Assembly (NCBI GenBank): GCA_907165135.1
Contig: OU015568.1
Coordinates: 10,354,001-10,418,000 of the forward strand
DNA: 64,000 nucleotides
Reading direction: 5' to 3'
Source of the DNA: Oikopleura dioica
Lineage: Eukaryota > Animalia > Chordata
The notes below the pieces were generated by a model. It did no database searches. It had not been told where the DNA came from and saw only the letters and a program-made list of their open reading frames with translations. Position numbers and translations under genes: made by a program. Below are positions 1 to 64,000 of this stretch, one piece after another (the first letter of the stretch is position 1; each line of letters opens with the position of its first letter).

Positions 1-261
1 GAGATCAACCCTATTATCAGGCAAAGTTCGAATAATGCAATCAAAAAAATTCCTGTAGAATGCGCTTATGAACTTATCGAGGCTGCGTACTTAGAACAAC
101 AATGCCTTGCCGACAGGAATCGAAAGCAAAAATGGAACCACCGAGGGACCATTCTACCGTCGCCAACTGTTCGACCTCCATCCTCGATGAGATATAATTC
201 CGAGATTTATGGGGATACGAAAGTTATTTCAAATTGTACTGATGAGTTACCAGCTCAGTAA
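1..261 (+). CDS. 3' fragment of an unidentified gene (open frame from window edge)
   Basis: Frame 1 is open from base 1 to TAA at 259-261 (EINPIIRQ...DELPAQ). A GTAAGT donor at 258 may extend it. No family recognised. Confidence 0.35.
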   Translation, partial: EINPIIRQSSNNAIKKIPVECAYELIEAAYLEQQCLADRNRKQKWNHRGTILPSPTVRPPSSMRYNSEIYGDTKVISNCTDELPAQ

Positions 262-539
262 GTTTTTGATCAACGATTTGACGATTCAACAGTTATCGAC
301 ACATTTAGAAAAAGTAAGTTCAAATGAATAATTCCAAATATTGAATACCTTCTTAGTAAGAATCTAAGATTCTTTTAACATTTAAGTTATTTTTAACATA
401 GAATTGTTGAAAATGAACATTGTTGAAAAAAAGAATGTTGCTGAAATTTTCCCGGTCCTGACTCACTAAAAATAGATTTCGCGGGTTTTTAGTGATTATT
501 TGTTGATTTAGTTGATTTTAGTTTTATTTTTTTAGTTGA

Positions 540-718
540 TTTTGCGCGGGAAAAAGCGGGCTGACGTTTCTGGAGGGCGGGATGCGCGGGCGGCGCGTAG
601 TCAAACAGTGGGCGGTAGTGGGTGTCTGGTTGCGGCCGAGCGAGGGTGCGCTCTGGGAGGGCCGCCCCGATTTCATTTGTTGGCCACTTCGGCGAATAGG
701 AGGGAATCTCGAGAAAAT
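540..718 (+). promoter_or_regulatory. GC-rich promoter / first exon region of NFYA
   Basis: Abrupt GC/CpG-rich island with a GGGCGG box near 609, inside AT-rich flanks, ending at the GTAAGC donor at 719. Confidence 0.5.
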
Positions 719-2713
719 GTAAGCCAGACGAGAGGAACGATTGGAAGACAACGACCAATCATACTCTCACCGGAACACGATTAGTCGAGCCACGACCCAG
801 TCAGTAGCCGATCTGCAAGTGATCGGACTTACTACGACTCCCTTAGACACCTTAGACTTGACCCGAGTCACTTTTCCTTTTTTTCCAGAGCGAAAATCGA
901 ATCATTTTGAGAGACTAAGTAAGAAGACGATCTTTCTTTCGACTCGATCAATTATCAATTACTATTATCGCTCAGTTTCTTTTTCATTTAAAATATTTCT
1001 CGTTTATCATTTACGGCTCTAAAATCTTAACTCGTCCTCAGTCTAACCCTTCTTTCTCAGGTCAGAAAGCAACACACAGCAATATGCAACAGTACAAGGG
1101 CAGCCCCTACAGTTGGTCACCCTGGGTGCCAACAACATCGTCGGCAACTCCGGTCAACAGGTAAATAATCACCAATTTAAATTTATAGCTCTTTTGATTG
1201 AGAAGCGGAAAATTGATTTTTTTTCTTCGTCTGAGTGTTGAGTTGTTGGAGAAAGCCGCTTTAGCTCGGGGCGCTTTTGTTTTATCAATTAGTTAACGAC
1301 CTTTTGTCAGCTCTGCACTGGGGCATATTCAATTCAATATTCTACTTTTCTCTCCATCTTTAGTCCTGCTAGCACTAGTGTCTCTATTGATTTTATGGCC
1401 CTGGTTCAGATTTAATCTCATCTACTACTAGCATCAATACTTTTCATTCTATTCATCGATTTTTGATTTTGAATCTTTTTAGATCCAACTTATTCAAACA
1501 GGAAACTCATTCAACGGCAATGGGCAGCAAATCATCACTCTTGGATCTGTTGGAAACGGCGAGCAAAAGGTGCGATTTGCACGATTCTGCAAACATTGCA
1601 TTGAGCAAATGTTTATTTCCTATTTCCCTGACTCATCTTCTTTGTTAAGCAGAGCGAGCAAGGCCAGCAACAAGGAGGATTGGTGATTCAAAATGCTGAT
1701 GGAAGCAGTCAGATCGTTCAACTGCTCTCGCCGTCTAATGCTGGACAGGGGGCCGTTATTGTAAGTATCTGTTTACGGAATAACCATTGATCGGCTTTGG
1801 CTAGATGATTCCCACGAGCATGGCTGGCGGTGGCGGCGCGCACGTCATCAAACAAGCGCCCGATCATGTCCCTGACGAAGAGCCACTCTACGTCAACGCC
1901 AAACAGGTATAAATCAATGCCTCATTAGATCTATACTTCTACCCCTCTTGAGGACTCTTGACCGCCATTTGCGGTCAATTTGAATGTCAACAAGACCCCG
2001 TTTTTTGCCTTTTGAAAATAGATGTTTAGTACAACCGAATTCTGAAAAGAAGAAAAGCTCGTGGAAAACTCGAGGCAGCGGGCCTCTTGCCAAAAGAGCG
2101 AAAGAAGTACTTGCACGAATCCCGACACAAGTACAAAGAATTAGTCCGAGCTGAATGACTAAATGAACTTGTTTAGACATGCAATGAACAGATGTCGTGG
2201 AGAGGGTGGCAGATTCCACTCGAATGTGCCACCGACCGAGGGCGAAAGTAACCAACAGGAGAATTACAACTCGACGGGAAGACCTCTTCGCCATCCGGAG
2301 GTAAGAAAATCGTCTTACAATCGACATTTTTCTCAACATGAAAACTAGGTGCCAATCGCCATGTCCACCCGCGCACCTCAGCAGCATGCGACCATTCTGA
2401 CGCAGTCAAATGACCAGGCAACGCAGGATGCAGCCCAAGAAGCGGCCCAGTACGCTACGGCCCTTTCCAACCTCCAGCCCGGTCAAATCATCCGAACCTC
2501 GTCCGGCCAGACGTTCCAGCTCGCTGACGCTTCCGCCATGGGCATGGTCGGCGCCAATGGGGCCTCGTTCGTCACGCTTCAGGTATTTTCAAAAAAACGT
2601 TTCGAATTTACATTTTTGTTTAGGAAGTGCCATCGACAAAGACCGAAGTAACGGTGAGCGATGGGCAAGAACTGGGCGTGGCGAGAACGGTCACGCTGTC
2701 CACAGCCGAGTAA
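717..2713 (+). CDS. NFYA: Nuclear transcription factor Y subunit alpha
   Basis: Exons 717-718 (AT), 1061-1160, 1483-1569, 1653-1760, 1805-1906, 2030-2130, 2177-2300, 2349-2582, 2624-2713. Q-rich N-terminus and HAP2/CBF-B core EEPLYVNAKQYNRILKRR...KKYLHESRHKHAMNRCRGEGGRF. Confidence 0.95.
740..759. promoter_or_regulatory. Pair of oppositely oriented CCAAT boxes in NFYA intron 1
   Basis: ATTGG at 740-744 and GACCAATCA (CCAAT 755-759). Confidence 0.45.
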
Positions 2714-3445
2714 TCTCTACAACGAGCCAATACTGATAAACTCCGAAATGATAAATTGATAAACTACGACTTTCATCACGGAGCTGAAAGTTGAGTCATC
2801 CCCATTTTGAAGGTTCATTTTTTTCAAATACGCGCAACTAAAGCTTCCCGCCTATCTAACAAAATCAATTATTGACAAAGTAAAAATATTCAAACAAAAC
2901 TCATACTCAAGTTACCATTATTCTTTTTCATTGCACGACAGCAATACTTCTCCCCGAAAAAAAACGCTTTCTAAGCCGAGACCTTGACTCATCTCAGACA
3001 AAAATGCACACCCCAAATACAATTTTTGCTCCAAAGATGTTTTCTCTCTCCTTCAGTTTGGATTACCCGTTATTTTAACCGTCAAATCTAAGAGATTTTT
3101 CCCCGTTTCATCAATGACCGCCCATATGTTCGATAACCCCTGTTGCTTTTCCTTTTTTACCCTCGTGTTTTCATCTCCAGCAATTCTGTACCAAACATTA
3201 TTCAGCAGCGACGGTTAAATCTTGATCGTGATCCATTTGTTCATAACTGCCATGTTCATTGAGAACATATTCTCAAAACCAATAAAATGTACAATGAAAA
3301 TTCAGCCTTTTGCCTCTTTCTTATCGAAACGCATTCGACTTAGATTCCAGGTTTTTTTTTGTTGAAAGACTTGAGAAAAGATGATGGAATAAAATACTGC
3401 ACCAAAGTGATAGTCTGAGCGAAACTGAGAAAGGCCATTTTTAGA

Positions 3446-4200
3446 ATGAATAATCTTGAATTTGGATCAGAAAATGTCGAAAAGAAGGGTCACCCTGGAG
3501 TTGTCGTGGCCCATCTCGGCTTCCGTATCTCTGCTCTCTTTATTTACATGTTCGGAGGGGTGAGTAAATCCTCAATCGATCCTTTTTTATTGGTGAAATT
3601 AAAGATCTTCTCCATGTCATTTGTAACTTCTTTTGTCTTCATTCTCCTCTGTCTGGCGATGGACTTTTGGACAGTAAAGGTTCGTTGAATTGTTTGAATT
3701 CTTTGCTGATGATTGTTGGTAGAATGTAACTGGAAGATTTCTCGTCGGTCTGAGATGGAGAAACAACATCGATCCAGCGACAGGACAATCCTCCTGGGTC
3801 TACGAATCAAGATCGGAAGAAGGCTTCAAACGAAAGCCAGTTTTGCCGAATGAATTTCGAGCTTTTTGGGGAGCACTCATTCTTTGCCCTCTTCTGTGGG
3901 CACTTTTCGGCCTCAGTGCTCTTTTCACTCTCAAGGTTCGCTTGTTTGGCGATTTTTTCTTATAAAACTTTGATTCTAGTTCCCTTCGTTCATTGTTTGC
4001 TTGACTGGTTTTGGATTCAACAGCGCTAATCTTTACGGATACATTCGATGCAAGATCGGAGGATTTGATGCTGTCAAGAACTACGCCAATAATCTTCTCG
4101 GCAAGCAAATGCTCTCTCGGTAATATCTTGTCGATGCTCTATTTTAAAGGATTTTAGGTTCATGTCTTCCGCTCCTTCAGCACCAGCCCAATCTGCCTAA
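3446..4200 (+). CDS. TVP23: Golgi apparatus membrane protein TVP23/FAM18 homolog
   Basis: Five exons giving HPGVVVAHLGFR...DFWTVKNVTGRFLVGLRW...WVYES...FWGAL...NLYGYIRCK, with canonical 40-50 nt introns. Confidence 0.93.
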
Positions 4201-4377
4201 AACCGTTCCAACGGGGAGAGATTCATTTCTTTCTTTTTTAGAATTTCCTTATTTTTATTTACATAATAACCACCAAGTTTCTGTATTCAAAACTTCTTTC
4301 CGACTCTTTCTCGCGTGCAATAAACTATATATAAGTACACTTCATTGATGACTTTCATTAAGAGGCGAATTCTAAAA

Positions 4378-4731
4378 ATGGAATTGACAAGGGACAACGT
4401 AAGAAATATCCTCTCAGAGACGTTGAAATTGCTCTCGACGCCAGAGTACCAAACGCAGTTAGAAAAAAGTAGACCAACGGCGCAGAATGATGCTGTTACG
4501 CTGCTCCAAATTGTAGGATCTTATATGAAAAATGATCAATCAGTAATTCAATTCCAGACCTTGCCAATAATTTCCCGCGCGCAGCAACAGGCGCTGAGTG
4601 CGAGTGGCCTTCCCGGTCAACAAGCGATCCTCGACTTCAACCTCAAAGTGCGCCAGTACGAACAACAAGATCCCCAGATTGGCCAAATGTCCTCCGAAAT
4701 TCGCTCCTACATTCTTCCCGCTCTTCAATGA
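4378..4731 (+). CDS. C12orf57: Protein C10 (C12orf57/Grcc10) homolog
   Basis: After removing a 45-nt GT-AG intron (4513-4557): ...NDAVTLLQITLPIISRAQQQAL...KVRQYEQQDPQIGQMSSEIRSYILP, matching the C10 family pattern (ND...LP...Q...YE.QDPEI...LP). Confidence 0.8.
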   Translation: MELTRDNVRNILSETLKLLSTPEYQTQLEKSRPTAQNDAVTLLQIVGSYMKNDQSVIQFQTLPIISRAQQQALSASGLPGQQAILDFNLKVRQYEQQDPQIGQMSSEIRSYILPALQ

Positions 4732-4862
4732 ACATCTTTTTCCTATCATCATTTATTCTATATTTCCTGTCTACCGTTTCTTTACGTTCGTTGCTTCTGT
4801 ACTAATGCCTATCACCAGCTTGATTCATAAAATCTGAAATAAATGTATTCACTCTCAGAAAG

Positions 4863-6656
4863 ATGTCGTTTTCGGAGCTAGGAATATCGAAATGGCTTCT
4901 AAAAACGCTCGATGATTGTAAAATTACATCACCAACAGAAGTCCAGAAAGCCTGTATAAAGCCAACTTTGGAAGGTACATTAATAATCCAATTTGGATTC
5001 CCGCCAATTTTATTTAGAAATTCCTTATTTTTTTATTGAGGGATATTTTTTAGGGAGAGATATTCTCGCATGCTCAAAGACTGGCTCAGGAAAGACCGCT
5101 TCTTTCGCCCTTCCAATCTTAGAAAGGCTTGCTGAGGATCCTTATGGCGTTTTCGCCGTCGTTTTAACTCCAACGCGTGAGTTGGCCTCGCAGATCGCCG
5201 ATCAGTTTAAATTATTTGGAACGAATATGAATGTCAGAGTTGAGCTCGTCACAGGAGGAATGGATCAGAATAGACAGACTCTTTTGCTCTCAGAAAAGCC
5301 ACATGTCATCGTCGCTACGCCAGGCCGACTAGCGGAGCTTTTATCCAGGTTGAAGTTATTTTTTTTCATAGTTCTGAAACCCAATATTTAGTACGGATCT
5401 AAGGCTGAACAAGGTGAAATTCTTCGTATTGGACGAAGCGGATAGATTATTGGACAGAGAAGATGGAGATTTCGGAGATGATCTGGCGAAAATAGTCGAA
5501 AAACTTCCGGCAAAACGACAGACTCTTATGTATTCGGCGACGCTTTCTGAAACGATTCAAGAAGCAAGAGCGCAGGGTAAGCGAATAACACCCGTTCTGA
5601 TAAGAAAAATATTTCGATAGCAAGCAAAGAGCCATTTTTCTGGCAGGCAGAAGAACTTGACAATCATGTGGATTCAAACGTCGTCGTGATGCCTGAAACG
5701 CTCGAGCAGAAATACGTTCTCGTTCCAGAAGACATCCGAGATCCGTATCTCGTCCACATGGTCAAATTTCTTCTGGAAGAAAAAATGGACGGGAACGAGC
5801 AACTGATTATTTTCTCAAAAACCTGCAAAAGCGTTCAAGTTCTTGGAATGATGCTGCAAAAGATAGGAGCGCGAGCGGTCGTGCTGCATTCTATTTTGAA
5901 ACAGAGTCAACGATTCTCAGCTTTGGAACAGTTTAAAAGTTCGAAAGCGAGAGTTTTGGTTGCCACTGATGTTGCATCGAGAGGATTGGATTTACCACAT
6001 GTTTCAATTGTTATTAATCATAATGTTCCAGGTAAAAATGCTTACATAAAAACTCTCAATGCTCCCATAAAAGATTTATTTTTCAAAAGTGATGTGCATA
6101 TTTTATGTAGGAACGAATTTCGAGCAGCATTTATATGAAAAGGCAATATGATTCAATTGTCTAGCATTAAATCGATTTTCTTAGAATCTGATGATCTAAG
6201 TTAGATCTCATCTGCTTTTAGGCGCACCGAGAAATTATGTCCATCGTGTTGGTAGAACAGCTCGAGCGGGAAAGAAGGGAACATCAATAACAATGATGTC
6301 CCCTTACGACACGGAGCGGGTAAAAGAAATAGAAAAAATGGTCGATTGCAAGATGACAGAATACCCACTGGAAGAAGATAAGATTGTAAAAATTCTAGTA
6401 AGGGATATCACGCCGTAAGACAGGTTGCGATTATATAATTTAGACACAAGTGCAAGTCATGAAGCGCGAGGCAGAACTTCAACTTGAAAAGAATAAATTT
6501 GGCGAAAAGCGCCGAATCAACAGAATGAAAGATGAAAAATTGCAGGAAAAAATCGAGATCGCGAAAAAGAGACGTTACGAGGCTAAGAGACTGAAAAGGG
6601 AGGAAGCGCTGAAAAAGAAGGCGAAGAAGATTGCGAAAAACACAGAGAAAAGCTGA
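4863..6656 (+). CDS. DDX49: DEAD-box RNA helicase DDX49/DBP8
   Basis: Motifs SKTGSGKT, LAEDPYGVFAVVLTPTRELA, TPGRL, DEAD, SAT, DVASRGLD, YVHRVGRTARAG, with a lysine-rich tail. Confidence 0.93.
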
Positions 6657-6747
6657 CCGGCGATGAAATTTTTCAAGTGCTGATTTCTCGGAGCTTTTGT
6701 AAAGGATAAATTAAGCCTCGTAAAATAATTACTTTCTGTTTATTAGA

Positions 6748-7278
6748 ATGAATCGGATTAGATCGGGAAAACAGTTTCTTGGTTTTAGAAGAAACCATCA
6801 ATATCCTTCGTTCGCCCAAATAGAAATCGGTAATAAATTAAACGCCTTAAGATGAATATCATATAACTGAACCATCTCTAGAGTCTCAGAACAAAATAAA
6901 TGAAGTACGTTCGAAGTTTAGCACGGAAAAGTCACTGTATGAAGAAATGTCTGACAGTCTCAAGCCGGACGATAGTATCCTTCTTTCGGGAAATGACTAC
7001 AGACGAATTGTTCTGAACACAACCCATGTTTTCTTCTTCCTGATGGTTGTTACGATTATTTTTAAAGAAATGACCGAGCCTGGTATGACCTTAAATCTAA
7101 ATCGAGCAAAATGAATGCTTTAGGCGGCTATTGGCATCATTCGGAATCTCTCCGATGGATTCCATTTATGCAAAGGCAGTTCGAATGTGACGAAATTATC
7201 GATAAGGGGCTAGTCGAAAATCTGAAGCTGAAAATCCGACATTTCGACGATGGAGTCTTCGACAAGAAGAAATTATAA
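6748..7278 (+). CDS. Small single-pass membrane protein A, probably mitochondrial, unknown family
   Basis: Three exons. Arg-rich N-terminus MNRIRSGKQFLGFRRNH, one TM (VFFFLMVVTIIF), then KEMTEPGGYW. Confidence 0.7.
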
Positions 7279-7359
7279 TTGAACCTGACTTTTCGATGCG
7301 CCTTCTCTTTCCGAAAACCTCTCATTCAACAAAACTCATAATTTTTGTGCTTTCAAGAG

Positions 7360-7825
7360 ATGCTACGGCAGAGTCTATGCAGAAATTCATGGAGAAGAGT
7401 ATCAGATAAAAGCAAAACATCCGTCGTAAAGGTTTGTTTTTACCGGAATTTCTTTCAAAACCGATTTATAGAGCTACGAAGAAATCGAAAAAGAAACTCG
7501 CCTATCATTCCAGAACAAATTCAATATTTCGAGCAAAGCGTCTGATCTCAAAGCGGATTTGATCAACAACGAACAATGGTCAAAAAGTCGCGATATGAAA
7601 ATGGTCCCTCGTCAGCGTTTCGCTTATGCAATGGCATTAATGGGAACTGCATTCTTCATCATTCTCGTGAAAGAGGTCAATACAGTCGGCGGCTACTTCT
7701 ACAGAGACGAGGCTTTTCAAGGAATGGATAGCACTGTGCATACTTGGGAAGATCGAGAAGCAAGATATAAAATTGAAGATTACAAAAGAAAATTTCGCGA
7801 AATTGAAAACAAAAGCAACCGTTGA
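7360..7825 (+). CDS. Small single-pass membrane protein B, probably mitochondrial, likely paralog of A
   Basis: Two exons. Presequence-like MLRQSLCRNSWRRVS, one TM (FAYAMALMGTAFFIILV), then KEVNTVGGYF. Confidence 0.72.
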
Positions 7826-7858
7826 TTTTAGCTCGTTCTCGGAGTCATTTGCTTTAGA

Positions 7859-10457
7859 ATGTTGCGCAGAGGATTTGCGGCATCTCGACGATCAGCCGGA
7901 TCCCGGGCGCTGAACATCGTCTCGCGGTTCCGCACTCTTGGCGCGCCCAAGTGGGAGACTGTGCCTAAGCGATGCCTGTCTGTTACGACAACACGCATGC
8001 TCCCCGCGCACGAAGTCGTTGTTCTGCCTGCACTTTCGCCGACAATGGAAACTGGCACTATCAAACAATGGGAGGTTAGTTCTATCGTTTATTCCTAGTA
8101 TTGGTCAGAGATAAATGAGACATGTTTTCATCGCCGGATGTCGGAGGAATTGTAATCAGGAATAGTGTCGTTCAACTTGATTTCCTCGGTGTAGTCCTCT
8201 ATGATTTCAGTTTCTAAAGTATTCGCATTCATTATCTTTGAAAGAAAGATGACTTACCAGTCGAGTTTGATTCAGTGACAGTTTCCTCTCCAACTTCAGG
8301 AGTGCTGACTGATTTTTCTTCAGCTGGCTCTTCATCAGCTTTGAATATTTTAGAAGTCGTACTTGCTCGAGCCAATTCGTTAGCAACTGTCGTTTTTTCG
8401 GCAGTCGGCTCAGGTAATTTTCGAGCACATCCTTAAAATTTAATACAAGTGCTACTTGAACTTATGTTTTACCTTCTTTATGGAAGTTGTAAGAAAGAGA
8501 GATGACGCAGAAAACCGCCAAAAGCGCAATAATTCCACTTAGAAATTTAACTTTTCTCTCCATCTCTCGCTCTCTTTGAGATTCCCTGATCTGGCCGTTT
8601 ACTCTTCTTTGGCCCAGACCCGCTGCTATCGCCCCGACCAGCGCCATTGATAAGACTAAAGGCGACAAATTGTATTTTTAGGTGAATGAAGGAGGCGCCA
8701 TCGAAGAGGGCGACGTCCTGTGTGAAGTCGAGACTGATAAGGCCGTCGTTGCCTTTGAAGCTGTTGGTATCGAAGGATACCTCGCCAAGATTATCGCTCC
8801 AGACGGAACTAAGGACATCAAGGTCGGCGAGAACGTTTGCATTGTTGTTGAAAATGAAGAAGATGTTGCTGCTTTCAAGAACTGGACTCCCGGACAGGCT
8901 GCCTCCACCCCTCCACCAGCTGCTCCATCCGCCCCTGCTCCGACTCAGGCTGCTCCAGGTAAAATCGTCTAAAAGAAAACGCAGTTCTAAAAAAGTTTTT
9001 AGCTGCTAAGCCAGCAGGTAACTGGCCCAGCCACGAAGTTGTTGCTCTGCCTGCTCTTTCCCCCACTATGGAGAGTGGTACCCTTTCCTCTTGGGGAATC
9101 GCTGTTGGCGATGAAATCATCGAGGGCGAAACTGCCATCGCTGAAATCGAAACTGACAAGGCTGTTGTTACTTTTGAAGCTACCGGTATCGAGGGATTTG
9201 TTGCAAAGATTCTCCGAGCAGAAGGGGACAAAGATATCAAGCTCGGAGAACCACTCTTCGTGATCGTTGAAGAAAAAGAAGACGTCGCCAAATTCGCCGA
9301 TTTCACTATCGCCGACGCTTCAGGTGCTGGTGCTGCCCCAGCTGCCGCAGCTCCCGCTGCTGCTGCTCCGGCTGCTGCCGCTCCGGTTGCTGCCGCTGTA
9401 GCGACCACCGGTGCTGCCGTCGCCTCCGGTGATCGCGTTTTCATCTCCCCTCTCGCCAAGAAAATCGCTGGAGAACAAGGCATCGATGTTAATCAACTTG
9501 CTGGTAGCGGAACTGGACCCAGAGGCCGTGTAGTCGCTTCTGACGTCAAGAACTTCACTCCTGCCGCCGCACCTTCTGCTGCTGCCGCCGCTGCTCCAGT
9601 TGCTGCGGCTAGCGCTCCTGCGACTTCAGTTGCTTCCACCGGAGAATACACCGCGATCGACGTCACGTAAGAGCTCGTATTACTTACCGATTTTTAAATT
9701 TAATTTAGTAATATGCGACGAACTATCGCCAAGCGTCTTTCCGAATCCAAAAATACTATCCCACACTATTACCTTACCCGAGCAATCAACATGGACAACG
9801 TTCTTGCTCTCCGCAAAGAACTTAATGCTATTTCCGACTCCAAGATCTCCGTCAACGACTTTATCATCAAAGCAGCTTCTCTTGCATGTTTGAAGGTCCC
9901 AGAATGTAATAGTGCCTGGATGGGAAATAGTATTCGACAGTACAACGTTGTTGATATGTGTGTGGCCGTCGCTACACCAACTGGTTTAATGACTCCTATA
10001 GTTGTCGATGCTCATGCCAAGGTAGAACTGTAAGATACGTTAATGATGCTAACATTTTTATTAGGGCTTGTCTCAGATCTCATCAGATGTCAAGAACTTG
10101 GCAACAAAGGCCAAGGACGGCAAACTGCAGCCACATGAGTTCCAAGGCGGTACTTTTACGATTTCTAACCTTGGAATGATGGGCATCGATCATTTTACCG
10201 CTATTATTAATCCTCCTCAAGCGTGTATTCTTGGTAAATGTAGTTATTTCGAGTTAATTGTTATCGCTTTTATAGCCGTTGGTGCAAGCACGCAAAAAGT
10301 TATTGTTGACGATTCAACTGAAAAGGGCTTCCGAGCCACGACAGAAATGAAAGTCACCTTGTCTTCCGATCATAGAGTTGTTGACGGTGCTGTTGGCGCT
10401 CAATGGCTTAAGGCCTTTGCTGGATTCTTGGAACAGCCCATCACCATGCACCTGTAA
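7859..10457 (+). CDS. DLAT: Pyruvate dehydrogenase E2 (dihydrolipoamide acetyltransferase)
   Basis: Mitochondrial presequence, two lipoyl domains ([10 protein letters not shown]...ETDKA), Ala/Pro linkers, E3/E1-binding domain (ISPLAKKIA...GTGPRGRV), and catalytic domain with GTFTISNLG and DHRVVDG. Confidence 0.97.
8128..8563 (-). CDS. Nested antisense gene in DLAT intron 1: small type II membrane or secreted acidic glycoprotein
   Basis: Exons 8563-8473, 8431-8258, 8213-8128, joined in frame by 41- and 44-nt GT-AG introns (116 aa). [24 protein letters not shown]-rich tail with three N-x-S/T sequons. An alternative in-frame ATG lies at 8647. Confidence 0.75.
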
Positions 10458-10715
10458 CTAAAGTACAGCTCATTTAACCTGTTCAAATATTCCATAAGTT
10501 CAAGTAAAGACCCGAAAACCAAAGGACGTGTTATCTTCAATACGTAGTTCAATTTTTGCCTTTTTGCAATGTTCGTAAATGTCTTGCAAACTCCTCTTCA
10601 TTATTTATTAAACGAGACCAACATGTGATGTTCTCTTGCAACCAAAAATCAATTTTTATCAAAACTTTTTTTTTGCTAATCCGAAGAATTAGAAAGTAGT
10701 CGGCTTGAAATCGAA

Positions 10716-13281
10716 ATGGCGAACTCGGGAGGAAGTGCGCAAGACTACATTCACAATTTCAATTTGCATGTGATTCTCAAAGAAGCTATCAGAGAATTGT
10801 GTTACACACGCCCAGAGGTACTAGATTTTTTTTTCTGAAGTTAGCGAATGGGCAAAGCAAGCTCTGAAAGAGCCTTTAAAACGCGTAGGTCAGAGAAAAT
10901 TGATCTTGTTTAGCGACCATATGCTTTCCTGAGCAACTACTTCGCAAAACTAGCATCAGAAGAGCACCACAATTCTCGCGTTCCTCCAGCATACGAACCT
11001 GTTCACACTTCGCTATCAAACTCAAAGTCCCTCCACGAAATCCAAGACGAGTACAAAGCCGATCCCGAGCCAGAAGTTACTGTAACGAGGGAGAGTCGCC
11101 CTTCTATCACACGAAGAGGCGCAATTTCCGCTGAAGTAATTTCCCCCGCCGATGTAAAGAACTTTACGCGAACGGTGAGTTTTTGATTGTTGTCTGCCTT
11201 TCCATTTCCTTAATCTAGGTGATTCCGAAAGACTACAAAACTATGCAAGCGCTGGAACGAGCATTTGAGAACAACGTTTTATTGCGATCTTGCGACGAGG
11301 AGCAACGAGGGCATATTTTCGATGCAATGTCTGAGCAAACGTTTACGAAAGGAACAGTCATCATTAGACAAGGCGATTCAGGAAACTTCTTCTATGTCAT
11401 CGGTGAGTTTTGTAGTGGGTCGATCTTAGAGATTTATACCTGGGGTACCTTGAAATAGTTTCTTTTCGATAGGCATTTTTAACGATTGTAATCTACCGCA
11501 ATAGTCCGGGTATATAAGTCGGAACAATTTTCAAGCTCTCACAAGAAAAGCTTACGTGAAAAAATGATTATTTTTAAATGATGGCTTATAGCATTGACAG
11601 GTTTTTTTTAAGGGGGCCCGGAGAACTTTTCAAAAAATGGTACTTTCCTTTTTTGAAGTACCTTTTTTTTTGAAAAGTTCTCATTCATTGCATTTCTGGA
11701 AATATTTCTGATTGTACAAATGAAACAAAAAACTCTCCCTTTTGATTTGTAAGACCGATTCCGAACTTATAAAAATAAATCATTCTTCACCCTCGATATA
11801 TTTTTTCTACCAACTCAGTTCTCATTTAGACCAGGGAGAAGTAGAAGTCCTGGTTAACGACAAACAAGTTGCTCTCATTTCTGAATGGGGAACCTTCGGA
11901 GAGCTGGCTCTTATCCACGGTCGTCCTCGGCAAGCTACTGTAGTGGCGAAAACTGATGTTGTGAAACTGTGGGCTATTGATAGAGAAACGTACAGGAAAA
12001 TATTGATGAGTTTGCAACAACAAAAGAGGGAGAAATACGATGACTTCCTTTCTAAGGTAATTTTCTTCTTGCAAAAATCGTCGAGTGGGCCCAGAACAAT
12101 GAGGCAGGATAATCAGTACCCTGGATTTCTGCAACTGTGATCTAGGGTACTAAATCATCTTACTGCCAAGTTGTCACTGGACTTGTAAAAGTGTCAACTC
12201 CTCCACAAAAGCCCCCGAATCTCTTTCATTCTTCCCAATTTATGGTTTCTCTTTTCGCCCTAGCGATAAATTTATTTGAAAAGCGTCAAAAGTTGAATTG
12301 AGGGCCGGCTCGCACTTTATTACATCATTATCAATGACTCATTGATTAGATATTTCCCTAAGACGCGGATTATCCCCTTTTGTTTGTCAAATTTTTTTAG
12401 AGAGATCTAAATTGATTGAAAAATTCCGTATTTATCCATATCTCTAGGTGCGCATTCTCGACAATCTGCAAGACTGGGAACGACTGACTGTAGCAGACGC
12501 TTTGGAGGCGGTCTCGTTCGAGGCTGGAATGGCAATAGGGCCGGGTCGCGAAACTGCGGCTCATTTATGTGCGGAGCAAGAGCACGCACCGTCGGCCAGA
12601 CTCGCTATTTTTCGCTGACGGCGCTTCCTCTCTTGAGAAAGTGACGTTTCATCAATTTAGATAATTCTCTCTCAATGCAGGAATGTAGACTTGAACGTTG
12701 CATCGAGTCAATATTGATAATTTCTCGCTGGAATGGCGGTCAGCAAGAAAAATGCTGCGCAAACAGCTCCTATTCTAGAGAGCCTAATTTTATTCACAAA
12801 CCACCTCTTTGCTGTTGAACAAAACAGTGAGGACAGTTAGCGAGCCGTTTATAAAGTGCGAGAGGGCGAACTTGGTAATGAATTCTTCATCGTCATCGAC
12901 GGGACGGCGGACGTGACCCAAAACTGCGCCGGCAGCATCAAAAAAGTTGGCCAACTCGGGCCTAGGTAGCGTGTTAATTAATGAACTGGTAATGAAACTG
13001 TGTCTATTAGCGATTACTTTGGCGAGCTGGCGTTGATTTTGGACAGGCCTCGCGCCGCAACAGTAACGGCGAAGACGTACATGAGGGTAAATCGTGTTTG
13101 GACTTTGCGCAGCGTCTTAATATTTTATTAGTGCGTCAAATTAGACCGCTCCAGATTTGAGCGCGTAATGGGACCAGTTATGGATATACTCAAAAGGACA
13201 GAATATTATAAGGCAAGCTGGCGACTCGCGTTTCCTCATCTAATTCTCTATCTTTAGGAATATATCAAGTACAGCGTTTGA
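10716..13281 (+). CDS. PRKAR1: cAMP-dependent protein kinase type I regulatory subunit (divergent)
   Basis: D/D-like N-terminus, pseudosubstrate [27 protein letters not shown] and [20 protein letters not shown]. Confidence 0.93.
11621..11682. repeat. Intronic 62-bp inverted repeat (hairpin)
   Basis: GAGAACTTTTCAAAAAA...TTTTTTGAAAAGTTCTC (17-bp perfect arms) with an inner GGTACT/AGTACC pair. Confidence 0.7.
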
Positions 13282-13835
13282 TGTCAAGAAAACCGTCACT
13301 TCAAATTCATTCCTTTTATATCTTCTATCCCATCAACACAACTGTTTCCCAACTATCAAGTCACAAATTCAATTTCAAGCTTGCAAGCGAGCGGCCAACT
13401 TTTTTCATTCAAAGCATGTTAAAAAAAAAATTCATTCAAGCGCTTTTGTAGAGGAGACCCTGAGCTTTTGTGTACAGTTTTCGTAAATGCTATCGATTAG
13501 AAGTAAAAAAGTCAAACTAAAATTCAAAGTCATATTTTATGTTAACTCATATTTCTGAGCAATATTCAAAGTAAAAATGAAAAATAACCCACGACCCCAA
13601 GCAACATCGCAAAAAAAGAAAGTATTATCTAAATATGATAAAGTGCACTATTTCTCACTGTCAGAGCATCAAACGATTGTCTCGCTACTCCGCGAATTAC
13701 AGTTAGGAGAAATGGAAGCTGTTGTATTTTCTATTGAACTCGACTCAATTCACTTGCGTATCTCTTCAATCTTCACTGAATAAACCTTCAAAATTCGTAT
13801 CTTTATTTTGCAATACATTTTAAAAGAATCCAAAA

Positions 13836-14630
13836 ATGGCGGAAGATCTGCAGGACGAGTGGTGGGAAGAATACCGCAAGAAATCGAGCGCCGAGGAAGA
13901 CGAGGCGGACAAAAATGATAATCAGTTATCGAAGCGACAGAAAAAATTGAAGAAACGAAAGAGAAAGATCGAAGAAGTTAATACGACTGCGATGTCTGCG
14001 GAGGACGATGTCAAGACGGCGCTACTTGATGTAGCTGGGACGGTACTCAAAGAAGAGCTGTCTAATTGGATCGAAAGTGCAACGATTAGACTGGTTGGTA
14101 AAAAACAATTACAAGTCATAAGATTTTAAGGATGTGGACCAAACAATGACCAATTTCTTGGAAGAAAACGAAAGCAAAGAACCTCTCTGCGAAGTCAACA
14201 GTCCCGTTGTCATCGTATGCGGCGCTGGAAAGCGATGCACAGATGTTCTTAGGGATATTCAAACGTGGTCGAAAGAAAAGGAAGGAAATACGGCGAAACT
14301 TTTCGCTAAACATTTCAAGATTGCAGATCAAATCAAGCATTTGAACAAAGGTAAATTTTTGCAATCGTTGTCAGTGATATTTGCACCTAAACATCAAAAA
14401 ATTTCTTTTTAGGAAAGACATCAGTAGCCGTTGGAACCCCAAGCCGAATCGCCAAACTCATTGAAGACGGGTGCCTGAACGCAAAGTCCATCGTTGTTGA
14501 TTTCAACTTCCGAAACGAAAAGAAAGCCCGTCTGATCGACGACAAACACATAAAGGAGCAGCTCAAGGAGCTCTTCAAAATATTTGGCGATGAGACGAAG
14601 CGATCTAGCGTCAGGCTGCTGATATACTGA
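13836..14630 (+). CDS. CMSS1: CMS1 ribosomal small subunit homolog
   Basis: N-terminus MAEDLQDEWWE, plus KLFAKHFKIADQI and VAVGTPSRIAKLIEDG helicase-like remnants. Confidence 0.88.
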
Positions 14631-14777
14631 TAAGCGCGTCAAGAGTGGTCTGGGAAGTAATCAAGTTGAAGGAAAATGAATTGTTCAATTTATGACTGTT
14701 TTAAACAAAAAATGAATAAAATACCTTTCTCTTGACTTGCCCTGGCGTTCTTAGGTAAATAAACTTAATTTTCAAGA

Positions 14778-16167
14778 ATGGAGGGCAGCGAAATCGGAGC
14801 AAATGGAGAAGAAATACGAAATAAAGGTCAACAAGAAATTCAACTTATCAATGATCTACCGAAGCTTGCTTCAAAACCTGCTCTCTTACCTAAGCCATTC
14901 TTGATACCTGGGCTCAGTATTTTGTTACAACAGACACCCATGCCAGCACCTCCTGAAGCACCTATCGTTATCAATAATGAGGAACAGGTGGTTGAAAAGC
15001 GCATTCCAAAACGAAGAAATACGATTACTCTTCAAAAGAAACTTGAAATAATTCTCTACAAAGAAGCGAATCCAAAAATAACATGGAGAGAATTGGGTGC
15101 CAAATTCGACCTAGGGAGCGGCAGTCTGGGCTCGGCAATCTGTACAGTGTCAGCTTCACCCGTCAATTAACCAGGCTCTGATCTCGGGTCTCATAAAATT
15201 AGTAACGGTTTCGATTTTACAAAATACAGGTTGCCTAGCCCAAAGAGAAGTGTCATTACAATATTTAAAAACAGAGAGAGGGTCATCGAGGCGATGAAAA
15301 ATCCAAACGCTTGCGAGAGTAAACGATATCATAAAAATAGCATCGCGTCCAACAAGCGGAGATTGAAGATGAATTTACCTGTCCCGGATCATATGAAAGA
15401 AACTATTGAGCAGCAGAAAAATAAAAGGAAAAAGCACGAAGGACCACGAACGTGCGTGCGCGAGGGCCGAAAACGAATCACTCTCGCCGAAAAGGCTAAT
15501 ATGATCGAATTTTGGGAAAACGAAAAGGCGAAGAATCCGGATGTCAATGTGTCAACGGTGTCTAGCAAATTCGGTCTTCACAAGGCCTCCTTCAGATCAA
15601 TTATCGTTCTTGCAGACGAAATAAAACGAGCAGTTTTGATTCCAGCAACAGCGAACATGATCTCCATTCCTCAAGAAAAAAGGCTTCGCCAAATGTTTGA
15701 AGACGCCGGGGTCGATTTTCCTCCTTTACCTAAGAAGAGGAAATCCGACTTACCAACTGACTACGAGTTCACTCTCTCCGCTGTTGAAATCTCTGATATA
15801 GTAACGAACGTCCTGAGCCAGTGCAAATTCGATCCAGTCGAGCAAATCCGTTTTGTGATGAATTTTAGGGAGCTTATTGAAACTACCAACAAAATTCCGA
15901 TCCCATCCGGAAAAGCCTTTCTGCCGGAGTTTATCTCCAACCCAAATGGTATGGATGATTGAAAAGCCCGTACCAGATGGGCCCTTGGATCGTGATTTGA
16001 CATCATCAGCCGGTGACATTTCAAAAGTCATTCAAAAACCTCTCAGCCATTTCCGGTTTGATCAAGTTGAGCATGCTCGGCTCGTTATGAATTTTCGGGA
16101 ACTGCTTGAAACTACGAATGGTATTCCGATGTCTCGTGATCTTCCAAAATTTGAGTCGGTTATTTAA
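14778..16167 (+). CDS. Protein with two CENP-B/psq-type helix-turn-helix modules and a duplicated C-terminal motif (Tigger/pogo-related DNA-binding domains, no DDE)
   Basis: RRNTITLQKKLEIILYKE...WRELGAKFDL...SVITIFKNRERV and RKRITLAEKANMIEFWE...VSSKFGLHKASFRSII. Splicing near 15115 and 15950 is unresolved. Confidence 0.65.
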
Positions 16168-16549
16168 GTGGATTCTGGTATGAAAGAGAAAGTTAAACAC
16201 TTTTTATCTAACTTTTAGATACTGATAGCGATTGTTCTATAGAAGGGACAGCCGAAGTCTTCGGGCCGAAGATATTCTATCACCAATAACCCCAATCAAT
16301 ACAAATCGTGATGTCGCTCCTTGAATATAACTTCGCGTATCTTTTACTGTCAAACTTTTATCCTTCAAAGCCAAAATGACGCTTACGAACACACAACTGC
16401 CTGTAAATAAGAACATTTTTGTGAACATATTTATGAACAGCTATTATTATTTTACAATTGTGAATAGATCTTATTATAATTAGTTCTAGATTCCGTAAAA
16501 CGGAAGTTGATTTTTCCTGACTTTTCATAAATTTGAATAATTCAGAAAA

Positions 16550-19445
16550 ATGTCGGACACGGAGGTGAACGCGCTGCTAAACCAGTTCCGCGAGGATTCC
16601 CGTCATCTTAGAGCTGAGCTCGAAAAGCTTCTGACTGAAAATGAGCAGCTGCGAGTTGAGCGAGACAGAGTTATCAGAGAAGCAAGGGAATCTGTCGAAA
16701 TGCAGCAAAGAATGCCAAGCGAGAACTTCTCGGAGCAATTAGCTAATACGGAGCAGAACTTGATTCAAGAGCGCCAACACGCCGTGAAAGGTATTTCTAA
16801 CTGTTCTTTTTTGAGTTGCTAAAACTGTACTTTCAGCGATGGCGACATCGAACCAGCTTCAAAAGCAAAACGCAGAGCTCCGTCGAGTCATTGCTCAAGC
16901 ACAACAAGCGTTTGCTACCCAAAAAGGCGAATTCCAGCGCCAACTCGATATTCTCAACAAACAGACCCAGCAACATCAACTCACCTCTGATACAAAGGCG
17001 GGAGAAATCAGCAGGCTCGAGGCACTTGTCCAGCGATTGCAAGCTGATGTTTCAAACAAGGACGAAATTATTCGCCAAACGAGAGCGGAAAGAGATGAGA
17101 TTAATTCGAATACGAGAAAGACAGAGATGTCTCTTGATCAGAAAAATCTTGAGTTGCATTCTGGAATGGAGCAAATGGCAGCGCTGAGGAATCAAATAGC
17201 CTTGTTGAAAGAGAAGGCGACAGCTTCGGAAAGAAGGATGCTCGAATTGAATGGTGAACTAAGCCGACAGGTAAAAAAAAATACAACAACGGTTGTATTA
17301 ATGTGCTCTAGTCGCAAATTCGCGACGAAATGGCGATGAAAATGCGTGAAATGGAGCAAGTAGCTGCAGCAACGGTTCAACGAGAAATAAACCTTGGTAT
17401 GAAAGAAAGACACGTCGAGCAGCTTGCTGAAGATTACAGACTTGAAATTCATGAAATGAAGGCAAAATTGACCAATTCATCTTTCCAAGGTTAGTCTCCA
17501 ATGATTGAACATTCTCTATTCAATTTTAGCAAAACACTGGCGCGAAGCAAACGAGGCGCTGATCGCAGAAGTCGGCGAACGCGTCAGAAAATCGGTAGCT
17601 GAAGCGAAAGAAGAGGCCAACAGAGAGCTCGAGGAAGCTCACACTCAACTTGATATTGCCGTCAAAAATGAAGCTAAAATCAAAGAAACTCTTGATCGAG
17701 CCATAAGGTAAAAGAACTTCAACAAGCAAAGTTAAACATTTTTATCAAGAGAAAAACGAACAGCAGAGAGTACGCTCGAAGAGCTACTTTCCTTCCGAAA
17801 AGACGGCGACGATCATTACCAGCAAATCGTTGAGCTGAACAAAAAGCTATCCTCTGAGCGCAAATCACGTGACAATTTATCAGAGCAAGTGCGAATGCTT
17901 CAACAGAGAGTGGAGGACCTCAAGGCTGAGATCATAGAGCGCGATTCTTGGCGCGAGAGTGAGGTCAAGCAAGCACAAAATGGAGAAGAAACTGCTACGG
18001 CTGAAATGCTCCGAATGAGAAAAACCCTTACTGACATTACTAATGAAAATACGCAGCTAGCAAGCTTGAATATCAAAGATCAAGGAACGAGAGAAAAAAC
18101 TGAAGCGGCTCTTAGGTTAAACTTGAAATAATGCAAGAAAGTATTCTAATAAATTTTAGAATCAAAGTAAACGAGCTGGAAGAGAAACTGGTCGAAGCAG
18201 ATATCAAATCGCGAGCGATCAAAAGTCAAGAACAAAATTCAACTGTAATTAGAGAGCTTCAGGAAGAAATTTCTACTGCAAGAGCTGGACTCAATAGATG
18301 GAAAAGCGAAGCAATTCAGGTAATCATTTCATTTTATTTCACTGTTATTTGGTACAGATATATGAATGAGTCAATGACTGCGGACCTCTTGCAATCGTAA
18401 ATGCTGAAGTTTCATTTTATAAAGTACAGGAGAAGTGTGTCATAACTTAATTTCACCATCGTGTCTTCGAAAATCGGGGTTTGAAGGAAGAGGCATCGGG
18501 ATTCAAGTTCTGTCGGAAGTTCATTCCTTGCTTACTCGGCAAGTGCTTGACGGCTTTTGCGTTACCAGTCGGACGGGACATGTTCCTCTTTGGTTGAAAA
18601 ATTGCCGGCTTGATCGTTACTGATTTGCCTCCGAGTTGATGCGAGTAGTAGTTAATGATGGCTTCTGCTGCTTGCGCGCTGGAAAGACTGACGGACATGA
18701 AATTGTATCCCTTGCCGGAGAACTTCAGATCCATCGAGTAGATCTCTACTTCGGGAAAGCCGAGGTCGATGAGCAGTTTCTGGATATAGGTTCGTGTAGA
18801 TCTGGTTCCTCCAACACCGACCATTTCTCCGGAAATTGAAAGACCGTTGGAGATGACGACCATTGCGTCTTCAGCTGGTTGAACCATTTCGCCGAGCTCT
18901 TGAAAGCATGTAACTCGTTTCATTTTTATTCTCGAAGCTTGTTTTTTGTTCTGATGAATTTTCAAAACTTCCTCGGTTTATATGAACCCTAGTCAGCTGG
19001 GATGCACCCCCGGAGCGCGCATATCACACCAAGTGGTGATTCTAATCTCCAGATGGATTACACATTTCTCATGCGTAGATTCTTATCACTATTTGTTTTT
19101 CTTAGAAGGTGTGATTCCACGAGGCCTATTTTTGGCGCCGGCTTTAACTGATATCTGTTTTTTCATGATATTTTTAGATTGCCCAAGAAGCTGACCAGAA
19201 ACTCCGTCAAAATAGGCAAGAAAAGCAAGGTCTGAACTTGAAGATGAAAGATATTCGCGAAGAGATGCAGGAGATCATGAATCAAAATGCAGATTTCGCA
19301 AGACAACTAGAAGAATCCGAGCGGGATCGCGCTCAACTCACTGCAAGAATTGGAACTCTTCAGGTATTGTCTTTTCTGGAATCATTTCGTCTTACGATTT
19401 TTTATTTAGCAAAAACTCAAGCCATTCCTCGTCAACGGAAACTGA
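16550..19445 (+). CDS. SCLT1: Sodium channel and clathrin linker 1 (distal appendage coiled-coil protein)
   Basis: Multi-exon coiled coil with ELEKLLTENEQLR, ASERRMLEL and NSTVIRELQ...LNRWKSEA, resembling SCLT1 (VIKENERL, ASDRRLQQL, NSIVELR...ANRWKEET). Confidence 0.72.
18453..18923 (-). CDS. Intronless RRM + PAM2 protein nested antisense in a SCLT1 intron
   Basis: 156-aa ORF entirely inside intron 18320-19177. RRM-like YIQKLL...KGYNFMSVSLSSAQAAEAII...LGGKSVTIKPA, PAM2 QNLNPDASSFKP, and a TATAAA (minus strand, 18977-18982) upstream. Confidence 0.78.
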   Translation of the reverse strand: MKRVTCFQELGEMVQPAEDAMVVISNGLSISGEMVGVGGTRSTRTYIQKLLIDLGFPEVEIYSMDLKFSGKGYNFMSVSLSSAQAAEAIINYYSHQLGGKSVTIKPAIFQPKRNMSRPTGNAKAVKHLPSKQGMNFRQNLNPDASSFKPRFSKTRW

Positions 19446-19563
19446 CCTCACATCCTCAGATTTGATTTCTGCACAATCACACACACTTCCTTTTTATTTT
19501 TCTATTCGTTAAAAATCTATTTTTATTTTTAATTCTCATTATCTATCTTGAAAATTAAGAGGG

Positions 19564-20739
19564 ATGATGTCTCGTTGCGCAAATATTGCGATCCCGCTTT
19601 CGGCCGCAATAATGCTCAAATGCAAGGCTAGAAACTCTGTTACGCAGGCGAAATCAAGTCCGAATCAACTCCCTGATTTCGACTTTGAGAAATTCAAGCA
19701 AAATGCGGAAAGCTTACAGGTTATTTCAAAGTGGATTCTTAGAAGTCTAAATTAATCATCAAGAGAGAACGAAACGAAAACGACTGTGTTTTGGATGGCG
19801 ATATATTTTGTGCTGGCGGAAAGTATGCAGATCAACAGGCTACCGAGTGGAAGCTCAGCCACGATTCTCTGAACAAAAACGACAGCCTTAAAGTGTGGAA
19901 CCGAAAACGACTCAATGGAGAGGTATCTTCAACGTCTTAAATGACAAGAACAGTAATGTAATTAACTCTTGTTAATGCAGACTGAGTACAGGCTTTACTC
20001 GAATATTCAAAATATTTACTGGCAAGATTTCCTCGAAGTTCAACTAAACTGTGACTATCGAAAAGAGTGGGATGGTTGGGTGCAACTTTTGGAACCATTA
20101 CAATGGTAGTATAGAGAAGATATTAGCAATTTTATGTGTGTCTTAGTGAAACTGATAAAGAAGGAACAATCGGCGAATCGTGTGTTTACAAATGGGTCCA
20201 AAAGATGCCAGGCGCGTTGTTGAAATCAAGAGAGTACATTTATCTCCGCGAAGTATTCCATTTCCCGGAAGATAGAATGGTGATTATTGCGGCGCATGAT
20301 GTGCCAGGAGTTGAGGCCGAAAAGAAAACCGTCAGGGTTGAAAACTATCAATCAGTAATGATAATCCAATATGCAGGAAAGGGGTCTTTCATTTGTAGCT
20401 GAAGACATAAAAGAGAATCTCAAAAATATTTTCATTTTCAAATTCTCTCAGGGGCGTGTCATCACCTCCTACTGTCGCTGTAATTTTCGGGCGAAAGTTG
20501 TTTGATGATCACTCGAGGGCAAAATGCAGATGCAGCGCTATTTTATTGACCCACTTCAAGCAAACGACGCCAAAGGATTTTCTTACCTCCTCACTTATCA
20601 CGATGATGTTTCGAAAATTTTACCCGGCTGGTTTCAAGCATGGGCGAATGGACGCGGCGCCCGAAGCAGTCACGATAAGATCATTTCTAAGTGTTTGGAG
20701 CTAGAGAAACGAAGAGAACAAAAGCTTGGTTTTAAATAA
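19564..20739 (+). CDS. STARD7: START-domain phosphatidylcholine transfer protein (STARD7/PCTP-like)
   Basis: DYRKEWD, YKWVQKMP...SREYIYLR, VRVENYQSVMII and GFSYLLTYHDD. Confidence 0.8.
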
Positions 20740-21097
20740 TAAAGTTTGCAGCGTTTTAATGGCCGATTCATTTCAGGTATAAATGAAGTGACAGTTACCA
20801 TTTGAATCATTTGCTACTGGCGTAGTTTGTGCGTTTTCAGTTAACTGCTCATTTATTTAACTTACCCGCTTGATAAGACCGCTAATATTTTTGCCAAACC
20901 ATTTGATCAGATGAAACCTAAACCAACTTTGACAACAAAATCGAAGACCTCGCAATTCTCCTACGGCAGGCCTGACTGTGCCTAATTTCACCTTTCATAA
21001 CTTATTTCTCTTCTAGTAGAAGAGTCTTCTACTGTACTTTCTTCAAACTGCTGCCGGATATTCTAAACTTCTTTTGTCATCAGAGAATTAATTTTAG

Positions 21098-22856
21098 ATG
21101 AGTCTCAGTGTTCTCCGACGCGCCTTGCCGAAGGCAAGTGCCTCCGTCCGTCCACTTTCTGTATCTGCTGCTCGATACAACTCAGACTTTCCCGAGCCAA
21201 TCATCCGACCCACGCCCAAGTACACGAAGCTTTTCATCGACAACGAATGGGTCGATGCCGTTTCTGGCAAGACCTTCGGCACTTACGATCCAACCAATGG
21301 CAAGAAAATCTGCGACGTCGCCGAAGGAGCAGAAGCCGATGTGGACCTTGCAGTTCAAGCCGCCACTCGTGCTTTCGCTCAGAAATCCGAATGGAGACAA
21401 ATGGATCCAACGTAAATATTTCACTCATAAAACTTTTCTTTTCTATAGAAGGGCCAATCTTATTGTTACTTCAGCAAACGAGGCCTTCTCTTGAACAAAC
21501 TTGCCGATCTCATGGAAGAGCACCGTGTCGAGCTCGCCTCCCTTGAAACGTATGACAATGGCAAGCCTTACATGATGTCCTACGCTGCCGATTTAGAGCT
21601 TTCGATCAAGTGCTACCGATACTACGCTGGCTGGGCGGACAAGCACCACGGAAAGACCATCCCAATTGATGGCGATTTCTTCTCGATGACTCTCCACGAG
21701 CCTGTTGGTGTTGTCGGCCAAATTATTCCATGGAACTTTCCTCTCCTCATGCAGGCATGGAAACTTGGCCCCGCTCTTGCTCTTGGAAACACTGTCGTCA
21801 TGAAGCCAGCAGAACAGACTCCTTTGACTGCTCTCTACGTTTGTGAGCTCATCAAGCAAGCTGGATTCCCCAAGGGCGTCGTCAACCTCGTTCCCGGGTT
21901 CGGTCCAACTGCTGGTGCCGCCATCTCCTCGCACAAAGGCATCGATAAGGTTGCCTTCACAGGCTCCGGTGAAGTTGGTAAAATCGTCATGCGCGACGCT
22001 GCTATGTCTAACATGAAAACAGTCACACTCGAACTCGGTGGAAAGTCGCCAAACATCATCCTCAACGATGCTGACCTTGACTACGCTGTTGAGCAAGCCC
22101 ACTTCGCCCTTTTCTTTAATATGGGTCAGTGCTGCTGCGCTGGAAGCCGAACCTACGTTCAGGAAGATATTTACGATGAATTTGTCAAGCGATCAGTTGA
22201 GCGAGCTAAACAACGAAGCGTTGGTGATCCATGGAGTTTGAGCAATGAGCAAGGCCCTCAAGTTGACGAAGATCAGTACAACAAAATTCTTTCTCTCATC
22301 GAAACTGGAAAGAAAGAGGGAGCCAAACTTGAGTGTGGCGGCGCTGCCGACGGAAGCGAGGGCTACTTCATCAAACCAACCATCTTCTCAGACGTTGACG
22401 ACAACATGACCATTGCCCGAGAAGAAATCTTCGGCCCTGTCATGCAGATCATGAAATTCAAAACTCTCGATGAGGTTATGGCCTTTTTGCTTTTCAGATA
22501 AAAACTATGAGTTTCTAGGTTATTGAGCGAGGTAATGACTCTGACTTCGGTCTTGCTGCTGCTGTCTACACTAAAGATCTCGAAAACGCCATGTATATTG
22601 CCAAGGTACACTAGTGAAGATGAGATTATATTATACTCCCCTTAGAATTTGCGAGCTGGAAGCATGTGGATCAACTGCTACGACGTTTTCAGCTCTGGAT
22701 CACCATTTGGTGGATTCAAGGTACAAAAATACAAATTATAAAATCTCACTATATTTAAAGCAATCCGGAATTGGCCGAGAGCTTGGCGAGTATGCCCTCT
22801 CAAACTACACTGAAGTCAAAACAATCACAATGAAGCTTCCTCAATACGCCAAATAA
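21098..22856 (+). CDS. ALDH2: Mitochondrial aldehyde dehydrogenase
   Basis: Presequence, [28 protein letters not shown] (catalytic Glu), [11 protein letters not shown] (catalytic Cys) and EEIFGPV. Confidence 0.95.
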
Positions 22857-23138
22857 GTAAAATTGTTATAAGTTCAATATTTACGAGTGCAACAAAATCC
22901 CTTCTTCTCCCGACAAACCAAAATTGTACTTCCCTCAAAAACTTTATTGACCTCTGTATTTCGAAATTCTATCTGAACAGTTTCTTCTATCCACACTGAA
23001 CAATTACAAGTAATTTATCGAAAATTTATCTCAAAGTTCAACGCCCATTATTATTATTGCATGTGCATTTTAAAACTAGGTGCCTAACAATGAAATAATA
23101 AGAATAGATTATAATTTTTTGAATTAAAGAGTTGATAA

Positions 23139-23420
23139 ATGATCAAAGACGCAAATCACGCACAAAGACAGATCCAAGAGGACTGGAATAACCGAGAATA
23201 CGTCGAGGTCATCACTACACAAATCAAGAAAATCTCAGACTTCCTCAACTCTTTTGACTCTAGGTACGTTTAGGCATACCAACTCACGCATAAATGGAAT
23301 TTAAGTTGTCGGGGAAGATTCGCTCAGATGGACGAGAAGCTTACAACTCTTGAAAGACGGATCGACTTTTTAGAAGCTCGCATCTCCAGATCGCTCGCTA
23401 ACAATTCTGGCAGGGAATGA
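23139..23420 (+). CDS. BRK1: BRICK1/HSPC300 WAVE complex subunit
   Basis: [17 protein letters not shown]...[18 protein letters not shown]...[11 protein letters not shown], in two exons. Confidence 0.95.
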
Positions 23421-25048
23421 TTTCTAACAACAGCTTACTTACTTCTGAACAATTCCACTGCGTCATTCTCGAAATAAACTTTTCGCTAAAAAAGATCTTT
23501 AATTTTATAGCCATTTCTGCTGGTTATAAAGTTGAGTCTTCCTTGATTTCAATCGATTACAAGTTCAATGTTCGCAGTATAATTTAGTCGCGGTGGAAAT
23601 CTGCCCCGGAAGATCGTTTGAAGGACGATTTTATTAGATCGACGGGTTGAAAAGGATTTCACAAGTGCGTGTGATATTTACAGTAGCGGCTGGTATGATG
23701 AATTACTGTCACGCTAGGAGTTTTATTAACTCGTCCAGTATGACATGGGCTTGTTTGTTCAGCCCGGAAACGTGTGATTTCCATACTTTTTATTCGATTC
23801 ATTTCGACATGTTTATCTGTAATTTAGAGTAAGATCACGGCTCAACCTTTCTTGCATTTTAATAAGCAGGCTCAGGTGATGTCACCAAGGTCGTAATTCG
23901 CAATTTACATGGACAGGGATATAACGTGTTTCAGTTTTAATTTCGCGTCGATAAATAATTTCCACATGCGGACAGAAATACGCGAAATCAAAATTGATTA
24001 CTATTTCATACACGGGGTAAAATAATTAAACCAACAACAGCGTGTATTGATTTATGCTTCCAGAAAGAGCATAAATCTTCTCTTTTCAACGAAAATTAAT
24101 TATTTTACCGCGTCATGGGGTTAGGGCCCTTTCATTTTTCCGTATGGCGCAGCATGGGGCTCTGTGACCTTTCGGAATTACTGTCGGCATAGGAAATTGG
24201 ATCGGCAGAGAGTCTAATAAAAATGGATCTTTTGATTTAACGTCGTTTATTATTTAATTAAGTAAGTTGAATATTTTGATTATTTTGCCGTTCTAATAGA
24301 AAATAGCATGTAGAAAAGCCTAGTTACGAGAAATGATGATACAATTCGTTTTGAAAGGGCGTTCTGTCAAGTAGTCTCAAGAGTTTTCTTCCCGGGGTTT
24401 CTTTTGTGGCGAAGTTCGTTTTCATTTTTATTTTCATTAAAAACCCGGGCGGCCCTTGAATGCGACTCGAGTGGCTATTCATAATTCCACTCAGAGTGAT
24501 TTCATAAAAGAACCCAACCACTCAAGCAACTCCCGGAACAGGGCGGCCAGGCCTTGGACTCTCTAATAATAAAAGACAACTTGTTTCTATTCAACATGGA
24601 TTACTACAGTAATGGATGACAACGCATTCTTTCAATTGAAGTTTACTTTATTTTGATAAGTAAATTGTACAAGAATAAGGGCTTAGTTACTTTGTACAGC
24701 TCTTTATTTGCTTTCAATGTTTTTGAGAGGGAGTAGTAAAGTGGTTTAAAATAGTTTATACAGTGTGTTGTCAATAGTACGTTTTTGGCATATAACGATA
24801 AGAAAGAGAATCATGATTACGATTATATAAAATCGTGATCAACAAGTTTTATATCCAGAAAGGTCATTTTTGTTTAATTAAGAGGCGCAACGAGTGAGTG
24901 AACTTGGACGAATTCGGAATCCACCACTGTAGATTCGGCACGGTCCTGTACGCTTATTTTTAAACGAATCTTCGAACATCATTATGATAGAAAATAATAA
25001 TCGTACATGATTATAATATAATACAGTAGCAAGCTAACAGTGATCGGA

Positions 25049-28017
25049 TTACTCCTCTGCGCCGTGCTCGTCCACAGATGTGATCATCGTTGGCATGGTT
25101 GGCACTGATGTCGACACCACCGGCGTCGAATGGGGTGAAGACAACGACGTAGGCATCGAGAGAAGAGAGGGAAGTCCCGAAAGGAAGTTGTCGGGGAGAG
25201 AAAGAGGGTTTCCATTCTGTGGTGCGCCTTGTCGTCCGCCGAGAGCGTACTTGGCTCTGTATCGCTTTGTTCGTCCAACTTGGCCGACTGCGTTTTTGAC
25301 TGTTGGATAGGTACAGCCAGGAAACATGCGGTAAGTCTCGTCGAAGATCCAGTCGATCTTCTCCTGATCGAGATCGCGAAGAGGTGCGATGATCTCGTCG
25401 TCGGTGAAGAGGAGTCGAGTGAGAGCGTAGACAAACTTGGTCAAAGTAGGTCGAGCGAGAGGATTGGAGAATCGCTGACGGAGAAGGTCCAAGTCCATCA
25501 TTTTTCCGCGAGCGGAAATGAAGTCCTCCATCTTCTTGCGAGTGGCGCCAGTTGGCGGAGAGTTTCCGAATTGACCCTGATTAAGATCGTTAGAGATATT
25601 CATGGATTATTATTTTAAGTATTTGTAAAACTAGCAAAGCCCGAAGATGACATATTTTGGCGGCAGATTTGACCCGGAAGCTCCTTGCAAATGAAATTTG
25701 CATCTCCACATGAGGCAATCGATTACACGATCATTTTCGCGTTCTCTTTTTCGAAATTGCAAAATCGAATTATCAAGTACCGTGGGACATGTTTACTCGT
25801 AAGTGCACTCAGTGGGGTGTGAAAGAGGCATTCGCGGAAAAATTTGGGGCTCAAGTCAGCGCGGAATTTCAGTCCTTATCTGCATGGGTGGTTTGGCGTG
25901 ACACAGTTCGTTACGAACATAAACAGATCAGCTGATCAAGAAAAGTGGCATGCAGATGCGAGAAGCCATGCGGAATTGATCGCATTATAAGTAAATATTT
26001 CCAGATACATTTCAGAGCGGAAAAAATTCCACATCAAGATAAATTTTAAACCCTTTCGCCTTACAGGAATTATTTGGTAATCGCAGTTGGAATCCGCCAT
26101 GTAACAAATAGCGATGATCGATGTTCGTTACCGGATTTTGATGGGCTATTGTTAGCCATCGATTTTGGACCCAGATGTTGTAAATGCTAGATCCCACGGG
26201 CAGAAGGTCTCCGGCACACATAAAAATGAACCGTCGTCGAGAAAATCGATCTTCAATTTAGTTTTCTAAACCGCAAAGCGGATTTCACTTATCCCTCTCT
26301 CTCTCCTCCCCCTTTCCTCTCTATCACCCGGACAATATAAAATACGTTTCAATTATCATAATGGGCTTTGCAATATAAAATAAGCGCGGGAATGAGGATT
26401 TAGACGTACCTCGCCGTTTCGGACAATCATGCTGTTTTGTTGAAGAGTTGGCATGCTTTTGGCGTGCTGAAAAAGTAATGTTAGAAAAATGGCTGATAAA
26501 AAGAAGGAAAATCAGCTCATAAATTTGTTATTTTGCTTACCATAAAAGGACTGAGCTTCATTTTCAGGTCATCGTGAGAGTCAGACATGTCAATATTTTC
26601 AACATCAGACTCATCGAGATCGTTAGTATCCTCCTGCTTGATGCCAGCTTGTTGTTCCAAAAATTTCTTGATCGCGCTGTTGGGATCTGCCTGGGCGCCG
26701 AGCAATTTTTGCATCAAGTCATTTGGTTGGAATTTGCCAGCTTGTCCGATTTTCTGTCCCAAGTTTCCAAGTCCGTGTCCCATCATTCCCAAGTTGGGCA
26801 TCAAGAGTTTCTTCTGTTGGAAGCTCTGGGTCGCGACCTGGATTTGAGCGGCGAGATCTTTGGGGATTTGAGGGAGAGACTGAGGATGGGTAGGCGTGGA
26901 TTCGGCTTGGTGCTGGTTGCGGACGATCTTGTCGAGAGTTTCATCGTCGTCTTCGGCAATGACGAGCTCGCTATCGTCTTGTTCGCGGGATTGATTTGGA
27001 GATGAAGAAGTGTTAGAAGAAGAGGTCATTGAAGGAGTCATTGTTGGATGGATATTCGGTGATGAAGTAGGATTCATGCAAGGTTTCTTTGGCATCTGAA
27101 AGCGTATTTTAGAAGAGTGTCTAACGGCATCCTATTAACGGTATTGATTCTCCTTTTTCAACACTTTGAAAAACGCTCTGTGAATAATAAAATGGCTTGG
27201 GACAAGCCGTTGCTATGATTTTTTAACTGGGACGCGTTAAAAATTTAAATTGGTTAAAATGGCCCACCGGTCGGCTAGCGCCATTTCGAGAGTCCCAAAC
27301 ATTTTACTTTCAGTAAAATATTTATAAAAATGGTTAAATAATTAAGCACACATAGTTTTGTATGTTTGCGCAGCGTCGAGGCAAAGTATCGAAAAGGGGT
27401 GAATTATTCAACAACCAGGCGGTTAAATATTCACCGGTTATACCTCCATCCGTATTCCGAAAATTGATTCATAATGGTCCACTGGGACCTCTTTAACTTC
27501 CTTTCAAACGATAGTACCGTGGCCCAATTTGAATCAACATAAAATAAGAGGAGGAAAATAAAGCATAAATGGTAATCTGTTCAGTAAATTTACCTGTCCG
27601 TAAATTTCAGGCTTGGGAAGTGGAGGAGAGTCCTTTCTCTTGGCGCCCACCGAGCAGGGACGGGTAGGCACTTCAACTGTCGTAATCGGCTAAACAGAGT
27701 GTCCAAGTTTCGGAAAAATGTCGGACAGGAGCTCTTAGCCCTCTCTAGGTCTACTTACGTTGCGCAAGAGCAAGTTCTTCGAGTTCATTTGTTGGAGCCG
27801 CTGCTGGAGCATCTTGTGCAGCGCGGCCGAGCTCGTGTTGTTGATGCTTTGCGAGTTGGCTTCCTTCTCCGGACTCGCGGGCGGAGATGGAGGAGTTGCA
27901 TGCGGAGAGCTCCAGTAAAGAGTGCACTGAAGGATTCACGATTAGAGAGGTCTTTTTATCGATTGGAATAAATATGCAGAAATCCACTTGATATGAAAAC
28001 GGTGCACAGGCATGCAT
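25049..28017 (-). CDS. BEN-domain transcriptional regulator with long low-complexity N-terminus
   Basis: Phase-compatible exons ~28017, ~27927-27765, 27095-26541 and 25576-25049. C-terminal TKFVYALTRLLFTDDEI...LDQEKIDWIFDETYRMFP...VKNAVGQVGRTKRYR fits the BEN pattern. The start exon is uncertain. Confidence 0.72.
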
Positions 28018-28496
28018 CCCGACAATCGATTTTCGAAACTTAAAAAACTAAACCGCTGCAGGGTGTAAAGTGGTTCCACTTTACAATGCGCGCTCTCGAA
28101 CAGCGATTCGCAAGCCAGACGGCAGTAACGAATATGTAAAATAATATAGACACGGAATACACTTGTGTGTGGGGCTTAATTATCGCGTTAATAATTGATC
28201 GCTAATCGCGGATCCTACTTATACGCTGCGCTATCGATTTTATTTTATGAAGGTTGATCATTTTATTACGCGAGGAGGGCCCCTTAGGGTCGACTTTCTA
28301 AAAATTTCCGAAAAGGGGCGCCATCTGTTATCCACGAAATCGAAGATGAAGAAAAAAAAATGTTCCATGACAAGTTAGATAGGCCCGCTTAATGGGATAA
28401 TTATCCCGGCTATACTTTACTCGAAATTACGGGCCAATTAGCCCCGTCTAACTAGAAACGGGCAAAGGAAACCAACCACGGCCGTTCAAATCTAAT

Positions 28497-28878
28497 GTCA
28501 CGTGATAGTTCCCCGGAGAGGAATGAAATTTGCTAGTAATCATTTTCACTTAACAAACGTACATTATGCTGATCTATTATTCATCGTCAGTCTTACCTGT
28601 AGTCCCATGTCGTTGACCAAAATCGACCATCGTGGTTCGGAGTATTCTGATAAGTTGAACTTGCCCAGATGCTTCCAGAATTCGTTTGGCAAGGTTTCGT
28701 TGTGTGTCGTAGTCATTTTTGTTTATCTGAAAGATATGCTTTATTTCCACGTCTCGTAACTCTTTCAAGTTGGTTTCGCGCAAAGATAAATATAGAAAAA
28801 GATCTATCAGGGCACATCCCCGCAGGGACGCCCTGCGGTGATATCGTAACATCTAGTCACGTGACAATAAGTCACGTG
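28497..28878. promoter_or_regulatory. Cluster of three GTCACGTG E-boxes upstream of the BEN gene
   Basis: GTCACGTGA 28497-28505, GTCACGTGAC 28856-28865 and GTCACGTG 28871-28878. Confidence 0.4.
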
Positions 28879-31800
28879 CTATAAACCTATTCACAGACCG
28901 GCTCACATAAAAAATGACTCCCCTTTCCCCAGCGTGAAATCGTCGAATTTCTCTACGGGGCGTCCTGCGTTTTCCCTTTCGCTTTTTCTCCTTTACTTGT
29001 TTTTGAATTGGATTGAAACGTCTCTACGTTTCGTAACTAGGCTGAGAATTCACTATTTTTAGTTCGAAACGCCGCCGAATATACTTATGCTTTCTGACAT
29101 GTGTAATTTGGGTCGCAGCTGTGGCAAAAAATGTCTCGGCCGTTACGTAACCGGGATTTTCCGGTCCCATGCAAAAACTGTGGTTGGTAACGTACGAATT
29201 AATTTCGAAAAAGATGCCGTCTGCGAGTGTCAGCCGGATTAGCCACCTTCGAGTAACATTTTTACCGACATCGACATCGGGAAATCCGAAATCCGGCAGC
29301 TGCGATGAAACGCATGTCCGGATTTTTCATACACGAACATTTTTCTTCATGCGAAAAAATGTTATAATCACCTGTTTGAGATTTTCTCTGGATATCTCTC
29401 TCTCTATCCGAAATTTAAAAATATGTACGTTCGAGGAATTCTGATCTGTCTTTCTGTTGTGAGCAAGTTGGCCGGGTTCGTGTTGAAAAATGTCCGGTAA
29501 AAATGGTGGCGCGGCGGTAAAGAGTAGCGGTAGAAGCAGAAAGTAGTGTAAGGTTACTTATCGGTTACTATACGAATATTAATGGTAAAAACGGACAGTC
29601 GGCGGTGGTGCACCGCGAGTCAGGTAAGTATGGTGGTGCAGAGTGTAACTACACCGCCCCGTCATTCGTTTACTCTTTCAATTACCCCGATTATGTGTAG
29701 TACAGCAACCGGAGAACCGATTTTATTATCGGTCGTTTTCAAAATCCCATCCAGTTTCACTTTACAAAAAGGTAAAAAAGGGAAAGACTGAGCTCCTGAC
29801 TCAGCTGCTCATGTTGGTTGGGCGCCGGCTTCACGAAAGAGGGATTAAATAGTGACAAATGACTGTAACTTGTCAGTGATTATGCGCGAAAGGGCGATAA
29901 ATCATTTTCGTACACAACAGTTCTTCTTTTATGTACTCTACAGTGGGTGTGTTTACCAGACAACTGCTAAGTAGTAAGCCTAGAAGGGAGTAAACATTTG
30001 GTCAGGTTTTGATGATGAAATGATATCGCTCAGAAAAGTAGAAGTAAAGGAGAAACGACAATTCCTGAACCGTCGATTCCTAAATCGAAAAACAACTAAT
30101 TCAACGGATGATTTCACGCGCAGTTATTACGGTGGCGCATGAAGGTTGATCCAAGTGGCTATCCTCTGGGGACATGGCTTTATTCCGTTATCGATCCGTA
30201 CGTTAATATCCGTCATAAAAATAGTCACGCAGGACAGACTACTGGCGAAAGCCGCATAAGAAGGTGCTCGAGGTGAAAAACGAAAGGGCACGAATTGAGG
30301 GTGGTATTTTCGTTTTTTATTCGTAAACACCGGTTGGAAGGCATTTTGTAAAAACGAGGGAACCACACGGGAAAAGGGCAGTGGCGGCGCGGACCACACG
30401 TCGCGGCAGCTCCGTTCATTAAAGCTAGAATTTAATTTCCCTCTTTATCCAAAACCCAGATCAAAAAAAAACAAAGACAATATCCTTGAAAAAATATGTT
30501 ATGGGGTTACCTTTAGGATTGACTGTGAGTTGATAAGGGTTTGATAAGCGCTACGGGAGTCTCTTGAAGTTACGTTTGTCTTTTTTTTCTTTTCGTTGAT
30601 GAAAAAATATGTTTTATTTTTAACTTTTCGTATTTGAGATTGTATGTTTCTGGACACACACAACTCTAGTTTGACGTGTTTAGGTTGTGAGCGTGAAAAT
30701 GACGAGTTAGGCGTTACTCACGAGGGAGCTCGCGGCTGCCACAGAAGGCAAATACGATGCGCGCGCCACCCAGAGGACACGTATTTTCTCTTCTATACAG
30801 GCATGGATGATGCCCTCGATCTCCCGCCACCGTCCGGCGATACCCGCACGCGCACAGGAAGTTCCGAAAAATGACGCGGCAGCGCCACCAAGGCGCGTGA
30901 AAATTATTACGAGCCAAGTTACGATTGGCTAAAATCGTAATTATGAACAGCGCCACCAAGCATAGCTTGATTCTAGAGCCAAAATAATAAATTTTTAACC
31001 GGTTATCATTAAATATAAACAAACAAGATTCTTTTTTTAATTTTTTTGAGAATTAAAAAACTTAAAATTTTTTTTTCAACTTGAAAATTTATACTTTTTC
31101 ATCTTTCCAACGGATGATTCTATGATAGAATTTCTATCTATCTATCAAGTTTATTGAACACTTCAGTACTTGTATCATTAATAAAACCAGAAAAGTGAAG
31201 AGTAAGTGACACTATTAAAACTTCCTTATTCTGAAAATAAATATCAACCTTTTCCAGCCGAGTGGCTGGATAAACCGGCTTTCTATTTCCGGTCTGATAG
31301 CGTGATAAATTCGCTTGAAATTAAATATTCGGAAATTCCACTGAAGCCTAACAACTTCCGTTTGGTGTTTGAAAGCGGCTCGTAGCGGGCGGAAAATGCT
31401 CCAGTGTCACAACTTGTGACCTCCTTCTTTTCTGCTCCCCCGCAGCGCGTGTTACGAGCGAACGTGGAACCATATCACCCTCTACGATTTTCCGACATCA
31501 AAGAGCGGCAAAAAGAGTCGGCTAATTGCGCCCAATCCCACAGAATTAGACGCGCTTTTCGTATTGATTTCCGGTTAAGTTACTTTTAGCCATCGGTTGA
31601 AAATTATGTTTCCAACGGAAAAAATAGTTCTTATCAGTAAAATTTCTTTTTACTAAAAACCGCCCTTTTATTACATTTTCAACCCTTTTCTCACGCGCCG
31701 GAGCGTCGGAATCAGATCGCGACTTGATTTTGAGAAAAATATAAATTGGGATCGTAAAGAGAGTTTAACTCGCGGCAATTGTGAAAATAAAAATGCGATA

Positions 31801-33356
31801 TAAAATAATATATGGTCTGGAAGTAGCAGCGCGGATTCCCAGACGTCCGTCGCCGCTTTCGCAATTTATGGAACGAGGATCAATAATTCAAGACCTTTTC
31901 CGAGATAAATCATCAATTTTATTCTCTCGCAAATAGTCATATATTTCGATTATAAATCACTTCACTCATCCCCCTAAACATCATTCAATTAGGTCCAACT
32001 TACACAAAAGTGGGAAGTCGACTTTTTTATTAAATTATTGAAAGAAAATATTAAACAAAATCATTCCCTGTTCTATCATCTGTAAGGACCCTGTATCAAA
32101 GGAAATGCTGGTTTACCTGCTGAATGTTCCAGGCTTCGAAGTTCGTTCTTTCAAATTTCTTCGAAAAAAAATATAATTTTGTAACTGAAACAGAGTAACT
32201 CTGGATCTGAACGTAAACTCCAAATTTGACCTCGTTCTAGAAACATGATTTCATAACAATCGTAAGTTCAGAATTTCGTAAAAAAGTGATCTCGAGATCG
32301 AGCTCATTTCTCAGCTCTTTGCCCCGATCAGGATCTCGCGTACGTGTGAAGAAATTTTCTATTTTTAATCGCGTAGCGAGTGATTAGTACCGTATCGCTG
32401 ATTTAGTAAGTACTTATCCTTTAGGTGTGAGGGTTATGCTCTATTTTTACCCTTTTCTCTTTGGCAGACCGGATCTTTCACACCCTCAGCTAGTTAAAAA
32501 TAAAAGTTTATCCCTATATCTCGTCTCCTTGTTCTTTGAATTTTGAAGTTTTTTTTATATTATAATTTTTTTGTTTAAGAACTGATTATTCTAGTTAGAA
32601 AGAATGAGTTGAAGAAGGTTGTTTTGAAAGGAAGTTAGAATCGTCTCCGTAAAATCGCTAAAATTGCCGTTTTCGCCTGCCAAAGACGCATCGTTTGGCA
32701 CTTGAAAGCGTAAGAGAGCAATTACAGTCGATCTGGTGCTTGATAGATGAAGTGCCCATCGCTTTAGTGAACAAATCAAAATAAAAACGCAGTTTCACGC
32801 CAGCGAAAAAACGGGTAATTATTCTTCGCGAAAGTCAAGGGCGGTCGGAGTGTTTAATAATTTCACCTCGCTAGAAAAGATCATTAAAAAAAAGAACGGT
32901 TCAAAATGAAAATCTTCAGTTAAAAAGGAGAAGTTCGGAATTCCCTTTATGAAAAGACGTGGAAAATACAAAAGTGGCTTATATTCCGCGTGAGTGGCCG
33001 AGTTATCTCTGCGGGGCGAGTCTGGATGATCCGACCCTCCCCGCGGCGAGTTTGCCATCGTAATTCACAAAAAATAAAGGAGAGAGGCCCGCCTAGAGCG
33101 AGATCAGGCACACAGCTATCGTTTCATTACTATCGACCTGGACGAAAACGCCTAAACAAATAAGCCGCTTACCTATGAACACGAATACACAACTCTCAAT
33201 AAACTTAACTTATCTTCTTTATAATTCTGGTAAATTAAGTATTAGATTACCATTCAAATTCTCAAGATTTCATTTTTTTTTTTACGTTTTCAACAAAAAT
33301 TGCTCAATAAACTTTTTGATATAAAAAAGTCAGGAAGTTAGTCCAATTGTGGGGAT

Positions 33357-34392
33357 CAGGGCTGGTAAATTAGCGCACTATTTTCTCTCGAAGAAAAAAA
33401 AAATAGTGCACTAATTTTTTTTAGAGACATTTTCGCGTCTTTCGCGCCTTTAGTGCACTAAAATGACACTAATTTTTCCTCTTGGGGAAATTAGTGACTT
33501 TTCGAGAGCTGATCAGCACTAAAGACGCGAAAAAAGAGGCTCTTTTTCATCATCCAATGGGCTCTTCCCGGATGATAGTTTCATGGAAGACGATTTTTGT
33601 CAGGGAAGAATTTCTTCAAACTGTTTTTTTTTAGTTTTCTAGGATATAGCAATGCTATATTTTAAGATTAAAATATATCGGGAGTAAATCTGCTTTCTGA
33701 ATTATAAAGTAAGCATGAACGTGGGAGAAGATCTCCCTTCTGAATTGTGAAATAAATATGATTTTGTTAATTATGAATTATATTAACAATCTGCACAACT
33801 TGTGCAGCACAAGGCTGCTCCTGCTACAGACTTTTGAGGACACCGAAGATTAGTCGAACGACGACAAGAAGAAGATTGACAAGAAAGGGAAAATGCAAGA
33901 AGAACAAGCTTCAATAAAAAATTAGGGAGAAGACCTCCCTTAGAAAGCTTATCTTAGGCTAAGAGTCTAAGCTTATCATTCAAATCCAGCACAGAAAGAG
34001 TTGCAAACGAAAAATGAATTCTATTTTTCCCTATATAATATAAGCTATCTTTGTTACTTTATATTTATAAAGAAAATTAACAAATGGATTGATAAAGTCT
34101 TTTTTGACTTTATATTAAAATTCACTCCCTCGATTACCCAATCCACTTTATTGAAACTCTTTGAAATTCTAATATTAACGAAGTTTGAAATTCTCAAACT
34201 TACGTATTCTTCAGAATTAAAGAGCCCGCGCTCATTGGCGGGCCAATCAGCAGCCCTTATTTTCGACACTTTTCGAGACACACGCGAAAGAGACGCGAAA
34301 GTCACTAAAGTCTCGACAAAATAAATTCGCGCACTAATTTTAGTGCACTAAAAATTTTCGACAGATTTTAGGACGCGAATTTACCAGCCCTG
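33357..34392. mobile_element. Non-autonomous hAT-type DNA transposon, 1036 bp
   Basis: 15-bp TIRs CAGGGCTGGTAAATT / AATTTACCAGCCCTG and a perfect 8-bp TSD GTGGGGAT (33349-33356 and 34393-34400). Subterminal arrays of AGTGCACTAA, GACGCGAAA and TTTTCGA motifs. No transposase ORF. Confidence 0.93.
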
Positions 34393-37163
34393 GTGGGGAT
34401 GAGTTTTCATTGCAATATCGACCGGCCATAAAGCTAAGTGATAGACGAGAGTGTAAATTGTATGTATTATGCGGCGGTTTCATTATGCTACGAAGGCAGC
34501 TTGAATCGATTTTCAAATTCGTTTTTTGACAGTCGGGATAAAAATGAAGCATTACCAAGATAGGAAGGTTGCACCACGCGCCGCAACCTTGTAAATACTT
34601 AACTGACAGACAATTTATAAATTATGGAACAGTTGATACCTGTCGCTAGCGTATCAGTAACGTAATTTCGCTATCACAGTTTCACGGGCGGCTAAAATTA
34701 GCGCCGAGCGTGGGATTTCAAAAACGAAGATTATCGTTTTTTTCGACAGCTGCGAATTCCCGCGAGTTTTGTAACAGCTGACCTGATGAGACTTTACACC
34801 TTTATTTTTGTAAAGTAATAAATGATTGAACAATTTTGGCGTATTCACACTGTAACACTGTGCCAAAAAGTAAACTGGCAAGACTCGAGAAGTCTTCTCA
34901 CGGATTTACCCCGCTCGTTACTAATTCTTACTGTCATCGCAGCAGGCTTACAGTACCAACGTAACATTTCGGCGGTTACAAACTGCTCCCAAGTGCAGTT
35001 CCCAATTCCAGTCTGGAATTGATTCGAATTCGGGAATCAATAAAATTCAATCAATTTATGAAAACGGTGAATTGGGGCCGAATTTACTGTTGGTCGCTGA
35101 TAAAGGCAATTATTGATTCGACAGGTTATAAATTGTTCTCCCCGTTGATCGTGTTTCATCTGCCCTGCGGCGTGTGGAGCGCTTTGATTATGCCGAAATA
35201 AATTCATTTATTTCAATATTCATACCCTCAAATCCCGAAATGCTAACCGAACTTAAAATCGTTGTAAACAGCCAGATTGATGGCGTTACACAAAACGCAT
35301 GGCCTCATAACAGAATGAGCACGCTTTCTTGCTGCAATCAAAAGGAAAATTACTTCTTTGATCAACATTACATACAGAGTCATACAGAAAAGGGACCTAC
35401 TTCTTATCGATGCGAAGGACTCAACTTTTCTTAATGACACCCTTAATTTATGAGCGGATTTTAACCGTGTATCGATGAATATTCCCTTAGGAAAGACTTA
35501 ACGTTTTTTTTTTCTTTATGGTGTTATCTTGTTGTAAAAGTGCGCTGTTGCTAAAGTGATGACAGGTGTTTGTATCAGGATTACTGTATCAATATTTCGC
35601 GTCCATATGTTACAGTATCGAGTTATTGGTTTACTTCGGGAGTTTACTTTTCACGGTTGAGCTGGGGGATCGATCGCTCAACGAGAAATGATCCTCTGAA
35701 TTTTGTGTTTTTCGTTTTTCGGGTTCTAAAATCCGGAACTAAGTAATCCGTATTTGCAGTTCGTGTTCGGCCCCGGAAAGTCCCTTCACGATTGTCCGAT
35801 TCGATTCGATTTTTCACAATGATAAACCTAACGCATTCATGCGCAACTTGAGCGTATTTGTTTACAGAAAATAAATTCTCGCAATTTTGGACAGGTAAGA
35901 CCGCGATTTTGCGCCCGGCTAGGCACCAGAATCTCATTGCATAAATATGGAGACAGACTTTCTAGTGCGTAATGATTGAATGACTTCGCACCATTTTCGG
36001 AATTTCATGAGAAGCATCCATCAGAATTATGTCACTTGGAAATTCAAAGGAAAAAGTTCTGTTCCCAATGTAACGCTACAGTAAGAATGTTAAGTCACGA
36101 TCAGTTTTTCGAGTCATGATGAAAATTTACCGTCTATTTTGCTGAAAACTGAAAGTCGGTACGAACACTGGATTTAGTTACAGTTCAGAATGGTTGACGA
36201 AAAAGTTCGTGGTATTGTATTTCGCGTAAAAACTCACTCGAAATGGTGCCATATCAATATCTATTTTAAAACTTTACTTCAGTGGCCATTTATGTGTCTG
36301 TCTCGGCAAAAGGACACCGCGTTTGGATATTGCTATCAGCTGATAATGCTTCTTTACCAAGGAAAAACACTTGGGCTCCCTTTTTTAAATGAAAGGCTTT
36401 GTACTATTTTTCGCATAAAATGAAACGTTATCGCGTGCCAGAAATGCGGGCTCTTTCTTTTTCTCTCACTGCCAGAGCCCAGAATATCGCAGGATGTAGT
36501 AAACAGGCCGCCAGGATATCAAGGGTTTACCCGGGGGAAATTCAAATGCATAAAAGGTTTTTACAGCGGGGCATAAGGATTAGCCAAGCAAAATTGATTT
36601 CTGAAAATATATAACAGATCGTATATTGCAGCGGGTAAGCTGCGGAACTGTATACAAAAATTTAAGCCCCCAATCGATGGGGATCTCGGACATTGATATC
36701 AAGGAAGAGTACCGACAAATAGCAGTTTTTTTATAGATGACTCTCTGATGATATTCTATCTGAAAATTTCGCGTAGGAATGTAATCAAGTGCTAATTCTT
36801 TACACTTGCATTAATTGTTATTTTACTTCCGCTAATATACTAACCTTTTATTAATTGGAACTTCTCGTGACTGAGCTCTAATGATAAGAGTAAAAATATG
36901 CGTGTGAGAAAATGCCATGTTATGCTCACCTCAGCCATAAATCCCTGTTGGGCTTATCGCTACGTAGTTTCATAATACCATAACGCGCTCTTGAGTTCTC
37001 CATCACTTTGCATGCCATGTTGAATCAGAGTTCACAACAGCATGTTATTCTTTATTTAAATATCTCATAAAAATAGTAAAGTATAGATGCACAGGTGTCT
37101 GAATTAGAAGGAAAATGAAATTGATTCACAGAAAAAAATCAGCACGGAAGAATGAGTCTCACT

Positions 37164-38270
37164 TTAAAGCTGTTCAGAGTCCTCAGTAGTTACGTTTCTC
37201 TCCCCGTAAGACTTTTCTCTGTCATCTTCAGGCCAATGGGCGAGAACGTAAAAAAGATAGATGATGCCAGCAACGCATCCTCCAAGCAACGAGCCGAGAA
37301 GAGGAACCCAGAAGAAATACTCGGAGTTGGTGCCAGAAATTCCAGAAAAGGCAGTCTCTCCATAAAGAAGACTTGCGAAGGATCGAGGGGCAAAGTCGCG
37401 AGCAGCATTAATTGCACCACTAAATTTTTGTTAAAAGTTTAGAACAGAAAGACTGTTTACCCAGCATTAGCTCCGTAAGCAAGACCGACTGTTGTTGCGC
37501 TCAAACCGATGATCAAAGGGGCCATTCCTTGTGGACCTCCATCATTGTTCTTCTTGTCAGTGACGGCCAAGACAGTTGTCGCTAGAATCGCAGAGCCGAT
37601 TATCTGGTCAACAAGCATTGTCAACTTAAAAATATGTTTATCTACGTTTTTTATATGTTTTACTTGGGAATTCGGCAAATTATTAGGGCATGTCGAATAC
37701 AAACAGCTGAATTGGTAGTCTTTAAATTGACTGGAACTTCCTGAATCGTAAGCGGTATTTTCCGCTTCTGAGTAGACCCAGTAAGACATAGCAGCGGCGA
37801 CAAACATGCCCAGGAATTGCGCCAAGAGGTACACAAGTGTTCCGATGATATTTTGGACCAATCCGGTACCCATCTTTTATAAGGTCAGAATTGTGAGAAC
37901 TCAAGACAAAGTAAACAGCGTCACTATTGAACTTTTGAAAATGTGACCATTCCTTTCCAAGTACAAAATGAGCCATCGTAACTGAAGGATTGAGGTGTCC
38001 TCCGGAAGCACCAGCGGAGAAGAAGATTCCAAGCGCAACGCCGAGTCCTCCGGCAAGGGCGCCGTGAATGCTACTGGCACCTCCATACCCGAGAAGACTG
38101 CTTGTCATGTGGGCAGCACCGATTCCGATGTAAGCGAGGATAAATGAACCTGCAATTATTTAATACTGAAAACGCATTTTTCGTAACTTACCGTGGAACT
38201 CAGCTAAGAATTGACGAACTCTGACATTTTTGATTTTCAATCTTCTTGAAACGATCGATTCGAGAGACAT
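37164..38270 (-). CDS. Aquaglyceroporin (AQP3/7/9/10 class) with atypical NPA motifs
   Basis: RQFLAEFHG, SGGHLNPSVT, YLLAQFLG, DQIIGSAIL, GAINAARDFAPR and FFWVPLLG. Asp after the second-motif Arg marks glyceroporins. Confidence 0.92.
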
Positions 38271-39563
38271 ATTCTTTTGACGATTTTCTCAGTGTGCTAG
38301 AAAATAAAATAAAAAAAATCAACAACTTTAGTTTTCGTTGTTTCGAAAAGTAATCCCATCTTTGTTGGGATTTTCTTTTGTGCCACTTACGAAATGTCAG
38401 GATCGACAGCAGATTAAAAATTAAAGCTCTCTTATATCTAAGGTAAAGTCTCAAAATATGATTTTCACAAGTTGGATCGCTGGCAATTTGTTTTTATCTG
38501 CCATGCAAATATAGATGCATTTTTATGAAGGGCAAGAATATTCTCGCGCGTCAAAATGTAGGGCGATCATATTCTCTTGAATTTCCGTTTTTTCTCAAAA
38601 TCATCGCGCTAATATTCTACCGATAGTAATCTGAACACAACGTGTCCCCTCTTCTCTGTTGTAAAAAATTCATACAAGGTGTCCTCTGTGCATACACAAG
38701 ACCCAATTGCTCAAGAAGCATTGAAAGCATTGGGCAACCTATATTTGCTTCCGTTTTCAAGACTTTTTACTGTCTTTTTATTTTTTGTTAAATAAACTTA
38801 CTCGATGAAGAAACCTTCTCTCTCGACTGCAGCAAAAAACTGAATGCGCTCAATCAACATCTCGCTAAGAATATATAACAGCGGGTAGACAAAGCCAGCT
38901 TTCGGATTCATCTTCTTTCGCTTCATGATGATATCCCTTGATCCAAAAATGTCGATCCTTCTATTCAAAGGTAGCGACAGCCTGACATGTGACAAAAGCA
39001 AGTCTCTACGCGCTGTGGTTTCTGAATGAGCCACCCTCGGGTTCATCGTTTCAGACAAGCCGGCATACTTTGAAGTACCAGAGTTTGTGAAGCCTTTCAG
39101 AATCATTTGTTTGAAATCCAAATGGCCTTGCTCTTAATACCATAAAACCAACGCGATCAGAGGCACCTGCGGTTTTCAAAAGAATTGAATTCGTGTAAAC
39201 TTGGTATTCTCCGAAATAATATGATGATTGTGCGTTTTTTCTAGGTTAATAATTATGAAAAATTTTCTGATGATAGGTTTGTGAATAAGTGTAATCCTCA
39301 ATATTGATCATTTTACACCGACAAATTTATATTTTATATGCCATCCGAATTCAGCTTTTTCTCCGACCAGAAAAACATTTGCGTTGCTTTATCTCCGAAA
39401 ACCCGGGTTCCGTCAGAATGGACTCATGATTTGGCTTCATTCAAATTTGAAGATTTGACATGACTTTCAGCATGTTGAATTTTCATTTTTGACGATTATT
39501 TGCTCGATAGATAGTGCTTCATTATTTAAAATGAAGGTTGATTTTTAGCCTAATTTATTTTAG

Positions 39564-40790
39564 CCGTGGCTCAGGAAACATGCAGTGGAATTGAGACTTA
39601 TAATCAAGATCTAACTGATAATGGCTTTTTACAGAGACTTGGCCAGGGACTAGAGATTGTTTTGTGAGAGTTTAAAAAGTGATTATGAAACCGCTTCAAA
39701 TTGTTTGTAAATGTTATGTTTGAAAACTCTAAACAAGGTTATTGCTGGACGAGGCTACCTCGGCGACGAGAGTAAAGGAAAACCCGCAGTTCCATACTGG
39801 GGCGGAGATTATGGCGAAGAAGGATCCGATCTTTTCCACAACCCCGATGATGTTATTCGACTTGGATGCAAACTCGGCTACCAGAATAGCATCGGAAAGC
39901 CATTCATGGGAACAAAGTGTCTCTGTACTGACGGGGTCTGCCAGTGGACCATGAACAACCCCGACTTTTCTTGCGTCTCCAACGATAATGAAGTCTCCAT
40001 TCCAGTTTGGTCCGGCGGCACCTTCAACTTTATCAAGAGCACCTTCTCTAGGTAAGATAGCCGGAAGAATATACATGGTTTTTATTACCTAGGTATTTGG
40101 TCATGAAAACTCGAGTCTCCAACCTCCGAAACGTCGACAACTGGAGCCACGATCAGATCGACCACGTTGCTCATCCAGAATATCTCACACAACAGTTCTG
40201 GGATGATTCTGAATCGACACTCTTTGTATTCTGGTAGAACATTTCCTTATGTATCCCATAGACACCTATTTTAGTCCTTTTGATGTCACTCTCGGTGGAA
40301 TCAATGGAGGAGACGGCAGAATCGCCTTCGCAGACTGGTATCCATCAGAACAGTCTTCAGATGGAAGGCTTTGGTCTTTCTTGTCTCGAGAGGGAACAAG
40401 AGTGAATAGACAGAAATGCGAGCTTGTCGAAGGAGCCCTTTCTTGCACGACAAAGAGTAGTTATTACAAAGGTAGGAATAAACATTTGTTGTTGGCTATT
40501 TATGAAATTTTAGGATACATTGATTGGTCTGCAGATAATTCTGAACGAGGACCCATCGAAATTCATACAGGATTTACTGCTGGAGGAAACGACTACTCCT
40601 GCGAGACTGGTAATAATCGAAATTCGAGTCCGCGATAACAAACAATATTTTAGGTATTCTTCCTGGACATCATCCGGATGCGATCGCCAAATTGCAGCAA
40701 TATTTCCCAATTTTCGCAGACGGAGATTTCTCAAAGATGGTCAATTATTTAAGAAATCCTCCATTCGATGATACATTCACGTTGAACTAA
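39564..40790 (+). CDS. Cys-containing, probably secreted protein of unknown family (sushi-like module); start unresolved
   Basis: Several phase-compatible exons. The C-K-L-G-Y...C-L-C-T-D-G-V-C-Q-W...S-C segment resembles a sushi/CCP-like fold. Ends ...DDTFTLN*. Confidence 0.6.
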
Positions 40791-40949
40791 AATAAATGAC
40801 CATTGTAACATACGTGAATCTTTTCTCTCGTTGTTTTTTATCAATATAAAAACGATTTTGATGCAGTATATAGACGCTGAGTTTTTCGACTTGTTTGTCA
40901 TTAATTTTTTTTTTCTAGAATTAAATTTAACACAATGTTCGAGCAAATG

Positions 40950-43493
40950 CTAATCTAAGCTGTATGCAATAGAATACGTCGATGGAAATTCCATCGGCAG
41001 AAGAAACTCGCTAATTTGAACTGTCTTCGTCTTTTCGTCGAAGAAAAATCTCTCGATTTCACTCTCGCCAATGGCATAGATCAGATTATCGTAGTGAGCA
41101 ACAGCAGCATTCGTGTATTTCTTAGAAAAATAATATAATTGTTAAAAAAAATATCCTACTTTTTGAAGATGTCCTAGCTTCGACCAGCTTTTGAGGATTG
41201 AATAAAATGATAAAAAACCAGTGCTACGCAGCTAACCGCGCACGATGCGACAGTTCCCTCCCGAAACGCGGTATTCCAACCCGGTCGCCCGAGGGAAGTA
41301 CTAACCCCGCCCGTCGTAGTTTGACTTCGGAGATCGAGCGGGAACTGGCCCAGCCTGCGCGATCCGCCGCGAAGCGATGATTCACCATTTTTGAGCATAT
41401 ATGAATCAATTTTCAAAAATAATTATTTTGAGAAAATTATTTTTGATTGAAAAACTCATCTGTTACTATATTTATTAACCCAATAGCTTAATTTCCTCAA
41501 TTTGTATTTATAATTTATAAACTTTAAGTTTTTAAAAAATAACGAATCCGTTCCTTGCTTCAGTATTTAGAAGATAAATTGAAGCTGTGTCCTCATTTCC
41601 ACCACCTAGAGTCATCATGCTTCCATCCGGTAAACTGATACAGGTAATACCAATAGTAGGTCTATCATAAAAAATATTTAACTTTTTATGATAATAAAAC
41701 ATACTGGCCGACGAGCATTTGAGTTCCAGAGGACCATGTCGATTCGAAAATTTCAACAAGGGAATTATCCCCAGCTCCAAGTATCCCGCCTCCAAGAGCT
41801 ATTGAAATTTAGTTATTTATAAACTTTTTCCATATTCTTACCGGTAATTTTCCCTAAGAAAAGCCCTAAAGCACCCATAAAGTGTTCAGAAGGAGTGTCA
41901 ACTCCAAGTTCTTCAACTTTTTCACCATTGAATACCTGGCATTTACTCAAATTTGGCCTGGATTCTGCTGAGAAACATAAATAAACTAGAAGAATTGTGA
42001 CTTTAAAATAAAACGAAAATTTTTTACCCTCTGCGAAATCGTTAGTAGTCTGGATTGCCTGAGACTTTTGCTGACTGAGAATGTTCCAAAATCAAATTCA
42101 AATATAAGTTATTAAAAAGGCTCTCGTAAGTATTGAAACCGTTCGTAAAGAGAAGTTTCAAATCAATCTTTTCAATTGTGATTCCCTCTAATTTCGATAT
42201 CTAAAAATTTTCAAAATATAAAATGCTTTTTCAAATAACCTGTCTTCCATCTTCTAGTCCTCCAAATAAGTAGAGTGTATTTTTATAGACAGTACTTCCA
42301 ACATCGACAAGCCGAGTGATCCCATCTTCTGGGTAATTTATTGAACTCAGTGTTGCTTCTCCTGTTGTACTGATTGCAAGTCTTCCGAATTCGTTCATAA
42401 CAAAAAAGCCTTTCATTTGCTTGCTCGAAATTAAGTGTTGGAAGCAGGAAATCATGATTACCTGACAGTTTTGTCCAGCAAATCCAGCTTTGCACTTGCA
42501 CCTGTGTTTTCTGTACTTTTTATCGACAGTGCACTCGCCATAATTCTGACAGGGTTGATCAACACAAGGATTCTTCTCGCAATACTTTCCAAACGCGTAA
42601 TCTGGGCATTTGCACCACTGTTCTCGCTTGTAGACTTTGCATTCTCCGCCATTGTAGCAAGGGTTCACTTTGCAAAGTTCGTACTCGCAGATCTCCCCGT
42701 AGAATTTCGGCTTGCAAGTGCACTCAAATTGGTCTTGCGGTCGATCTGGCACATCTAATTGCGATTCATATGACTGGGAGACTTCACTTTCGCTATTTTC
42801 TTCTACGGTTCCATCTTCATTCGAAACGGGCTCCTCTTCTTCCTCATTCTGTTCCACACCATCCTCCCCAAGAAGATTACATACTCCATCGCTTCGGCAT
42901 GGATTTGGCTCGCAAGCGGATCTCTGATAATAACGCTCGCAAGATTTCTTTTATAAAATTTACCTCGCATAAATCACCATATCTTCCAAGAGGGCAGTCG
43001 CAGGTAAAACCGGGTCTCTTCTCATTGACCACACAGACCCCGCCATTGGTGCAAGGATTCGGGTCGCAATAAGCAATCTATTTTCTCTTGAATTCGTAAA
43101 ATTGATATTATTATTACTGTACCTCGCAATCTAGCCCGTGATGCGAATTCGGGCAGTCACATTCGTACGAGTACGTACTCTCGTCAACATAACACTTTCC
43201 TCCGTTCTTGCATGGATTGTCCTCGCAAGGCGAGAGCTCACAAAATTCACCGGTACTTTCTTCGTTGCAATCGCAGTCTATCACGTACATTGAGATAGTT
43301 TCGTTGACAATAGAACAGACTGCTTCATTTAGACAAGGACTCGGATCGCACGCTATAAACATCACCTTTATTCCGACAAAAAACGTTAACATCTACCAGT
43401 TTTCTTGAACTGCGTTGCCCAAACAGAGGCTAAGACGAACATAAACGCTATAATGCAGCATATTATCGTTCTCTTATTTTTTAAGAGCTCCAT
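40950..43493 (-). CDS. Type II membrane/secreted protein with 6 EGF repeats and Kelch-like beta-propeller repeats
   Basis: N-terminal anchor IICCIIAFMFVLASVWA and six C-x-x-x-P-C-x-N-G-G-x-C EGF units. Then LYLFGG, YLCF...CQVFNG, ALGGG, MTLGGG, WSKLGHLQK and LIYAIG blades. Confidence 0.82.
41256..41375 (-). ncRNA. 5S rRNA-like sequence (divergent 5S variant or 5S-derived Pol III RNA/SINE3-like) inside an intron
   Basis: Minus strand CCAGTTCCCGCTCGATCTCCGAAGTCAAACTACGACGGGCGGGGTTAGTACTTCCCTCGGGCGACCGGGTTGGAATACCGCG aligns colinearly with metazoan 5S positions ~28-108, including the loop E GTTAGTAC/GAATAC and a GNRA tetraloop. First T6 run at 41212-41217. Confidence 0.8.
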
Positions 43494-43687
43494 CCTCTAG
43501 CTCTGATTCGAATAAAGAAAATTTAGTGTTGCGTTACGTGCGATGAACTTTGAAGAGAATTAGAGGGACTCAGATTCGAAAAAGAAAACATAACAGCAAC
43601 TGGAATTTTACGATGCCTCTCGCCCTTCAAAGAAAACGCTCAAAGAGAGATAGAATTTTAAAAGTGTATTCCAATAGCAAAATAGTC

Positions 43688-44788
43688 TCAGTAGAAAAGT
43701 TTCATGTAGTTCAAATGCTTCTGATACTTTCGCATAACTCTATCCTCCACCATTTCGATGTTTCTGATTGATTTCATGTAAGACTTCGACGGCAGCTCAG
43801 GCTTCATAAAGGCTCGTTTCCTGAAGAACATTAAAATTGATATCAACGAAGACTCCTACCATTTCTTAGCAACTTGTCGGTCTCTTTCAACATCGTGGTC
43901 GTATCGTCCAACTCCAGGCGTGCAGGAAAGCGCACCAATATCAGGAGTTTCGTCATCAGAGTAAATGTCTTCATCAGCGTAGTAAGGGAAAGTTATGTTG
44001 TTTCGGAATCTCATCTTAATTTTTTGACTCTAAAAGTCGATTTGTGACTAACTAACCTGGCGAGGTTCACTTGAATTGAAGGGTTTCTTCGCAGGCTTGA
44101 ACTTCCTTGGTTCAGATATGATTGGCTGGTATTTAGCAGCTGGGGTAACTGTATGAAACGGGAGACTGAATTTCATTAGATTCATAAATCAGTAGAACAA
44201 GCTCACCGGAATCGTTCTTCTGTACGAGCACCACATGAGTATCCTTTCTTCGAACAAATCAAGTTACTTGCTTGATAAGAAAGTTCTTTTTGCTTTGGAA
44301 AATACTTCGTAACGCGGGGAGTTTTCGTATGAAATGGGGGCCTAAATGATGGATTCTTCGTCAGATAGCTGCTGTATTTCGTACCTGAATCTGCTCTCTG
44401 TTCGCGCACGACAAGAATATCCTTTTGTGGAGCAATGAAAATGCTTGGACTCATAAGCAATATTCTTCTGCAGCGGATGATAATTTGCTGGAGAGCAGTT
44501 AGGTGTCCCACGAATCGGAACTATTCGATTGCCGAGGAAGTCAAAGGGAGTATCGAAGGGGTACATTGGACGCTCACCATAGCAAAGGAAGGCACCATTT
44601 TTTGATTTTAAAAGCTTAACATCATTTATTCCTAACGCGTTCAAAACTAAGATACCTTGTCTTTTTATCCGCCTTCTCCTTCCCTCTCGGCATGTTCCGT
44701 GCGCCTTAGAAAAAACGAAACTAATCGGGTCAAACATGAAAAACTTTTGGGACGACGACCGTTCTAGAGACTTTGAGTCCTTATCCAT
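43688..44788 (-). CDS. PIFO: Pitchfork/CIMAP3-like ciliary protein
   Basis: LGNRIVPIRGTPNCSPANY, STKGYSCRARTESRFR, KPFN, PGVGRYD and C-terminal KYQKHLNYMKLFY* parallel PIFO (LGNKFxPLRGSPHRGPGCY, SxKGYTLGART..RF, ...AYLSLYY). 5' exon structure is uncertain. Confidence 0.72.
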
Positions 44789-44877
44789 CTTCAAGAATCT
44801 TGCGATTGAATTTATTTTATGAGAGCGCAGTGATAAATGGCTAAAGTGGTGGCAGTTAATTCCAATTGAACTATTTT

Positions 44878-47258
44878 CTATGAGGAGGATGAGAATTCTT
44901 CGGAGTCGGAAGAATCATCGCCAACTGCAACCAAATCGTCATGGACATCTCTGGGACTGTTGATGAAGTCAATGTAGTCCTTCACTCCTCTTCTGAACTG
45001 TTTCTGGCTCTCTTGAAGCAGCTGTACAACTCGGACGCAGGGAGAGACGTACACTTCGAAGCCGATAACATAGATGTTCGCCGTGAAGGTACTGTTATGA
45101 TCGAAGAAGTACTTATTGAACTTCGAATCTAAAAACATAATTAAAAAAACTTTCGAAGGTTTCGCTCTTACCAATATAAATCTCTCTCATGGGCATAGCA
45201 TTTGTCATCTCGTTTCCGAAGACGAACTGCTTGGCCTTCTTCTTACTATCACGGTACTTCTTGTTCGGGATAATTTCCATCCCAAACTGAGTTTTCCCGG
45301 TGAAATTGTGAGAAGGGTAAGCCTCGAAGAGAATGAGTTCGGTTTCGTCAATGCTCTTCCGGAAAAAGAAAATATTGATCTCGCCCACATCTTTGAATTT
45401 GAGTTGGAAGCGAACTTGAGAGTCCCGAAGAACCTTTTCGACATCGACAGAGATGACTTTCTCCGTAGGAAATTGTCGCTAATGAAAATGAATATTTTTC
45501 CTTAAAAAACAAAATTACCTCTCGTTTCTCAGAAGTCTGCTCGTACTTGAACTCTTTGAGATCGATAACTGGTCCGTAGTCCACAGTAGGCGCTTGATAA
45601 AAAGTCTGCTGCTCTTCATACAATCGCCACTTGAACGCCTCGATTGAACGCTGGACTTTGTCGATATGAGGGGACTTGTTCATCAAGCTTCGTTCCTCTC
45701 TTTTAGTCTTAAAATTTTGTCTTTAGAAGATAAAATTTAAATATTTTTCTACCTCCACGTGAATGACGATTGAAACAATTTTCTCGTATTCATTGAGAAG
45801 ATGCTGATACGCAGGAAGAAGTCGTGGTTCTCGACCTTCGCTTTGGTAGTCATTCTCGTGTGCAAATCCTCGGAAAGTATCCACTGTAGGCTCGACGATT
45901 TCGACCTCCCGCTTCACCGCTTTCACTTCTTTTGGTGGTTCCTCCTTACTCTCCATTGGACCTCTCTGAAATTGAACCGTTGGCAAGGGGGTAAAGTCAC
46001 GAGAATCGTAGTCTGATCGTCGGAAAGCGGATGACTGTGGGCGATGAAATTCTTTCTCGCCCTCCTCTTCCGTGATTCTCGAACTTTCCGCCTTTTTCTT
46101 ATAAAAATTGATCTTTTCTTGTCTGCTCTCGGTCGGCCCATTGTCAATCTTCCTGCGCACTACCGGTACTCGATTCACTCTTCTCGGGATCAAGTTTTGA
46201 CCAAACTTTGGCACGACCGGACTTGCTGGTGGTGTCTTTCTTCGTCGGCTTGGCATCAAGCTTTGGTGCTTTTCGGGTTCTCGCTGAGGAGAAATATCAA
46301 CTTTAGAGACACTAAAATAACATGAAAACTTGTCTGTAAAGAAGCCATTTTACCTTTCACAATAGTCATCGATAGACTCCTCATATTGGAAATTGTCTCT
46401 AAGCGAGCAGACAGATTCAGCGCGAGTGATGGCCGGTTGCGGGGAAGGACCTGCTTCACTATCATCTTGCTCGAACATCTTACTTCCCTCTTCGTTATCG
46501 TCGCTGTCTAATTGCCCCATCATGGAGCAAGTTTCAACGTTTTGAATTCGAGGGTCGATTACAGTTCGCGGGAATTCCAAGTCCGCGATGTTGTCGAAGT
46601 TATAGGTGAAGGTGTTGTTCTCCTTCTTCACCCCAGTGACGTGGGGTCGGCGATTGTTGACGTCTGGTGGACCTACTTCCTCCGTCTCCGATCGTCCTCG
46701 ACCATTCTCAACCTTAGACTCATTTTTCGTGGCTAAGGATACGCGGGAAAGGTCTCCTTCAATCACAGACACAACATCATCCGGTCTTGCTCGGCCACGA
46801 CCGATTCCGGCTCGAATGACTCCACGGCTGAATCCTCCGCGCCCGAGACCTGTTCCTGGAAGGTCATCTCTGTCACTCTTCATGACTCGTCCTCGACCTC
46901 GTCCACGATAACGGCAAGAAGTAACCGTTCGGGTAGATACTGCGCTCATGGCGGTTTCACTCTCGTCGTCAGGGATCTCTGTGACTTGGCTTTCCTCGCT
47001 GGATTCATCCTCGGCAATGGGCTTTTTCATCGCTTCGTAGCGCCGCTCTTGGCCTACAAAATTTGTCATGCAAATACCGTTCAAATAGGATCATAAAATT
47101 ACTCATTCAAAAAACAACCCTTTCAGAAGCTCATAAACAAGAAGGACTTTACCTTCACCGATGAAAGATTGAGCTTTTCTCGCATCCCAGGCCGAGATAG
47201 ACACCGCTGAGGCAGACACCGCCGAGTCCTCTTGAGTAACATTATCGATCGCTGACAT
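44878..47258 (-). CDS. Large disordered protein with GRG/RGG patch and C-terminal MATH/TRAF-like beta domain
   Basis: Six exons from MSAIDNVTQE. RYRGRGRGR...GLGRGGFSRG...GIGRGRAR patch, and a C-terminal beta-rich segment RFQLKF...INIFFFR...FGMEII...KQFVF...FTANIYVIGFEV. Confidence 0.6.
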
Positions 47259-47889
47259 CGTCGCAGACTGCGACTCGCAGTTGAATCTCTAATCTACGCC
47301 GTCTGAAAGTGAAAAAATATTAACTTCTCACCAGTTGGGAAAATTGTGGAGGCAAGGAAAGTAATTTCTATTGGACGAGGAGAAAAAACGAAGCACAAAT
47401 CGTCAGTTGGCTTCGCTCGTGACAAATCTTCGTTTCTCCTGAGAAGTTTCACTTCTTCTTTTTATCAATGATGACTAAGTGCGCACCGTGGAAAGGAATC
47501 TCGAGGCTGAAATTCAACTCTAGAAATCCCCATACGGTATAGGCTATACCACTCGGTCAAAAGCTCGTATCTAGAAGTGATAAAAGAGTTTCAAATCAAA
47601 AGTTCGCCCTAATGGCCCTTTCTTGGATTTTAATCTGTCAGAAGGAAACTAAATTATTCCTAATGAAATGATAGCTTCCTGAAATCTGCTCCCGTAGAAA
47701 GCCGCGTCCCAGCTCATTGTCAATGACAATTTATGCAAAAAGCGATGGCGCAGCTCTCTAACAATGCTCAAAAGGCGGATGCTAATCGGACCGCAAATGA
47801 CAGTCCCTGCTGTCCGGGGGATAAAAACGAAGGAATCTTCAACCCTGCCTGTCCATTGAAGAAAATAAAGCAGCTTTAGTTTTTTTTCG

Positions 47890-50264
47890 ATGAAGCTTTT
47901 AGATTACGTCGCGTTAGGAGCGGCGACTGCGCAGACGCCCGGCTTCAGATTGAACACAGATGAGCTCAGCCTGGATTACGGAGATAGTGAGTATTTGAAC
48001 TTTTTTGACTTGGAACGAGGGAAGAAAAAGAAAGCAGCCAAATACGCAGCTTGGTTGGCGACAAGTAGCCAGCAATACCAGAGCACAACAAAGAAGACAA
48101 CAACGACGAGACGCACAACCAGACCAACAACAACGACATCAACAACTACTACTACCACTTCCACAACCACAACTACAACAACAAGGAAAACAACAACCAC
48201 AAAGAGAACGACTCGACCATATGGAGGATCTTCGGGTTCATCTGGCTACTCCGGATCTTCTGGATCTTCAGGTTCCTTGACATATTCCAGCTCCTCTGGT
48301 TCATCAAATGATTCTGGAAGCAATAACTCAGAGTTTTTCGACGATCGAGATCAGCTTCTTTCGATGATTAACCACATCATTTCGACAGAAGGTGGTCTGC
48401 CAGATCTCGGGCGGCCAGCTACAGACTTTCTCAACTACGGCTGCTGGTGCAACGTCCTCCACGATCGGGATCATGCGCGAAAAGCATTTGGAAAGTCTCT
48501 TGATAGTCTTGATTTGGCTTGTCAGCATTGGGAGCAGTGTCTGAAATGCACACAGATGGACGATACAGACTGTCAACCGTTACTTACAGACTACTCCGTG
48601 CTTTTGGGAACGCAGTCGTCTGGCAGCGCGTATTCTCCCGGATCAACAGCTACAACTAGTTGCGATGGTAATGCGGAAGGTTGTGGTAAATGGGCTTGCC
48701 AATGCGATGCTCGCTTTGCTGCACAGTTCGTCGCCGCGATAAGAGAGGGAGACTTTGATAATGCTAACCTGCACGCAAGTAACCAATGGGATCAATCCGC
48801 CATGTGTGCCTGGACTGGCGATTATGACACTCATGATGAGTGCTGTGGTGAGTATCCAAATCGATTCCCCTTTGCAACAAATTTCGGCCAACGCGCATGC
48901 TGCCACAACAAAACTTACAATACAAACGATGCCATGTGCTGCGCGAACGGACATATTTCAACTACTGGATCATGCTCTGGTGGAACTACATCTTCAACGG
49001 AAGCACCAACGACGCCTACTCCGGAACCAACTACCCAAGAGCCCACTACAATGGCGGAAACTATTTATACAACGACGCCAGGAGTAACTGATACAACAGA
49101 AAGCTTTCCCTTCGAAACTTTCACAACTGAAAAAGATGGAGGATCAAATGATGGAGGATCAAATGATGGATACAACAACCCATACGCACCAGCCGAGCCA
49201 ACAACTTGCCAAGCAACAAATCTCAACATCGTATTCTCGGTCGACATTTCATCTTCAATGGAATCGGTCCGCGAATTCTGGAGCTGGTTCAGAGGCTTCG
49301 TCGGGTTCTTCGACTCGTCCAAGCAGAAGATTTCTATCAACACATTTGCTGATGACTCCGATATCGTCTTGGATCTCGCTCATCACGATGTTCAACACAT
49401 AATGGACACCGTAGAGAATTTACGCAAGCAAGGTGCTTCATCCAGTTCCGAATCACTTCTTCTCAAGGCCCTAAAAACTTCAAGAGTTTCTCTGAAAGGG
49501 CTCGAAGACGAAAACAGCGTAAGTAGGCTTGAATCAGTTTGCCCTAAATCCATAATGTGGACTCGGTTACCCCGCGGTTGTTTTGACCTGAGAATGCGAC
49601 GGTGATGCGATTCGATTAGATCGCGACAAAAATATCTGATAAGTCCTAGACGTCTGATAATTTTTATCTAGGTTGTCATTGTCTTCACTGATGGCTGGAA
49701 CACGGATGCGAAAACTCCAGTTTTTCACGGAGAGGAGGCTTTCAAAGGTAAATAATGTTCTTTCTACGTCCGCTTACCAATAACCCAAATAAGATGGAAT
49801 CAACATGATTTCTGTTGGAATCGGCGAAAAACTGATGAAAGAATATCTTTACACAATTGCAACCGGAAATCAACGAAATGTCTACGAGGTGCAACTCAAT
49901 GAACTTGACTCTGTCACTTCATCACTTCAAAATCAGGTAAGTTTAACCAAATCATTCGAATCCTAGCAAAATACTTGTAGATTTGCTCATCAACAAGCCA
50001 AGAAGTGTTCGATAGTTCCGAAGCATGGACTGGTGCTCGTCCAGACATTATTTATGCAAAGGATACAATCGCCGATTATGCTCAGATATTCGACAAAAGA
50101 GGACGATTACCAAACGGCTACCAAGGTAATAGCCACATTTTTAGAACAATTTATAAGTCCTAGATCTCAACAACGAGTTCCTTCAATGGTACCGAACAGA
50201 AGCGCAGTTCGGAGGGGGCCTCATGATGCGCCGCCTCAACATGACAATGTTCAGTGATTTTTAA
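47890..50264 (+). CDS. Secreted mucin-like / PLA2-like Cys-rich / vWA protein (oikosin-like extracellular protein candidate)
   Basis: Signal peptide, Thr and Ser/Gly runs, FLNYGCWC...DSLDLACQHWEQC...ACQCD, CCGEYPNRFPF...ACC...CC, then vWA IVFSVDISSS...VIVFTDG...ISVGIG. Confidence 0.82.
48080..48310 (+). repeat. Coding low-complexity repeat: poly-Thr (ACN)n followed by Ser/Gly repeats
   Basis: ACAACAACG/ACTACC arrays followed by GGATCTTC units. Confidence 0.85.
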
Positions 50265-50463
50265 ACCACGAGTTCTACGAATACTGGAGATCCATCAAGT
50301 CCAGAAATTCAAGAAATTCTGCATACAACAAAACAACACTGCATGTCTAACTGTACAATATCTTTATATTTTCAATACACTTCATAAAATAATAGGCACT
50401 GATTCGTTCGAGGAACAGGAGAGGTTTTGTTTAGCTTGAGAGTTTTCCGTTTATAAATAGCAA

Positions 50464-52277
50464 TCAATTGAGGCCAATCCCCAAGGACTCTTCTTTGACA
50501 ATGAAAGCGTTGCCATCATGCAGGGCATATGGCGATATCATGGGGTAGGCCGCTTGGTGATAAGGATTTCGCACCGCGGTCCAAGCTTGCTGCTGGTGGT
50601 GAGCTGCAGCCGCCATTTCCATATTGAAGAGTCTATAGAATTTTAGATGGGCTGGATTGGGTTATCTTACTGGGGGAAATCTTTCCCGTTTTTCTTTCGT
50701 CGCCGCCTTGTTGGAGTGTCAGAGCGTTTCATGTCAGCGGGGCGGTGTTTCTGAGATTAGAATTACAATTAAAAAAGACGACAAGGTGCTTACTCCATGA
50801 AGCGACCAGTAAAGCGCGCAGGCATTGCATCCGACTTTGCCAGCAGGATCTGCAGAGCTCTGATCAAAATCCTTGTTTGGATATTTTAGCCGGATATCCT
50901 TCAGGCTTTTGAACTTTCTCCACAAAGTGGTGTTGGAGGTTTTGCAGTTGAAGCACTCCTTTTTGACTTTTTTGTCGCGAGAAGATTTCTGTTGACATTT
51001 CCGGCAAACAAATATCTACAATTCTGTAAAGAGGAGCTTTGAAAATTTGTAAGCTACCTTGTTGTTGGTGGGATCCGGGCTGAAATCCCCCACGTAACCA
51101 CGTGATCCACAGCTCGGACATTGCTCCGTTCGCACAATCGTCGTTTCCTGGCCAAAGTTTTGAATGGAATGGTGGAAGTTGAGCATGTACGGGCTTGCGT
51201 GTGCGAAAGTCTCCTACAAAAGCGGTCATTCTTTTTGATCTGCGTCTATAGAAAGATCTTACATTGGAGAAACTTCCGCTGTAGTTCTGATAGGGCGAGT
51301 AAAAGGCGGAGGAAGCCTGTGTTGCGCGTTCGAAAGAATCCACGTATCTGGGTTATCAACTTTCCCACACTGAATGGTCGGAATTGCAAAAGCAACTCAC
51401 TTTCCTTTCTGAGTGACTGGACTTTCTAACGCCGCTCCTGAGTCGGCGAAGCGAACTGCTGCTGCAGCAGGTTCTCCCGCCAAACCATCGAATCATCGGC
51501 GCTCATGTGAGGCGCGGCCACGACTAACTGATCTTCCACGGCTTTCTCATCTAAATAATCCTGATTAGAATGATTGCGATTTGATGGAATTAGCAATTGT
51601 TGATGTAACTCGAGGAAAACCGAAGGCGAAATTTATTCAACTCATGAATTTTGCTTTAAAACTACGTTTTCGACACGAATATTCCAAGTTTATGATAATA
51701 TTATCGGCTCACCTGAATGCACTTCAACATGAGAAGCTGCTGATACAGCCGATTGTGTAACTTCGTCCTCGTAAATCTGAAGCGATAATGGGTAACAGGC
51801 TAAGGCACGGATCAAAAACTTGAATGTGAGCAAACGAATAAATAAGCAATTACTCCAACTTTCGACAGGTAGGCAGCTGACGGAAGCAGCGCTCACATCC
51901 TGGAACTCAAATTTGAGAACTTCACTTCCTACTTTGTGAGGGGTCACCTTGCCGTATCAATCCAATTGAGCTTTATGGGTCAAAGATTGGATGATTATCA
52001 TGTGAATCTTGTAAAATCGTTGATATAAAATTTTGAGTACCCTAAGAAAACATTTTGCTGATCCCCCTTTTTTCATATTACAACCGGTAACCAAATAAGT
52101 GCACTAGAAATTTTGTCACTTTTCGAAAATTTTTCTCTACGAACAGATAGAATTTAATTTAATTAAATCATAGAAACTGTGCATTTTCGATTCAATTTAA
52201 AATCATTTGCTCATTTAGATAAAATCTTTCTATCTTACCGTGTTTTCTGATATGATTCTGTTCTCAGGCGCGATCAT
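50464..52277 (-). CDS. Atypical GATA-type zinc-finger protein
   Basis: Eight-exon model: CPSC-x20-CRKC, then CFNCKTSNTTLWRK-x28-CNACALYWSLHG|KHRPADMKRSDTPTRRRRKK, and an Ala/His/Gln-rich tail. Confidence 0.82.
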
Positions 52278-52915
52278 ATTTATCTTGAATGATGCTCGAA
52301 AATCAGCTGATGATCTCTTATTGTGCTGGATGATCTGCGGCTATCTGATACTCTGGCAAAGGATCTGGCACTCGCCGGAGGGGGCAATGAGCTCTCCGGC
52401 GCCACACACAACAGCAGCAAAAACAGGTCGCTTTATCAGTAGCGCATGCCCGTCCACATAACGACGATGACGAGTCAGGCTGCCAAAAATGAGTTAGGCG
52501 AATTCCGGGATGATTGAGAATCCAACCTTTTTTAGTTTCGATCGGATTTTTCTTTGAGATTCTGATAAGAAGATAAAATGAATCATAAAGAGTGAGAAGT
52601 TGAAGTTAAGTTAGAGGAATCCTGCTGTCCAGATCTGATAATATTTGTTACTTTGAATAAAAAAATCTTGTGTTTCGAATGACCTTGTTCAACCTGTAAC
52701 TACCCGGTAGGTCCATGCGATAATGCTTAAACATCCGGCAAACGGAGGTTATATCAAGTTATTCAAAAGCAGCGGGAAAGAGGAATTTTCTCATTGACCT
52801 GCTCTTACAGTTTTATTTTTACTGCTCAATTTACTCTAAACGGTTTAGAATAACGCCAATTTTTCCATGATTAAATTACAAGAATTTTTGTTGAAGAAGT
52901 ACCAATTTTATTCAT

Positions 52916-54323
52916 TTATAAAGTATCTGATTTTCCGATAATAAGAAGCCTCACAATATTCCAGGTCGTTTTTGCCATTCCATTCAAAATAACAGGATCG
53001 TACCCGGAAAACAAATCGACATTGTCAAGGATGTAATGAGGGCACTTTCTAAACAACGCGTGATAATCGTATTTACTCATATTCTACTACCTTGATTGCA
53101 TGCATGAGATCGATTGCAGGAGGATTCCAACGAGTCTATCTCCGATGTCTTCCGGTTTCCAGCGATCGTCAGAAGGGTGTTTCTCACACTCAATCAACAG
53201 AAGTGATTCCAAGTGTTTTGACAAGATTAGGCCTGGCTAAGAAGAGATAATTATTTGACGTTTTTAATATTGCTCGATCGGCGATCGCTATTTTTAGAAA
53301 ACAAAATTACAAATATGATAATTAGCAACATTATTATCATAAATCACAATTTATATTTCTACCTCAAGATGTCGTTCGAAAATTGTCTTTAAAATCGCCA
53401 GCACCATTTTTCTGTTTGCATCTTCGAGTAAATTCGTGTACGCCTCAGCGAACGAAAATGCCCAACTGTCTCCAGCGATTCCATCTCTTGATAGAAGCGA
53501 GAATCCTTCAGTCTTGACTGAAGAGACAATTTGGGGAGCTGGCCAAAGTTGACTCTGGGGCCAGTGCTGCGCGGATCTGAATAAGTGCTTATTTATCAAA
53601 TTCAGAACAAGGTCAGATTTCGATTATCAATCGAGAATCTATTATGCCGGGTCTGGTTGCGTCAGTCTACCTGCGAAAATGCAAAAAGGGTTCAAAGCTG
53701 AGAAGCAAAAAGAACATACCTCGGCCACATTCCACCACAGCGAAAGGCTGGAACGATACGGACAATGAATCCATTCCGGATGGTCAAAATCGCTTCTGTT
53801 GCATTTGTGTTGAGAACGACGAGTGAGTTGTACGGGGAGTTCTCCAACGCAGTCATAAGTAGTCCCTAAGAATTGATTTGAAATAAAATCGATTGATTTT
53901 CCTAACCTGGAAGCGCGCGCGAATCTTTCTACTTGATAGATAACCGCTTGCAGTGATAAACTCAACCCACAGGCTCATACTTCTTTTTCTCCCATCGCTA
54001 AAATAATCCCAAAAATGATTCCCATTCATAAATCAACTCGATACCTCAACTTCAACGACGCGCAACCAGGAACGCTACCATCATCGACGAGATTGAAAAC
54101 ACCCATTTGATTGAGATAAAGATGAACTTCCACTTCATGCTGGGAAACAACATGCAATCCTTCTATTCGCCCATCAATTTCCTGGAGATTTCCGACAAAA
54201 CGAGGTTCGCTTTTTTCGACTTCTTTCAAAAGCTCAGAAACGATCTGGATGGATTCTCGGAGGCGGGCAGATGCTGTTTGTTGTTGCGGGAGTACTCTTT
54301 CGTTCCTGTTTTTCGAGTTTCAT
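52916..54323 (-). CDS. MAB21L: Mab-21 family protein (MAB21L1/2 ortholog-like)
   Basis: EVEKSEPRF...YLNQMGVFNLVDDGSVPGCASLKLSDGRKRSMSLWVEFITASGYLSSRKIRARFQ...CEKHP...IGDRLVGILLQ...KCPHY. At least 5 introns. The start codon is unresolved. Confidence 0.93.
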
Positions 54324-55106
54324 AAATTGAAGGAACAACAACTTCAAATTCTACATGCTTCTGAAACTCTAACAAAAATCATTCAGGTTAAACTGGCAAA
54401 TCATATTTTTTCTCTATTTTTCTGATAGTGAGTGTATGTAAAAGTTGATCGAAGTTTGCTTCAGTATGTAATTAGCTGATCGTCGATTAGTTCCCCTCGG
54501 AAATTAACTCATCGGGGAGGCGGCGGTTCTCCTCTTTGTTCTCACTCCCTAATTATCGGACAATACGTTGTATCGCCATGCAAAACTTGATTGATGTGAA
54601 AAAATAAAAAATCTCTGATTTTGGGTGTTTTTTGTAAGAAGTGCCTTTTGTAAATGGTAAACTGACAGTAGGCCGGCCGCATATCTGACAGGAGGTAAAT
54701 TCAGGTAGACAGAAATTCGGTTTGGGCACACGCCGTGATGCCAATGAACGAATAATCGAACGTTAAAACATATTTTATTCAAGGGGCACAACATATTCAG
54801 ATTTCTTTGCTGTTCATAATTATAAAGTTTTTTTACAATATCTCTAGAACATAAATCTATATTGACAATGAGCTTCTTAAAGATTTATTGTTCGACAACA
54901 TGTTTCAGGTAAAATAATCCTTCGATAAACTATTTTTGTCATCCATACAAAACATCTCGCAATCTCTCGTAAATACAGCATAATTTACAATCGTCATGAA
55001 TATGAATAATGAATTCAAGCGTAGATAATTATGCAAACGTTTTAGCTCGCATCAAAAAGGCAATATAATCCAGGTTGGTTTCTTACAAAATATTTTATTA
55101 AAAAAG

Positions 55107-56383
55107 CCATCGAAATTTGAAACCGAAAAAGTTTACTACGCATTTTTGAAAGCGCTGGCATGGACAATTCAAAAGCTCCCAGACACAGCCGCAGTATTTC
55201 TTCTCAGAATAGGTAATTAGAACTTGTTCAAACTTTGTTTTTCTTCAACGAGAATTCAGTAAAGTTCACCTTCACCTTCTTTCCGCATCTCTGTTTTGCG
55301 ATTCTATCATTGATTCCGATTATTGTGCGTTTTTGTGGAAATATCTCGTTCCCAATCTGGCCTTTGCCGGAGATCATTCAATGGAGTCTATCCAGCGCTT
55401 TTGCTCGTGCAGCTGCCGACGAAAATGAACCGGCTCCTTCCACTCCCGAGAAATCTAATCATGCTAGAAAGACAGAACGAGCAGCTGTTCAGGAAAGAAC
55501 TCCGTCAAAAAATGCATCAAGGAAGAAACATTCATCAAATGAGATCCGGTCGCGTATGAGCGCAAGCAGCGTGAAGAAGCACAAACTAGCAATTTCACCC
55601 GTTTCCACCATCAAAATCGATCCTCATGCCCTGAAAGAAAGGATTTCAGATTCCATGGAACTTCCTGAAACACAGCGTAAAGATTCCGCTACCATTATTC
55701 AATCGCTCACGAATCTTGCTGCTAATCTTTTTGGAAACGCAGAGTCAAAGTCATCCGAGTTGATTTCCCCAATCACAAGCGCAGGCGAAGTTTCATCGGA
55801 CCCATCTGTCAAGACATCCTCTTCGGAAGAAGATATCAAGCTTGGGTTATTTTTATAGACTGTCAATATTTTTTGATCTTCTTTAATACAGTCTCTTATA
55901 ATCCAACCACGGTCTGTGAAATCTCAACCAAAGCGATCCAAAAAATCCCGATCCAAGGTCAGCTTCTCATCAGAGACAACTCAAATCTCCGACGACGATA
56001 GAATCTTCCGTGAGAATCCATCCGTAGCTGCCCCCAGACAGAAGCCACAGACGAAGACTCTTTACAAATACACCAATGACGACTCCCAGCAGCATGGAAA
56101 CTGGTTTCCTTCCGCTTCTAGTCGAATAGTAGAGAGCGCCACGTGCTTCGAAAGAGAACGTAAACTTCAAGACAGAATCGAGTTTTTACGAAGCTCGATC
56201 AAGAAAGGCATTGATGGAATGAACAGAGTGCTCGATAATATGCAGCAAGCAAGATACAGAGATCAAGGAAAGGTCCCTTATTCAAATAATCTGCAATTAG
56301 TTATTCTTTCATGACCTCGAAAAGTTCTGAATGGCGAGATTTCCACCGACGAGTATTTTGACAATATCGCTCACATCCATTGA
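55107..56383 (+). CDS. Hypothetical protein with Ser-rich disordered middle and coiled C-terminus; frame breaks unresolved
   Basis: Long ORFs 55235-55858 and 55916-56314 with splice-like boundaries. No family recognised. Confidence 0.45.
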
Positions 56384-57131
56384 TCCTGAAACCCTCTCCT
56401 GCTAGAAAACTAAGACATATTTTACTTTTCTAAGGCACAAAACATGCGCGCTCATTTTATTATCTGGTGACTGTAAATAGCAATAAATAAGTTTTATATA
56501 AACAACTGGCAGTATTTTAGTTTCAGTCGCTTTTTGTAATAAATACATTTTTACAAGTAGTTAGAATAAAATTCAGTTGATGATATTCGCTTGTATAAGG
56601 TGCGCCGGGTATTTCGAAAGCCTAATTCAGAGTAATAAAATTGAAGAATCTTGATAGGAAAGCTGACAATAAGTTAACTAAATAAACGGATGATAAAGGA
56701 TACATTATCAAGCTCAGTATTTGAGGTTTAGGTGCATAAAGGTTGGGCTCCGAAAAGTCGAGCAAAATTCTCGTGATTGAGAGACATTGTTAACGTTTTT
56801 GGGCATAAAGGGTTGAAGACCACGTGGGCTTTCAAAAGTAAACACCTGTAAGTCGGACATACACTAAGCTGGGAACAGTACAATAGAATAAGAAAGCAGC
56901 GGAGAGTAGTTACCGTTTGAACTTAATTGAGGACACGGCAGTACTTTTTTAAAGAGCAATAAAAGCGTAGAAACTTCATGATATCCTGTTTCGGTGCAAG
57001 AGAAAATCGCCATCAAGGAAGTGATTCTTCCTTGATTGCACGATGGCGTAAATGCGGATATGCTGAAGAGGAGATGGCATTGTGAAAGAAAGGAAAAAAT
57101 AAAGGGAAAGATAACTGAAACGAAAGTAAGG

Positions 57132-60100
57132 CTAAGTTGATTCTGTGGCGGTGGCATCGAGGAACTGTTCGAGGATTTGGAACATCGAATGACGCGAGAA
57201 GCCGATAGCGTCTCGCTGCAACTTGCGAACCGTGAAGAGGCGGGTCCGCTTATCGACTTCTTTGAGTTTGAGCAACTCTTCGACAAATTTTACCTCGTTT
57301 TCTAAACGAAAATTTATAAAACATTTATTGACCGGAAATTATATGTTAGTGAATATATATCAGCGCTTATTTTACCTCTTCCCATGCGTCGGATGAGGAG
57401 GCGACAGAAGTTATAGACTTTTTCATCGTGTAGGGCTGCTGGTGCGACTGAGGCTCGTCTAGGACTTTTGGGCGGGTAATGTTCGCTTGCATGTCCATTC
57501 ACCATTCCGTTCTTCCTCTTCTGAGTCGTTTTTGCGAATCCATTACTTTCGTGGAACCCGTTTTTCAATGGATGGATACCCTCTTCGTCCGAAAGCTCGC
57601 CGTTGACAGAGGAAGAGTCGGACATTTCGGAGTCAGAATGGAGACCAGAATCGTAGGACTTACCACGATTTCTAAAAAGGCTATTATCTCTGTACATGCT
57701 CGCCGTGAATACCTAAAAGAGAGGTTGCGTTTGCGTCTTCTCTTGGTATGTTCATCCTTTCCCCTACTGCTACGTTTTCTCATTGAGCCAGTGCCTTCGT
57801 TAAAATCGAGACCGTCAACGTCAATGAGTCCATTCTTCGGCTAAAAAGACCGGGTGAAGATTGATACTCCCTAAATAACAAAATTTACCTTGAATGGATT
57901 TCCGAATCCATGAAGCTTTTTGGAAGCGGAATCTTCCTCAAATGGATCACGCAGAGTGTGCTTCGTGCGTTTTTTCTCGTATTCCTGGAAGTTGCCCATA
58001 TTGGCTTGTGGAATTTCATGGAGAATGGCTTCGTGATGCAGGGGAAGGCCACCCATCAGACACTGCTTGAACGCTGCGCGCATTCGTTCTAATTGATTGA
58101 AGATGTCGTTCTTATCTACGTCGAACGGTTCCTAAACAAAATATGAGCTTTGATTAGTGATAAGAGATCAATACCAGAAGCGGTTGCTTAGGACCCGTTT
58201 TTGCCTTTTCGACAAGGCAGAAGTTCGCGAATTCTGGATTTTCTTTCTCAAGACCGAAGTTGAGTTCTTTCAATGGAATCATTTTGCCACTGTTGACTGC
58301 GATTCGTTCTCGGTACTGACGTAGATTTTCGATGACTTCTTCGACTTTGCTCCGCAGCTAAAAATAGGTTTGTAAGTTCCGGCAAAGGAAGTCACGACTT
58401 ACTTGCGATTTGATCTTTTTCAGTTTTGAATCGACCTGATGTGGCAGCTTGAGATCAAAACCTTCTGGGATGAGTCCAGGGGGCGCACCAACGGCTTGGA
58501 GTGATTTGCTAGAATTTTAATTGAGTAAATAGATGGATGGCAAGGAAAGGGTACCGTAAGTGAGGAGTGTAGTATCTTGGAATTTCTTTTAAGTATTGCT
58601 CCCATTGTTTCTTCCATAGCTGGCTTGGATTCATTTTCGACTGGAAAAGCTCGTCAATAAGGGTCAGGGCGGATTCATAATCATAAGGGTGAAGAAACAG
58701 GTGAACGACTTCGTTTGAAGAGTTGGGCTTGAGATATCCGATGGGCCGCTCCATTCCGGGAATGGAGCCCGAGTTTTCAACAAAAACTTGCCAAGCGCTA
58801 TCGGGTCGATTCCGAGCGAGCATTGCGTCGACGAGAGGTCCTTTTTGGAGTTCTAGTTTATCGAATGCAAAGTTCGGGAGACACTAGAGTAGTTGATTAG
58901 GATTATTTTCGATTGGAGCTCGCTTACCCGGAATTTAACATCTCTTGTATTGAACTTTATTACGGGCTGTGCGGAGCGAGGCGGAAGCTTTTCTGCATCA
59001 GGGTCAGGAAAGTAGGATTCAGGAATAGGCCAAAAACCAAGGAAACTACCAGTCGTGTATTTTGTGCGCACGTAGACGATCTGCTGCGTCTTGTGCCACT
59101 TCTGGCCAGATTCTGGGCCATTGGAGAGTTCTGGTCGGCTGTTGGATCGATCGTGGATCTTTTCGAAGTTCATCACGATGCCGGCTCGGTCGGATGTTTG
59201 AAGATCGCCGTTGATTGCTTGAAGAGTTTCCATAACGGCGTTCGGGTGGCTGACTGAATAAATTATTAATTTATGTGAAATCGGGCAGTGGAATTTGCGG
59301 AATTAAAAAATAGAGGTAGGAAATTATCATAGTTCTATGAGGATAAGATACAAAAGAGGAGAAGAGGAGTGCCCAAGGTGTAAGATTGACTTCAGCTATT
59401 ATCCCTGTTTATTGCGGAGGATTTACCTTGATAGCTTTTTCCTCCAGTGACGTCGCACAAGCCAGCCAGCGGGTCAATCCCGTGGGCAACGCGTTCATCC
59501 GAGCGATCAACCTGGTCGCCGCTGCCGTGCCCGTCCAACCTCAAACAGAGGGAATAGACACGCTGATCCCATCTAAACGGCTCTGTTATAAGGGCTGAGC
59601 CAGGTAATGACGAACCAGGAAGCTCGAGCTCGCTGCGCGTCGAGCTCTTAGCTGTCAAGATTCCACCATCGCTGAGGACGATGACGGCCGAGGGCCGAAT
59701 CGACCAAGGTTGCCGCCCGCGTCCAATCGAGTCCAGCTCTGAAAATCGCCGATTGAAATCAAGGAAGAGAATGGATGAATATCTCTTACCGTGGTCGTAT
59801 CTTTCCATGTTGAGGATATCAAAGGCGGTCTGGATCGAGTGGCCCAAATCGGACTGATCATCAGCTTGAAGGTTGTGCAGCTCGCGCCAGAAGATTGTCG
59901 GTGAGTCTTTCGGTCCAACCTGTGAATTGATCGATTAGTGTTTCATTCTGAGACTCATAGAATGCGAGTCAGTCTTTCGATACTTGATCATGCGGTACTT
60001 GTTTTACGAAGCGTAATTGTTGTAATCTCAAAGCACTCACGTCAACCCGCGTCGCGAATCTCCCTCTGCGCGGATTGGCCGCCCGCGGAAAGACTCTTTT

Positions 60101-61017
60101 CATGATGAAAAAATAAACTGTCCCACGTCACAGCTACACTCGCACACTAACACTGTAATTATACGAGTATCCTTTGCTTGGAGATAATAGTCCAACAACC
60201 ACATGACAAGTACAGCTCCAGATCAAATAAATTGGGGGAATATATATTTTTATACATGATGGTTTTCTCTCTGTTTTAGCTTACCCTGATTGTTTGTTCT
60301 CGGCAAGTAGTAAGCAGGAGGTATTGGTCAGTTCTCGCAGAGGGTTCCTTAGCGCGGACCTAAATGACAAAAGCCGTAATTCAAGTTTCGACTATCCATA
60401 TCGACCGTCAACAAACATCAACCGAGGCAAACTTTCCAACTCAAAAGAACGAACTGTCCAACAAGGAAATGCTCCTTTACGGACGAAAGACGAAGAGTGA
60501 CCCTCTGCGAGAGAGCTTAGAGGTCAACAGAGGTCACAAACAACAGTAGAGGCGAGGAAGAGATCCGACGTGAAAACGGGGATGAGAGGAAGAGGCCTTT
60601 TAACCTATCCAGGCTGCTATGCAAAGGAGGGCGCTCCGTATGACAAAATCGCGGCGCACGTGAGTGAAAATATAATCCACGCGACGCAAAAAAAGCCGTC
60701 GATTCTAGCGCTCTTTCTTTTTTAATTCTCGACGGTACTGTTCTGTGACTGTATTAACCCCGTTTTGCTCTCTGAAGAAGGTCCCCTTTTTATGTCTCTT
60801 CTGGGCTGTCTTAGAGCTTTGATTCTTTGAGAAATTGGAAAATAAGTCCTCGGCGTAATTGATGATGATCGAAATTTTAAATTAATGTGGGTCGTTTTCT
60901 TACTTTTTTGAGAAAATTATCGATGGCCGTCTTTGCCAAGTCGATGACCCGTTGACCTTGAGCAGTTCTACGGTTCATCGAGGCCGAGGTATCGAGCACG
61001 AAGCAAAGGACCGGCAT
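57132..61017 (-). CDS. INTS6: Integrator complex subunit 6
   Basis: MPVLCFVLDTSASMNRR (vWA), RAKEPSARTDQYLLLT, EPFRWDQR, TGGKSY, WPIPES, WQVFV...GYLK, and a C-terminal INTS6 domain. Confidence 0.93.
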
Positions 61018-61979
61018 TTTTTAGTTTTTTTAGAAATTTGGATTTTTTTGTTCGAAATTTTTCTACTAAAAATTACGACATCGTCAATGGGCGCGCGGGA
61101 GGAAAAATTTTTTTGAAGTGAAAAGTGAAAAAAGAGAGATCGCCCGACATAAGACGACGCCCGAAAAGAATGAAATGCTTTCAAAATCGACCCTCGCACG
61201 TTTATAAGCAAAATTGGAGGCGTAGGCGGTTTTTGATAGCCAATCCGCTCGTGACCTACTTGGTTCGATCCTTTCTGAATTACCACACTGGGCTACTAGA
61301 CTGAAAACGAAGCTACAGCATCGCGGTCTGGTGCAAACGGACCATCACAAAAGCTGACCTTGAATAAAACGCGAATTTCTTTCCTTCAGAATCTCGTTTT
61401 TAGACAAATTCTATTGCCTGTATTTGACTTTAGTAATTTATGTTTGCTCTTACGTCTCAACTTATTAATTAAAAAATATTTGAATGAGAGGGAAATTTAA
61501 GGTTTTTTAATTGAAAAATGAAGCAATAACTTAATCCTTAACTTCAAAATCAAAATCTGTGATCTTCGAATTCTCCAGCAGAATTCAGCATCGCAAAAAC
61601 AATTCGCTGTATTGAAATAACAACACGTAATTTTCGGATAACCTACAAAGCCGTCTATAATTACTGATCCTCAAGAGACGGTGAATGTCTCCTCTCTCTT
61701 TCCGAGAGTAGTAATTTTAATTGTCGACGAGGTTGTATGGCTATCTTCATAAATATACTTCAGTGTTTTGTATTTTTTCATTCCCTTAGTATACCAGTAA
61801 TTCACCTAGATTAAAATACAGAACATTGGATTTTTTCAAAATGCGCGGCCGAGTTGAGTGGCTAAATTTTAGCAGCTTTAGGTCTATTCATTAGGACACT
61901 CGCTCAGGCAGGGCACGCATTAGTAGCGGTTTAACTTATTTCAGGACAGTAAAAGGTTTTTTTTCGTTCGGTAAATTGC

Positions 61980-64000
<2,021 letters not shown>

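Follow-up and report, generated by a model that had tools for sequence, protein, structure and literature searches.

5S rRNA genes have given rise to pseudogenes and orphons; the Xenopus oocyte 5S repeat, for example, contains a truncated pseudogene. Among small Pol III RNAs, Y RNAs and vault RNAs have a long stem formed by the 5' and 3' ends and an oligo-U end. For Oikopleura dioica, Ganot and colleagues are said to have described, in 2004, inverted-repeat cassettes of 5S rRNA and spliced-leader (SL) RNA. Of the 27 5S copies in O. dioica, 22 stand in inverted orientation (Bliznina et al. 2021, PMC8008620). In SINE3, Cassandra and Ajax, the 5S internal promoter is kept while the remaining 5S sequence diverges (PMC10886601).

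A stretch of 64,000 nt of O. dioica (assembly GCA_907165135.1, contig OU015568.1, positions 10,354,001 to 10,418,000), referred to below as the window, was analyzed. It contains a 230-nt element (41418-41189) which, judged by its alignments, is a real derivative, though not a ribosomal one, of the Oikopleura 5S rRNA gene. The element was compared with each of the systems above. It has the 5S gene type, TATA-bearing flank and inverted-repeat architecture of the O. dioica 5S/SL cassettes; the cassettes are complete units, whereas the element's copies lie tail-to-tail and overlap, one copy is cut to 43 nt, and the 5S part has many substitutions and is GC-enriched. An inverted 5S pair was found (forward positions 1-109 and inverted positions 43-1, flanked) and a linked SL was not: no SL gene lies by the element, and matches to SL in the window were 11-nt chance hits only. 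Like 5S pseudogenes and orphons, it is a DNA-level 5S duplicate without the capacity for ribosomal 5S, but its substitutions are non-random, its promoter block is spared, its fold stability is raised and its orthologous site is retained. It resembles Y and vault RNAs in predicted shape only (~160 nt, terminal stem from both ends, 3' U run), with no sequence relation and with a type 1 (5S) promoter, not type 2 or 3.

Identity and layout of the element

Minus-strand positions 41256-41374 were matched by Rfam to RF00001 over the full model (1-120) with 36.4 bits, the gathering score being 38 (E 7.3e-6 for a 601-nt stretch; 7.8e-4 with all families run on the whole window). In the scan of the whole window, no Rfam family scored at or above its gathering score. 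Chance resemblance to 5S was rejected on 33 consecutive bases identical to Oikopleura spliced-leader-linked 5S genes. The region is a GC island (54-61% GC) between flanks of 20-30% GC.

Alignment to these genes and self reverse-complement alignment show that the 230 nt derive at the DNA level from the Oikopleura 5S rRNA gene and represent a palindrome of two such gene copies, joined tail-to-tail and since decayed (Table 1). On these alignments the forward copy comprises ~43 nt of TATA-bearing upstream flank followed by 5S positions 1-109, and the inverted second copy keeps only positions 43-1 plus its own flank. The inverted copy of 5S 1-43 runs from 41223 to 41265 on the plus strand; its pairing partner is the 42 nt at the 5' end of the forward 5S body. 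Its relation to positions 1-43 was established by three-way comparison, in which 8 derived states were common to both arms; the two arms are only 67% alike.

Table 1. Positions of the host intron and of the parts of the 5S-derived element in the window.
Feature	Position	Strand	Basis
Host intron, 366 nt, GA...AG, EGF/Kelch-like gene	41188..41553	-	Reading frame across junctions
Upstream flank of forward 5S copy (left arm)	41376..41418	-	Flank alignments to canonical genes
Forward 5S-homologous body, 5S positions 1-109	41266..41375	-	Rfam 36.4 bits and alignment to type A
Block of 33 nt, same as in canonical 5S at positions 48-80	41296..41328	-	Alignment, permutation test
Remodelled helix IV, GCGA tetraloop	41270..41295	-	Comparison with canonical fold
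3' arm, reverse complement of 5S positions 1-43	41218..41265	-	Self reverse-complement alignment, three-way comparison
T6, first Pol III terminator-like run	41212..41217	-	Reverse complement of A-run in inverted copy's promoter flank
Upstream flank of inverted copy	41189..41222	+	Local alignment of the two flanks, TTTTGAAAATTGATTC... vs TTTTGAGGATTGAAT...

BLAST alignments to canonical loci L040, L042, L008 and L016 extended into the left-arm flank, and positions -38 to -9 matched the canonical 5S gene of L040 at 22 of 30 positions in the same register. A TATA-like CATATATG lies at 41396-41403 (-28 to -21; the canonical TATA is at about -30 to -24). Each arm includes about 40 nt of copied gene promoter flank, which argues for DNA, not a transcript, as the source of the copy.

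This co-copied upstream flank also contradicts a SINE3-like element, one of the options offered in the preliminary description. A 5S-headed retrotransposon (SINE3, or the solo LTR of a Cassandra/Ajax-type TRIM) would share with the element a predicted RNA without a 5S-like fold, and a conserved promoter block with a diverged 5' part is the pattern of SINE3 and Ajax heads (PMC10886601). However, the hallmarks of retroposition are missing: the arm ends showed neither a tail (LINE-like or A-rich) nor a target-site duplication; no PBS, PPT, direct LTR pair or second copy of the element was found in the window, where the sole repeat of the element is inverted; and a second lineage carries the element once, at the orthologous position. 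Element-specific DNA patterns gave no match in metagenome, prokaryote-genome or viral collections. SINE3 or TRIM identity was rejected on the flank, the hallmarks and the missing LTR pair, and such an origin is very improbable. Exact look-ups of the element's ORFs and of neighbouring ORFs gave no match, nor did a word search with the element ORF.

Comparison with canonical Oikopleura 5S genes

The canonical reference consisted of 39 SL loci with 5S genes of Oikopleura from marine metagenomes, fetched with the SL sequence of PMC6883708. These SL-linked 5S genes scored 75-98 bits against RF00001. The closest canonical relative of the element was type A, from which it differs by 23 substitutions and 1 insertion in the 1-109 body. 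The element agreed with RF00001 in the helix V/loop E/helix IV arm (helix IV tightened) and departed from it in the gathering score, in helix I with the adjoining terminator, and in loop A, helix III and loop C. In helix V, 6 of 7 pairs remain, and loop E sequences are unchanged. Helix IV has become a 9-bp stem through one element-specific double change (A-U to C-G), together with A-to-C changes and the insertion of a C. Loop A is changed from CAUA to CGGA, 3 of 6 pairs of helix III are lost (helix III/loop C being the L5 site), and helix I is defective, its 3' strand being replaced by inverted 5S sequence. Canonical genes terminate at a run of at least four Ts straight after helix I; the element has T3 there, the only T run inside it.

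The preliminary description had taken vertebrate 5S as reference and had read helices IV and V as compensated, helix II as keeping 6 of 8 pairs, and the structure as apparently selected. Measured against the species' own 5S, helices V and II are for the most part unchanged, not compensated; most of the supposed compensatory changes are inherited from that 5S, and only in helix IV does an element-specific double change, with a tighter stem, stand. A vertebrate reference used instead of the species' own gene thus produces false 'compensatory' changes. Selection for the 5S fold finds no support in the lost helix III pairs, the changed loop A, the replaced 3' strand of helix I or the competing 35-bp hairpin (below). 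The weakness ascribed to helix I was confirmed, and the first usable terminator does lie ~40 nt beyond the normal 5S end, at the T6. Box C had been called changed in the guanines used by TFIIIA: its 5' part is indeed altered and a 1-nt insertion precedes the core, but the core itself (GGGNGACCGG / GGGCGACCGG) is retained. The alteration outside the core and the 1-nt shift leave TFIIIA binding uncertain on sequence grounds.

The preliminary description had further offered an orphan or stage-specific 5S variant, which as a functioning 5S rRNA would enter ribosomes. The full-length Rfam alignment near threshold and the retention of loop E, helix V and most of helix II fit such a variant. Against it stand the unrelated inverted sequence in place of the 3' strand of helix I, the changed loop A, the damaged L5 site, the missing terminator at the 5S end, and a score of 36.4 bits against the canonical 75-98. 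The 121-nt 5S-like part folds no better than shuffled sequences (z +1.65), and the hairpin outcompetes the 5S fold. A functional ribosomal 5S was rejected on helix I, loop A, helix III/loop C, terminator and fold, and the proposal is hardly credible.

The element is not a randomly decayed copy of the species' 5S. In the comparison with canonical genes, AT-to-GC changes number 19 and GC-to-AT changes 3, a skew with p 4e-4 even if both directions were equally likely (50:50). A run of 33 nt without change was unexpected by permutation (p 0.0012). The run spans box A, the intermediate element, the 5' strand of helix V and the start of loop E; neither box A nor the intermediate element differs from canonical 5S. 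Within the intron, only the element has this GC bias, its unduplicated centre (helix IV) included. Arm-to-arm transition differences gave G.U on the minus strand in 5 of 5 cases and on the plus strand in none (p about 0.03), a count of 5 sites only, read from the three-way alignment. GC enrichment also occurs at mismatched stem positions 11, 23, 26 and 37, an observation explained as well by GC bias of a general kind (for instance biased repair acting between the palindrome arms) as by selection for pairing.

Biased repair is also part of a reading of the element as an inert relic, which is a quite possible alternative. A 5S palindrome would have landed in the intron or helped to form it, lost its centre by asymmetric deletion and become intron filler; GC enrichment and arm similarity would reflect conversion between the arms or mismatch repair with a GC bias, and no RNA function would be involved. 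Inverted 5S genes are the rule in O. dioica (22 of 27 copies; PMC8008620), the element falls below the Rfam threshold with helices I and III and loop A broken, and the mismatched stem positions are GC-enriched too. On the other hand, the remainder of the intron has 20% GC, the bias reaches the unduplicated helix IV, and arms 67% alike are poor substrates for conversion.

Predicted RNA and conservation in a second lineage

RNA folds were calculated for both strands. The minus-strand RNA reached -78.2 kcal/mol (z -3.9), a value equalled by 0 of 300 shuffles, and the plus-strand RNA -55.0 kcal/mol (z -1.0); this strong strand specificity of fold stability speaks against an inert relic. The predicted hairpin contains 35 stem pairs with a mean pairing probability of 0.98; for the full-length RNA, a fold preserving helices II and III would be 36 kcal/mol less favourable. 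Any inverted duplication will produce a hairpin, whose mere presence is therefore no proof of anything, and can in this way imitate a selected RNA fold.

We tentatively favour the reading that this 5S-palindrome derivative is still a Pol III unit making a hairpin RNA of roughly 160 nt. Box A, the intermediate element, the box C core and the TATA-like motif would have been spared by heavy GC-biased turnover, and their sparing suggests that a Pol III unit remains. Transcription is predicted to start at G 41375. Because the 3' helix I strand and the T run are replaced, the normal stop is missing, and the polymerase is predicted to read through the inverted arm to the T6. The first and last 42 nt of the putative ~160-nt product would pair into an imperfect stem of 35 bp, on top of which a three-way junction would carry a small hairpin and a 5S loop E/helix IV arm bearing the GCGA loop. 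The preliminary description had listed a 5S-derived, Pol III or intron-borne RNA of ~165 nt; that option survives with some support, although the inverted copy of the element's own 5' end had been missed.

The orthologous contig L045 carries the element at the same intron position in a lineage about 15% diverged (85% identity overall). The comparison covers the 5' part of the element, since the contig ends inside the 33-nt block; contig L046 also falls short. The stop is probably due to the block being common to multicopy canonical genes. Over the part covered, the 5S-like sequence was 93.5% identical and gapless, the left-arm upstream flank was 85% identical and gapless with the TATA core kept, and the rest of the intron was full of indels. 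The shared position dates the element, on sequence comparison, before the split of the two lineages about 15% apart. The 33-nt block is unchanged in L045 as far as the contig extends; this sparing of the promoter block in both lineages is unexpected for an inert relic. The identity of 93.5% lies in the top 12% of windows and is no better than that of good exons, and this level in a closely related lineage pair agrees with a relic, as does the finding that 3 of 4 window-specific changes in the 5' arm go toward the state seen in the opposite arm. The stem still accommodates the 5' arm of L045 (-74.1), whereas with a canonical 5' arm it reaches only -58.0.

A stronger form of the Pol III reading, which is doubtful, would have the palindrome turned into a new small Pol III RNA gene, selected across Oikopleura lineages, whose DNA doubles as the 3' end of a non-canonical host intron. 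The 5S promoter and the loop E/helix IV arm would have been kept and the ribosomal fold swapped for a GC-enriched 35-bp terminal stem. If such an RNA is made and constrained, the locus would be a clear case of an rRNA gene becoming a different structured Pol III RNA by DNA rearrangement and not by retroposition, with the intermediate steps still readable: promoter kept, terminator lost and inverted arm recruited as closing stem.

The GA-AG intron and its host gene

The palindrome fills the 3' two-thirds of the host intron. A GA donor at 41553 and an AG acceptor at 41189-41188 fit the reading frame ...YLLNTEA/S/WSKLGHLQK/KYTNAAVAHYDNLIYAIGES; together with the Rfam match, this bears out the earlier placement of a 5S-like sequence on the host strand inside a GA-AG intron (41553-41188). 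The T6 lies 24 nt ahead of the acceptor AG. Read on the minus strand, the inverted flank is the source of the T6, the pyrimidine tract and the acceptor AG. Were the RNA made and constrained, the locus would also be an instance of 5S palindromes, a peculiarity of Oikopleura genomes, providing introns with splice signals.

The hairpin predicted for the Pol III product would also form in host pre-mRNA. The whole intron folded at -118.7 kcal/mol (z -6.1), with flank pairing that extends the hairpin and brings the intron ends together. The element could accordingly be read as an intron-borne structure that folds away ~160 nt of pre-mRNA and places the GA donor nearer the acceptor, or that is left as a stable intronic RNA once splicing is complete. 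Its position on the host strand, the origin of acceptor and pyrimidine tract in the palindrome, and the retention of both element and GA donor in the second lineage (L045) are consistent with this role. Predicted joining of intron ends is common, however, and an intronic role leaves the sparing of box A, the intermediate element and the TATA-like motif unexplained; we consider it unlikely.

The host gene had been described as EGF-Kelch. The EGF part is secure, with EGF domains recovered in the upstream exons by domain search, whereas the Kelch assignment depends on motif reading and a weak Pfam match of the downstream exon (Kelch_1, E 0.15). Host exons were searched singly, one by one. A word search with the EGF exon returned short contigs only, and one with the Kelch exon ORF gave no match. 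A large protein search was dominated by multi-EGF proteins and yielded only a paralogue in GCA_907165135.1. The host intron, at 366 nt, is unusually long for Oikopleura.

Identification of the element and its host gene

Sequence comparison showed that the element truly derives from a 5S gene palindrome and has been retained at an orthologous site. At Rfam gathering thresholds there was no match in the whole 64-kb window. At E-value thresholds a full-length match to RF00001 (5S rRNA) was obtained inside the GA...AG intron, where the preliminary description had correctly placed a 5S-like sequence; it scored 36.4 bits, short of the gathering score of 38 (E = 7.3e-6 for the local stretch and 7.8e-4 for the whole window). 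Chance resemblance to 5S was rejected. The element forms a sharp-edged GC island (54–61% GC) in intron sequence of 20–30% GC, in a window of 42% GC. No second copy was found in the 64-kb window and no tRNA near the element. A weak NEAT1_2 match (26.8 bits against a gathering score of 60, E 0.19) is almost certainly due to chance.

The host frame runs across the intron as ...YLLNTEA / S / WSKLGHLQK / KYTNAAVAHYDNLIYAIGES and is followed by a small GT-AG intron. Each host exon was searched individually; EGF domains were found in the upstream exons, bearing out that half of the proposed EGF-Kelch assignment, and Kelch was represented by a motif and a weak Pfam match only. An EGF-containing paralogue of a host-gene exon (364 aa, 41% identity) is annotated in the Okinawa assembly (GCA_907165135.1, OU015568.1), with no 5S-like sequence near it. 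Two cysteine-containing ORFs with ATG starts (114 and 129 aa), convergent to the host-gene end, probably constitute a gene separate from the EGF/Kelch-like host.

Coordinates of the element and of related features
Feature	Location	Strand	Remark
Host intron, GA...AG	41553-41188	minus
AT-rich 5' intron part	41419-41553
Palindrome	41418-41189	minus
GC island	41212-41378
RF00001 match	41256-41374	minus	full length
Left (forward) copy	41375-41266	minus	5S positions 1-109
33-nt block	41328-41296	minus	5S positions 48-80; box A and intermediate element
Right (inverted) copy	41218-41265		5S positions 1-43
T6	41212-41217
ORFs (2)	39711-40638	plus
NEAT1_2 match	3862-3980	plus
Region collinear with L045	47909-41299
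EGF paralogue	L043:10001-12901
SL-linked canonical 5S	L042:759-877		marine metagenome contig
SL-linked canonical 5S	L008:915-1033		marine metagenome contig
SL-linked canonical 5S	L013:281-399		marine metagenome contig
Other SL-linked canonical 5S			marine metagenome contigs L040, L029, L014, L030
Head-to-head 5S pair	L016:781-901, L016:1035-1090
HSP20 small heat-shock gene	L040:190-621		JGI marine contig

Comparison with canonical 5S genes

Spliced-leader (SL)-linked 5S copies number 27 in O. dioica, of which 22 are inverted (Bliznina et al., PMC8008620). The 40-nt SL sequence (PMC6883708) was used as query on the metagenome collection, giving 39 loci. By Rfam, canonical 5S genes adjoining the SL in these loci scored 75–98 bits and two damaged 5S genes 46–51 bits. 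Canonical genes comprised three sequence types, which a compensated helix II swap (G-C to C-G) sets apart; in every case a TATA box lay around -30 to -24 and at least four T directly followed ...GCTAAGCA. Type C occurred in tandem arrays and type A in inverted arrangements. One copy of the head-to-head pair was damaged (50.6 bits), its first ~17 nt being swapped for AT-rich sequence, a further natural case of 5S damage next to a palindrome. The HSP20 gene lies ~250 nt from a 5S/SL cassette.

Type A was the closest relative of the element, whose left copy differs by 23 substitutions and one inserted base and is identical to type A across the 33-nt block. Most of the compensatory changes previously proposed proved to be the species' own: helix V has the species' form (6 of 7 pairs kept), and helix II is largely so, with an unchanged 3' strand and two 5' changes giving one U.G and one C.A. 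Helix IV alone carries a double change peculiar to the element (A-U to C-G); together with an inserted C and two A-to-C changes, this tightens the helix to a 9-bp stem with a GCGA loop. Loop A is changed from CAUA to CGGA. The box C guanines thought to have been lost are already absent from the canonical Oikopleura gene, and the core GGGNGACCGG is retained. Helix I is weak, as described, its 3' strand having no homology to canonical 5S. Helix III has lost 3 of 6 pairs, and selection for 5S structure is not supported. When folded by itself, the 121-nt 5S part was no more stable than shuffles of it (z +1.65).

Over 153 nt the element could be aligned to its reverse complement, and its 40-nt 3' extension represents an inverted copy. 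The flank upstream of the forward copy and, in reverse complement, the sequence beyond the extension also aligned with each other; the former matched the canonical promoter flank at 22/30 positions in the same register (p < 0.001 vs shuffles; equalled by 2/202 AT-rich control segments), and BLAST alignments to four canonical loci reached 38–85 nt upstream of the gene. This self-alignment, the inverted arm and the related flanks identify the element as two 5S genes, copied at the DNA level along with their promoters, that form a decayed tail-to-tail palindrome, a structure that ties it to the inverted 5S repeats of Oikopleura. Such copying rules out a retrocopy, SINE3 or TRIM origin, including the SINE3-like option raised earlier; a mobile element was rejected as its identity. 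An originally fuller palindrome would plausibly have lost its centre by asymmetric deletion. The right copy's flank supplies the intron pyrimidine tract and acceptor, and T6 is the reverse complement of an A-run in this flank. No SL remnant was found in the window.

The element in a second lineage

Contigs L002 and L003 (ENA) were 96.9% identical to the window and are therefore assigned to its lineage; a second lineage, at 83–87% identity, comprises L001, L045 and L046. L045 (6.6 kb, run SRR23998815), reached through the sequence cluster of an exon fragment, is collinear with the window at 80–85% identity and has both the GA donor and, in the corresponding position, the element. The alignment is gapless from 41415 (palindrome start, 41418), and the AT-rich 5' intron part has 71 nt of gaps (13, 48 and 10 nt). 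L045 breaks off within the 33-nt block, presumably since multicopy canonical genes share it, so the comparison of the element covers the 5' arm side only: identity was 90.6% over 117 nt of the shared part and 93.5% over 77 nt of 5S-like sequence. The latter ranks among the highest 12% of 77-column windows (median 83%), equal to well-conserved exons and not exceptional. Some of the gene coordinates tabulated for this Logan contig do not yield the stated products on translation; its DNA aligns cleanly to the window.

The window and L045 have thirteen derived states in common; a further four occur in the window only and one in L045 only, four of the five being AT-to-GC. Eight derived states common to both arms may go back to a duplication that followed divergence, or to copying from one arm to the other.

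Predicted fold and candidate function

The minus-strand RNA (159–169 nt) was predicted to fold at -78.2 kcal/mol (z -3.3 to -3.9; 0/300 shuffles as good), and the plus-strand RNA at only -55.0 kcal/mol (z -1.0). The first and last 42 nt form an imperfect 35-bp stem (mean pairing probability 0.98) below a three-way junction bearing a small hairpin and the loop E/helix IV arm. The 5S helices II and III could be imposed only at a cost of 36 kcal/mol; ribosomal 5S was rejected as the element's identity, and the suggested orphan or stage-specific variant is unlikely. Three window-specific changes convert A.G or U.G to C-G in the predicted stem, which the L045 5' arm still fits at -74.1 kcal/mol.

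Substitutions relative to canonical 5S were 19 AT-to-GC and 3 GC-to-AT (binomial p 4e-4 if 50:50 is expected, 7e-8 if 30:70), GC-ward against a surrounding intron of 20% and a canonical gene of 50% GC. Changes avoided the 33-nt block (permutation p 0.0012), transition differences between arms allowed G.U in 5/5 cases on the minus strand and 0/5 on the plus strand (p about 0.03), and swapping in the canonical 5' arm reduced stability from -78.4 to -58.0 kcal/mol. GC bias, spared block, G.U asymmetry and stem stability argue that decay would not have been neutral. Four mismatched stem positions were likewise GC-enriched, which argues against selection for pairing specifically and fits an inert relic whose arms underwent GC-biased repair against each other, a reading held only somewhat less likely than an active gene. 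A functional reading was slightly favoured because of the spared promoter block, a retained TATA-like motif, local GC gain and the strand-specific fold; that the element is a putative active Pol III gene for a ~160-nt hairpin RNA was given just short of an even chance. In the predicted whole-intron fold the hairpin is retained, with the two ends of the intron drawn together (z -6.1), as might suit a structural part of the host intron, a role considered quite unlikely.
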